Virus record (IMG/VR): IMGVR_UViG_2778261360_000006
Origin: a virus
Taxonomy: Duplodnaviria > Heunggongvirae > Uroviricota > Caudoviricetes
Length of the DNA stretch: 15,710 nt
Reading direction: 5' to 3' (one strand)
Part shown: positions 1 through 15,710 of the stretch, piece by piece
How the letters are laid out: each line of letters opens with the position of its first letter
Numbering within the stretch: the stretch's first letter is position 1
The notes under the pieces: model-generated
Seen by the model: only the letters and a program-made list of their open reading frames with translations
Told to the model about the DNA's origin: nothing
Databases searched by the model: none
Translations under genes and position numbers: made by a program

Positions 1-55
1 TTGTGATTATGGCCTCCGGTTATTTCATCGGTCAGATACGCTGGTGGTGAAATGA
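1..55 (+). CDS. 3' end of an upstream lysis gene (probably the endolysin), partial; stop TGA at 53-55 overlaps the Rz ATG as ATGA
   Basis: Frame 2 is open from the window edge to TGA 53-55, and the ATGA overlap with Rz is typical translational coupling. Position immediately before Rz matches the lambdoid lysis cassette order. Too short to identify the family. Confidence 0.3.
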
Positions 56-516
56 ACCGCGTACTGTGCGTGGTCATTATTGCCCTGCTGGTGGCCTGTG
101 GTGCGCTTAGTCTGGGGCTGAATCATTACCGTGATAACGCCATTACCTACAAAGCCCAGCGCGACAAAAATGTCAGAGAACTGAAGCTGGCGAACGCGGC
201 AATTACTGACATGCAGATGCGTCAGCGTGATGTTGCTGCGCTCGATGCAAAATACACGAAGGAGTTAGCTGATGCGAAAGCTGAAAATGATGCTCTGCGT
301 GATGATGTTGCCGCTGGTCGTCGTCGGTTGTACATCAAAGCAGTCTGTCAGTCAGTGCGTGAAGCCACCACCGCCTCCGGCGTGGATAATGCAGCTTCCC
401 CCCGACTGGCAGACACCGCTGAACGGGATTATTTCACCCTCAGAGCGCGACTGATAATAATGCAAAAACAACTTGAAGGGGCACAGCTATACATTCGAGA
501 GCAATGCCTCAGATAA
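52..516 (+). CDS. Rz: Rz i-spanin (inner-membrane spanin subunit)
   Basis: 154-aa ORF. Translation from [17 protein letters not shown] onward is nearly identical to lambda Rz as I recall it; N-terminal hydrophobic transmembrane segment present; Rz1 is embedded in the +1 frame. Confidence 0.95.
272..454 (+). CDS. Rz1: Rz1 o-spanin, outer-membrane lipoprotein, embedded within Rz in another frame
   Basis: 60-aa [27 protein letters not shown]... with lipoprotein signal and lipobox (LVVVG-C), proline-rich PPPPP core; near-identical to remembered lambda Rz1 and located wholly inside Rz. Confidence 0.9.
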
Positions 517-786
517 AAACCGGCCAAGGATAATCCGCTGAAGATTCGCCGGTGGCTAAAGTGTGCCAAGAGTTCAATTTACGCAATTACTCCTGTCGAT
601 GCTATGCACCGTCTTTGTGAAGTCAATGGATACCTGATTTATTTCTGTGCGCTGTATCGTCGCTGTACTCTTGCATTAATTATGACTGTAGCCTGACTGG
701 GAACTCCTTCTGCACAAGTGTGGGGGAATAATCAAAAACGGTGCACACCGGGGTTACCGGGTACACATATTTCATCATGCCAGCGA

Positions 787-815
787 GTCCGGTTCTGGCA
801 CGGAAGAAACCGGAC
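787..815. terminator. Hairpin (8-bp stem GTCCGGTT / AACCGGAC, 13-nt loop) immediately 3' of the minus-strand 136-aa gene; possible weak or bidirectional terminator
   Basis: Perfect inverted repeat at 787-794 and 808-815 read directly from the sequence; flanking U-tract is weak on both strands, so terminator function is uncertain. Confidence 0.25.
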
Positions 816-823
816 GTTATGAT

Positions 824-1234
824 TTAGTGCGGAAATATTTGTGTAGTGTTCTGAATGTTCTCAGTAAAGAGTAATGAATTATCAAAGGTATAGTAATACC
901 TTTTGTTTTCGTGGATATTTGTAATCCATCTGAAAACCCCTGCTGTAGCAAGATTTTTCCTGTATTCGTAAAATGATAACTCTCCTGATTTGAATCCTTT
1001 TAAGGTGGCTTCTATAAGGCATTTATTTTTTGAAAATCTTACATTTACAACCTTACCCTGTCCTTTTATTAAAACCGTATTATCGTTTTCAAGAACAAGA
1101 TGAATATTCTCTGTGGCTAAATAGTAAATGTAATGTGAGACATTGTGACGTTTTAGTTCAGAATAAAACCAGTGATAGTTTAAATTATTTCGCACTTTAT
1201 CGAATATTTGTTTAAAAATGGCAACCTGAGCCAT
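824..1234 (-). CDS. Hypothetical protein, 136 aa from the SD-supported start at 1234 (ORF track extends to 1249); AT-rich moron gene, possibly DUF1398 / YbcV-YdfO-like prophage protein
   Basis: Long ORF in an otherwise non-coding, visibly AT-rich stretch. GGAAGG Shine-Dalgarno 7 nt upstream of the ATG at 1234. Family assignment is only by recollection of size and position of ybcV in E. coli DLP12 (between lysis genes and the Nu1 homolog); not verified. Confidence 0.65.
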
Positions 1235-1291
1235 TGTAGTACCTTCCATGTGATATGAGGGGGCGTAGTCTGCACGATTATCTAAATTGCT

Positions 1292-1525
1292 TCAATCTGG
1301 TCTGACCTGTTTTCTGAGCAATTCAGTAATGTCACTCTTTTCTTTGTTTGCTTCAGGCGAAACTCTTTTTTCTGAGCACAGTCTCCGGCGGCAGGCTTCA
1401 ATGACCCAGGCTGAGAAATTCCCGGAACCTTTTTGAACAAGAGCGATGTTAATTTGTTCAATCATTTGGTTAGGAAAGCGGATGTTGCGGGTTGTTGTTC
1501 TGCGGGTTCTGTTCTTCGTTGACAT
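1292..1525 (-). CDS. Small ribbon-helix-helix (CopG/Arc/MetJ-like) DNA-binding protein, 77 aa; upstream gene of the minus-strand cassette
   Basis: Translation has a basic N-terminal tail (TRRTTTR), putative beta-strand NIRFP, helix NQMIEQINIALVQKG, G-S-G-N turn, helix FSAWVIEACRRRL: the canonical RHH layout. Same strand as and 57 nt upstream of the 136-aa gene. Shine-Dalgarno is weak. Confidence 0.55.
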   Translation of the reverse strand: MSTKNRTRRTTTRNIRFPNQMIEQINIALVQKGSGNFSAWVIEACRRRLCSEKRVSPEANKEKSDITELLRKQVRPD

Positions 1526-1694
1526 GAGGTTGCCCTGTATTCAGTGTCGCTGATTTGTATTGTCTGAAGTTGTTTTTACGTTAAGTTGATGCAGATCAAT
1601 TAATACGATACCTGCGTCATAATTGATTATTTGACGTGGTTTGATGGCCTCCACGCACGTTGTGATATGTAGATGATAATCATTATCGCTTTAC

Positions 1695-1701
1695 GGGTCC
1701 T
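1695..1701 (+). promoter_or_regulatory. cosQ-like element (GGGTCCT) about 25-30 bp upstream of cosN
   Basis: The 34 bp preceding cosN (ttacgggtcctttccggtgatccgacaggttacg) match the lambda right end as I recall it, and lambda cosQ lies in this position. Exact cosQ boundaries are from memory. Confidence 0.45.
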
Positions 1702-1724
1702 TTCCGGTGATCCGACAGGTTACG

Positions 1725-1736
1725 GGGCGGCGACCT
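1725..1736 (+). other. cosN: 12-nt cohesive-end sequence GGGCGGCGACCT (terminase nicking site)
   Basis: Exact match to the lambda 12-nt cohesive end, flanked by lambda-like right-end sequence on the 5' side and followed by CGCG...TTTTC.CTATTTATGA like the lambda left end; located about 215 bp upstream of the Nu1 start. Confidence 0.85.
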
Positions 1737-1952
1737 CGCGCGTTTTCACTATTTATGAGATTTTTTGAGGGGGTGGTTGTTGTTTAATTGTTTGGTATAT
1801 CTAATTGATAAGTAAGGTGAAAATAAAATAAATACAACAACCTTACGATGTGTTTTGATGTCGTCAATGCGAAAAATGTCAATGATATCAAATGGTTTTG
1901 CAAAAACACATGGTTGTTGTTTCGCTTTTTATCGATGACTTATGGAGAGGAG
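1737..1952 (+). promoter_or_regulatory. cosB-like region between cosN and Nu1 with three copies of a GGTTGTTGT(TT) motif (1775-1785 +, 1834-1842 inverted, 1912-1922 +) and an A-rich, likely bent segment (1817-1833)
   Basis: Repeats read directly from the sequence. By analogy with lambda cosB (R3-I1-R2-R1 binding sites for gpNu1 and IHF) these are candidate small-terminase binding elements; the motif differs from lambda R sites. Confidence 0.5.
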
Positions 1953-2459
1953 ATGGCCTTTTTATTGAATAAAAGTGATATGGCCTCCTCCATCGGTATC
2001 TCTGTTCAGGCATTTGATAAATGGGGCGTTCCTCCTGTTGAACGTCGGGGGAGGGAAGTTTTATATGACGTTAAAACTGTACTAGAGATAGATCGCGAGC
2101 GGCGACAACACAATCAGAGAACACCTGATGACGGGGGAGAACTGGAGGAAAGGCTGCTTCGGGCCAGAGCTGAACTGACAGAAGAACAGGCTGTAGCTCA
2201 AAAACTTAAAAATCAGGTAACCGAAGGTAAGCTCATCGATTCAGACTTTTGCGTTTTCGCCCTCAGCAAACTGGCGATGGCATTGTCCAGTACGCTTGAT
2301 TCCATTCCGTTATCCATGCAGCGACAGTTCCCGGATTTAACGCCACGTCATATTGACCATCTGAAAACCCTTATTGCAAAGGGCGCAAATCAGTGTGCGC
2401 GGGCAGGGGATAAATTACCGGATTTGCTGGATGAATATATCAGAGCAACAACTGAATAA
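1953..2459 (+). CDS. nu1: Terminase small subunit (gpNu1-like); start taken at ATG 1953 rather than the ORF-track start 1848
   Basis: Translation from MAFLLNKSDMASSIGISVQAFDKWGVPPVERRGREVLYDV aligns with the lambda Nu1 N-terminal winged-HTH (…IRTIQNWQEQGMPV…GNEVLYD…) and C-terminal region (…LSMQRQFPDL…). GGAGAGGAG Shine-Dalgarno precedes 1953; the 1848 extension would cover cosB repeats. Confidence 0.85.
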   Translation: MAFLLNKSDMASSIGISVQAFDKWGVPPVERRGREVLYDVKTVLEIDRERRQHNQRTPDDGGELEERLLRARAELTEEQAVAQKLKNQVTEGKLIDSDFCVFALSKLAMALSSTLDSIPLSMQRQFPDLTPRHIDHLKTLIAKGANQCARAGDKLPDLLDEYIRATTE

Positions 2460-4359
2460 TATGGTGGCCGCCGTTTCGGTTGCGCTGCAGCCTCTGGTCA
2501 GGGTTGTACCGATGACGGCAGTTGAATGGGCTGACCAGTATTATTATCTGCCGAAAGAATCCTCATACGGTGACGGCGAATGGAAAACGCTGCCGTTCCA
2601 GATCGCCATCATGAACAGTATGGGGAATGATCAGATCCGCACTGTTAATCTGATTAAATCTGCCCGTGTTGGCTATACAAAGATGTTGCTGGGAGTCGCC
2701 GGGTATTTTATTGAGCATAAATCCCGAAACAGTCTGCTTTTTCAGCCCACGGATTCTGCCGCTGAAGATTTTATGAAGTCTCACGTGGAGGCGACGATTC
2801 GGGACGTGCCATGCCTGAAAGATCTTTCCCCGTGGCTGGGTCGTAAACATCGTGGTAATACCCTCACGCTGAAACGCTTTTCATCGGGGGGGGGCTTCTG
2901 GTGCCTGGGTGGTGCGGCAGCAAAAAACTACCGTGAAAAATCCGTGGACGTGGTCTGCTATGACGAACTTTCCTCGTTCGAGCCGGATGTCGAAAAAGAG
3001 GGCTCGCCAACCCTGCTGGGGGATAAGCGTATTGAGGGCTCGGTATGGCCAAAATCCATTCGCGGCTCGACGCCTAAAATAAAAGGCTCCTGCCAGATCG
3101 AAAAAGCGGCCAACGAGTCGGCGCATTTCATGCGTTTTTATGTGCCCTGCCCGCACTGTGGGGAGGCGCAGTATCTGAAATTTGGCGATGAGTCCACGCC
3201 TTTTGGCCTTAAATGGGAGAAGGACAGCCCCGAAAGCGTTTTCTACCTCTGTGAACATCATGGCTGCGTGATCCATCAGTCTGAGCTTGACCAGAGCAAC
3301 GGGCGGTGGATCTGTGAAAACACGGGCATGTGGACCCGTGACGGTCTGACGTTTTTCAGCGCTGCGGGTAATGAAATTCCGCCGCCGCGCTCCATCACTT
3401 TCCATATCTGGACGGCGTACAGTCCGTTCACCACCTGGGTACAGATTGTCTATGACTGGCTGGATGCACTGAAAGATCCCAACGGCCTGAAAACCTTTGT
3501 GAACACCACGCTGGGCGAGACCTGGGAAGAGGCCGTGGGCGAAAAAATCGATCACCAGGTACTGATGGATAAGGTTGTGCGTTACACGGCGGCGGTGCCT
3601 GCCCGGGTGGTTTATCTGACGGCGGGCATTGACTCGCAGCGAAACCGTTTTGAGATGTATGTCTGGGGATGGGCTCCGGGAGAGGAAGCCTTTCTGGTGG
3701 ATAAAATCATCATTATGGGGCGTCCCGATGAGGAAGAGACGCTGTTACGTGTGGATGCGGCGATCAACAAAAAATACCGCCATGCAGACGGAACCGAAAT
3801 GACCATTTCCCGTGTCTGCTGGGACACCGGGGGGATCGATGGCGAAATTGTCTATCAGAGGTCAAAAAAACACGGTGTTTTCCGGGTGCTGCCGGTAAAA
3901 GGTGCATCTGTTTATGGCAAGCCGGTGATCACCATGCCAAAAACCCGCAATCAGCGGGGCGTGTATCTGTGCGAAGTGGGGACGGACACCGCAAAAGAAA
4001 TTCTCTATGCCCGTATGAAAGCCGATCCCACGCCTGTGGATGAAGCCACGTCGTATGCCATCCGTTTTCCTGATGATCCGGAGATTTTTTCGCAGACAGA
4101 GGCGCAGCAACTGGTCGCGGAAGAGCTTGTGGAGAAGTGGGAAAAAGGAAAGATGCGTCTGCTGTGGGATAACAAAAAGCGGCGTAACGAAGCGCTGGAC
4201 TGCCTGGTGTATGCCTACGCGGCATTACGTGTGTCCGTGCAACGCTGGCAGCTTGATCTGGCTGTACTGGCAAAATCCCGGGAAGAAGAGACGACCCGGC
4301 CAACCCTTAAAGAACTGGCAGCGAAGCTGTCCGGAGGAGTGAATGGTTACAGTCGCTGA
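2431..4359 (+). CDS. A: Terminase large subunit (gpA-like), 642 aa; start at ATG 2431 (MNISEQQ…), overlapping the Nu1 3' end by 29 nt
   Basis: Strong colinear similarity to lambda gpA throughout (TAVEWAD..YYLPKES, FWCLGG..AKNYREKSVDV, GDKRIEGSVWPKSIRGSTPK, WTAYSPFTTWVQIV, FVNTTLGETWE, KKRRNEALDC). Lambda gpA also begins MNIS…; the ORF-track start 2374 is an in-frame upstream extension. Confidence 0.95.
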   Translation: MNISEQQLNNMVAAVSVALQPLVRVVPMTAVEWADQYYYLPKESSYGDGEWKTLPFQIAIMNSMGNDQIRTVNLIKSARVGYTKMLLGVAGYFIEHKSRNSLLFQPTDSAAEDFMKSHVEATIRDVPCLKDLSPWLGRKHRGNTLTLKRFSSGGGFWCLGGAAAKNYREKSVDVVCYDELSSFEPDVEKEGSPTLLGDKRIEGSVWPKSIRGSTPKIKGSCQIEKAANESAHFMRFYVPCPHCGEAQYLKFGDESTPFGLKWEKDSPESVFYLCEHHGCVIHQSELDQSNGRWICENTGMWTRDGLTFFSAAGNEIPPPRSITFHIWTAYSPFTTWVQIVYDWLDALKDPNGLKTFVNTTLGETWEEAVGEKIDHQVLMDKVVRYTAAVPARVVYLTAGIDSQRNRFEMYVWGWAPGEEAFLVDKIIIMGRPDEEETLLRVDAAINKKYRHADGTEMTISRVCWDTGGIDGEIVYQRSKKHGVFRVLPVKGASVYGKPVITMPKTRNQRGVYLCEVGTDTAKEILYARMKADPTPVDEATSYAIRFPDDPEIFSQTEAQQLVAEELVEKWEKGKMRLLWDNKKRRNEALDCLVYAYAALRVSVQRWQLDLAVLAKSREEETTRPTLKELAAKLSGGVNGYSR

Positions 4360-4549
4360 ACTGCAGGCGCTGCGTCAGGCGCGCCTTGATTTATTAACCG
4401 GTAAACGGGTGGTGTCTGTCCAGAAAGATGGTCGCAGAATTGAATATACGGCGGCTTCTCTGGATGAGCTTAACCGGGCGATCAATGATGCGGAGTCGGT
4501 ACTGGGGACAACCCGGCGTCGCCGTCGTCCGCTGGGAGTGAGGTTATGA
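4343..4549 (+). CDS. W: Head-tail joining / head completion protein gpW-like (68 aa)
   Basis: Size and sequence (…LLTGKRVVSVQKDGRRIEYTAASL…RRRR) resemble lambda gpW; GGAGGAG Shine-Dalgarno; overlaps the A stop and is coupled to B by ATGA at 4546-4549. Confidence 0.9.
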   Translation: MVTVAELQALRQARLDLLTGKRVVSVQKDGRRIEYTAASLDELNRAINDAESVLGTTRRRRRPLGVRL

Positions 4550-6138
4550 AACGAACGCCTGTCCTGATTGATGTGAACGGCGTTCCGCTTCGGGAGAGCC
4601 TCAGCTACAACGGTGGCGGTGCAGGATTTGGCGGGCAAATGGCAGAGTGGTTGCCACCCTCGCAGAGTGCCGATGCGGCCCTGCTGCCCGCGTTGCGTCT
4701 GGGGAATGCCCGTGCAGATGATCTGGTGCGCAATAACGGAATAGCGGCCAATGCGGTGGCCCTGCATAAGGATCACATTGTCGGGCATATGTTTCTGATT
4801 AGCTACCGTCCGAACTGGCGCTGGCTGGGGATGCGGGAGACCGCGGCAAAAAGTTTTGTCGATGAGGTGGAGGCGGCCTGGTCAGAATACGCAGAAGGGA
4901 TGTTTGGTGAGATCGACGTGGAAGGGAAACGCACGTTTACGGAATTTATCCGTGAAGGTGTGGGCGTTCATGCGTTTAACGGCGAAATCTTTGTGCAGCC
5001 GGTCTGGGATACGGAGAGTACGCAACTGTTTCGTACGCGTTTTAAAGCCGTGAGTCCGAAACGGGTGGACACGCCAGGACACGGTATGGGGAACCGTTTT
5101 CTGCGGGCCGGGGTGGAGGTCGATCGATATGGCCGTGCCGTTGCGTACCATATCTGTGAGGATGATTTTCCTCGCTCCGGGAGTGGACGATGGGAACGGA
5201 TCCCGCGTGAACTTCCCACCGGGCGTCCGGCCATGCTGCATATTTTCGAGCCGGTGGAGGACGGGCAGACCCGTGGGGCCAACCAGTTTTACAGCGTCAT
5301 GGAACGGCTGAAGATGCTCGATTCCCTGCAGGCAACACAGCTTCAGTCGGCCATTGTGAAGGCGATGTATGCAGCGACGATTGAAAGTGACCTTGATACC
5401 GAAAAGGCCTTTGAATATATCGCCGGTGCGCCGCAGGGGCAGAAGGATAATCCGCTTATTAATATTCTGGAGAAGTTCTCCAGCTGGTATGACACGAATA
5501 ACGTGACGCTGGGTGGTGTCAAAATTCCGCACCTTTTCCCCGGTGATGATCTGAAACTTCAGACCGCGCAGGATTCAGACAATGGATTTTCGGCGCTTGA
5601 ACAGGCGCTGCTGCGGTATATCGCCGCCGGTCTTGGCGTTTCCTACGAACAGTTGTCCCGTGATTACTCGAAGGTCAGTTACTCAAGTGCCCGCGCATCC
5701 GCCAATGAGTCGTGGCGCTATTTTATGGGGCGGCGAAAATTTATTGCGTCCCGGCTGGCCACGCAGATGTTTTCCTGCTGGCTGGAAGAGGCACTTCTTC
5801 GGGGGATTATTCGTCCGCCACGGGCACGGTTTGATTTTTATCAGGCGCGATCAGCCTGGTCACGGGCTGAGTGGATTGGAGCCGGAAGAATGGCCATTGA
5901 CGGGCTCAAGGAGGTTCAGGAATCAGTGATGCGCATTGAGGCCGGACTGAGCACGTATGAGAAAGAGCTGGCGCTGATGGGCGAGGATTATCAGGACATT
6001 TTCCGCCAGCAGGTCAGGGAATCTGCAGAGCGGGAAAAAGCCGGACTCTCACGTCCGGTGTGGATAGCGCAGGCGTATCAGCAGCAGATAGCGGAGAGTC
6101 GCAGGCCGGAAGAGGAGACAACACCCCGTGAGACGTAA
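4546..6138 (+). CDS. B: Portal protein (gpB-like), 530 aa
   Basis: Length and position match lambda gpB (533 aa); follows W and precedes the head protease as in lambda. Confidence 0.93.
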   Translation: MKRTPVLIDVNGVPLRESLSYNGGGAGFGGQMAEWLPPSQSADAALLPALRLGNARADDLVRNNGIAANAVALHKDHIVGHMFLISYRPNWRWLGMRETAAKSFVDEVEAAWSEYAEGMFGEIDVEGKRTFTEFIREGVGVHAFNGEIFVQPVWDTESTQLFRTRFKAVSPKRVDTPGHGMGNRFLRAGVEVDRYGRAVAYHICEDDFPRSGSGRWERIPRELPTGRPAMLHIFEPVEDGQTRGANQFYSVMERLKMLDSLQATQLQSAIVKAMYAATIESDLDTEKAFEYIAGAPQGQKDNPLINILEKFSSWYDTNNVTLGGVKIPHLFPGDDLKLQTAQDSDNGFSALEQALLRYIAAGLGVSYEQLSRDYSKVSYSSARASANESWRYFMGRRKFIASRLATQMFSCWLEEALLRGIIRPPRARFDFYQARSAWSRAEWIGAGRMAIDGLKEVQESVMRIEAGLSTYEKELALMGEDYQDIFRQQVRESAEREKAGLSRPVWIAQAYQQQIAESRRPEEETTPRET

Positions 6139-7633
6139 TCTTTCACACATTATTGCAGCAGCATTCAATGAACCGCTGCTTCTGGAGCCCGCCTATGCGC
6201 GGGTTTTCTTTTGCGCGCTGGGGCGCGAGATGGGGGCAGCAAGTCTTTCGGTACCGCAACAGCAGGTACAGCTTGATGCTCCCGGGATGCTGGCTGAAAC
6301 GGACGAGTACATGGCCGGAGGTAAACGACCGGCCCGTGTTTACCGGGTGGTGAACGGTATTGCGGTACTGCCGGTGACCGGCACGCTGGTGCACCGGCTG
6401 GGGGGGATGCGGCCATTTTCCGGAATGACTGGCTATGACGGCATTGTCGCCTGTCTTCAGCAGGCAATGGCAGATAGCCTGGTGCGGGGCATACTGCTGG
6501 ACATTGACAGTCCGGGCGGGCAGGCCGCCGGCGCGTTTGACTGCGCTGACATGATTTACCGCCTCCGGCAGCAGAAGCCGGTCTGGGCACTGTGTAATGA
6601 CACGGCCTGTTCTGCGGCCATGCTGCTGGCGTCGGCCTGCTCCCGACGGCTGGTTACCCAGACATCCCGTATCGGCTCCATTGGCGTGATGATGAGCCAT
6701 GTCAGCTATGCCGGTCATCTGGCGCAGGCCGGTGTGGATATCACGCTGATTTATGCCGGGGCGCACAAGGTGGATGGCAATCAGTTTGAAGCGTTGCCGG
6801 CAGAGGTTCGCCAGGATATGCAGCAGCGGATTGATGCGGCGCACCGGATGTTTGCCGAAAAAGTGGCGATGTATACCGGGTTGTCTGTGGATGCGGTCAC
6901 GGGAACAGAGGCCGCCGTTTTTGAAGGTCAGTCCGGCATTGAGGCCGGGCTGGCGGATGAATTAATCAATGCGTCGGATGCCATCAGTGTGATGGCCACG
7001 GCGCTGAACAGTAATGTCAGAGGAGGCACTATGCCGCAATTAACTGCAACGGAAGCCGCCGTGCAGGAAAACCAGCGAGTGATGGGGATCCTGACATGCC
7101 AGGAAGCGAAAGGACGTGAACAGCTTGCCACGATGCTGGCAGGGCAACAGGGCATGAGCGTTGAACAGGCCCGGGCGATTCTGGCCGCGGCGGCACCGCA
7201 GCAGCCGGTGGCATCCGCGCAGAGTGAAGCCGATCGCATTATGGCGTGTGAAGAAGCGAACGGTCGTGAACAACTGGCAGTAACGCTGGCGGCGATGCCG
7301 GAGATGACGGTGGAAAAAGCCCGCCCGATCCTGGCTGCTTCACCGCAGGCGAATGCCGGACCCTCACTCCGTGATCAGATCATGGCACTGGATGAGGCAA
7401 AAGGGGCTGAGGCGCAGGCTGAACAGCTGGCTGCCTGCCCGGGAATGACCGTGGAGAGCGCCCGGGCTGTGCTGGCTGCGGGATCAGGTAAGGCAGAACC
7501 GGTCTCTGCATCCACAACCGCCCTGTTTGAACATTTCATGGCGAACCATTCACCGGCTGCGGTCCAGGGGGGCGTGTCACAGACGTCAGCAGACGGTGAT
7601 GCGGACGTGAAAATGCTCATGGCCATGCCATGA
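6128..7633 (+). CDS. C: Head maturation protease / minor capsid protein gpC-like (S49/ClpP-family peptidase domain plus C-terminal scaffold-like domain), 501 aa; GTG start
   Basis: N-terminal region aligns with lambda gpC (NLPHI…AFNEPL.LEPAYARVFFCAL; GIAVLPV.GTLV; GILLD.D.PGG; VWAL.ND; SRRLVTQT.R.GSIGVM; TLIY.G.HKVDGN). Codon 6128 is GTG, with AGAGGAGA 11 nt upstream. About 60 aa longer than lambda C because of repeated C-terminal segments. Confidence 0.9.
   Translation: MRRNLSHIIAAAFNEPLLLEPAYARVFFCALGREMGAASLSVPQQQVQLDAPGMLAETDEYMAGGKRPARVYRVVNGIAVLPVTGTLVHRLGGMRPFSGMTGYDGIVACLQQAMADSLVRGILLDIDSPGGQAAGAFDCADMIYRLRQQKPVWALCNDTACSAAMLLASACSRRLVTQTSRIGSIGVMMSHVSYAGHLAQAGVDITLIYAGAHKVDGNQFEALPAEVRQDMQQRIDAAHRMFAEKVAMYTGLSVDAVTGTEAAVFEGQSGIEAGLADELINASDAISVMATALNSNVRGGTMPQLTATEAAVQENQRVMGILTCQEAKGREQLATMLAGQQGMSVEQARAILAAAAPQQPVASAQSEADRIMACEEANGREQLAVTLAAMPEMTVEKARPILAASPQANAGPSLRDQIMALDEAKGAEAQAEQLAACPGMTVESARAVLAAGSGKAEPVSASTTALFEHFMANHSPAAVQGGVSQTSADGDADVKMLMAMP
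7031..7633 (+). CDS. nu3: Scaffolding protein Nu3-like, in-frame internal start within C (shares C-terminus with gpC), 200 aa
   Basis: In-frame ATG at 7031 preceded by a perfect AGGAGG (7021-7026). In lambda, Nu3 is translated in the C frame from an internal start and is about 201 aa. Inference by analogy. Confidence 0.55.
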   Translation: MPQLTATEAAVQENQRVMGILTCQEAKGREQLATMLAGQQGMSVEQARAILAAAAPQQPVASAQSEADRIMACEEANGREQLAVTLAAMPEMTVEKARPILAASPQANAGPSLRDQIMALDEAKGAEAQAEQLAACPGMTVESARAVLAAGSGKAEPVSASTTALFEHFMANHSPAAVQGGVSQTSADGDADVKMLMAMP

Positions 7634-7669
7634 AGTCAGTGCTGAACATCAATACGAGGTTTTAACAAT

Positions 7670-8017
7670 ATGGTGACGAAAACCATCACTGAACAGCGTG
7701 CGGAAGTACGTATTTTTGCCGGTAATGATCCGGCTCACACCGCCACAGGCAGCAGCGGGATTTCCTCGGCAACACCGGCACTGACACCCCTGATGCTGGA
7801 TGGGGCCACCGGGAAACTGGTGGTCTGGGACGGACAGAAAGCCGGTAGTGCGGTTGGCATACTGGTACTGCCGCTTGAAGGCACAGAGGCGGTGCTGACG
7901 TATTACAAGTCGGGGACCTTTGCGACGGAGGCAATCCGCTGGCCTGAAAGTGTGGATGAACACAAAAAGGCCAACGCCTTTACCGGCAGTGCCCTGAGTC
8001 ACGCGGCGCTGCCGTAA
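7670..8017 (+). CDS. D: Head decoration protein gpD-like (115 aa)
   Basis: Clear similarity to lambda gpD (…DPAHTAT…PA.TPLMLD…KLV.WDG…A.VGIL…YKSGTF…WPE…). Confidence 0.9.
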   Translation: MVTKTITEQRAEVRIFAGNDPAHTATGSSGISSATPALTPLMLDGATGKLVVWDGQKAGSAVGILVLPLEGTEAVLTYYKSGTFATEAIRWPESVDEHKKANAFTGSALSHAALP

Positions 8018-8074
8018 CACGTTATCAGGCCACCGCGTTGGCCTGACTGATTTCTTAATGAAAGGAACTGATTT

Positions 8075-9103
8075 ATGGGATTGTTTACGACCCGCCAGTT
8101 ACTCGGTTATACCGAACAAAAAGTGAAATTTCGTGCGCTGTTTCTGGAGCTGTTTTTCCGCCGTACGGTGAATTTCCATACCGAAGAGGTGATGCTGGAC
8201 AAAATTACCGGAAAAACGCCGGTGGCGGCCTATGTCTCCCCGGTTGTTGAAGGAAAAGTGCTGCGTCATCGCGGTGGTGAAACCCGCGTGTTACGTCCGG
8301 GCTACGTCAAGCCGAAACACGAATTTAATTACCAGCAGGCGGTTGAGCGTCTTCCCGGTGAAGATCCGGCTCAACTGAACGACCCGGCCTACCGTCGTCT
8401 GCGTATCATCACCGATAACCTCAAACAGGAAGAGCATGCCATTGTCCAGGTGGAAGAAATGCAGGCGGTGAATGCCGTGCTGTATGGCAAATACACCATG
8501 GAAGGGGATCAGTTTGATACTGTCGAGGTGGATTTTGGACGCTCTGAAGGAAATAACATTGAGCAGGCCGACGGTAAAAAATGGTCTGAGCAGGACCGTG
8601 ATACGTTTGATCCGACGCATGATATTGACCTCTACTGCGATCAGGCCAGCGGTCTTGTGAATATTGCCATTATGGACGGTACTGTCTGGCGTCTGCTGAA
8701 TGGTTTTAAGCTGTTCCGCGAAAAACTGGATACCCGTCGCGGCTCAAATTCACAACTCGAAACGGCAGTGAAAGACCTGGGGGCGGTGGTGTCTTTCAAA
8801 GGGTATTACGGCGATCTGGCCATTGTGGTGGCGAAAACGTCTTATGTGGCAGAGGACGGTACCGAAAAACGTTATCTGCCGGAGGGCACGCTGGTCCTGG
8901 GAAATACGGCTGCAGATGGGATCCGTTGTTACGGTGCCATTCAGGATGCGCAGGCGTTGTCCGAAGGTGTGGTGGCTTCTTCCCGTTACCCGAAACACTG
9001 GCTGACCGTGGGCGATCCGGCCCGTGAATTTACCATGACGCAGTCCGCACCGCTGATGGTGCTGCCGGATCCGGATGAGTTTGTGGTGGTGCAGGTGAAA
9101 TAA
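8075..9103 (+). CDS. E: Major capsid protein gpE-like (342 aa)
   Basis: Colinear similarity to lambda gpE (341 aa): YVSP.V.G.V…PGYVKPKHE…DPAYRR.RII…VEEMQAV.AVL.GKYTM…KLDTRRGSNS.LETAVKDLG…GDPAREFTM.QSAPLM.L.DPDEFV.VQ. AAAGGAA Shine-Dalgarno. Confidence 0.95.
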   Translation: MGLFTTRQLLGYTEQKVKFRALFLELFFRRTVNFHTEEVMLDKITGKTPVAAYVSPVVEGKVLRHRGGETRVLRPGYVKPKHEFNYQQAVERLPGEDPAQLNDPAYRRLRIITDNLKQEEHAIVQVEEMQAVNAVLYGKYTMEGDQFDTVEVDFGRSEGNNIEQADGKKWSEQDRDTFDPTHDIDLYCDQASGLVNIAIMDGTVWRLLNGFKLFREKLDTRRGSNSQLETAVKDLGAVVSFKGYYGDLAIVVAKTSYVAEDGTEKRYLPEGTLVLGNTAADGIRCYGAIQDAQALSEGVVASSRYPKHWLTVGDPAREFTMTQSAPLMVLPDPDEFVVVQVK

Positions 9104-9111
9104 TCCGTGAG

Positions 9112-9140
9112 CGGGGGCGAAATGCCCCCGTGTCTTTTTT
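9112..9140 (+). terminator. Intrinsic-terminator-like hairpin between E and FI: stem CGGGGGC/GCCCCCG (7 bp), loop GAAAT, followed by TGTCTTTTTT
   Basis: Read directly from the sequence, 9 nt after the E stop codon. GC-rich perfect stem plus a T6 run is the classic rho-independent terminator signature. Confidence 0.5.
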
Positions 9141-9154
9141 CACAGGGGGCTGAT

Positions 9155-9538
9155 ATGGCAACAAAAGAAGAAAATCAGAAACGTCTTCGTCAACTGGCTG
9201 GCCTGCTGGGGCGCGAGGCGGATATGTCGGGGAGTGCTGCGGATATTGCGCAACGTGTGTCTGAGTGGGAAGAGGAGCTTGCTGCTTCCCGGGAGGGCAT
9301 TATGCCTGGTGATGAGAGCGGGCCTGAGCAAAATCACACAGACGATGGTGAGCAGTTGCACAACACTGATGCTACGGATGATGTTAAAGCGGTCCGTGTG
9401 CGGAAATGCCTGCATGTGATGGGGTATTGCCCGGAGACAGGCCGTCCCGTTGAACTGACGTACCGGGGCATGCGTGTTCTGGTGCCATCACCACTGGCGA
9501 CAGCCATGATACAGCACGGAACGGCTGAGCATGCGTGA
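9155..9538 (+). CDS. FI: DNA packaging protein gpFI-like (127 aa); start at ATG 9155 (MATKEEN…)
   Basis: Position between E and FII and size (lambda FI is 132 aa). AGGGGG Shine-Dalgarno at 9144-9149. The ORF-track start 9107 would place the start inside the hairpin. Confidence 0.8.
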   Translation: MATKEENQKRLRQLAGLLGREADMSGSAADIAQRVSEWEEELAASREGIMPGDESGPEQNHTDDGEQLHNTDATDDVKAVRVRKCLHVMGYCPETGRPVELTYRGMRVLVPSPLATAMIQHGTAEHA

Positions 9539-9884
9539 TTTTCAGAATGCCTTTGATGCTGCCCTTGCCGGGGTGGACAGCACGATTGTTGAAGTGATGG
9601 GGCTCTGTGCGCAGTTCACCTCGGGGGCACAGTGTGGCAGCGAAGTTCAGGGGGTTTTTGACGATCCGGAGTCGCTGGGGTTTGCCGGTAGCGGGGTCCG
9701 TATTGAAGGAAGCTGTCCGTCATTATTTGTGCGGACGGATACGGTTCGTGCTGTGCGGCGTGGTGACACGCTGACCATTAATGGTGAGACGTTCTGGGTG
9801 GATCGTGTTTCTCCGGATGACGGGGGCAGCTGTTATCTCTGGCTCAACCGTGGGCAACCACCCGCCGTTAACCGGCGACGATAA
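9531..9884 (+). CDS. FII: Head-tail connector / head completion protein gpFII-like (117 aa)
   Basis: Strong similarity to lambda gpFII (…GVFDDPE…G.GVR.EGS.PSLFVRTD.VR.RRGDTLTI…FWVDRVSPDDGGSC.LWL.RG.PPAVNRRR). Confidence 0.92.
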   Translation: MRDFQNAFDAALAGVDSTIVEVMGLCAQFTSGAQCGSEVQGVFDDPESLGFAGSGVRIEGSCPSLFVRTDTVRAVRRGDTLTINGETFWVDRVSPDDGGSCYLWLNRGQPPAVNRRR

Positions 9885-9899
9885 ACGCAGGGTGAAATT

Positions 9900-10475
9900 A
9901 TGGCGATAAAAGGGCTTGAGCAGGCGATTGATAATCTGAGCCGGGTTCGTAAAAACGCCATTCCGGCGGCTTCAGCAATGGCCATTAACCGCGTGGCCAC
10001 AACGGCGATTAATCAGTCTTCGTCACAGGTTGCCCGGGAGACCAGGGTGAGCCGGAAACTGGTAAAGGAACGGTCCAGACTGAAACGGGCGACGGTCAGA
10101 AATCCGAATGCCAGAATTATCGTTAACCGCGGTGATCTCCCTGTGATTAAGCTGGGGATCAGAATGCTGGGACGTCGTCCGAACAGCATACTCAAAGCCG
10201 GTCAGCATCGTTATCAGCGGGCATTTATCCAGCGATTAAATAATGGGCGCTGGCATGTTATGCAACGTCTTCCCCAGGCCAGATATGAGGAGGGCAATGA
10301 CGACAAGGGAAGGAAAAAGCGTAATCGCCTTCCCATTCAGGTGGTGAAAATCCCGATGGCGACCCCTCTGAAACAGGCATTTGATGAGAATGTTGACCGT
10401 ATCCGGCGTGAACGCCTGCCTAAAGAACTGGCATACGCGCTGAAACAACAACTGAGGATTGCGATAAAACGATGA
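9900..10475 (+). CDS. Z: Tail completion / tail terminator-associated protein gpZ-like (191 aa)
   Basis: Size (lambda Z is 192 aa) and position after FII; ATGA coupling to U at 10472. Confidence 0.88.
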   Translation: MAIKGLEQAIDNLSRVRKNAIPAASAMAINRVATTAINQSSSQVARETRVSRKLVKERSRLKRATVRNPNARIIVNRGDLPVIKLGIRMLGRRPNSILKAGQHRYQRAFIQRLNNGRWHVMQRLPQARYEEGNDDKGRKKRNRLPIQVVKIPMATPLKQAFDENVDRIRRERLPKELAYALKQQLRIAIKR

Positions 10476-10867
10476 AACACACTGACATTCGTGCCGCAGT
10501 GCTGGATGCACTCGAGCAGCATGAACACGGGGCGACGCTGTTTGATGGTCGCCCCGTTGTTTTTGACGAAGAGGATTTTCCTGCGATCGCGGTTTATCTG
10601 ACGGATGCAGAGTATACCGGTGAAGAGCTGGATGCAGATACCTGGCGGGCCACGCTGCATATTGAGGTGTTTTTACCGGCACAGGTACCGGATTCGGAGC
10701 TGGATTCGTGGATGGAGTCCCGGATTTATCCGGTGATGAGCGATATCCCGGCACTGGCAGGACTGATTACCACGATGGTTACGCAGGGCTATGAGTATCG
10801 TCGTGATGACGATATGGCGTTATGGAGTTCTGCAGATCTGACTTATTCCATTACATACGAGATGTGA
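10472..10867 (+). CDS. U: Tail terminator protein gpU-like (131 aa)
   Basis: Size identical to lambda gpU and position between Z and V. Confidence 0.88.
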
Positions 10868-10874
10868 GGACGAT

Positions 10875-11627
10875 ATGGCAACACCAAATCCCCTTGAGCC
10901 GGTAAAAGGTGCCGGTACCACTCTGTGGGTTTACAACGGCAAGGGTGATGCTTATGCAAACCCGTTGTCAGACGATGACTGGCTGCGACTGGCTAAGGTG
11001 AAGGATCTGACGCCGGGCGAGATGACGGCAGAACCCTACGATGATAACTACCTGGATGATGAAGACGCGGACTGGACCGCGACCGGGCAGGGGCAGAAGT
11101 CTGCAGGAGATACCAGTTTTACGCTGGCCTGGAAACCGGGAGAAGAAGGTCAGAAAGGGCTTATAGGCTGGTTTGAAAGCGGGGATGTGCGGGCCTATAA
11201 AATCCGTTTTCCGAACGGCACGGTGGATGTGTTTCGTGGCTGGGTCAGCAGTATCGGTAAGGCCGTGACGGCGAAGGAAGTGATCACCCGCACGGTGAAA
11301 GTCACTAACGTGGGTAAACCTTCTGTAGCGGAAGAACGCAGCAAAATTACGCCGGTCAGTGCGATTAAGGTGACGCCGACATCCGGTACGGTGGCAAAAG
11401 GGAAAACAACCACCCTGACGGTTTCTTTTGAGCCGGAAAGTGCAACCGACAAGACGTTCAGAGCGGTTTCCGCCGATCCGTCGAAAGCCACCATTAGTGT
11501 GAAAGATATGACAATTACGGTAAACGGCGTGGCGACAGGTAAGGTGCAGATCCCTGTGGTGAGCGGAAATGGTCAGTTCGCCGCAGTGGCTGAAGTCACC
11601 GTTACTGAAGCGGGCGCTGCAGGGTAA
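10875..11627 (+). CDS. V: Major tail tube protein gpV-like with C-terminal Ig-like (Big_2-type) domain (250 aa)
   Basis: Size (lambda V is 246 aa), position, and a C-terminal segment ([30 protein letters not shown]…) with Ig-like beta-sandwich character as in lambda gpV. GAGGA Shine-Dalgarno. Confidence 0.93.
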
Positions 11628-11640
11628 ACGGAGGTAATAC

Positions 11641-12072
11641 ATGTTTCTGAAAACAGAACAATTTGAATATAACGGTGTGTCCGTCACGCTTTCCGAATTG
11701 TCTGCGCTGCAGCGTATTGAGCATCTTGCCCTCCTGAAACGGCGTGCAGAACAGGCAGAATCCAGCGGCAACCTGCAGGTAAGCGTGGAAGATCTCGTCA
11801 GAACCGGCGCGTTTCTGGTGGCGATGTCCCTGTGGCATAACCATCCGCAGAAAACGGGGTCACCGTCAATGAATGAGGCCGTGATGCAGATTGAGCAGGA
11901 AGTCCTGACCACCTGGCCTGCGGATGCCATTGCCCGGGCGGAAGATGTGGTGTTGCGTCTGTCCGGGATGAGCGGGCCTGTTCATGTGGATACGGATATT
12001 ACCGAAGTGGCGAAAAATAACGCGCTGACTGATGATGATTTTTCTGCGGGAAAGTCTTCGACGGCGAGCTGA
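11641..12072 (+). CDS. G: Tail assembly chaperone gpG-like (143 aa)
   Basis: Position and size (lambda G is 140 aa); GGAGG Shine-Dalgarno; contains a GGGAAAG slippery heptamer near its 3' end. Confidence 0.9.
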   Translation: MFLKTEQFEYNGVSVTLSELSALQRIEHLALLKRRAEQAESSGNLQVSVEDLVRTGAFLVAMSLWHNHPQKTGSPSMNEAVMQIEQEVLTTWPADAIARAEDVVLRLSGMSGPVHVDTDITEVAKNNALTDDDFSAGKSSTAS

Positions 12073-12512
12073 ATTTTGCCCTCAGACTGGCGCGTGAGAT
12101 GGGGAGGCCTGACTGGCGCGCCATGCTTGCCGGGATGACATCCACCGAATATGCCGACTGGCGACATTTTTACCGCATGCATTATTTTCACGATACCCAG
12201 CTGGATATGCATTTTTCCGGGCTGACGTACGCTGTACTCAGCCTGTTTTTTTGCGATCCGGATATGCATCCCTCTGATTTCAGTCTGCTTGTCCCCCGGC
12301 ATGAGGAAGAGCAGGTGGAGAGGCCGGATGAGGACAAAATGCTGATGCAGAAAGCGGCAGGACTTGCCGGAGGCGTCCGGTTCGGTGGGGACGGAGGGCG
12401 CGATATTTTATCGTCTGCGGATGTGGCGGATGTCATGGTGGATGATGTCGCATTAATGATGGCTTCAGCGGGGATTTCCGGAGGTGTGAGATATGTCCCA
12501 GCCGGTTGGTGA
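11641..12512 (+). CDS. T: Tail assembly chaperone G-T fusion produced by -1 frameshift at 12048-12054 (T frame 12054-12512)
   Basis: The ORF listed at 12099-12512 is in the -1 frame relative to G and has an upstream stop at 12036-12038, so the slippery site lies inside the 12039-12072 overlap; matches the conserved lambda G/GT arrangement before the tape measure gene. Confidence 0.75.
12048..12054 (+). promoter_or_regulatory. Programmed -1 ribosomal frameshift slippery site G GGA AAG (G to G-T fusion)
   Basis: Heptamer GGGAAAG lies in the G frame as G.GGA.AAG (…SAGKSS), 18 nt before the G stop. The -1 frame is open from 12039 and continues to 12512. Confidence 0.75.
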
Positions 12513-15066
12513 TCTTGTTATTGACCTTAGTCTGGATGCGGTCCGTTTCGATGAGCAGATGAGCCGGGTAAGGCGTCATTTTTCAGGTCTGGATACCGAC
12601 GCCAGAAAAACCGCCAGTGCTGTTGAACAGGGCCTGAGCCGCCAGGCGCTGGCTGCACAAAAAACCGGGATTTCCGTCGGGCAGTATAAAGCGGCCATGC
12701 GAACCCTGCCCGCACAGTTTACGGATATCGCCACGCAGCTTGCCGGTGGTCAGAATCCCTGGCTGATCCTGCTGCAACAGGGCGGTCAGGTGAAGGACTC
12801 CTTCGGCGGGATGATCCCCATGTTCAGGGGGCTTGCCGGTGCGATCACCCTGCCGATGGTCGGGGTCACCTCGCTGGCGGTGGCGACAGGTGCGCTGGTG
12901 TACGCCTGGTACCAGGGAGATTCCACGCTTTCAGCGTTTAATAAAACCCTGGTTCTTTCCGGTAATCAGTCCGGACTGACTGCCGATCGTATGCTGACTC
13001 TCTCAAGAGCCGGGCAGGCAGCAGGGCTGACGTTTAACCAGGCGAGAGAGTCACTGGCAGCCCTGGTGAATGCCGGTGTGCGTGGTGGTGAACAGTTTGA
13101 TGCCATCAACCAGAGTGTCGCGCGTTTTGCGTCTGCATCCGGTGTGGAGGTGGATAAAGTCGCTGAAGCCTTCGGGAAGCTGACCACTGACCCGACGTCG
13201 GGACTGATGGCGATGGCGCGCCAGTTCCGTAACGTGACGGCAGAGCAGATTGCGTATGTTGCACAGCTGCAGCGTTCCGGAGACGAGGCCGGGGCATTGC
13301 AGGCGGCGAACGATATCGCCACGAAAGGCTTTGATGAGCAGACCCGTCGCCTGAAAGAAAACATGGGAACACTGGAGACCTGGGCGGATAAAACAGGGAA
13401 GGCATTCAAATCGATGTGGGATGCCATTCTGGATATCGGTCGTCCGGAATCCTCAGCGGATATGCTCGCCAGTGCGCAGAAGGCATTTGATGAGGCGGAT
13501 AAAAAATGGCAGTGGTACCAGAGCCGGAGCCAGCGCCGGGGAAAGACCTCCTCTTTTCGTGCGAACCTTCAGGGGGCATGGGATGACCGGGAAAATGCCC
13601 GTCTGGGGCTGGCAGCGGCCACGCTGCAGTCGGATATGGAAAAAGCCGGTGAACTGGCGGCAAGGGATAAGGCTGAGCGTGACGTGTCACAGCTGAAATA
13701 TACAGAAGAGGCACAGAAGGCGTATGAGCGCCTGCAGACGCCGCTGGATAAATATACCGCCCGTCAGAAAGAGCTGAATAAGGCCCTGAAAGACGGAAAA
13801 ATCCTGCAGGTGGATTACAACACGCTGATGGCGGCGGCGAAAAAGGATTATGAATCGACGCAGAAAAAGCTGTCCGGTGTGAAGGTGTCTGCCGGTGAGC
13901 GCCAGGAAGACCGGGCACATGCTGCCCTGCTGGCGCTTGAAACTGAGCTCCGGACGCTGGAGAAGCACAGCGGTGCGAATGAGAAAATCAGCCAGCAGCG
14001 TCGCGATTTATGGAAAGCGGAAAATCAGTATGCGGTCCTGAAAGAGGCTGCCACGAAACGCCAGTTATCTGAGCAGGAAAAATCCCTGCTGGCCCATGAG
14101 AAAGAGACGCTGGAGTACAAACGCCAGCTGGCTGAGCTTGGCGACAAGGTTGAACACCAGAAACGGCTGAATGAGCTGGCACAGCAGGCGGCGCGGTTTG
14201 AACAGCAGCAGAGCGCGAAGCAGGCAGCCATCAGCGCAAAAGCCCGCGGCCTCACCGACCGTCAGGCGCAGCGGGAGTCGGAAGAGCAGCGCCTTCGTGA
14301 CGTGTACGGTGATAATCCGGCTGCGCTGGCGAAGGCCACATCTGCACTGAAGAACACCTGGTCTGCGGAGGAGCAGCTTCGTGGAAGCTGGATGGCCGGG
14401 CTGAAGTCCGGCTGGGGCGAGTGGGCGGAAAGTGCGACGGACAGTTTTTCGCAGGTTAAAAGCGCGGCCACGCAGACCTTTGACGGTATTGCACAGAATA
14501 TGGCGGCGATGCTGACCGGCAGTGAGCAGAACTGGCGCAGCTTCACCCGTTCCGTGCTGTCCATGATGACAGAAATTCTGCTTAAGCAGGCAATGGTGGG
14601 GATTGTCGGGAGTATCGGCAGCGCCATTGGAGGTGCTACCGGTGGCGGCTCATCAGCGTCAGGCGGTACAGCCATTCAGGCTGCTGCGGCAAAATTCCAT
14701 TTTGCAACCGGGGGATTTACGGGAACCGGCGGCAAATATGAGCCTGCGGGGATTGTTCATCGCGGGGAGTTTGTCTTCACGAAGGAGGCGACCAGCCGGA
14801 TTGGTGTCGGCAATCTGTACCGCCTGATGCGGGGCTATGCGGAAGGTGGTTATGTCGGCGGTGCCGGAAGTCCGGCGCAGATGCGGCGGGCGGAAGGCAT
14901 TAATTTTAATCAGAACAATCACGTGGTGATTCAGAACCACGGCCCCAACGGGCGGGCAGGGCCGCAGCTGATGAAAGCGGTGTATGAGATGGCCCGCAAG
15001 GGGGCACAGGATGAACTCCGGCTGCAGTTGCGTGATGGCGGTATGTTATCAGGGAGCGGTGGATGA
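12493..15066 (+). CDS. H: Tail tape measure protein gpH-like (857 aa)
   Basis: Large alpha-helical, Ala/Gln/Glu-rich protein with Gly-rich C-terminal region; size matches lambda gpH (853 aa); GGAGGTG Shine-Dalgarno; sits between G-T and M. Confidence 0.95.
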   Translation: MSQPVGDLVIDLSLDAVRFDEQMSRVRRHFSGLDTDARKTASAVEQGLSRQALAAQKTGISVGQYKAAMRTLPAQFTDIATQLAGGQNPWLILLQQGGQVKDSFGGMIPMFRGLAGAITLPMVGVTSLAVATGALVYAWYQGDSTLSAFNKTLVLSGNQSGLTADRMLTLSRAGQAAGLTFNQARESLAALVNAGVRGGEQFDAINQSVARFASASGVEVDKVAEAFGKLTTDPTSGLMAMARQFRNVTAEQIAYVAQLQRSGDEAGALQAANDIATKGFDEQTRRLKENMGTLETWADKTGKAFKSMWDAILDIGRPESSADMLASAQKAFDEADKKWQWYQSRSQRRGKTSSFRANLQGAWDDRENARLGLAAATLQSDMEKAGELAARDKAERDVSQLKYTEEAQKAYERLQTPLDKYTARQKELNKALKDGKILQVDYNTLMAAAKKDYESTQKKLSGVKVSAGERQEDRAHAALLALETELRTLEKHSGANEKISQQRRDLWKAENQYAVLKEAATKRQLSEQEKSLLAHEKETLEYKRQLAELGDKVEHQKRLNELAQQAARFEQQQSAKQAAISAKARGLTDRQAQRESEEQRLRDVYGDNPAALAKATSALKNTWSAEEQLRGSWMAGLKSGWGEWAESATDSFSQVKSAATQTFDGIAQNMAAMLTGSEQNWRSFTRSVLSMMTEILLKQAMVGIVGSIGSAIGGATGGGSSASGGTAIQAAAAKFHFATGGFTGTGGKYEPAGIVHRGEFVFTKEATSRIGVGNLYRLMRGYAEGGYVGGAGSPAQMRRAEGINFNQNNHVVIQNHGPNGRAGPQLMKAVYEMARKGAQDELRLQLRDGGMLSGSGG

Positions 15067-15392
15067 AAACCTTTCGCTGGAAAGTGAAGCCGGATATGGA
15101 GGTGAACTCGCAGCCATCGGTGCGTGAAGTGCGTTTTGGTGACGGGTACTCACAGCGTATGGCGGCAGGGCTGAATGCTGACCTGAAAACATACAGGGTG
15201 ACGCTTTCCGTGACCCGGGAGGAGGCCCGGCATCTGGAAGCGTTCCTGGCAGAGCACGGTGGCTGGAAGGCATTTTTGTGGAAGCCACCCTATGCATACC
15301 GGCAGATAAAGGTGACCTGTGCCGGGTGGTCTGCGCGGGTCGGGATGTTGCGCGTTGAGTTCAGCGCGGAGTTTAAGCAGGTGGTGAACTGA
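15063..15392 (+). CDS. M: Minor tail protein gpM-like (109 aa)
   Basis: Same length as lambda gpM; ATGA coupling to H at 15063-15066 and to L at 15389-15392. Confidence 0.9.
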   Translation: MKTFRWKVKPDMEVNSQPSVREVRFGDGYSQRMAAGLNADLKTYRVTLSVTREEARHLEAFLAEHGGWKAFLWKPPYAYRQIKVTCAGWSARVGMLRVEFSAEFKQVVN

Positions 15393-15710
15393 TGCAGGAT
15401 ATTCACGAAGAAAGTCTGAGCGAGTCGGTTAAATCAGAGCAGTCACCGCGGGTGGTACTCTGGGAAATCGACCTGACGGTACAGGGCGGTGAGCGGTATT
15501 TTTTCTGTAATGAGCTGAATGAAAAAGGGGAGCCGGTCACCTGGCAGGGGCGGCAATATCAGGCATACCCGATTGACGGCAGTGGTTTTGAGATGAACGG
15601 GAAGGGCAGCAGTGCCCGCCCGTCGCTGACGGTGTCCAATCTGTTTGGTCTGGTCACCGGGATGGCGGAGGACCTGCAGAGCCTGGTGGGGGCCACGGTG
15701 GTCCGCCGCC
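15392..15710 (+). CDS. L: Minor tail protein gpL-like, 5' partial (continues beyond window end)
   Basis: Translation MQDIHEESLSESVKSEQSPRVVLWEIDLTVQGGERYFFCNE…GEPVTWQGRQYQ.YPI.GSGFE.NGKG…TVSNL.G.VTGMAED.QSLVG.TVVRR closely parallels the lambda gpL N-terminus. Not in the ORF track because it runs off the window. Confidence 0.9.
   Translation, partial: MQDIHEESLSESVKSEQSPRVVLWEIDLTVQGGERYFFCNELNEKGEPVTWQGRQYQAYPIDGSGFEMNGKGSSARPSLTVSNLFGLVTGMAEDLQSLVGATVVRR

What the first reader, a model, noticed from the sequence alone, without database searches (positions are those of the whole stretch)
52..130. Mosaic junction inside the 5' end of Rz
The first ~25 codons of Rz ([23 protein letters not shown]) differ from the lambda Rz N-terminus I recall (MSRVTAIISALVICIIVCLSW…), while from NHYRDNAIT onward the sequence is almost identical to lambda at the nucleotide level, continuing through Rz1. 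This suggests a recombination breakpoint within the Rz transmembrane segment joining a non-lambda lysis cassette (holin/endolysin upstream) to lambda-like Rz/Rz1. The transmembrane domain of the i-spanin is sequence-tolerant, which would permit such a junction.
Basis: partly seen in the sequence, partly recalled or inferred. Interest (0 to 1): 0.35.

Follow-up and report, generated by a model that had tools for sequence, protein, structure and literature searches.

The report
Three-part recombinant Rz spanin gene
The phage lysis gene Rz in this window is a patchwork of three phage lineages with a lambda-type middle section, an ordinary product of recombination among lambda-like prophages that is already common in E. 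coli genomes.

Summary
Window 121-445 matches lambda Rz/Rz1 (5 mismatches in 325 nt). Window 1-120 cannot be aligned with lambda, but 1-111 is 110/111 identical to Stx phage H-19B and to TL-2011c.

The crossover lies in a 23-nt tract, 121-143 (AATCATTACCGTGATAACGCCAT, codons N24-I31), which is identical in lambda, H-19B and PhiR5_1. That puts it just after the transmembrane anchor, not inside it.

Lambda identity stops at 445, nine bases before the Rz1 stop. After a mixed zone (446-474), 475-560 is 84/86 identical to phage PhiR5_1. So the lambda-type DNA is an internal patch of about 300-325 bp, covering most of the periplasmic part of Rz and nearly all of Rz1.

The whole haplotype recurs at 99.5% in E. 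coli 042 and about 180-210 other complete E. coli genomes, and in at least 12 IMG/VR contigs, so it is not an artefact.

Both anchor types occur with several core types, and related alleles carry shorter lambda tracts that start at the same 5' point. Rz is therefore a recurrently recombining gene.

This is textbook lambdoid mosaicism, and experiments have shown such exchange for the R-Rz-cos region. Interest is low.

The parts
1..50 (+). 3' end of a small unannotated ORF that precedes Rz; its TGA stop ends 1 nt before the Rz ATG. Part of the H-19B-type segment.
   Evidence: Identical in H-19B and in E. coli 042, where the whole ORF reads [45 protein letters not shown]. No Pfam hit.
52..516 (+). 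Rz, the inner-membrane spanin subunit (154 aa). Intact ORF.
   Evidence: Pfam PF03245 Phage_lysis, E = 5.5e-52, residues 29-152. The most hydrophobic 19-residue stretch is 4-22, and C99 and C152 are kept.
272..454 (+). Rz1, the outer-membrane lipoprotein spanin subunit (60 aa), embedded in the +1 frame of Rz.
   Evidence: Pfam PF06085 Rz1, E = 4.5e-19. Lipobox VVGC with Cys20, C29, the PPPPP run and R59 are all present. It differs from lambda Rz1 at L2R, P42L and G60D.
1..120 (+). Segment A: H-19B / TL-2011c (Stx-phage) type. Encodes the Rz N-terminus and transmembrane anchor (codons 1-23).
   Evidence: 110/111 identical to H-19B and TL-2011c over 1-111, the one mismatch being T78. The 61/111 to lambda is not a meaningful alignment.
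121..143 (+). Crossover tract AATCATTACCGTGATAACGCCAT (codons N24-I31). Identical in lambda, H-19B, PhiR5_1 and the window.
   Evidence: Alignment A1; informative sites. It is a low-diversity island in samples anchored on either TMD type: pi 0.027-0.028, against 0.2-0.4 downstream.
144..445 (+). Segment B: lambda-type tract. Covers Rz coiled-coil 1, the linker and the start of coiled-coil 2, and nearly all of Rz1.
   Evidence: 298/302 to lambda, 242/302 to H-19B, 245/302 to PhiR5_1. At informative sites, 60 lambda-type versus 2 H-19B-type.
446..474 (+). 3' transition zone of mixed affinity. Contains the Rz1 stop at 452-454.
   Evidence: 22/29 to lambda and 19/29 to PhiR5_1. No closer donor was found in the sampled loci.
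475..560 (+). Segment C: PhiR5_1-type 3' end of Rz (codons ~142-154) and the first ~45 nt downstream.
   Evidence: 84/86 to PhiR5_1 and 56/86 to lambda. At informative sites, 22 PhiR5_1-type versus 0 lambda-type over 475-520.
40..47 (+). Chi octamer GCTGGTGG. Context only; a role is not shown.
87..94 (+). Chi octamer GCTGGTGG inside the TMD codons, 27 nt left of the crossover tract. Context only; a role is not shown.
1725..1736 (+). Exact lambda cosN cohesive-end sequence GGGCGGCGACCT. It places Rz 1.2-1.7 kb left of the virion right end.

Best explanation
Rz/Rz1 here is an intact two-component spanin gene pair whose DNA is a three-part recombinant. The start of Rz, with its membrane anchor and the DNA just upstream, is of the H-19B/Stx-phage type, which in relatives sits in a phage-21-like holin plus lysozyme cassette. 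An internal tract of about 300-325 bp is lambda-type: it encodes the periplasmic coiled-coil 1, the linker and the start of coiled-coil 2 of Rz, and nearly all of the embedded Rz1. The last ~23 codons of Rz and the DNA downstream are of a third type, closest to PhiR5_1. The patch arose by homologous recombination (double crossover or gene conversion) between lambdoid phages or prophages sharing a host. The left exchange fell in a 23-nt tract identical in all parental types, which is also where homology between lambda-type and H-19B-type cassettes ends on the left. The right exchange fell next to the 23-nt shared stretch 423-445. Shown here: the discordant similarity, its sharpness, the existence of all parental types, and the spread of the haplotype. 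Inferred: the recombination pathway, the direction of transfer, and that the chimera still works. Function is plausible because both ORFs are intact, the anchor is experimentally replaceable, the embedded Rz1 travels together with the Rz codons it overlaps, and the Rz E150 / Rz1 R59 contact pair and Rz C99/C152 are retained.
For: There are two abrupt switches of nearest relative, with Fisher p = 9e-34 at the 5' side and 1.4e-14 at the 3' side. Segment identities are 110/111 to H-19B for 1-111, 298/302 to lambda for 144-445, and 84/86 to PhiR5_1 for 475-560. Unrecombined parental-type genes exist: lambda, H-19B and PhiR5_1. The same haplotype is present at 99.5% over window 1-1300 in E. coli 042, O55:H7 DEC5D and others; 211 complete genomes cover at least 80% of that query. 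It is identical over 446-560, and 99.0-99.3% identical over the lambda-type tract, in 12 IMG/VR contigs and the E. coli 042 locus. Anchor type and core type re-assort: H-type TMD occurs with lambda, H-19B and third-type cores (14, 48 and 3 haplotypes), and lambda-type TMD occurs with lambda and third-type cores (20 and 28). Among H-type-TMD alleles, nested lambda tracts all begin at site 144 but end near 243, 251, 291 or 422. They share the markers T173 and G276, which points to further exchanges inside Rz. TL-2011c shows the reverse arrangement, with an H-type core and a lambda-type 3' end plus bor. Experimental precedent: lambda recombines with the DLP12 prophage across R-Rz-cos-nu1-A at high frequency, breaks at cos stimulate exchange on the Rz side, and recombinants carrying the replaced R and Rz are viable (PMC3945230). 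cosN lies at 1725-1736, 1.2 kb right of Rz. Pfam places both proteins in the Rz and Rz1 families. An artificial TMD is functional in lambda Rz, and the E150-R59 salt bridge is documented (PMC5295617); both residues are present here.
Against: No phage with an exact match to 446-474 was found, so the 3' boundary may involve a fourth, unsampled parent or later mutations. The direction of transfer cannot be decided: a lambda patch may have entered an H-type gene, or H-type ends may have been put onto a lambda-type gene. Function of the chimera has not been tested. This copy carries two private non-synonymous changes, Rz H94Y and Rz1 P42L, that are absent from all other sampled copies. The IMG/VR samples were drawn with exact-match anchors and capped at 120 rows, so haplotype counts are not frequencies.
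Confidence: 0.9

Rival explanations
1. A single junction: one crossover inside the Rz transmembrane segment joined a foreign holin/endolysin cassette to an otherwise lambda Rz/Rz1 and lambda right arm.
For: The 5' switch is real, and the upstream DNA is non-lambda.
Against: Lambda identity ends at 445. Region 475-560 is 84/86 to PhiR5_1 and 56/86 to lambda. bor, which follows Rz in lambda, is absent. The exchange tract is codons 24-31, after the TMD.
Confidence: 0.04
2. No recombination: the anchor region simply diverged faster than the rest of Rz because it is under weak sequence constraint.
For: The TMD tolerates complete replacement (PMC5295617).
Against: The anchor segment is not merely diverged. 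It is 110/111 identical to a different lineage (H-19B) whose core is only 80% identical to the window, while the window's core is 99% lambda. Rate variation cannot produce reciprocal near-identity to two different relatives.
Confidence: 0.01
3. An assembly chimera formed between two co-resident prophages with similar Rz genes.
For: E. coli genomes carry a median of 2-3 and up to 13 Rz-like places each, which invites mis-assembly.
Against: The identical mosaic occurs in about 180-210 independently finished genomes from different serotypes and hosts, and in at least 12 IMG/VR contigs.
Confidence: 0.01
4. The junction is a maintained recombination hotspot rather than an accident. The 23-nt tract would be a conserved linker at which anchor modules and periplasmic modules are exchanged, with exchange promoted by the two adjacent Chi sites and by the nearby cos break.
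For: The tract is a low-diversity island even at third codon positions: pi3 is 0.05-0.08, against 0.2-0.5 downstream. In the lambda-TMD sample it is also lower than the 6 nt lying between the anchor and the tract (0.39). All TMD-by-core combinations exist. The only two Chi octamers in 15.7 kb lie 27 and 74 nt to its left, in the orientation active for RecBCD entering from the right cos end (orientation rule from PMC12315714).
Against: Two Chi sites in the window is not unusual (39 of 200 shuffles had at least 2). One of them is simply the Leu-Leu-Val codons of a TMD. Chi-stimulated exchange is expected at and to the left of Chi, where H-type and lambda-type DNA share no homology. The common 5' boundary of the nested tracts is equally explained by one ancestral event, or by the tract being the left edge of homology. 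The low diversity may reflect the conserved NHYRDNAI motif together with anchor-linked sampling.
Confidence: 0.12

Closest known systems
Phage lambda Rz/Rz1 embedded two-component spanin (NP_040646 / YP_001551744)
   Same: Same architecture, with Rz1 in the +1 frame inside Rz. Near-identical length (154 versus 153 aa). Residues 24-131 of Rz match at 106/108 and Rz1 matches at 57/60. C99, C152, E150 and Rz1 C20, C29, P32-36 and R59 are conserved.
   Different: The anchor matches at only 5/23 residues and cannot be aligned at DNA level. The last 22 residues match at 16/22, and the protein carries one extra C-terminal residue. bor does not follow the gene. In relatives the upstream cassette is of phage-21 type rather than lambda S/R.
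Rz of Stx phages H-19B and TL-2011c, in a phage-21-like lysis cassette
   Same: Identical first 31 codons and identical 51 nt upstream. The same small upstream ORF is present, and in E. coli 042 the same holin and lysozyme types.
   Different: The core is only 80% identical at DNA level, and Rz1 is clearly different (for example TAACGSTPPVQVPC versus [13 protein letters not shown]). TL-2011c is itself a different mosaic, with a lambda-type 3' end plus bor.
Rz of phage PhiR5_1 (PV340545) and the PhiR12 group
   Same: The 3' end and the first ~45 nt downstream are 84/86 identical. The C-terminus ...[12 protein letters not shown] is the same.
   Different: The core is H-19B-like (81% to the window). 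The anchor is a diverged H-type, 88/111.
Experimentally produced lambda x DLP12 recombinants across R-Rz-cos-nu1 (De Paepe et al. 2014, PMC3945230)
   Same: Same genes, same position relative to cos, and the same mechanism class: homologous recombination between a lambdoid phage and a resident prophage, yielding viable phage with a replaced Rz.
   Different: Those exchanges used about 98% identical DNA over 3.3 kb. Here the partners are about 80% identical and one exchange lies in a 23-nt identity tract. This natural event was not observed directly.

Membership tests
Lambda-type i-spanin Rz (Pfam PF03245 Phage_lysis) | Sequence match to the family profile above the curated cut-off | tested here: met
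   175.7 bits against a cut-off of 25.4, E = 5.5e-52, residues 29-152 covering profile positions 1-125 of 126.
Lambda-type i-spanin Rz (Pfam PF03245 Phage_lysis) | Single N-terminal transmembrane anchor followed by a periplasmic domain (type II topology) | tested here: met
   The most hydrophobic 19-residue stretch is 4-22 ([19 protein letters not shown]), mean Kyte-Doolittle 2.82, at the same position as in lambda. Topology itself was not tested.
Lambda-type i-spanin Rz (Pfam PF03245 Phage_lysis) | Periplasmic cysteines C99 and C152, and E150 for the Rz-Rz1 contact | tested here: met
   Cysteines at 99 and 152, and E150 present. Their roles are taken from PMC5295617.
o-spanin Rz1 (Pfam PF06085) | Profile match, plus a lipoprotein signal with lipobox Cys, plus a proline-rich region | tested here: met
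   68.4 bits against a cut-off of 27.9. The sequence reads LVVVGC with Cys20, has C29 and PPPPP at 32-36, and has R59. The P42L change is private to this copy.
Embedded two-component spanin architecture | The o-spanin ORF lies wholly inside the i-spanin ORF in the +1 frame | tested here: met
   Rz is at 52-516 and Rz1 at 272-454, with frame offset +1.
Spanin function (outer-membrane disruption at lysis) | Required for lysis in the presence of divalent cations; forms an Rz-Rz1 complex | not testable with these tools
   Inferred from intact ORFs and conserved key residues only.
Recombinant (mosaic) allele produced by homologous recombination | Adjacent segments have different nearest relatives, with an abrupt and statistically supported switch | tested here: met
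   Informative-site runs give Fisher p = 9e-34 at the 5' side and 1.4e-14 at the 3' side.
Recombinant (mosaic) allele produced by homologous recombination | Parental types exist independently, and the exchange point lies in sequence shared by the parents | tested here: met
   Lambda, H-19B and PhiR5_1 carry the unrecombined types. The 23-nt tract 121-143 and the stretch 423-445 are identical among them.
Recombinant (mosaic) allele produced by homologous recombination | Not an assembly artefact | tested here: met
   The same haplotype occurs in about 180-210 complete E. coli genomes and at least 12 IMG/VR contigs.
Chi/RecBCD-stimulated recombination hotspot | Chi in active orientation relative to a DNA end, with an excess of exchanges next to it | tested here: inconclusive
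   Two Chi sites are in the active orientation 1.6 kb from cosN. However, the count is not significant, the expected exchange side lacks homology, and no unbiased breakpoint distribution was obtained.

The most novel reading that the evidence does not exclude
The 23-nt tract encoding NHYRDNAI, just after the Rz membrane anchor, would be a conserved intragenic linker that acts as a recurrent exchange point. It would let lambdoid phages shuffle spanin periplasmic/Rz1 modules between otherwise non-homologous lysis cassettes, with exchange favoured by the adjacent Chi pair and the nearby cos break.
Probability: 0.1. Interest if true: 0.4.

Novelty: new member of a known kind. Interest (0 to 1): 0.15.

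Why it matters
It matters little beyond annotation. It is a clean natural example of intragenic mosaicism in a lambdoid lysis gene. It shows that the anchor, the core plus Rz1, and the C-terminal tip of the spanin can be inherited separately. That fits the published domain dissection of Rz, and it matches laboratory demonstrations that phages pick up Rz-region DNA from resident prophages. In practice, Rz is a poor marker for typing lambdoid or Stx prophages, and 'lambda-like Rz' says nothing about the neighbouring holin or endolysin. The low-diversity tract at the anchor boundary could be used to test the old 'linker sequence' idea for module exchange, but the present evidence does not require it.

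Tried and rejected
(1) Sorting IMG/VR alleles by their best reference among lambda, H-19B and PhiR5_1 was too crude for cores only 60-70% identical. I replaced it with thresholded typing and informative-site strings.

(2) One search had an off-by-one error in the anchor offset; one search corrects it. My early note placed the single 5' mismatch at 82, which is an alignment column. The true window position is 78.

(3) I looked for a donor of 446-474 among 236 loci. None is closer than 22/29.

(4) A known RNA element might have explained the nucleotide-level conservation of the tract. There is no Rfam match at E <= 1 in 1-1900.

(5) Chi as the cause of the junction: the count is not significant, and the geometry does not fit a lambda x H-type cross. 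It is kept only as a low-probability rival.

(6) The small ORF upstream of Rz has no Pfam family. I did not pursue it.

(7) Two full-text literature searches found general mosaicism papers and the Rz domain analysis, but no description of this particular junction.

(8) I did not use the large protein-database searches or structure prediction. The question is about DNA ancestry, and both proteins are unambiguous family members.

Full report
**What is in the window**

The window opens 51 nt before Rz. Rz occupies 52-516 (+) and encodes 154 aa. Rz1 occupies 272-454 in the +1 frame and encodes 60 aa. Pfam places the two proteins in PF03245 (E = 5.5e-52) and PF06085 (E = 4.5e-19).

Downstream lie:
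- a DUF1398 gene at 824-1249 (-);
- a DUF3950/YnfO gene at 1292-1525 (-);
- an exact lambda cosN at 1725-1736;
- Nu1-like and large terminase genes, followed by lambda-like head and tail ORFs.

The window is therefore the right end and left arm of a lambdoid prophage.

**Checking the observation**

I fetched lambda (NC_001416) and aligned it with the window. Window 121-445 equals lambda 46035-46359 with 5 mismatches in 325 nt. Left of 121 there is no meaningful alignment, and right of 445 identity falls to roughly 60-75%. At protein level, residues 1-23 match at 5/23, 24-131 at 106/108 and 132-153 at 16/22.

**Where the other parts come from**

Window 1-125 is 99.2% identical to Stx phage H-19B, TL-2011c and many Stx1/Stx2 phages. 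Window 121-445 is 98.8-99.1% identical to lambda and its close relatives. The 3' end has no close match in the phage collection except PhiR5_1 and the PhiR12 group.

A five-way alignment and segment counts give the following identities:

| Window segment | lambda | H-19B | PhiR5_1 |
|---|---|---|---|
| 1-111 | 61/111 (not meaningful) | 110/111 | 88/111 |
| 144-445 | 298/302 | 242/302 | 245/302 |
| 446-474 | 22/29 | 21/29 | 19/29 |
| 475-560 | 56/86 | 55/86 | 84/86 |

At sites where lambda and H-19B differ, the window is 68 H-19B-type to 1 lambda-type up to 113, and 2 H-19B-type to 60 lambda-type over 144-445 (p = 9e-34). At sites where lambda and PhiR5_1 differ, it is 57 lambda-type to 2 PhiR5_1-type over 144-445, and 0 lambda-type to 22 PhiR5_1-type over 475-520 (p = 1.4e-14 for 144-445 versus 446-520).

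Rz is thus a three-part mosaic. The lambda-type DNA is an internal patch, not the whole remainder of the gene.

**The 5' junction**

The last H-19B-specific site is 111. In-frame identity with lambda begins at 121, and the first lambda-specific site is 144. The exchange therefore lies within AATCATTACCGTGATAACGCCAT (121-143, codons N24-I31), which is identical in lambda, H-19B and PhiR5_1.

In the published domain map of lambda Rz, the N-terminal TMD is residues 1-24 and coiled-coil 1 is residues 27-87 (PMC5295617). The joint therefore sits at the anchor/periplasm boundary, not inside the anchor.

**The 3' boundary**

The 3' boundary follows a second shared stretch (423-445) and falls at the Rz1 stop, inside coiled-coil 2.

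As a result, almost all of Rz1 is co-inherited with the Rz codons it overlaps, while the Rz C-terminal tip comes from another lineage. The residues known to link the two proteins (Rz E150 and Rz1 R59) and the Rz cysteines C99 and C152 are conserved.

**Context to the left**

The window itself cannot show the endolysin. The closest complete relative is an E. coli 042 prophage, 99.5% identical over window 1-1300. Upstream of Rz it has a class II holin, a YdfR pseudogene, a 177-aa lysozyme and a 298-bp spacer. This region aligns with H-19B, whose record describes S, R and Rz as phage-21-like.

**Is it real and how common is it?**

- 211 complete E. coli genomes hold at least 80% of window 1-1300, and 180 records match at 99% or better.
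- 12 IMG/VR contigs and the E. coli 042 locus are identical to the window over 446-560 and 99.0-99.3% identical over the lambda-type tract 144-445.
- The copies with full coverage of 1-560 differ from the window at only 3-4 positions. The constant three are T78, T331 and T396, which are private to this window.
- Rz-like DNA is present in 4,714 of 5,426 genomes, with up to 13 copies per genome. Partners for recombination are therefore abundant.

An assembly artefact is excluded.

**Is the junction recurrent?**

I sampled IMG/VR with three exact anchors: the 23-nt tract, the H-type TMD and the lambda-type TMD.

- Both anchor types are found with lambda-type, H-19B-type and a third core type. This needs more than one exchange between anchor and core.
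- Among alleles with the H-type anchor, there is a series of lambda-type tracts that all start at site 144. They end near 243, 251, 291 or 422, and all carry the markers T173 and G276. One pair starts at 155 instead.
- TL-2011c has the opposite arrangement, with an H-type core and a lambda-type 3' end followed by bor.
- In samples anchored only on a TMD, diversity is 0.027-0.028 in the tract. It is 0.10-0.14 in the next 23 nt and 0.2-0.47 further on. Third-position diversity follows the same pattern.

The simplest reading has three parts. First, homology between lambda-type and H-type cassettes ends on the left at this tract. Second, one ancestral exchange there was followed by further exchanges inside Rz. 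Third, the tract encodes a conserved motif. A maintained hotspot is possible but not required.

**Mechanism**

De Paepe et al. showed that lambda recombines with the DLP12 prophage across R-Rz-cos-nu1-A. Breaks at cos stimulate exchange on the Rz side, and recombinants with replaced R and Rz are viable (PMC3945230). Here cosN lies 1.2 kb to the right of Rz.

The only two Chi octamers in the window lie at 40-47 and 87-94, in the orientation active for RecBCD entering from the right end. I do not lean on this. The count is not significant, and Chi-stimulated exchange would be expected to the left of Chi, where the two parental types share no homology.

**Comparison with what is known, and verdict**

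The proteins are plain members of the lambda Rz and Rz1 families. The phenomenon is classical lambdoid mosaicism by homologous recombination.

I found no paper describing this specific junction. However, the allele is already in hundreds of public genomes and nothing about it is unexpected.

It is wrong on position (after, not inside, the anchor) and wrong on the number of boundaries (two, not one).
- Interest is low.

Noticed in passing
window 40-47 and 87-94 (+); cosN at 1725-1736: The only two Chi octamers (GCTGGTGG) in the 15.7-kb window lie within 55 nt of each other, in the H-19B-type segment just left of the Rz crossover tract. Both are in the orientation active for RecBCD entering from the right cos end, about 1.6 kb away. 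The count alone is not significant (39 of 200 shuffles had at least 2).
   Followed up: partly
window 1-50 (+); full ORF in L003 about 3916-4050 and in H-19B (L002): There is an unannotated small ORF of about 45 codons from GTG, or 32 from ATG ([32 protein letters not shown]). It has one hydrophobic stretch and ends 1 nt before the Rz start. It is nearly identical (one mismatch) between E. coli 042 and H-19B and has no Pfam hit. It may be an extra small membrane protein of the phage-21-type lysis cassette.
   Followed up: partly
window 78, 331, 396: Three substitutions are private to this window compared with every other sampled copy of the mosaic allele. T78 is synonymous. T331 gives Rz H94Y and is silent in Rz1 Cys20. 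T396 is silent in Rz and gives Rz1 P42L in the proline-rich region. Whether this copy is still functional is unknown.
   Followed up: partly
L236 (TL-2011c, NC_019442) 2552-3341: The TL-2011c Rz is a different mosaic of the same parental types. It has the H-type anchor and core up to about window-equivalent position 404, then a lambda-type 3' end followed by bor.
   Followed up: partly
window 517-823: bor, which follows Rz in lambda and TL-2011c, is absent. About 300 nt without a convincing gene precede a DUF1398 (ybcV-like) gene on the minus strand. Window 648-830 resembles lambda 46867-47045 at 79% and phages ev099 and Kati at 91%.
   Followed up: no
window 1-51, compared across IMG/VR loci carrying either TMD type: Diversity rises sharply again just upstream of the Rz start codon: pi is 0.26-0.47 in 1-51 against 0.08-0.10 in the anchor codons. 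The Rz start may therefore be another mosaic boundary, though exact-anchor sampling inflates this contrast.
   Followed up: no
H-19B record AF034975 (L002 1552-2124): The H-19B Rz is annotated as 190 aa because its reading frame runs on past the usual ...EQC(L)R end. This looks like a different 3' end or the loss of the usual stop in that record.
   Followed up: no

What the first reader, a model, noticed from the sequence alone, without database searches (positions are those of the whole stretch)
824..1525. AT-rich two-gene cassette on the opposite strand between the lysis genes and cos (RHH protein plus 136-aa hypothetical)
All other genes here are + strand late genes with moderate-to-high GC. 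Between the Rz stop (516) and cosQ lies a divergently oriented pair: a 77-aa ribbon-helix-helix-like protein (1525 to 1292) followed 57 nt later by a 136-aa protein in a conspicuously AT-rich stretch (824-1260). Opposite orientation, own SD, atypical composition and placement in the Rz-to-cos slot (where lambda carries bor) mark it as a horizontally acquired 'moron', probably expressed in the lysogen. The 136-aa protein has no motif I can assign; I suspect DUF1398 (YbcV/YdfO-like) from memory of DLP12 gene order, but that family has no established function. An RHH regulator with a downstream effector could be a toxin-antitoxin-like, exclusion or lysogenic-conversion module; function is open.
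Basis: partly seen in the sequence, partly recalled or inferred. Interest (0 to 1): 0.6.

Follow-up and report, generated by a model that had tools for sequence, protein, structure and literature searches.

The report
Known lambdoid ynfO–ydfO accessory gene pair
The two opposite-strand genes between the lysis genes and cos are real, but they are the already catalogued YnfO (DUF3950) and YdfO/YbcV (DUF1398) prophage genes, found in phage lambda and in about 70% of complete E. coli genomes; they are two independently distributed accessory genes rather than a new two-gene system, and their function is still unknown.

Summary
On the minus strand, a 77-aa ORF (1525-1292) lies 57 nt upstream of a 136-aa ORF (1234-824). 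They sit between Rz/Rz1 (52-516) and cos (cosQ 1695-1701, cosN from 1725). The 136-aa gene has 31% GC against 54% for the window, the lowest value anywhere in it.

The pair has the same layout as ynfO-ydfO in the K-12 Qin prophage. Lambda carries the same genes (lambdap78 and an often unannotated ylcI ORF), with ybcW between them. Both genes are under purifying selection.

They are not an obligate pair. DUF3950 occurs without DUF1398 (phage 434, Stx phages, about 1,100 E. coli genomes). Distant DUF1398 genes stand alone in other Enterobacteriaceae. There were no toxin, PADLOC or Rfam hits, and lambdap78 is dispensable.

The toxin-antitoxin reading is not supported. Verdict: known genes of unknown function, low interest.

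The parts
824..1234 (-). DUF1398 (YdfO/YbcV/lambdap78 family) gene, 136 aa, GC 31%
1242..1247 (-). Shine-Dalgarno GGAAGG, 7 nt upstream of the DUF1398 ATG at 1234; it overlaps the alternative ATG at 1249-1247, which has no SD of its own
   Evidence: Read directly from the sequence. In lambda the leader upstream of MAQV is in a different frame.
1235..1291 (-). 57-nt spacer. It is open and in frame with both ORFs, so only the ynfO TGA (1294-1292) separates them.
   Evidence: The database protein P0014 (233 aa, 761 members) is this read-through, with W at the TGA. The spacing is the same in K-12 Qin.
1292..1525 (-). ynfO: DUF3950 / YlcI-YnfO family gene, 77 aa. It has a near-invariant N-terminal ~50-aa domain (putative Arc-like ribbon-helix-helix) and a Qin-type variable C-terminal tail.
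   Evidence: Pfam PF13132 at 72.8 bits against 25; NCBIfam NF041551 at 35.2 against 30. Alignment of 20 homologues shows at least 5 tail types. dN/dS 0.05-0.10 against the Stx1a allele.
787..815 (-). Hairpin 9 nt after the DUF1398 stop (GTCCGGTT-N13-AACCGGAC). It is a candidate 3'-end or terminator structure but has no clear T-tract.
   Evidence: fold z-score only -1.4. One compensatory double change in Qin (GTCCGGCT/AGCCGGAC); the stem is weaker in lambda.
1595..1627 (.). Inverted repeat ATCAATTAATACG-N7-CGTCATAATTGAT, 70-100 nt upstream of ynfO. It is a candidate operator or promoter element, untested.
   Evidence: The block is nearly identical in lambda, 434 and 2H10 but absent upstream of the Stx1a-type gene.
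648..1765 (.). Mosaic unit that carries the pair together with the left part of cos
   Evidence: About 60 of 80 IMG/VR contigs carrying an identical or near-identical (99-100%) DUF1398 protein share homology with the window only from 648 to 1758-1771. The lambda homology also begins at 647/648 and ends at 1765.

Best explanation
The region is the Qin-type version (ynfO directly followed by a ydfO-like gene) of the accessory-gene slot that lambdoid phages keep between Rz and the packaging genes. It holds two separate, independently exchangeable accessory genes, not a coupled system.

Shown: both are genuine conserved protein genes. One is a DUF3950/YlcI-YnfO protein. The other is a DUF1398 protein with the YdfO (2HH8) fold, a duplicated helix-helix-three-strand unit. 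Lambda, DLP12 and Qin carry homologues, and the lambda homologue lambdap78 is dispensable for plaque formation.

Inferred: both genes read leftward, antisense to the Q-dependent late transcript that must cross this region to reach Nu1/A. They are therefore expected to be made mainly when late transcription is off, that is in the lysogen, as bor is. YnfO most likely acts as a small dimeric Arc/Mnt-like DNA-binding protein. Its basic N-terminal arm and conserved strand-helix-helix core would do the binding, and its tail is swapped at a recombination junction. It probably sets the level of the leftward transcript.

The DUF1398 protein has no N-terminal signal-peptide-like hydrophobic stretch, as judged by eye. 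Its close homologue YdfO was solved as a solution NMR structure. It has an orphan fold and no conserved acidic, histidine or cysteine residues that would suggest catalysis. It most likely acts by binding a host or phage partner to benefit the lysogen, through stress tolerance or phage-phage conflict. Its biochemical activity remains unknown.
For: Identity. Same layout and 57-nt spacing as K-12 ynfO-ydfO. The STEC388 prophage is 99.7% identical and is annotated the same way. Lambda homologues (lambdap78 at 76% aa identity; a 64-aa YlcI ORF at lambda 48138-48302 with the first 49 aa differing by one residue). Purifying selection. Independence of the two genes: the phage collection has DUF1398 in 43 records and DUF3950 in 152; phage 434 has DUF3950 followed by bor with no DUF1398; an Stx1a phage has DUF3950 next to a different terminase type; about 1,100 E. 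coli genomes match only the ynfO 5' part; distant DUF1398 genes in Kluyvera, Klebsiella, Pseudocitrobacter, Salmonella diarizonae and Raoultella have no DUF3950 within 4 kb. Dispensability: lambdap78 is nonessential by CRISPRi (PMC10695390), and a paper used a Keio ybcV::kan strain (PMC3945230). Expression without lytic growth in K-12: ydfO induced about 100-fold by an ionic liquid (PMC4077768); ybcV/ybcW mRNA depends on PdhR (PMC7660256); ybcW-ylcI overlapping transcripts (PMC12288877). Atypical composition.
Confidence: 0.6

Rival explanations
1. Toxin-antitoxin-like or abortive-infection module: YnfO is a ribbon-helix-helix antitoxin and autorepressor, and the DUF1398 protein is its toxin or effector.
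For: The gene order, a small putative DNA-binding protein followed 57 nt later by a larger protein on one strand, resembles type II TA operons. That adjacency recurs in K-12 Qin and across E. coli genomes: 2,677 genomes hold at least 80% of the cassette in one place, counting both the contiguous and the ybcW-interrupted layouts.
Against: The genes are not an obligate pair. DUF1398 stands alone in several Enterobacteriaceae chromosomes. DUF3950 stands alone in 434, Stx phages and about 1,100 E. coli genomes. In lambda and DLP12 an opposite-strand gene (ybcW) separates them. There are no hits to toxin families or to PADLOC. An ASKA ybcV overexpression clone was recovered in a phenotypic screen, and a ybcV deletion strain that retains ylcI has been used.
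Confidence: 0.05
2. The DUF1398 protein is a single-gene phage-conflict factor (superinfection exclusion, defence or counter-defence) expressed from the prophage, with YnfO as an unrelated neighbour or its regulator.
For: It sits in a prophage accessory slot next to other conflict-related cargo. The neighbouring lambda gene lambdap79/ybcW is the trigger of the Vulcan NADase defence (bioRxiv 10.64898/2026.09.04.749371). The gene is AT-rich, mobile, dispensable and very widespread in E. coli. Its orphan fold would explain why it has gone unrecognised.
Against: No match in PADLOC. I found no paper reporting a defence phenotype. Chromosomal stand-alone homologues lie in ordinary metabolic neighbourhoods in Klebsiella.
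Confidence: 0.15
3. YnfO is a packaging accessory protein that acts at or near cos, rather than a regulator of the neighbouring gene.
For: In every phage examined, the DUF3950 gene abuts the packaging module. Its N-terminal domain is very strongly conserved. The 200 bp between it and cosN are almost identical in lambda, 434 and 2H10.
Against: It is transcribed antisense to the late operon. It is found next to a non-lambda terminase set (HNH DNase plus a different small and large subunit) with an unrelated upstream sequence in an Stx1a phage. From my general knowledge, small cos fragments lacking this ORF support lambda packaging.
Confidence: 0.05
4. Programmed UGA read-through produces a YnfO-DUF1398 fusion protein of 233 aa.
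For: Only a single in-frame TGA separates the two ORFs, here and in Qin.
Against: A shared frame with no further stop in 18 codons is expected by chance about 14% of the time (my estimate). The Qin and window spacers are homologous, so they do not count as independent evidence. Lambda and DLP12 have a different arrangement and frame. The DUF1398 gene has its own SD. The 233-aa database entries have W at the stop, which indicates gene calling under a code that reads TGA as Trp.
Confidence: 0.03

Closest known systems
E. coli K-12 Qin prophage ynfO-ydfO (b4533-b1549); YdfO structure PDB 2HH8
   Same: Same two families, same order and strand relation, same 57-nt spacer with in-frame TGA, and the same position next to a nohA/Nu1-type packaging gene. 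The cassette DNA is 87.8% identical. The YnfO proteins are both 77 aa with the same tail type. The fold is the same.
   Different: The DUF1398 allele differs (about 76% aa identity; dS 0.67). Qin is a rearranged defective prophage whose lysis genes are not adjacent. Here the pair sits in a late region with intact lysis, cos and terminase genes.
Phage lambda right end: bor - lambdap78 - lambdap79 (ybcW) - unannotated ylcI ORF - cos; the same in the DLP12 prophage (borD-ybcV-ybcW-ylcI-nohD)
   Same: Homologous DNA: window 648-1308 at 82% and 1363-1765 at 96% identity. Same slot, same orientation relative to the late operon, same cosQ/cosN.
   Different: The window lacks bor; the Pbor-homologous hexamers are degraded (TGGACA to CAGTCA, TACAAT to TACAGC). 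It also lacks ybcW/lambdap79. The YnfO tail is 28 aa of a different sequence. Nu1 and cosB to the right of 1765 are of another type.
Arc/Mnt-type ribbon-helix-helix repressors of phage P22
   Same: Small size, a basic N-terminal arm, and the pattern N-[IL]-R-[FW]-P-x-x-[MV]-[IL] followed by helix, G-x-x-[NS]-[FS]-S and helix, which aligns in register with Arc residues 8-30.
   Different: No significant sequence or profile similarity. No structure or DNA-binding data exist. Arc and Mnt sit in the immI region and have defined operators.
Lambdoid 'morons' such as bor and lom
   Same: Accessory gene in the late region, opposite strand, dispensable, variably present, with atypical base composition.
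   Different: bor and lom have a defined promoter and a known product class (outer-membrane lipoprotein or porin-like). Here no promoter is predicted, and the DUF1398 N-terminus shows no signal-peptide-like hydrophobic stretch (my reading of the sequence).

Membership tests
DUF1398 (Pfam PF07166; YdfO-like fold) | Profile HMM match above the curated gathering score over the whole domain | tested here: met
   147 bits against a cutoff of 22; profile positions 1-119 of 119.
DUF1398 (Pfam PF07166; YdfO-like fold) | Same three-dimensional fold as the solved family member YdfO (2HH8): helix-helix-three-strand unit, duplicated | tested here: met
DUF3950 / YlcI-YnfO family (PF13132, NF041551) | Profile HMM matches above the curated cutoffs | tested here: met
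   Pfam 72.8 bits against 25; NCBIfam 35.2 against 30. Between 73 and 96% identical to most named YlcI/YnfO proteins aligned (lowest 65%).
Ribbon-helix-helix (MetJ/Arc) superfamily | Detectable sequence or profile similarity to established RHH proteins | tested here: inconclusive
   hhalign against Arc and Arc+Mnt aligns in register, but with Prob 1.5% and 0.5%. The PDB profile search returned 0 hits at E<=10. A Pfam scan at E<=10 gave only DUF3950.
Ribbon-helix-helix (MetJ/Arc) superfamily | Intertwined dimer whose paired N-terminal strands bind operator DNA | not testable with these tools
Type II toxin-antitoxin module | The two genes co-occur as an obligate pair | tested here: not met
   DUF3950 occurs without DUF1398 in 434, Stx phages and about 1,100 E. 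coli genomes. DUF1398 occurs without DUF3950 in 20 Enterobacteriaceae loci.
Type II toxin-antitoxin module | The downstream protein belongs to a toxin family or is toxic when expressed alone | tested here: not met
   No toxin family in Pfam, NCBIfam or PADLOC. Toxicity itself cannot be tested here. The literature only shows that an ASKA ybcV clone was recovered in a phenotypic screen and that a ybcV::kan strain exists.
Known anti-phage defence systems (PADLOC-DB v2) | Match to any defence-system protein model | tested here: not met
   Only a chance-level Csx23 hit at E 0.025 for DUF1398, and nothing for YnfO.
Lambdoid moron | Present in some but absent from other closely related phages at the same position, with atypical composition | tested here: met
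   for variable presence. GC 0.31 against 0.54.
Lambdoid moron | Own promoter and terminator, allowing expression from the repressed prophage | tested here: inconclusive
   No consensus promoter. A hairpin after the stop has one compensatory change but no T-tract. Transcription of K-12 homologues is known only from the literature.

The most novel reading that the evidence does not exclude
The DUF1398 protein, with an orphan fold, present in lambda itself and in roughly half to 70% of complete E. coli genomes, could be an unrecognised prophage-encoded factor in phage-phage or phage-defence conflict. It could be an exclusion, decoy or anti-defence protein, or a stress-response modulator. YnfO would be the Arc-like repressor that restricts its expression to the lysogen.
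Probability: 0.15. Interest if true: 0.6.

Novelty: already known. Interest (0 to 1): 0.2.

Why it matters
The analysis replaces the hypothesis of a new toxin-antitoxin or exclusion cassette with a precise identification: this is the ynfO-ydfO pair of lambdoid prophages. It also shows that the two genes travel independently. What remains is an old open question rather than a new one. Lambda, the best-studied phage, and most E. coli genomes carry a conserved, dispensable protein with an orphan fold (lambdap78/YbcV/YdfO) and a tiny, extremely conserved DNA-binding-like protein (YlcI/YnfO), and nobody knows what either does. The neighbouring gene in lambda (lambdap79/ybcW) has recently been reported as the trigger of a defence system, so this slot deserves experimental attention. 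This window, however, adds no new kind of element.

Tried and rejected
1. Rfam scan of 1-2500 at E<=1 returned nothing, so no known sRNA lies in the slot.
2. PADLOC returned nothing meaningful.
3. The first AF2 run, with only close homologues, gave pLDDT 48 and was discarded. The second, with distant homologues, gave pLDDT 90.
5. Three attempts to prove the RHH assignment by profile comparison all failed to reach significance.
6. A search for an operator shared between the lambda-type and Stx1a-type upstream regions of ynfO found none. The inverted repeat at 1595-1627 lies in a block too conserved to carry comparative information.
7. The 32-aa minus-strand ORF at 680-778, annotated as a 53-aa protein in PhiR49_1, is broken in lambda, DLP12 and Qin, so I rejected it as a gene.
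8. The 141-aa start and lambda's annotated 177-aa start were rejected, because there is no SD and the frame is not conserved.
9. The 233-aa 'fusion' proteins were rejected as gene-calling artefacts.
10. Two papers I tried to read were not held. Wang et al. 2010 does not mention ydfO in its main text, so the oxidative-stress claim is only second-hand.

Full report
WHAT IS THERE. The left end of the window is the late region of a lambdoid prophage. Rz (52-516) and the embedded Rz1 lipoprotein gene (272-454) are confirmed by Pfam. cosQ (GGGTCCT) is at 1695-1701, and the lambda-type cohesive end GGGCGGCGACCTCGCG starts at 1725. A Nu1-family small terminase (1953-2459) and a gpA-type large terminase (2374-4359) follow.

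Between Rz and cos, on the minus strand, lie a 77-aa ORF (1525-1292) and, 57 nt further on, a second ORF ending at 824. The second ORF starts at the ATG at 1234, giving 136 aa. That ATG has a GGAAGG Shine-Dalgarno 7 nt upstream, while the earlier ATG at 1249 has none. RefSeq uses the 136-aa start in a 99.7%-identical prophage. The sequence upstream of MAQV is in a different frame in lambda.

COMPOSITION AND CODING. The DUF1398 gene has 31.4% GC (GC3 30.7%), against 54.3% for the window. The lowest-GC 411-nt window in the whole 15.7 kb starts at 811. ynfO is less extreme, at 44%. Both ORFs evolve as proteins. dN/dS is 0.18-0.37 among four DUF1398 alleles at dS 0.36-0.67 (0.12 for the near-identical lambda/DLP12 pair). 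For the first 50 codons of ynfO it is 0.05-0.10 against an Stx1a-phage allele, at dS 0.7-1.0.

The 77-aa protein is DUF3950 (PF13132, E 2e-20) and the NCBIfam YlcI/YnfO family. Its first 50 or so residues are almost invariant across homologues, while the C-terminal tail exists in at least five unrelated versions. The window-lambda DNA identity jumps to 96% exactly at the end of the conserved domain (window 1363-1765). This indicates a recombination junction inside the 3' part of the gene.

The pattern of a basic arm, N-I-R-F-P, a helix, G-S-G-N-F-S and a second helix looks like Arc/Mnt. hhalign puts it in register with Arc residues 8-30. However, the probability is below 2%, and neither a PDB profile search nor a permissive Pfam scan finds any RHH family. 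I treat the RHH assignment as a reasonable inference, not a result.

RELATIVES. The 1.4-kb region has megablast matches in 4,082 of 5,426 complete E. coli genomes. The cassette alone matches in 3,800 genomes, and 2,677 of these hold at least 80% of it in one place. Three layouts recur:
- The contiguous ynfO-DUF1398 layout seen here. It is identical in order, strand and 57-nt spacing to ynfO-ydfO of the K-12 Qin prophage.
- The DLP12 and lambda layout, ybcV-ybcW-ylcI, with the opposite-strand ybcW in between.
- ylcI alone.

Phage lambda itself carries lambdap78 (76% aa identity), lambdap79/ybcW and a 64-aa YlcI ORF at about 48138-48302. That ORF is left unannotated in several lambda records. 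So this slot in lambda holds bor plus these genes. What the window lacks is bor and ybcW. The sequence homologous to the annotated bor promoter is present, but both hexamers are degraded.

In 80 IMG/VR contigs carrying an identical or near-identical DUF1398 protein (99-100%), homology to the window stops sharply at 648 and at 1758-1771 in about 60 cases. The pair plus the left half of cos therefore behaves as one mosaic block.

ARE THE TWO GENES A SYSTEM? No. In the phage collection DUF1398 is found in 43 records and DUF3950 in 152. Phage 434 has DUF3950 followed directly by bor. An Stx1a phage has DUF3950 between Rz and an HNH-plus-terminase set of a different type, with an unrelated upstream region.

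Conversely, the DUF1398 family is small: 189 clusters at 50% identity out of 1.84 billion representatives. Its divergent members (about 20-45% identity) sit alone in chromosomes of Kluyvera, Klebsiella, Pseudocitrobacter, Raoultella and Salmonella diarizonae, with no DUF3950 within 4 kb. K-12 ycgX is another stand-alone paralogue. Neither protein hits a toxin or defence profile.

lambdap78 is nonessential by CRISPRi. A Keio ybcV::kan strain has been used in other work. An ASKA ybcV overexpression clone gave a glycogen phenotype rather than failing to grow. The toxin-antitoxin-like reading is therefore not supported.

HOW IT MOST LIKELY WORKS. What follows is inference. The late transcript has to run rightward through this region to reach Nu1 and A, so both genes are antisense to it. 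They should therefore be expressed mainly when late transcription is silent. K-12 homologues in defective prophages are indeed transcribed and regulated: ydfO is induced about 100-fold by an ionic liquid, ybcV/ybcW depend on PdhR, and ybcW-ylcI form overlapping convergent transcripts.

No consensus sigma-70 promoter is predicted here. A 13-nt-arm inverted repeat at 1595-1627 is the only operator-like feature upstream of ynfO. It lies in a block too conserved to test by comparison. A hairpin 9 nt after the DUF1398 stop (787-815) shows one compensatory double change in Qin but lacks a T-tract, so it may mark the 3' end.

My best model is two independent lysogen-expressed accessory genes. YnfO would be a small Arc-like DNA-binding regulator. 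The DUF1398 protein would be a soluble binding protein of unknown partner. Its conserved residues are aromatic, polar and arginine (Y35, T41, N43, W103, R112, Y114), with no conserved acidic, histidine or cysteine residues that would suggest an enzyme.

RIVALS. A single-gene conflict function for DUF1398 is the most interesting possibility that is not excluded. The neighbouring lambda gene lambdap79 was recently reported as the trigger of the Vulcan NADase system. Escape phages lose it by recombination with Qin, which produces exactly the gene layout seen in this window. A packaging role for YnfO and UGA read-through between the two in-frame ORFs are both unlikely. For the packaging role, the evidence against is the antisense orientation and the presence next to a different terminase. 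For read-through, the in-frame arrangement is expected by chance about 14% of the time, and the 233-aa database entries carry W at the stop, which points to miscalled genes.

VERDICT. However, the pair consists of catalogued, annotated lambdoid genes that are present in lambda and K-12, and one of them has a solved structure. It is not a coupled module. The function of both proteins is still unknown, which is a long-standing gap rather than a discovery from this window. Novelty: already known. Interest: 0.2.

Noticed in passing
window 648 and 1758-1771: Sharp recurrent mosaic junctions. About 60 of 80 IMG/VR contigs with an identical or near-identical DUF1398 protein, and lambda itself, share homology with the window only between these points. 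The lysis genes to the left and the cosB/Nu1 region to the right are exchanged independently.
   Followed up: partly
window 636-706 (minus strand): Remnant of the lambda bor promoter region without bor. The stretch homologous to the promoter annotated in phage HK630 has both hexamers degraded (TGGACA to CAGTCA, TACAAT to TACAGC), and no bor gene follows.
   Followed up: yes
window 1292-1294 and 1235-1291: The ynfO stop codon TGA is the only stop between the two ORFs, which share a frame. Public gene calls contain a 233-aa 'fusion' (P0014, 761 member sequences) with W at that position, apparently from calling genes under a code that reads TGA as Trp.
   Followed up: partly
lambda homologue of window 824-1234 (NC_001416 47048-47452 and many others): PHROG 413 and several RefSeq phage records label lambdap78/DUF1398 homologues 'head protein', and older records say 'putative envelope protein'. 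Neither label is supported. The gene is dispensable, and I see no signal-peptide-like N-terminus (my reading). It is antisense to the late operon, and its close homologue YdfO was solved by solution NMR.
   Followed up: partly
lambda ~48138-48302 (homologue of window 1363-1525): The DUF3950/YlcI ORF of phage lambda has no annotated feature in several lambda-group records (OR974322 and OR974318/OR974324 lambda, DE3, HK629), although the lambda, DLP12, Qin and window alleles of this domain differ at only one residue.
   Followed up: partly
protein database hits P0019-P0120 and P0137-P0240 (contigs of ~3.5 kb): Hundreds of noisy variants of lambdap78 and YlcI come from about 3.5-kb ENA contigs. 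These are most likely the 3.6-kb lambda control DNA used in nanopore sequencing (my inference). Some hits are labelled Staphylococcus aureus, Bacillus, Klebsiella or a spider, and a 'Campylobacter phage CJLB-4' record looks like lambda. These are contamination artefacts that inflate the apparent host range.
   Followed up: no
window, absence of a gene between 1234 and 1292: lambdap79/ybcW, recently reported as the activator of the Vulcan NADase defence system, is absent here. The window has the same ynfO-ydfO layout that lambda escape mutants reportedly acquire by recombination with Qin.
   Followed up: partly
window 1595-1627: Inverted repeat ATCAATTAATACG-N7-CGTCATAATTGAT, about 100-130 bp left of cosN, inside a block nearly identical in lambda, 434 and 2H10. 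Its function is unknown; it could be an operator for YnfO or a cos-related element.
   Followed up: partly
L002 (STEC388 prophage, 99.7% identical to window 500-1900): In that near-identical prophage the portal gene is truncated by an ISCro1 (IS66-family) insertion and the tail genes are partly missing. An iraM anti-adaptor gene and a tRNA cluster lie upstream of the lysis genes.
   Followed up: no

What the first reader, a model, noticed from the sequence alone, without database searches (positions are those of the whole stretch)
1737..1952. cosB carries a distinct triplicated GGTTGTTGT motif while cosN and cosQ are lambda-identical
cosN and the preceding ~34 bp match lambda as I recall it, but downstream the sequence diverges and contains GGTTGTTGTTT at 1775-1785 and 1912-1922 (direct) and its reverse complement ACAACAACC at 1834-1842, with an A-tract-rich segment between the first two. 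This mirrors the lambda cosB architecture (R3, I1, R2, R1) but with a different repeat sequence, and the Nu1 N-terminal DNA-binding region is correspondingly diverged. That is the signature of a packaging-specificity swap of the lambda versus phage 21 kind: shared nicking site, different small-terminase recognition elements.
Basis: partly seen in the sequence, partly recalled or inferred. Interest (0 to 1): 0.5.

Follow-up and report, generated by a model that had tools for sequence, protein, structure and literature searches.

The report
N15/Monarch-type cosB in lambdoid prophage
This is the DNA-packaging start site of a lambda-like E. coli prophage, in which three copies of the phage-N15-type small-terminase binding sequence sit in lambda's R3–IHF–R2–R1 layout; the arrangement is real and conserved, but it was published in 2015 as the "Monarch" type, so it is ordinary.

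Summary
GGTTGTTGT occurs at 1775(+), 1834(−) and 1912(+), against 0.14 copies expected in the whole window. These positions lie 51, 110 and 188 bp from the first base of a λ-identical cohesive end (cosN 1725-1736), and cosQ (1695-1701) is also λ-identical.

The motif is not new. It is the R3 sequence of phage N15 (N15 bp 48-63 GAGGTTGTTGTTTAAT), which block mutagenesis has shown to matter for packaging. The small terminase (1953-2459) has an N15-type winged-helix DNA-binding domain: 78% identity over residues 1-45, with the recognition helix QAFDKWGV identical.

The layout is three R sites with the middle one inverted, an IHF-like core at bp 74-86, and no remote rR2 site inside terS. That is the "Monarch-group" complex cosB of Feiss et al. 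2015.

- **Conservation:** all 49 distinct complex-type cos segments I collected keep R3 and R2 in place; all but the L007/L108 pair also keep R1.
- **Conserved islands:** R3 and R2 score 0.98-0.99 agreement, spacers 0.73-0.85.
- **Frequency:** 311 of 5,426 complete E. coli genomes carry it.

One side result may be new: in a weak tree, the complex layout nests within widespread simple N15-type loci.

The parts
1695..1701 (+). cosQ (GGGTCCT), the packaging-termination subsite
   Evidence: Identical to lambda 48473-48479 within a 97% lambda-identical stretch. Agreement with the window is 0.96 among 26 divergent relatives. The lambda cosQ coordinates are from my own knowledge of the literature.
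1725..1736 (+). cosN cohesive-end sequence GGGCGGCGACCT (bp 1-12 of the mature left end)
   Evidence: 12/12 identical to lambda and phage 21. It varies in some relatives that keep the same cosB.
1775..1785 (+). R3, the proximal TerS-binding site (GGTTGTTGTTT; bp 51-61)
   Evidence: Same sequence as R3-N15 (N15 bp 50-60), one base further from cosN. Conservation is 0.99, with 9 of 11 columns invariant. Block mutations of the N15 site cut phage yield 7- to 100-fold (PMC4669245).
1798..1810 (-). Candidate I1, an IHF-binding core (TATCAATTAGATA; 8 of 9 specified positions of WATCAANNNNTTR; bp 74-86)
   Evidence: One-mismatch consensus hit at exactly the bp 74-86 annotated as I1 in phage 21. TTGATA is conserved while the N positions vary, and L108 has a 9/9 match at the aligned position. 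Binding is inferred, not shown. Consensus hits are not enriched over chance in the window as a whole.
1817..1833 (.). A/T-rich tract flanking the IHF core
   Evidence: Read directly from the sequence. Composition is kept but sequence varies among relatives (0.76 over 1817-1831).
1832..1842 (-). R2, an inverted TerS-binding site (GGTTGTTGTAT on the - strand; bp 108-118)
   Evidence: Conservation is 0.98, with 9 of 11 columns invariant. It is inverted and at bp 107-111 in every complex-type relative.
1912..1922 (+). R1, the distal direct TerS-binding site (GGTTGTTGTTT; bp 188-198)
   Evidence: Conservation is 0.885. It is present at bp 176-189 in relatives and degenerate in L007/L108.
1944..1952 (+). 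Shine-Dalgarno region GGAGAGGAG for terS
   Evidence: Read directly from the sequence. RefSeq places the TerS start at the equivalent of 1953.
1953..2459 (+). terS (Nu1-family small terminase, 168 aa). Codons 1-50 (1953-2102) form an N15-type winged-helix DNA-binding domain; the C-terminal half is a different mosaic piece.
   Evidence: Pfam Phage_Nu1, E = 1.4e-21. Residues 1-45 are 78% identical to N15 gp1, and residues 70-168 are 89% identical to PhiR12 TerS. The recognition helix is invariant across the family. The predicted fold matches lambda-type TerS DNA-binding domains.
2431..4359 (+). terL (gpA-family large terminase), the enzyme that nicks cosN
   Evidence: Pfam GpA_ATPase plus GpA_nuclease. 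92% identical to phage 21 TerL and 66% to lambda and N15 TerL.

Best explanation
Window 1695-1952 is the cos site of a lambdoid E. coli-group prophage, and its cosB subsite belongs to the N15 packaging-specificity group in its 'complex' (Monarch-type) form.

Proposed mechanism:
1. [quoted passage not shown]
2. IHF bends the DNA at the core at bp 74-86, which brings R3 (bp 51) and the inverted R2 (bp 110) face to face so the two halves of the dimer can dock.
3. R1 (bp 188) adds affinity.
4. R3-bound TerS positions the gpA-type large terminase (terL 2431-4359) to make the staggered nicks in cosN about 40 bp away. This produces lambda-identical 12-nt cohesive ends.
5. cosQ acts at termination.

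cosB plus the first ~50 codons of terS form one exchangeable specificity module. It is joined to lambda-type DNA on the left at about bp 41, and to a different TerS C-terminal, TerL-binding piece on the right.

Shown here: the sites, their geometry, their conservation, and the pairing of helix and site across distant hosts. Shown by others for N15: the motif is needed for packaging. Inferred: binding of TerS and IHF on this particular DNA, and the hairpin geometry.
For: - **Motif and geometry:** motif coordinates and chance expectation. The motif is identical to R3-N15, one base further from cosN.
- **Protein:** TerS residues 1-45 are 78% identical to N15, against 33% to lambda and 20% to 21 over residues 1-50. 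S17-V26 is invariant in 22 family members. The family is Phage_Nu1. Profile and fold matches go to lambda gpNu1 DNA-binding-domain structures.
- **Conservation:** R3, R2 and R1 keep position and orientation in the complex-type relatives, whose TerS is 62-100% identical; R1 is degenerate only in L007/L108. R3 and R2 are the most conserved blocks: 0.99 and 0.98, against 0.73-0.85 for spacers.
- **Helix-site pairing at distance:** 34-54%-identical TerS from Pseudomonas, Aeromonas, Halomonas and others all have GGTTGTTGT, or a one-mismatch copy in L030, upstream of terS, about 40 bp upstream in most. The motif was not used to retrieve these loci.
- **IHF:** an IHF-like core at the same bp 74-86 as the annotated phage 21 I1.
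- **No rR2:** there is no rR2-like site in terS.
- **Literature:** PMC4669245 describes exactly this arrangement for the Monarch group, and reports that mutating N15 bp 48-59 lowers yield 7- to 100-fold.
Against: - There is no binding or packaging experiment on this DNA.
- I could not obtain the Monarch prophage sequence itself, because the primary Virology 2015 paper is not held. Membership therefore rests on the published description, not on an alignment.
- The IHF consensus match is 8/9, and such matches are not enriched in the window (13 found, 9.06 expected).
- R1 is less conserved and is degenerate in two relatives, so its role may be dispensable.
- Sequence-only matches of the DNA-binding domain to PDB entries are weak (E = 0.015-0.6).
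- The distant loci were retrieved with peptide words that include VQAFDKWG, so the identity of the helix among them is partly built in by the search.
Confidence: 0.9

Rival explanations
1. It is a packaging specificity unrelated to any characterised one: a new set of TerS recognition elements. This is the strongest form of the first reader's idea.
For: No phage record in the INPHARED collection covers 1766-2162 at megablast sensitivity. The R sequence is unlike those of lambda and 21.
Against: The motif equals R3-N15 at the same offset from cosN. The TerS recognition helix is identical to that of N15. The tripartite N15-type cosB is described in the literature as the Monarch group.
Confidence: 0.03
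2. The inverted R2/R1 copies and their flanks form a conserved hairpin, either in the late mRNA leader or as a DNA cruciform, that controls terS translation or transcription. On this reading they are not protein-binding sites.
For: Inverted repeats I1 and I4 extend the complementarity. The MFE fold pairs 1834-1842 with 1912-1920.
Against: - The consensus fold of 14 divergent relatives keeps only the invariant R2/R1 pairs, with 0 compensatory changes and -2.6 kcal/mol.
- The single-sequence z-score is -0.57, and 50 of 200 shuffles fold at least as well.
- A hairpin does not explain R3, or its fixed distance from cosN.
- Simple-type relatives have no such hairpin.
Confidence: 0.03
3. The repeats are chance or slippage-prone low-complexity (GTT)3 runs in an AT-rich intergenic region, with no function.
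For: The core is a trinucleotide run. A fourth copy at 1490 appears to be incidental and is shared with lambda.
Against: - 0.14 copies are expected and 4 are found.
- Position and orientation are fixed over relatives whose spacers and even cohesive ends differ.
- The same motif sits next to the same TerS helix in distant genera.
- There is mutational evidence in N15.
Confidence: 0.01
4. The sites are bound by some other protein, such as a phage or host regulator of late genes, rather than by TerS.
For: No direct binding data exist for this element.
Against: The motif travels strictly with the TerS DNA-binding-domain type, not with the flanking genes. The left flank, the TerS C-terminal half and TerL are all different mosaic pieces. 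The distance from cosN is fixed, as it is for R3 in lambda and N15.
Confidence: 0.03

Closest known systems
Monarch-group prophage cosB (Feiss et al. 2015, Virology 482:260; summarised in PLoS One 10:e0141934, PMC4669245)
   Same: Lambda-like cohesive ends. R sequences that strongly match R3-N15. Three R sites with R2 inverted. An IHF-type site between R3 and R2. No rR2 inside terS. A TerS recognition helix identical to that of N15. All of these were checked here against the published description.
   Different: Nothing detectable from the description. I could not make a direct alignment with the Monarch sequence. The window's cosN is 12/12 lambda; I do not know Monarch's exact cosN.
Phage N15 cos ('simple' cosB: R3 plus a remote rR2)
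   Same: The same R sequence (GGTTGTTGTTTAAT) at bp 50/51. The same TerS DNA-binding-domain type (78% identity, identical recognition helix). A gpA-type TerL.
   Different: - N15 has no I1, R2 or R1. Its terS starts at bp 89 instead of 229.
- N15 carries an inverted rR2 at bp 250 inside gene 1, and the window has none.
- N15's cohesive end differs from lambda's at bp 9 and 12, while the window's is lambda-identical.
- The TerS C-terminal half is only about 43% identical.
Phage lambda cos (cosQ-cosN-cosB with R3-I1-R2-R1) and gpNu1
   Same: Identical cosQ and cosN, with 97% identity over the 362 bp to the left. The same order, orientation and approximate positions of R3, I1, R2 and R1. The same protein family and fold for the TerS DNA-binding domain.
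   Different: - The R sequence is GGTTGTTGT rather than CGTTTCCTTTCT.
- The TerS DNA-binding domain is only 33% identical.
- cosB is 38 bp longer (terS starts at bp 229 rather than 191).
- TerL is 66% identical.
Phage 21 cos and terminase
   Same: Identical cosN. I1 at the same bp 74-86. The same tripartite layout. TerL is 92% identical.
   Different: The R sequences (TGTCGG type) and the TerS DNA-binding domain (20% identity) are unrelated in specificity. Published data say N15-type terminase does not package 21 DNA.

Membership tests
Lambda-like cos site (cosQ-cosN-cosB) | A 12-nt 5'-cohesive-end site related to lambda's cosN, immediately upstream of terS | tested here: met
   GGGCGGCGACCT at 1725-1736 is 12/12 identical to lambda and 21. 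It lies 228 bp upstream of terS.
Lambda-like cos site (cosQ-cosN-cosB) | The conserved 7-bp cosQ about 30 bp to the left of cosN | tested here: met
   GGGTCCT at 1695-1701 is identical to lambda, with 0.96 agreement among relatives.
Lambda-like cos site (cosQ-cosN-cosB) | Terminase of the Nu1 (TerS) plus gpA (TerL) type encoded directly downstream | tested here: met
   Pfam Phage_Nu1 at 1.4e-21; GpA_ATPase at 2.3e-54; GpA_nuclease at 1.8e-71.
N15 packaging-specificity group | An R3 site matching R3-N15 (GAGGTTGTTGTT, N15 bp 48-59) at about the same distance from cosN | tested here: met
   GGTTGTTGTTTAAT lies at bp 51-64 in the window and at bp 50-63 in N15.
N15 packaging-specificity group | A TerS recognition helix identical to that of TerS-N15 | tested here: met
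   S17-V26 (SVQAFDKWGV) is identical in the window and N15, and invariant in 22 family members. The helix is placed by alignment to lambda gpNu1 and by the model.
N15 packaging-specificity group | TerS binds the R sequence, and terminase packages DNA that carries it | not testable with these tools
   This needs EMSA, footprinting or helper-packaging assays. Only the N15 R3 block mutants are published.
Monarch-type complex cosB | [quoted passage not shown] | tested here: met
   1775(+), 1834(-) and 1912(+). The same holds in the complex-type relatives; R1 is degenerate in L007/L108.
Monarch-type complex cosB | [quoted passage not shown] | tested here: inconclusive
   There is an 8/9 consensus match at 1798-1810, at the same bp 74-86 as phage 21's I1. 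Its TTGATA half is conserved and an A/T tract adjoins it. However, the consensus is weak statistically and binding has not been tested.
Monarch-type complex cosB | The rR2 site inside terS is absent | tested here: met
   There is no match with 2 or fewer mismatches near +161. The only weak hit is at +492.
Monarch-type complex cosB | Direct sequence similarity to the Monarch prophage cos | not tested
   The primary paper (PMC4461450) is not held, and the Monarch accession is not given in the papers I could read.

The most novel reading that the evidence does not exclude
The tripartite, IHF-assisted N15-type cosB seen here may be a derived elaboration found mainly in enteric bacteria. The ancestral form would then be the 'simple' R3 + rR2 cosB, which is widespread across Gammaproteobacteria. 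This is the reverse of the published suggestion that N15's simple cosB arose from a Monarch-like ancestor by unequal R3 x R1 crossover.

Support:
- About 16 species-level loci (Pseudomonas, Aeromonas, Halomonas, Oceanimonas, Erwinia, Trabulsiella and others) have R3 about 40 bp upstream of terS and an inverted copy at exactly +161.
- In a neighbour-joining tree of the DNA-binding domain, the complex-type loci plus one simple locus (L006) form a clade nested inside the simple-type grade. Bootstrap support is 150-177 of 200.

Caveats: the alignment has only 54 columns, this region is heavily mosaic, and the lambda and 21 outgroups are themselves complex.
Probability: 0.4. Interest if true: 0.3.

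Novelty: already known. Interest (0 to 1): 0.15.

Why it matters
It matters little as a discovery. The finding re-identifies a published class of packaging site, namely N15-specificity R sequences in lambda's R3-I1-R2-R1 layout. That class is common: 311 of 5,426 complete E. coli genomes carry it.

It does have practical uses:
- Annotating cos sites and predicting which helper terminases could package these prophages, or cos-bearing islands and cosmids.
- Illustrating module exchange. The specificity module, cosB plus the first ~50 codons of terS, is swapped between lambda-type cosN/cosQ DNA on one side and different TerS C-terminal and TerL pieces on the other.

The broader survey made here has modest value for specialists in phage packaging evolution. 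It shows that one recognition helix is paired with GGTTGTTGT across many gammaproteobacterial genera, and that the simple layout predominates among them.

Tried and rejected
- **Conserved hairpin between R2 and R1.** Rejected: no covariation and an unremarkable folding energy.
- **Fourth motif copy at 1490-1498 as a remote accessory site analogous to rR2.** Rejected: lambda carries the same copy at bp 48268, and only some relatives have it, together with the left-flank sequence it sits in.
- **N-terminal extension of TerS from the in-frame ATG at 1848.** Rejected: relatives have 11-nt and other indels that are not multiples of three in 1843-1911, and RefSeq starts the gene at the equivalent of 1953.
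- **IHF consensus enrichment as statistical evidence.** Not significant in the window: 13 hits against 9.06 expected. Only position and conservation support I1.
- **Test of the R3 x R1 unequal-crossover origin of the simple cosB.** I compared post-R3 and post-R1 segments. The result is inconclusive: 16-26 of 42 identities either way.
- **Reading the primary Monarch paper (PMC4461450).** Not held.
- **The 'Monarch' hit in PMC12315714.** It refers to a DNA-purification kit.
- **Alignment-based AlphaFold job.** I used a single-sequence model instead.
- **My first conservation table.** It used L032 instead of the window as the reference row, and I redid it.

Full report
**1. The observation**

- GGTTGTTGTTT lies at 1775-1785 and at 1912-1922 on the + strand.
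- Its complement ACAACAACC lies at 1834-1842.
- The segment between the first two copies is A-rich.
- The exact 9-mer occurs four times in the window against 0.14 expected, and none of 200 shuffles reaches four.

The λ-like parts also check out.
- cosN GGGCGGCGACCT (1725-1736) and cosQ GGGTCCT (1695-1701) are identical to λ.
- Window 1363-1724 matches λ 48141-48502 at 97%.
- λ homology continues into the left end to bp 41 (90%) and then stops.

[quoted passage not shown] That start is preceded by GGAGAGGAG and agrees with the RefSeq start in an E. coli prophage that is 99.8% identical over the query 1725-2170.

**2. What the motif is**

Phage N15's left end reads GAGGTTGTTGTTTAAT at bp 48-63. 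This is the same motif, with the same TTTAAT continuation, one base nearer to cosN than in the window.

In the literature this is R3-N15, the critical small-terminase binding site. Scrambling N15 bp 48-53 lowered phage yield about 7-fold, and scrambling bp 54-59 about 100-fold (PMC4669245).

The window's TerS matches this.
- It is a Phage_Nu1 family protein.
- Its first 45 residues are 78% identical to N15 gp1. Residues 1-50 are only 33% identical to λ Nu1 and 20% to phage 21 gp1.
- Alignment to λ gpNu1 puts λ's recognition helix (residues 17-24) opposite window residues 19-26, QAFDKWGV. N15 is identical there.
- S17-V26 is invariant in 22 family members.
- A profile of the family finds the λ gpNu1 DNA-binding-domain structures as its three best PDB matches (E = 0.015-0.06).
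- A single-sequence AlphaFold model has pLDDT 88-92 over residues 1-50 and the pattern strand-helix-helix-wing-helix. It is closest to λ-type TerS DNA-binding domains 7LWR, 7LW0, 6HN7_B and 1J9I, and then to RacA/MerR-type winged helices.

**3. The architecture is the published 'Monarch' type**

Feiss and co-workers describe two layouts within the N15 specificity group.
- **Simple cosB of N15:** R3 only, plus a remote inverted rR2 about 200 bp downstream inside the TerS gene.

The window meets each of these points.
- It has three R sites with the middle one inverted.
- It has no rR2-like sequence in terS.
- Its recognition helix is identical to N15's.
- It has a one-mismatch match to the IHF core WATCAANNNNTTR at 1798-1810(−), which is bp 74-86. 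That is exactly where I1 is annotated in the phage 21 record.

The IHF call is the weakest link. Consensus matches are not enriched in the window (13 against 9.06 expected). What supports it is its position, the conservation of its TTGATA half while the N positions vary, and a perfect 9/9 match at the aligned position in relative L108.

I could not align with Monarch itself, because the primary paper is not held.

**4.

I collected 108 related loci from one-genome-per-species contigs and from IMG/VR.

Relatives with the complex layout have TerS 62-100% identical to the window's and give 49 distinct cos segments. In all of them R3 lies at bp 50-52 (+) and R2 at bp 107-111 (−). R1 lies at bp 176-189 (+), except in the pair L007/L108, where it is degenerate.

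Agreement with the window among 26 representatives less than 97% identical:

| Block | Agreement |
|---|---|
| R3 | 0.99 |
| R2 | 0.98 |
| cosQ | 0.96 |
| I1-core block (1806-1816) | 0.94 |
| R1 | 0.885 |
| Spacers | 0.73-0.85 |

The cohesive-end sequence itself differs in several relatives that keep this cosB, for example L089, L092, L095, L008, and L007/L108.

Distant TerS homologues (34-54% identity) come from Pseudomonas, Aeromonas, Halomonas, Oceanimonas, Marinobacter, Erwinia, Trabulsiella and others. All have GGTTGTTGT, or a one-mismatch copy in L030, upstream of terS. In most it lies about 40 bp upstream, with an inverted copy at exactly +161, which is the N15 simple layout. Their shared helix is partly built in by the retrieval word VQAFDKWG. 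The DNA motif was not used in retrieval, so the helix-site pairing is an independent observation.

In E. coli, 311 of 5,426 complete genomes carry this cosB/terS 5' region, and 222 of them match over at least 80% of its length.

**5. Mosaic context**

The specificity module is bounded on both sides.
- **Left boundary:** λ-type DNA ends at about bp 41.
- **Right boundary:** TerS residues 70-168 are 89% identical to the TerS of phage PhiR12_1. That phage's DNA-binding domain and cosB repeats (ATGTCCGG type) are different again.
- **TerL:** it is 92% identical to phage 21's overall, but only about 51% over the first 60 residues. Published work places TerS binding in that region.

There is one published caveat. 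N15-specific terminase packages λ DNA but not 21 DNA, whereas λ terminase cannot package N15 DNA (PMC4669245 and PMC9026076). The specificities are therefore asymmetric rather than mutually exclusive.

**6. Rivals**

- **Conserved RNA or DNA hairpin formed by R2 and R1.** Not supported. The consensus fold of 14 relatives keeps only the invariant R pairs, with no compensatory change and −2.6 kcal/mol. The window's own fold has a z-score of −0.57.
- **The copy at 1490.** It is shared with λ (bp 48268) and tracks the left-flank sequence in which it sits, not the TerS type.
- **The in-frame ATG at 1848.** Not a coding start, because relatives have frame-breaking indels there.
- **Chance.** Excluded.

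**7. Mechanism**

The following steps are inferred from the λ model and the N15 genetics.
1. IHF bends the DNA at bp 74-86.
2. A TerS dimer docks its two winged-helix domains on R3 and the inverted R2 across the bend.
3. R1 adds affinity.
4. R3-bound TerS positions TerL to nick cosN about 40 bp away.

Shown here: the sites, their geometry, their conservation, and the protein fold and family. Shown elsewhere: the motif is needed in N15. Not shown: binding and packaging on this DNA.

**8. Verdict**

This is a real, functional-looking and well-conserved element. It is a further copy of an already described kind, so novelty is 'already known' and interest is low.

One side result may be new. On a neighbour-joining tree of the DNA-binding domain, the complex-type loci plus one simple locus (L006) nest within a grade of simple-type loci, with bootstrap support of 150-177 of 200. 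That suggests the complex N15-type cosB is derived rather than ancestral, which is the opposite of the published suggestion. The evidence is weak: the alignment has 54 columns, the region is mosaic, and the λ and 21 outgroups are themselves complex.

Noticed in passing
window 1490-1498: A fourth exact GGTTGTTGT copy lies 235 bp to the left of cosN. The same copy exists in lambda at bp 48268, inside the 97%-identical lambda right end. Only some relatives carry it, at about the same offset, together with the left-flank sequence in which it sits. It is probably incidental, although a 9-mer this close to cos in lambda is itself a roughly 1-in-500 coincidence.
   Followed up: yes
L089, L092, L095, L008, L007, L108 (about 228 to 202 bp upstream of terS): Relatives with the same R3-I1-R2-R1 cosB and TerS type carry quite different cohesive-end sequences, for example GGGTCAGAGGAC, GGGTCTGTAGAC, GGGCGGCAGGCG, GGGCGACGTCCG and GGGTGCGTATAC. 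cosQ GGGTCCT is kept. So cosN and cosB assort independently.
   Followed up: partly
L006, L011, L012, L014-L031 (+161 from the terS start); N15 bp 250: In simple-type loci the inverted rR2 copy (ACAACAACC) sits at exactly +161, on a conserved KQQP peptide (AAA CAA CAA CC). The exact DNA motif, or a one-mismatch version, occurs at that position in Pseudomonas and Halomonas loci too. I did not test whether this reflects selection on the DNA site or on the peptide; a codon-usage test would be needed. The window's TerS has RQHNQRTP there, with neither the site nor the peptide.
   Followed up: partly
L001-L031, L097, L105 (neighbour-joining tree): Complex-type cosB loci plus one simple-type locus (L006, Trabulsiella guamensis) form a clade nested within simple-type loci from many gammaproteobacterial genera. 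This hints that the complex N15-type cosB is derived, contrary to the published R3 x R1 crossover proposal for the origin of N15.
   Followed up: partly
L113 (PhiR12_1, PV340549.1 24276-26373), locus 460-690: Phage PhiR12_1 shares the TerS C-terminal half (89% identity) and a lambda-identical cosN. Its TerS N-terminus is unrelated, and its cosB has repeats of another type (CCATGTCCGGTTT / AACCGGACATG, repeated). This looks like a further specificity module, resembling but not identical to the TGTCGG sites of phage 21.
   Followed up: no
window 2431-4359: TerL is 92% identical to phage 21 TerL overall but only about 51% over its first 60 residues. That mosaic junction matches the TerS C-terminal type, which is consistent with co-exchange of the TerS-TerL interaction surfaces.
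   Followed up: partly
L007 and L108 (about 40 bp upstream of terS): Two relatives, Pluralibacter gergoviae and an IMG/VR contig, keep R3 and a one-mismatch R2 (GGTTGTTAT) but have a degenerate R1 (ACGACTTGT / AAGACTTGC). Their cohesive end (GGGCGACGTCCG) is nearer to N15's than to lambda's. They may be an intermediate cosB form.
   Followed up: no
window 52-516, 824-1249(-), 1292-1525(-): Upstream of cos lie a lysis-protein (Rz-like) ORF and two reverse-strand ORFs. In the near-identical E. coli prophage these are annotated as DUF1398 and DUF3950 proteins. Window 647-1308 is only 82% identical to lambda, whereas 1363-1724 is 97% identical.
   Followed up: no

What the first reader, a model, noticed from the sequence alone, without database searches (positions are those of the whole stretch)
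7079..7487. Triplicated ~40-aa helical segment in the C-terminal (scaffold / Nu3) part of gpC
The C-terminal region contains three consecutive related segments: IMGILTCQEAKGREQLATMLAGQQGMSVEQARAILAAAAPQ, IMACEEANGREQLAVTLAAMPEMTVEKARPILAASPQ, and IMALDEAKGAEAQAEQLAACPGMTVESARAVLAAGSG. Lambda gpC/Nu3, as I recall, has a single such segment (IMGILNCEEAHGREEQARVLAETPGMTVKTARRILAAAPQ), which accounts for this C being ~60 aa longer. Internal duplication of the scaffold domain could alter scaffold stoichiometry or capsid-binding valency; the repeats are diverged at the DNA level, so this is not a recent or assembly-artefact duplication.
Basis: partly seen in the sequence, partly recalled or inferred. 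Interest (0 to 1): 0.45.

Follow-up and report, generated by a model that had tools for sequence, protein, structure and literature searches.

The report
Known triple repeat in phage-21-type scaffold
The head protease/scaffold gene of this lambda-like prophage does carry three copies of a ~40-residue helical unit that lambda has once, but these repeats are already annotated in phage 21 ("Tri boxes") and occur in about a third of complete E. coli genomes, so the finding is real but ordinary.

Summary
The gpC-like ORF (6128-7633, 501 aa) has three tandem ~40-aa units: nt 7079-7201, 7235-7348 and 7376-7489. They are 49-61% identical pairwise, with Smith-Waterman z of 12-15 against shuffles. Lambda C has one unit.

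It is not new. The Nu3 part is 97% identical to phage 21 gp6. GenBank M81255 annotates these segments there as "Tri1 box", "Tri box" and "Tri3 box" ("function unknown"), with the same internal ribosome-binding site and start. This 3-copy allele is in 1863 of 5426 complete E. coli genomes. The lambda 1-copy type is in 3201 and a 4-copy type in 105.

Results beyond the record:
- The unit is predicted to be a compact three-helix domain (pLDDT 91).
- No Pfam or NCBIfam model covers it.
- It lies near the C-terminus of S49 prohead proteases and Nu3-like scaffolds in 1258 protein clusters, nearly always as one copy.
- Copy number runs from 1 to 4 through repeated, independent tandem duplications and deletions.
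- The three-copy state is old (units are position-orthologous in Salmonella Gifsy-type genes), and R2 and R3 are under purifying selection.

The function is inferred, not shown: a protein-interaction module for procapsid assembly shared by scaffold and protease, trivalent here. Already known; low interest.

The parts
6128..7633 (+). gpC homologue (phage 21 gene 5 type): S49 prohead protease with a C-terminal scaffold extension, 501 aa, GTG start
   Evidence: ORF list and translation. 53% identical to lambda C. Same length as phage 21 gene 5 (1506 nt). It sits between the portal gene (4546-6138) and the D-like decoration gene (7670-8017).
6563..7006 (+). Peptidase_S49 domain (aa 146-293)
   Evidence: Pfam PF01343, E 1.3e-35, 123 bits against a cut-off of 24.9.
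7020..7026 (+). Shine-Dalgarno sequence GAGGAGG for the nested scaffold gene
   Evidence: Read directly from the sequence. It lies 4 nt upstream of ATG 7031. It is homologous in position to lambda's GGAGG before Met-309 and to the RBS annotated for phage 21 gene 6.
7031..7633 (+). Nested in-frame Nu3 / phage 21 gene 6 homologue (scaffolding protein): 200 aa, 20.5 kDa, pI 4.6
   Evidence: 97% amino-acid identity, ungapped, to the phage 21 gp6 CDS annotated in M81255. Phage 21 genome OL657228 annotates a nested 'scaffolding protein' here. Expression in this prophage is inferred, not shown.
7079..7201 (+). Repeat unit R1 (aa 318-358); corresponds to phage 21 'Tri1 box' (maps to 7098-7201)
   Evidence: HMM domain 319-358, 69.9 bits. 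Closest to lambda's single unit. AF2 model of aa 302-363 has pLDDT 91 and three helices.
7202..7234 (+). Linker 1 (QPVASAQSEAD), predicted disordered
   Evidence: pLDDT below 50 at Nu3 residues 58-63. pN/pS 0.65, the most relaxed segment.
7235..7348 (+). Repeat unit R2 (aa 370-407); corresponds to phage 21 'Tri box' (maps to 7238-7348)
   Evidence: HMM domain 369-408, 72.0 bits. Best match is unit 2 of Salmonella homologues. pN/pS 0.37.
7349..7375 (+). Linker 2 (ANAGPSLRD)
   Evidence: Lower pLDDT between the helical units.
7376..7489 (+). Repeat unit R3 (aa 417-454); corresponds to phage 21 'Tri3 box' (maps to 7379-7492). The conserved GRE motif is changed to GAE.
   Evidence: HMM domain 416-453, 63.1 bits. 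Best match is unit 3 of Salmonella homologues. pN/pS 0.25.
7490..7630 (+). C-terminal tail (~46 aa) with conserved hydrophobic motifs (ALFEHFM... KMLMAMP), homologous to the lambda tail
   Evidence: Alignment A3. In single-copy relatives the unit ends a median of 47.5 aa before the C-terminus.

Best explanation
The window holds the head module of a phage-21-type (Jouyvirus-like) lambdoid prophage.

Gene arrangement:
- The region lies in the shared 3' part of two nested in-frame genes. One encodes the S49 prohead protease (gpC / phage 21 gp5). The other encodes the scaffolding protein (Nu3 / phage 21 gp6), which starts at ATG 7031 behind its own Shine-Dalgarno sequence.
- This shared part encodes three tandem copies of a ~40-residue unit, joined by short flexible linkers and followed by a ~46-residue conserved tail.
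- Each unit is predicted to fold as a small three-helix domain.

History:
- Lambda and most relatives have one unit. This lineage gained two more by tandem duplication long ago, and all three have been kept.

Inferred mechanism:
- The unit is the folded protein-interaction module of an otherwise flexible scaffold. It mediates contacts with the major capsid protein and/or with other scaffold molecules during procapsid assembly.
- Because protease and scaffold share it, the protease is co-incorporated into the procapsid.
- Three units would make each scaffold and protease molecule trivalent.
- After assembly the protease removes the scaffold.

Shown: the repeat, its homology, the nested start signal, the predicted fold, the distribution and the conservation. 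Inferred: the binding partner, any valency effect and the expression of the nested gene in this prophage.
For: - Repeat statistics.
- One copy in lambda.
- 97% identity to phage 21 gp6, where the RBS, the nested CDS and the three 'Tri' boxes are annotated.
- S49 domain and lambda-like gene order (Nu1, A, W, B, C, D, E, FI, FII, Z, U...).
- Shine-Dalgarno sequence and ATG homologous to lambda Met-309, giving a 131-aa, 13.4-kDa lambda Nu3.
- AF2: unit 1 pLDDT 91.2 and pTM 0.74 with three helices. The whole Nu3 model shows three similar helical units, low-confidence linkers and pTM 0.27.
- The unit sits near the C-terminus of ~430-550-aa S49 proteases and in ~110-200-aa Nu3-like proteins: 1258 clusters, and 134 of the 144 newly returned top-scoring representatives are single-copy.
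- BFVD structural matches are only to other S49 prohead proteases.
- Positional orthology with Salmonella units.
- pN/pS 0.25-0.37 for R2 and R3.
- 73 of 80 E. coli prophage loci keep all three units.
- Yeast two-hybrid Nu3-E, Nu3-Nu3 and Nu3-C interactions in lambda: PMC3224144.
Against: - No experiment or structure assigns a partner to the unit. The conserved C-terminal tail, rather than the unit, could be the capsid-binding element, as in HK97 protease and P22 scaffold (from my own knowledge of those systems).
- Lambda assembles a capsid of the same size class with a single unit (E proteins 62% identical, 341 vs 342 aa), so three units are not needed in principle.
- Natural alleles with two units, or with a 19-aa deletion inside R2, exist.
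- R3 has lost the near-invariant Arg of the AKGRE motif.
- Lambda Nu3 has been described as intrinsically disordered (title of Medina et al. 2011, seen in the reference list; the paper could not be read). That sits uneasily with a confidently predicted fold.
Confidence: 0.75

Rival explanations
1. Neutral, tolerated expansion. The extra units are redundant length in a flexible scaffold. They were produced by unequal crossing-over and persist without changing assembly.
For: - Lambda works with one unit.
- Copy number ranges from 1 to 4 among close relatives: 2-copy alleles P0018 and P0022, and 4-copy P0039.
- 5 of 80 loci carry a 19-aa in-frame deletion in R2.
- R3 lacks the conserved Arg.
Against: - R2 and R3 have pN/pS of 0.37 and 0.25.
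- Each unit is most similar to the same-position unit in Salmonella homologues, so all three have been kept separately since those lineages split.
- 73 of 80 loci, and 1863 genomes, keep the full three-unit allele.
Confidence: 0.2
2. The unit is a self-association (oligomerisation) or portal-binding domain rather than a capsid-protein-binding domain. The C-terminal tail does the capsid targeting.
For: - Nu3-Nu3 interaction and dimerisation are reported for lambda, and Nu3 is required for portal incorporation (PMC3224144).
- The tail is conserved in length and motif across relatives.
- In other phages the extreme C-terminus of the scaffold or protease binds the shell (my own knowledge).
Against: Nothing here tells the partners apart. 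Nu3-E interaction is also reported.
Confidence: 0.35
3. The units are helix-hairpin-helix-like nucleic-acid-binding motifs.
For: A weak Pfam HHH hit at aa 427-450 (E 0.098, 13 bits against a cut-off of 24). NusA C-terminal repeat chains appear at E about 1.
Against: - Every hit is below threshold.
- The protein is acidic (pI 4.6).
- There is no GhG hairpin.
- Scaffolds leave the shell before DNA enters (established knowledge).
Confidence: 0.02
4. Chance similarity in an alanine-rich, low-complexity region, or an assembly artefact.
For: The region is 21-29% alanine. Tandem Repeats Finder finds nothing at the DNA level.
Against: - Composition-preserving shuffles never reach the observed scores.
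- The same three units occur in independently sequenced phages (21, ev017, 4A7, D2, Gifsy-1) and in 1863 genomes.
- The units are too diverged at the DNA level to be an artefact.
Confidence: 0.01

Closest known systems
Phage 21 genes 5 and 6 (GenBank M81255, 'Bacteriophage 21 head gene operon'; genome OL657228), with annotated Tri1/Tri/Tri3 boxes
   Same: - 97% amino-acid identity over the 200-aa Nu3 part, ungapped.
- Same ORF length (1506 nt).
- Same internal RBS and start.
- The three annotated repeat_regions map onto window 7098-7201, 7238-7348 and 7379-7492.
   Different: Only 6-7 amino-acid substitutions. This is the same feature in a sister prophage.
Lambda C / Nu3 (NC_001416, 4418-5737; Nu3 from Met-309)
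   Same: - S49 protease with a nested in-frame scaffold gene.
- Homologous Shine-Dalgarno sequence and start.
- Homologous unit (lambda aa 361-401; 58% identical to R1 over 59 aligned residues) and homologous tail.
   Different: - Lambda has one unit, not three.
- Lambda has a longer (52 vs 16 aa) Ala/Thr/acidic segment before the unit.
- Nu3 is 131 aa in lambda and 200 aa here.
Salmonella Gifsy-1-type gpC homologues (NC_010392; P0029, P0033, P0034, P0036)
   Same: Three units, each most similar to the same-position unit of the window protein. Overall identity is 56-63%.
   Different: Unit 3 keeps the canonical KGRE motif. The tail is longer.
E. coli 4-copy allele (P0039, locus L122)
   Same: Same gene, same unit, same lambda-like head module.
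   Different: - Four units.
- Units 2-4 are 80-88% identical to each other.
- The DNA forms a clean 138-nt tandem repeat (3.7 copies, 77% matches), indicating a separate and more recent amplification.
- Present in 105 of 5426 genomes.
P22 gp8 scaffolding protein C-terminal helix-turn-helix coat-binding domain
   Same: Works like it only by analogy: a small helical module near the C-terminus of a scaffold, with conserved basic residues (my own knowledge of P22).
   Different: - No sequence similarity was found in the PDB searches.
- The unit here has three helices, and it is followed by a ~46-aa tail rather than being terminal.

Membership tests
Lambda-type nested protease/scaffold gene pair (C/Nu3) | N-terminal S49 (SppA-like) serine peptidase domain | tested here: met
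   Pfam PF01343, E 1.3e-35, above the cut-off. PHROG 53 'head maturation protease', E 4e-228.
Lambda-type nested protease/scaffold gene pair (C/Nu3) | Position in the head operon between the portal gene and the decoration and major capsid genes | tested here: met
   The order B (4546-6138), C (6128-7633), D (7670-8017), E (8075-9103) was identified by BLASTP to lambda and by Pfam.
Lambda-type nested protease/scaffold gene pair (C/Nu3) | In-frame internal translation start with its own ribosome-binding site, giving a scaffold protein that shares the protease's C-terminus | tested here: met
   GAGGAGG at 7020-7026 and ATG at 7031, homologous to lambda's GGAGG and Met-309 and to the annotated RBS and CDS of phage 21 gene 6. 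Actual translation cannot be tested with these tools.
Lambda-type nested protease/scaffold gene pair (C/Nu3) | C-terminal region homologous to lambda Nu3 (unit plus tail) | tested here: met
   BLASTP of R1 to the lambda unit, E 6e-18. HMM domains. PHROG 8399 'head scaffolding protein' with 3 stretches.
Phage 21 gp6 'Tri box' triplication | Three tandem repeat segments at the positions annotated in M81255 | tested here: met
   An ungapped 200-aa alignment at 97% identity maps the Tri boxes to window 7098-7201, 7238-7348 and 7379-7492, coinciding with R1-R3.
Scaffolding protein (functional class) | Required for procapsid assembly, present in procapsids, removed before DNA packaging | not testable with these tools
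   Known for lambda Nu3 from the literature (PMC3224144, PMC10695390). Not tested for this prophage.
Helix-hairpin-helix (HhH) motif | Match to Pfam PF00633 above the gathering score | tested here: not met
   13 bits against a cut-off of 24, E 0.098.
P22-type scaffold coat-binding helix-turn-helix domain | Sequence or fold similarity to the solved P22 gp8 C-terminal domain | tested here: not met

The most novel reading that the evidence does not exclude
The ~40-residue unit may be an unrecognised, autonomously folding three-helix domain family.
- No Pfam or NCBIfam model covers it.
- It would be the conserved core of S49-protease-linked scaffolds across many bacterial phyla.
- Its copy number (1-4) would be repeatedly reset by unequal crossing-over and would tune the valency of scaffold and protease contacts in the procapsid.

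This would add a folded domain to the picture of lambda Nu3 as intrinsically disordered. It would also make phage 21 versus lambda a natural experiment on scaffold valency.
Probability: 0.3. Interest if true: 0.35.

Novelty: already known. Interest (0 to 1): 0.12.

Why it matters
As a discovery it matters little. The triplication has been annotated in the phage 21 record, is carried by isolated phages (21, ev017, 4A7, D2, Gifsy-1), and is present in a third of complete E. coli genomes.

Its residual value is as a handle on how lambda-type scaffolds work. The unit's function is still labelled 'unknown' in the record, no domain database models it, and nature offers 1-, 2-, 3- and 4-copy alleles in otherwise similar head modules for comparison.

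Tried and rejected
- DNA-level repeat finders (repeat finder, Tandem Repeats Finder) found only 12-15-nt fragments and no array. The repeat is visible only at the protein level.
- BLASTP of the C-terminal region against itself returned only the identity hit. Segment-against-segment comparison was needed.
- The first homologue search, with the 200-aa Nu3 part, returned mostly truncated 'partial' proteins. It was useful for variants but not for an unbiased copy-number census.
- The IMG/VR scan with the unit profile was saturated by 80 E. coli loci with an identical R1. It is therefore useful only for within-lineage polymorphism, and it biases the R1 pN/pS.
- PDB sequence searches hit de novo designed tandem-repeat proteins (E 1e-6, composed of 'GVSLEQA..IL' designs) and a 24-residue unidentified mitoribosome chain, 9hqv_Un, containing AKGREALAE. 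Both were judged irrelevant.
- The HhH reading was rejected (see rivals).
- Medina et al. 2010 and 2011 on gpC and gpNu3 could not be opened. No citation of the phage 21 head-gene paper was found. A gpC/gpE literature search returned GPCR papers.
- I checked whether lambda's tail hides a degenerate second unit. The HMM finds none, and the segment aligns to the window's tail instead.

Full report
**What is there**

The window is the late-gene region of a lambdoid prophage. The genes, in order, are:
- Rz/Rz1
- two small minus-strand genes
- Nu1, A, W, B, C, D, E, FI, FII, Z, U, V, G/T, H, M

They were identified by ORFs, by BLASTP to lambda at 29-82% identity and by Pfam. The finding lies in the 501-aa ORF 6128-7633. 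That ORF has a Peptidase_S49 domain at aa 146-293 (E 1.3e-35) and matches PHROG 53 'head maturation protease' end to end. It is the gpC homologue.

**Check of the observation**

The only slip is that the first residue is Val, not Ile.

The units and their support:
- Positions: R1 aa 318-358 (nt 7079-7201), R2 aa 370-407 (7235-7348), R3 aa 417-454 (7376-7489).
- Pairwise identity is 49-61%, with BLASTP E-values of 1e-10 to 4e-13.
- Smith-Waterman scores exceed all 2000 composition-preserving shuffles (z 11.8-15.3).
- A profile of the unit finds three domains here and one in lambda C.

At the DNA level the units are 60-67% identical, with third-position identity of only 35-44%, and Tandem Repeats Finder does not detect them. 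The duplication is therefore old and not an artefact.

The 62-aa excess over lambda C is a net figure. Two extra units with linkers add 97 aa. A shorter pre-unit segment removes 36 aa, the protease part is 7 aa shorter, and the tail is 8 aa longer.

**The nested scaffold gene**

A strong Shine-Dalgarno sequence (GAGGAGG, 7020-7026) lies 4 nt before ATG 7031. This is the position homologous to lambda's GGAGG and Met-309, which yields the 131-aa, 13.4-kDa Nu3. The nested product here would be 200 aa, 20.5 kDa, with pI 4.6. All three units lie in the part shared by protease and scaffold.

**It is already known**

A tblastn search of the phage collection with the Nu3 part hit phage 21 at 96.5% identity. 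GenBank M81255 ('Bacteriophage 21 head gene operon') annotates the following:
- gene 5
- a nested gene 6 with its own RBS

The alignment to the window is ungapped over 200 aa. The boxes therefore map to window 7098-7201, 7238-7348 and 7379-7492, which are R1, R2 and R3. The complete phage 21 genome (OL657228) also annotates the nested scaffolding protein. From memory, the underlying paper is Smith & Feiss, Gene 1993. I could not find or read it.

Other isolated phages with the same three-unit gene include ev017, 4A7, D2, 1W, 3W and the PhiR phages, with Gifsy-1 at 56% identity.

**How common it is**

| Allele | Complete E. coli genomes holding it at >=80% coverage (of 5426) |
|---|---|
| Three-unit Nu3 DNA (this type) | 1863 |
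| Lambda-type single unit | 3201 |
| Four-unit | 105 |

**What the tools add**

1. **Distribution.**
   - A 40-position profile of the unit, searched against 1.84 billion representative proteins, found 1258 proteins at E <= 1e-3.
   - Of the 144 newly returned top-scoring representatives, 134 have one unit, 8 have two and 2 have three. The unit lies either near the C-terminus of ~430-550-aa proteins or in ~110-200-aa proteins, and it ends a median of 47.5 aa before the C-terminus.
   - Among 38 loci from species-representative genomes, 33 have one unit. These come from Alpha- and Gammaproteobacteria, Acidobacteria, Leptospira, Chryseobacterium and others. One has two (Buttiauxella) and four have three (E. 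coli, Shigella, E. albertii, Providencia).

2. **Dynamics.**
   - Close relatives include two-unit alleles whose junctions fall inside homologous helices (P0022) or at a short AS repeat (P0018).
   - A 19-aa in-frame deletion within R2 occurs in 5 of 80 E. coli prophage loci.
   - In the four-unit allele, units 2-4 are each other's best matches (80-88%), and the DNA is a clean 138-nt tandem repeat.
   - By contrast, each window unit is most similar to the same-position unit of Salmonella homologues: 0.82, 0.72 and 0.63.
   - The triplication is therefore old, and amplification has happened independently several times.

3. **Selection.**
   - Among 52 distinct three-unit alleles, pN/pS is 0.37 for R2, 0.25 for R3, 0.28 for the tail and 0.65 for linker 1.
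   - The R1 value (0.02) is biased, because the loci were chosen for an identical R1.

4. **Structure.**
   - With a 50-sequence alignment, AF2 predicts Nu3 residues 1-62 (pre-unit helix plus R1) at pLDDT 91.2 and pTM 0.74, with helices at 6-22, 30-37 and 44-53.
   - The full 200-aa model shows three similar helical units (pLDDT 75-80), low-confidence linkers and no fixed mutual arrangement (pTM 0.27).
   - BFVD matches only the C-termini of other S49 prohead proteases.
   - No solved structure matches by sequence.
   - No Pfam or NCBIfam model covers the unit. PHROGs 8399, 8940 and 17040 match it three or four times.

**Mechanism**

Shown: the shared C-terminal region of protease and scaffold carries three conserved, probably folded helical units on flexible linkers, followed by a conserved tail.

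Inferred:
- The unit is a protein-interaction module used in procapsid assembly.
- Sharing it is how the protease is brought into the shell together with the scaffold.
- Three copies make both proteins trivalent.

For lambda, yeast two-hybrid data report Nu3-E, Nu3-Nu3 and Nu3-C interactions, and Nu3 is needed for portal incorporation (PMC3224144). These data do not say which part of Nu3 binds what. The tail could be the capsid-binding element and the unit an oligomerisation element. I cannot separate these readings.

Lambda builds a capsid from a 62%-identical, same-length E protein with a single unit. Copy number is therefore not tied to capsid size. A largely neutral expansion cannot be excluded, although the selection and orthology data argue against it. 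A helix-hairpin-helix or DNA-binding reading is rejected: the scores are sub-threshold and the protein is acidic.

**Verdict**

The feature is a long-annotated property of phage 21-type head genes and is common in E. coli, so its novelty is 'already known' and its interest is low.

The modest new points are the predicted fold of the unit, the lack of a domain-database model for it, its wide single-copy distribution, and the recurrent 1-4 copy-number changes.

Noticed in passing
window 52-516 (+) and 272-454 (+): Rz spanin gene (Pfam Phage_lysis, E 5.5e-52) with a 60-aa ORF nested in another frame. The nested ORF starts [20 protein letters not shown]..., a lipoprotein-type signal with a Pro-rich body. 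This is the classic embedded Rz1 o-spanin.
   Followed up: partly
window 824-1249 (-) and 1292-1525 (-): Two minus-strand genes (DUF1398, E 3e-43; DUF3950, E 2e-20) lie between the lysis genes and the terminase genes, opposite in orientation to the late operon. They look like moron-type insertions and are of unknown function. The cos region presumably lies between 1525 and about 1960.
   Followed up: partly
window 12048-12054 (+): GGGAAAG slippery heptamer lies 18 nt before the stop of the G-like tail assembly chaperone (11641-12072), with the T-like ORF (12099-12512) downstream. This is the conserved lambda G-T -1 frameshift arrangement.
   Followed up: partly
window 1848-2459 (+) and 2374-4359 (+): The mechanical ORFs for Nu1 (203 aa) and A (TTG start, 661 aa) are longer than their lambda counterparts, and alignment to lambda begins at residues 40 and 20. 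The true starts are probably downstream, near 1965 and 2431.
   Followed up: no
locus L122 410-918 (E. coli GCA_032727965.1 contig): A four-unit allele of the same gene forms a clean 138-nt tandem DNA repeat (3.7 copies, 77% matches). It is present in 105 of 5426 complete E. coli genomes and represents an independent, more recent amplification of the unit.
   Followed up: yes
loci L047, L052, L061, L063, L064 (IMG/VR E. coli prophage contigs), ORF 1517-2998: A recurrent allele has a 19-aa in-frame deletion that removes helices 2-3 of unit R2 (protein cluster P0010 has 53 member sequences). Whether these prophages still make viable heads is unknown.
   Followed up: partly
locus L007 1406-3022 (Providencia alcalifaciens DSM 30120) and L031 1484-2890 (Buttiauxella ferragutiae): Providencia carries a three-unit gpC homologue (539-aa stop-to-stop frame) and Buttiauxella a two-unit one. 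Among the 38 species-representative loci sampled, multi-copy alleles were found only in Enterobacterales.
   Followed up: partly

What the first reader, a model, noticed from the sequence alone, without database searches (positions are those of the whole stretch)
9110..9140. Terminator-like hairpin inside the late operon between major capsid gene E and FI
A perfect 7-bp GC stem (CGGGGGC / GCCCCCG), 5-nt loop and TGTCTTTTTT tail sit 9 nt after the E stop, inside what should be one long late transcript. Possible roles: a partial terminator/attenuator setting the head-to-tail protein ratio, or a 3' stabiliser for the highly expressed capsid mRNA segment. Lambda also has a stem-loop after E as I recall, so this may be a conserved feature whose sequence has turned over.
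Basis: partly seen in the sequence, partly recalled or inferred. Interest (0 to 1): 0.35.

Follow-up and report, generated by a model that had tools for sequence, protein, structure and literature searches.

The report
Conserved stem-loop after capsid gene
A strong, terminator-shaped RNA hairpin sits right after the major capsid gene of this phage-21-like prophage; almost every phage with this capsid family keeps a hairpin at that spot, and phage N15's is already annotated as a putative terminator, so it is a real but ordinary feature whose role has never been tested.

Summary
Window 9111-9131 forms an 8-bp stem (core CGGGGGC/GCCCCCG, loop GAAAT, -16.8 kcal/mol) followed by GTCTTTTTT. It lies in the 51-nt spacer between the E-family capsid gene (8075-9103) and FI (true start 9155). 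It is the only such site in the window, and about 1e-4 would be expected by chance in a spacer of this size.

A hairpin at this position is conserved with complete sequence turnover. In 23 of 25 lineages of E-family phages, a compact GC hairpin lies 0-32 nt after the capsid stop. Within the 21-like clade every variant keeps pairing: plus-strand G·U wobbles, and one G-C→G·U→A-U series.

It is not new. Phage 21 has the identical sequence, lambda has ATGGCCC-TTCG-GGGCCAT at the same place, and N15's record annotates its counterpart as a "putative rho-indep. transcription terminator".

The function is not established. Only about 7 of 23 hairpins carry a U-tract, and this one starts 7-8 nt after a heavily translated stop codon. 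Late transcription in lambdoid phages is terminator-resistant. I therefore favour a read-through stem-loop that blocks 3' exonucleases and so stabilises capsid mRNA, and that also stops unmodified or untranslated transcription. Partial attenuation remains possible. Interest is low.

The parts
9111..9131 (+). RNA stem-loop: GCGGGGGC / GAAAT / GCCCCCGT. It has 8 pairs: 7 Watson-Crick (all G-C or C-G) plus an outer G·U.
   Evidence: All 96 of 96 cells are paired across 12 distinct 21-like variants, with one compensatory pair.
9132..9140 (+). U-rich tail GTCTTTTTT (T6 at 9135-9140), which gives the hairpin the anatomy of an intrinsic terminator.
   Evidence: The tail varies a little among relatives (TTTATT, TTTTTG, TGTTTT, TTTTTCATTC).
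8075..9103 (+). Major capsid protein gene (lambda E / phage 21 gene 7 family). Its stop TAA 9101-9103 lies 7-8 nt before the stem.
   Evidence: Pfam Phage_cap_E, E = 6e-67. 91-95% DNA identity to phage 21 and PhiR12 phages.
9144..9157 (+). FI ribosome-binding site (AGGGGG, 9144-9149) and start codon (ATG, 9155-9157), beginning 13 nt after the hairpin.
   Evidence: Phage 21 M81255 annotates the RBS and the ORF1 start at the homologous positions. Packaging_FI Pfam hit for 9155-9538.
8025..8046 (+). Companion stem-loop in the D-E spacer (TCAGGCCA / CCGCGT / TGGCCTGA, tail CTGATTTCTT). Together the two hairpins bracket gene E.
   Evidence: Most other lambdoid lineages have a canonical terminator-like hairpin at this position, and N15 annotates it as a putative terminator.

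Best explanation
This is a plus-strand RNA stem-loop on the late mRNA that marks the 3' boundary of the capsid-shell (D-E) expression unit. It is the positional counterpart of the hairpin that follows the E-family capsid gene in lambda, N15, phi80 and most other phages with this capsid.

In this 21-like version the hairpin also carries a U-tail, so it has the full anatomy of an intrinsic terminator.

Proposed mechanism:
- During productive late transcription the site is mostly read through. The late polymerase is Q-modified and terminator-resistant, and ribosomes finishing E sit only 7-8 nt upstream, where they hinder folding of the hairpin behind the polymerase.
- Once the transcript has been made, the hairpin folds and acts as a barrier to 3'-to-5' exonucleases (PNPase, RNase II) after endonucleolytic cuts downstream. 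The E-containing segment therefore outlives the FI and tail segment, which helps give the very high E output.
- For polymerases that are not Q-modified, or transcripts that are not being translated (stray transcription in the lysogen), it works as an ordinary terminator.

Shown here: the structure, its strand, its conservation, its terminator anatomy and its closeness to the stop codon. Inferred: read-through, the exonuclease-barrier effect and the fail-safe termination.
For: - Structure and uniqueness.
- Positional conservation with unrelated sequences: 23 of 25 E-family lineages have a compact GC hairpin (-8 to -24 kcal/mol) 0-32 nt after the capsid stop. The 60-nt MFE is below the shuffle mean in 25 of 25 and reaches p<0.05 in 19 of 25.
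- Pairing within the 21-like clade: 96 of 96 cells paired, against 49-73% when the partner columns are slid. There is one G-C→G·U→A-U series (window → L181 → L005).
- Strand: all 6 single-sided changes found give G·U on the plus strand. These are C→T at four stem positions in 21-type sequences (two on each arm), a fifth C→T (GCCTCC, 3' arm), and A→G in lambda-type sequences. On the minus strand each would be an A·C mismatch, so the RNA is plus-sense.
- The hairpin is conserved but the U-tract is not: about 7 of 23 lineages have at least 5 T in 8. The chi-like, Casjensviridae and other distant hairpins (Vibrio K290, Sinorhizobium phi2LM21) mostly run straight into the next gene's Shine-Dalgarno sequence; of these only Achromobacter AchV4 has a T-run. 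This argues for a role that does not need termination.
- Ribosome proximity: 22 of 23 hairpins start less than 27 nt after the stop (here 7-8 nt). Lambda tR2 dropped from about 90% to under 10% efficiency with a stop codon 5 bp upstream and reached its maximum only beyond 27 nt (PMC4824070).
- No promoter-like site nearby, so the region lies inside one transcription unit.
- Established knowledge, not tested here: Q-loaded polymerase resists terminators, and stable intercistronic hairpins block 3' exonucleases (puf operon hairpin, malE-malF REP).
Against: - No transcript data were available, so 3' ends, coverage steps and half-lives at this site are unknown.
- The U-tail is well kept within the 21-like clade and in several lambdoid lineages. 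A pure exonuclease barrier would not need it, so some real termination may be selected.
- The major tail gene V, also highly expressed, has no such hairpin after it (13-nt gap at 11627-11641). High expression alone therefore does not predict the element.
- The D-E hairpin would also protect low-demand upstream genes (Nu1 to C), so stoichiometry cannot be set by these hairpins alone. The classical work on lambda (from memory, not read here) attributes late-gene ratios mainly to translation initiation.
- The window does not contain the Q gene, so the type of antiterminator is unknown.
Confidence: 0.45

Rival explanations
1. Partial intrinsic terminator (attenuator). A fraction of late-transcribing polymerases stop at the U-tail, which lowers mRNA dosage for FI, FII and the tail genes relative to the head-shell genes.
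For: - Full terminator anatomy: an 8-bp GC stem, a 5-nt loop and 6 T in the next 8-10 nt.
- It is the best terminator-like site in the window.
- The N15 annotators called the homologue a putative rho-independent terminator.
- Casjens and colleagues list partial termination as one possible role for terminators inside late operons (PMC8022706).
- From my own knowledge, terminators after major coat genes do attenuate in T7 (T-phi) and in f1.
Against: - Late transcription in lambdoid phages is Q-antiterminated (established knowledge).
- The stop codon is only 7-8 nt upstream, a distance at which ribosomes nearly abolish tR2 termination.
- The U-tract is absent in about 16 of 23 lineages that keep the hairpin.
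- The proximal tail is interrupted (UGUC before the U6 run).
- A similar or stronger terminator-like hairpin sits between D and E in most relatives. If it terminated, it would unbalance two proteins that are needed in about equal copy number.
Confidence: 0.2
2. Fail-safe terminator only. It stops polymerases that entered the head-tail genes without Q modification (stray promoters, read-in during lysogeny) and has no effect on the late mRNA.
For: - Terminator anatomy.
- This role is proposed for such sites in PMC8022706.
- Untranslated transcripts would escape ribosome repression, so the terminator would work on them.
- Each lambdoid lineage examined has at least one reasonably canonical terminator flanking E. 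Lambda-type phages have it between D and E, and 21-type phages between E and FI.
Against: - Distant, lytic relatives keep the hairpin without a U-tract, so termination cannot be the conserved function.
- It does not explain why the site is tied to the 3' end of the capsid gene rather than placed anywhere in the operon.
Confidence: 0.15
3. Translational decoupler. The stable hairpin between the E stop and the FI Shine-Dalgarno sequence stops the dense stream of ribosomes leaving E from re-initiating at FI, and it keeps the FI ribosome-binding site in a defined context. FI output is then set by its own site.
For: - This is the largest intergenic gap in an otherwise tightly packed, overlapping operon.
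- In many lineages the hairpin ends 2-13 nt before the next gene's Shine-Dalgarno sequence.
- The two lineages without a hairpin (Vibrio X29, Paenibacillus Lily) have overlapping or abutting genes.
Against: - There is no direct evidence.
- A plain spacer would already uncouple translation.
- The specific idea that the C-rich arm pairs with the FI Shine-Dalgarno sequence fails: only 80.6% of cells pair, and Shine-Dalgarno variants (AGGAGG, AGAGGG, AGGAGA) are not compensated.
Confidence: 0.1
4. The hairpin and U-tail form the 3' end of a stable small RNA derived from the 3' end of the E message. It would bind Hfq, in the way that the lambda tL2a terminator forms the 3' end of LPR1/PreS.
For: - A GC stem plus a U6 tail is the classic Hfq-binding 3' module.
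- Precedent: a terminator inside an antiterminated lambda operon yields an Hfq-bound sRNA (bioRxiv 10.1101/2024.10.31.621285).
Against: - That RIL-seq study reported LPR1, LPR2 and 6S as lambda's sRNAs, none from the E-FI spacer. A text search of its supplements for E/FI labels found nothing relevant.
- Lambda's own tail is U-poor.
- Most lineages lack a U-tail.
Confidence: 0.04
5. A chance inverted repeat, or a DNA-level protein-binding palindrome, with no RNA function.
For: By folding energy alone the site is not an outlier in this GC-rich window.
Against: - About 1e-4 such sites are expected per spacer.
- Hairpins recur at the same position in 23 of 25 lineages with unrelated sequences.
- Every observed stem substitution preserves RNA pairing on the plus strand only. 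G·U on the plus strand is A·C on the other strand and a mismatch for a DNA palindrome.
Confidence: 0.02

Closest known systems
Phage N15 stem_loop 7053-7073, annotated 'putative rho-indep. transcription terminator', between gene 8 (capsid) and gene 9 (FI) (NC_001901)
   Same: Same position between homologous genes (E-family capsid, then FI). Same architecture: a 7-bp GC stem (GTGGCCC/GGGCCAC), a short loop and a T-rich tail. N15 also has a companion annotated stem-loop between D and E.
   Different: The stem sequence is unrelated and the N15 tail is weaker (CTTTCTGG). Both are annotations from sequence only, with no experiment that I could find.
Lambda E-FI spacer hairpin (lambda 7163-7180, ATGGCCC-TTCG-GGGCCAT)
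   Same: Positional homologue: it starts 2 nt after the E stop and ends about 12 nt before the FI Shine-Dalgarno sequence. Its variants also keep pairing (A-U → G·U in lambda-type prophages, G-C in N15 and phi80).
   Different: It has a UUCG tetraloop and a different stem, and its tail is U-poor (TGTTTCTCTG). It is not annotated in J02459 or NC_001416. In lambda the canonical terminator-like hairpin is the one between D and E.
Terminators inside the late operon of P22-like phages (phage L, after the procapsid gene module)
   Same: A predicted rho-independent terminator inside a single-promoter, antiterminated late operon, at the end of the head-shell genes. The authors state that such sites are common, that their roles are not known, and they offer partial termination or blocking of spurious transcription as possibilities (PMC8022706).
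   Different: The capsid gene family (P22 gp5) and the neighbouring genes are different, and there is no sequence relationship.
Intercistronic mRNA decay terminators (Rhodobacter puf operon hairpin; malE-malF REP in E. coli). Cited from my own knowledge.
   Same: A stable stem-loop just after the most highly expressed cistron of a polycistronic mRNA. Transcription reads through it, and it then blocks 3' exonucleases so that the upstream segment accumulates.
   Different: Those cases are shown experimentally, whereas this one is inferred. This hairpin also has a U-tail and is a single short stem, not a REP or compound structure.
T7 T-phi after gene 10, and the f1 terminator after gene VIII. Cited from my own knowledge.
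   Same: A terminator placed directly after the major coat protein gene, which gives more coat mRNA than downstream mRNA.
   Different: Those act on polymerases that are not antiterminated, and they truly terminate a measured fraction of transcripts. Here the polymerase is expected to be Q-modified.

Membership tests
Intrinsic (Rho-independent) terminator | GC-rich stem of about 5-14 bp with a 3-8 nt loop, on the transcribed strand | tested here: met
   An 8-bp stem with 7 G-C/C-G pairs, loop GAAAT, -16.8 kcal/mol, plus strand.
Intrinsic (Rho-independent) terminator | U-tract of about 7-9 nt immediately 3' of the stem | tested here: met
   UGUCUUUUUU follows the stem, with 6 U in the scan's 8-nt window. 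The proximal part is interrupted by G and C, so the strength is probably moderate.
Intrinsic (Rho-independent) terminator | Hairpin free to fold behind the polymerase (enough distance from a translated stop codon) | tested here: not met
   The stem starts 7-8 nt after the E stop. Lambda tR2 needed more than 27 nt for full efficiency and fell below 10% at 5 nt (PMC4824070). The condition would be met on untranslated transcripts.
Intrinsic (Rho-independent) terminator | Transcript 3' ends or RNA release at the U-tract, in vivo or in vitro | not testable with these tools
   No transcript data were accessible. Liu et al. 2013 (lambda RNA-seq and ribosome profiling) is not held, and the EHEC Term-seq supplements are not held.
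Post-capsid-gene stem-loop of E-family phages (N15 stem_loop 7053-7073 and its positional homologues) | Lies in the spacer between an E-family major capsid gene and the next head-completion gene | tested here: met
   Pfam Phage_cap_E upstream and Packaging_FI downstream. The position is the same in 23 of 25 lineages.
Post-capsid-gene stem-loop of E-family phages (N15 stem_loop 7053-7073 and its positional homologues) | Pairing maintained in evolution (compensatory or wobble changes, sequence turnover between clades) | tested here: met
   96 of 96 cells paired, one double compensatory change and several plus-strand G·U changes. The stems are unrelated between clades. The shuffle control within the clade is weak (98 of 500) because variation is low.
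Intercistronic mRNA decay terminator (3' exonuclease barrier) | Stable stem-loop just 3' of a highly expressed cistron inside a read-through polycistronic transcript | tested here: met
   Position and stability are as above. There is no promoter-like site nearby. Relatives keep the hairpin even without a U-tract.
Intercistronic mRNA decay terminator (3' exonuclease barrier) | Processed 3' ends at the hairpin and a longer half-life for the upstream segment than for the downstream one | not testable with these tools
   This needs 3'-end mapping and rifampicin-chase RNA measurements.
RNase III processing site | Roughly 20 bp or more of double-stranded RNA | tested here: not met
   The stem is only 8-9 bp. 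The extended fold adds a weak 6-bp outer helix.
Hfq-dependent sRNA derived from a 3' end | Terminator hairpin with a U-tail of at least 6, plus a discrete stable short RNA bound by Hfq | tested here: inconclusive
   The hairpin and U6 tail are present. No RNA or Hfq evidence exists, and the lambda RIL-seq study names no sRNA from this spacer.
Any curated Rfam RNA family | Covariance-model match at the gathering threshold | tested here: not met
   There were no matches anywhere in the window.

The most novel reading that the evidence does not exclude
The two hairpins that bracket gene E (8025-8046 and 9111-9131), conserved across E-family phages, may define a processed, hairpin-capped capsid mRNA module cut out of the late transcript. 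Alternatively, the E-FI hairpin and its U-tail may yield a stable Hfq-binding small RNA from the capsid 3' end, as lambda tL2a does for PreS. Either way, capsid output or host regulation would depend on RNA processing, and not only on translation initiation as classically held for lambda late genes.
Probability: 0.07. Interest if true: 0.55.

Novelty: new member of a known kind. Interest (0 to 1): 0.2.

Why it matters
The practical value is modest.
- It shows that the spacer after E-family capsid genes is a conserved RNA-structure site, not junk. Annotators should mark it, and should not let the downstream ORF run through it. That happens with the mechanical GTG-9107 ORF here, and apparently with phi80's FI start.
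- It points to an old, still untested question: what do terminator-shaped hairpins do inside antiterminated late operons?

The comparative pattern gives a testable prediction. The hairpin is always kept, the U-tract is optional, and the hairpin sits very close to the stop codon. This predicts that the conserved role is post-transcriptional. If the prediction holds, part of the capsid-to-accessory protein ratio in lambdoid phages would be set by mRNA decay. That would matter for phage engineering and for lambda-based expression or display systems. It would not change how the field thinks about phage gene regulation.

Tried and rejected
- Shine-Dalgarno sequestration. The C-rich 3' arm (GCCCCC) is complementary to the FI Shine-Dalgarno sequence (GGGGGC), which suggested a switch. 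I rejected this. Only 80.6% of cells pair across variants, Shine-Dalgarno variants are uncompensated, and the MFE keeps the terminator hairpin with the Shine-Dalgarno sequence free.
- Minus-strand element or DNA palindrome. Rejected, because all single-sided substitutions are G·U on the plus strand only and there is no U-run after the hairpin on the minus strand.
- Known RNA family. Rfam gave no hit at the gathering threshold.
- Single-sequence energy statistics. These are not decisive. Coding regions of the window fold as well in 40-nt windows, and the 60-nt z-score is only -1.5.
- Within-clade covariation statistics. The shuffle control is weak (98 of 500) because the clade varies little. 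The argument rests on turnover between clades.
- Experimental evidence in the literature. Liu et al. 2013 is not held. The EHEC Term-seq paper has no supplements held. The lambda RIL-seq preprint and its tables contain nothing on the E-FI spacer. Text searches for a described E/FI terminator found nothing specific.
- A degenerate DNA pattern scan of viral contigs returned mostly unrelated hits. It added only a few more 21-type variants.
- A first version of the shuffle test timed out and was redone with a cheaper statistic.

Full report
**What is there**

The window is the lysis-end, head and tail part of a phage-21-like lambdoid prophage. Pfam assigns the following genes:

| Coordinates | Gene or family |
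|---|---|
| 52-516 | Rz |
| 824-1249 (minus strand) | DUF1398 |
| 1848-2459 | Nu1 |
| 2374-4359 | terminase gpA |
| 4546-6138 | lambda-type portal |
| 6128-7633 | S49 protease |
| 7670-8017 | head decoration D |
| 8075-9103 | Phage_cap_E, E = 6e-67 |
| 9155-9538 | Packaging_FI |
| 9531-9884 | FII |

The DNA around the finding is 91% identical to phage 21 (M81255) and 95% identical to the PhiR12 phages. It is 100% identical to prophages in several E. coli genomes.

- The E stop TAA is at 9101-9103.
- The stem is CGGGGGC (9112-9118) paired with GCCCCCG (9124-9130), with an extra G9111·U9131 pair.
- The loop is GAAAT.
- The tail is GTCTTTTTT, with T6 at 9135-9140.
- The FI Shine-Dalgarno sequence AGGGGG is at 9144-9149 and the ATG at 9155.

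Phage 21 carries the identical spacer, and its record places the ribosome-binding site and ORF1 start at the same positions. The mechanical ORF that starts at GTG 9107 is therefore an over-extension that swallows the hairpin.

**Is it more than chance?**

The built-in scan ranks it the best terminator-like site in the window, with 9 pairs of which 7 are GC. The hairpin alone folds at -16.8 kcal/mol, and 9095-9150 folds at -22.3 kcal/mol with z = -2.2.

My own scan finds it to be the only perfect stem of at least 7 bp and at least 6 GC pairs with a 3-8 nt loop and a T-run on either strand. Dinucleotide shuffles of the window give 0.035 such sites per strand, or about 1e-4 per 51-nt spacer.

Energy alone is not remarkable, however. 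GC-rich coding sequence in this window reaches -20 to -23 kcal/mol in 40-nt windows, and the 60 nt after the stop give only z = -1.5. The case for function rests on anatomy, position and comparison.

**Comparative evidence**

I collected the spacer after E-family capsid genes from three sources:
- genome contigs;
- viral contigs, queried with the window's E, lambda's E and a Serratia E;
- annotated phage records found by tblastn.

Across 25 distinct lineages, 23 have a compact GC-rich stem-loop (5-14 pairs, -8 to -24 kcal/mol) starting 0-32 nt after the capsid stop. The stem sequences are unrelated between lineages. Examples:

| Lineage | Hairpin and tail |
|---|---|
| lambda | ATGGCCC-TTCG-GGGCCAT |
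| N15 | GTGGCCC-ATTC-GGGCCAC |
| Providencia | CGGCGGG-GAAA-CCCGCCG + ATTTTTAT |
| Escherichia whittamii | GAGCC-GAAA-GGCTC + TTTTTTT |
| Trabulsiella | 11-bp stem, no T-run |
| Serratia | AGGGGC-TACG-GCCCCT |
| chi-like and Casjensviridae phages | 9-13-bp stems (Achromobacter AchV4's is interrupted); except in AchV4, they run straight into the next gene's Shine-Dalgarno sequence |

The two exceptions are Vibrio X29 and Paenibacillus Lily. In these the capsid gene overlaps or abuts the next gene.

The 60-nt MFE after the stop is below the shuffle mean in 25 of 25 lineages and reaches p<0.05 in 19 of 25.

Within the 21-like clade, 12 distinct spacer variants keep 96 of 96 stem cells paired, against 49-73% when the partner columns are slid. 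One pair shows the full path G-C (window) → G·U (L181) → A-U (L005).

Every single-sided change seen gives G·U on the plus strand. These are C→T at four stem positions (two on each arm), a further GCCTCC variant, and A→G in lambda-type prophages. On the minus strand each would be an A·C mismatch. The selected structure is therefore an RNA fold of the late, plus-sense transcript.

**It is already known as a kind**

The N15 reference record annotates both its D-E hairpin (5980-6004) and its E-FI hairpin (7053-7073) as "putative rho-indep. transcription terminator". Lambda's records do not annotate theirs, although the hairpin is plainly there.

For P22-like phages, Casjens and colleagues note a predicted terminator at the end of the procapsid module inside the late operon. 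[quoted passage not shown] They suggest partial termination or blocking of transcripts made without antitermination (PMC8022706).

No Rfam family matches anywhere in the window.

**How it most likely works**

Three observations bear on mechanism.
1. The hairpin is the conserved part and the U-tract is optional. Only about 7 of 23 lineages have at least 5 T in the 8 nt after the stem. The common function therefore cannot require intrinsic termination.
2. [quoted passage not shown] For lambda tR2, moving a stop codon to 5 bp upstream cut termination from about 90% to under 10%. Full efficiency needed more than 27 nt, and uncoupling translation restored termination (PMC4824070).
3. Late genes of lambdoid phages are transcribed by Q-modified polymerase, which ignores terminators. 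This is established knowledge. The Q gene lies outside this window, so I could not check its type.

Taken together, termination should be largely suppressed during productive late transcription. The hairpin then persists as a structure in the mRNA.

The best-fitting known mechanism is an intercistronic decay terminator. In that mechanism the stem-loop blocks PNPase and RNase II after endonucleolytic cuts downstream, so the D-E segment outlives the FI and tail segment. The puf operon hairpin and the malE-malF REP are the classic examples (my own knowledge).

In lineages such as this one that add a U-tail, the same hairpin would also terminate polymerases that are unmodified or whose transcripts are untranslated. 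That would act as a fail-safe against stray expression of structural genes in the lysogen.

These steps are inferred. Nothing here measures transcripts.

**Rivals**

- **Partial attenuator (0.2).** This fits the anatomy and the precedents in T7 and f1. It is disfavoured by the three observations above. It is also disfavoured by the equally terminator-like hairpin between D and E in most relatives, because termination there would unbalance two proteins used in about equal numbers.
- **Fail-safe terminator only (0.15).** This does not explain the U-less hairpins of lytic relatives.
- **Translational decoupler (0.1).** This is compatible with the spacing data. The specific pairing of the 3' arm with the FI Shine-Dalgarno sequence is rejected (80.6% paired, uncompensated variants).
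- **Hfq-binding RNA from the capsid 3' end (0.04).** Lambda tL2a and PreS provide a precedent, but nothing supports it here.
- **Chance or a DNA site (0.02).** Excluded by the comparative data.

**Verdict**

It is a new member of a known kind: a sequence-diverged positional homologue of an element already annotated in N15, and identical to the unannotated one in phage 21. A specialist would not be surprised. Interest is low (0.2). The one useful output is a clear, testable prediction about why terminator-shaped hairpins persist inside antiterminated late operons.

Noticed in passing
window 8025-8046 (D-E spacer 8021-8074): A second intergenic stem-loop, TCAGGCCA-CCGCGT-TGGCCTGA with the weak tail CTGATTTCTT, so hairpins bracket gene E on both sides. 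In lambda, N15, phi80 and several prophage lineages the D-E spacer carries a canonical A-tract, GC stem and T7 terminator. The pattern is reciprocal: lambda-type phages have a strong D-E and a weak E-FI terminator, and 21-type phages the reverse.
   Followed up: partly
window 9107-9538; L183 (phi80 NC_021190) 1736: The mechanical ORF from GTG 9107 runs through the hairpin, whereas the true FI start is ATG 9155. The phi80 reference annotation starts its FI gene 9 nt after the capsid stop, which puts the conserved hairpin inside the CDS. That start is probably over-extended.
   Followed up: partly
window 824-1249, minus strand: A DUF1398 gene (Pfam E = 3e-43) lies on the opposite strand between Rz (52-516) and Nu1 (1848-2459). 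It is a moron-like insertion inside the late transcription unit near the expected cos region.
   Followed up: no
window 8074-8318: Aeromonas phage AP1 (MT713136, 254 kb) holds an unannotated 245-bp stretch that is 98.4% identical to the 5' end of this E. coli prophage capsid gene. It looks like contamination or an assembly chimera in that record.
   Followed up: no
window about 9277 (inside FI): Many E. coli prophage matches, and the phage 21 match, break inside FI rather than at the hairpin. The mosaic junction therefore lies in the central part of FI, and the hairpin travels with the capsid gene.
   Followed up: no
window 12048-12054: GGGAAAG lies near the end of the G-like ORF (11641-12072), with the overlapping T-frame ORF at 12099-12512. 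This is the expected lambda-type G/GT -1 frameshift slippery site.
   Followed up: no
window 9144-9149 and homologous positions in L011-L090 and L198-L309: The FI Shine-Dalgarno sequence is unusually variable among near-identical prophages (AGGGGG, AGGAGG, AGAGGG, AGGAGA, AGGGAG, AGAGGC), while the hairpin 13 nt upstream is almost invariant.
   Followed up: partly
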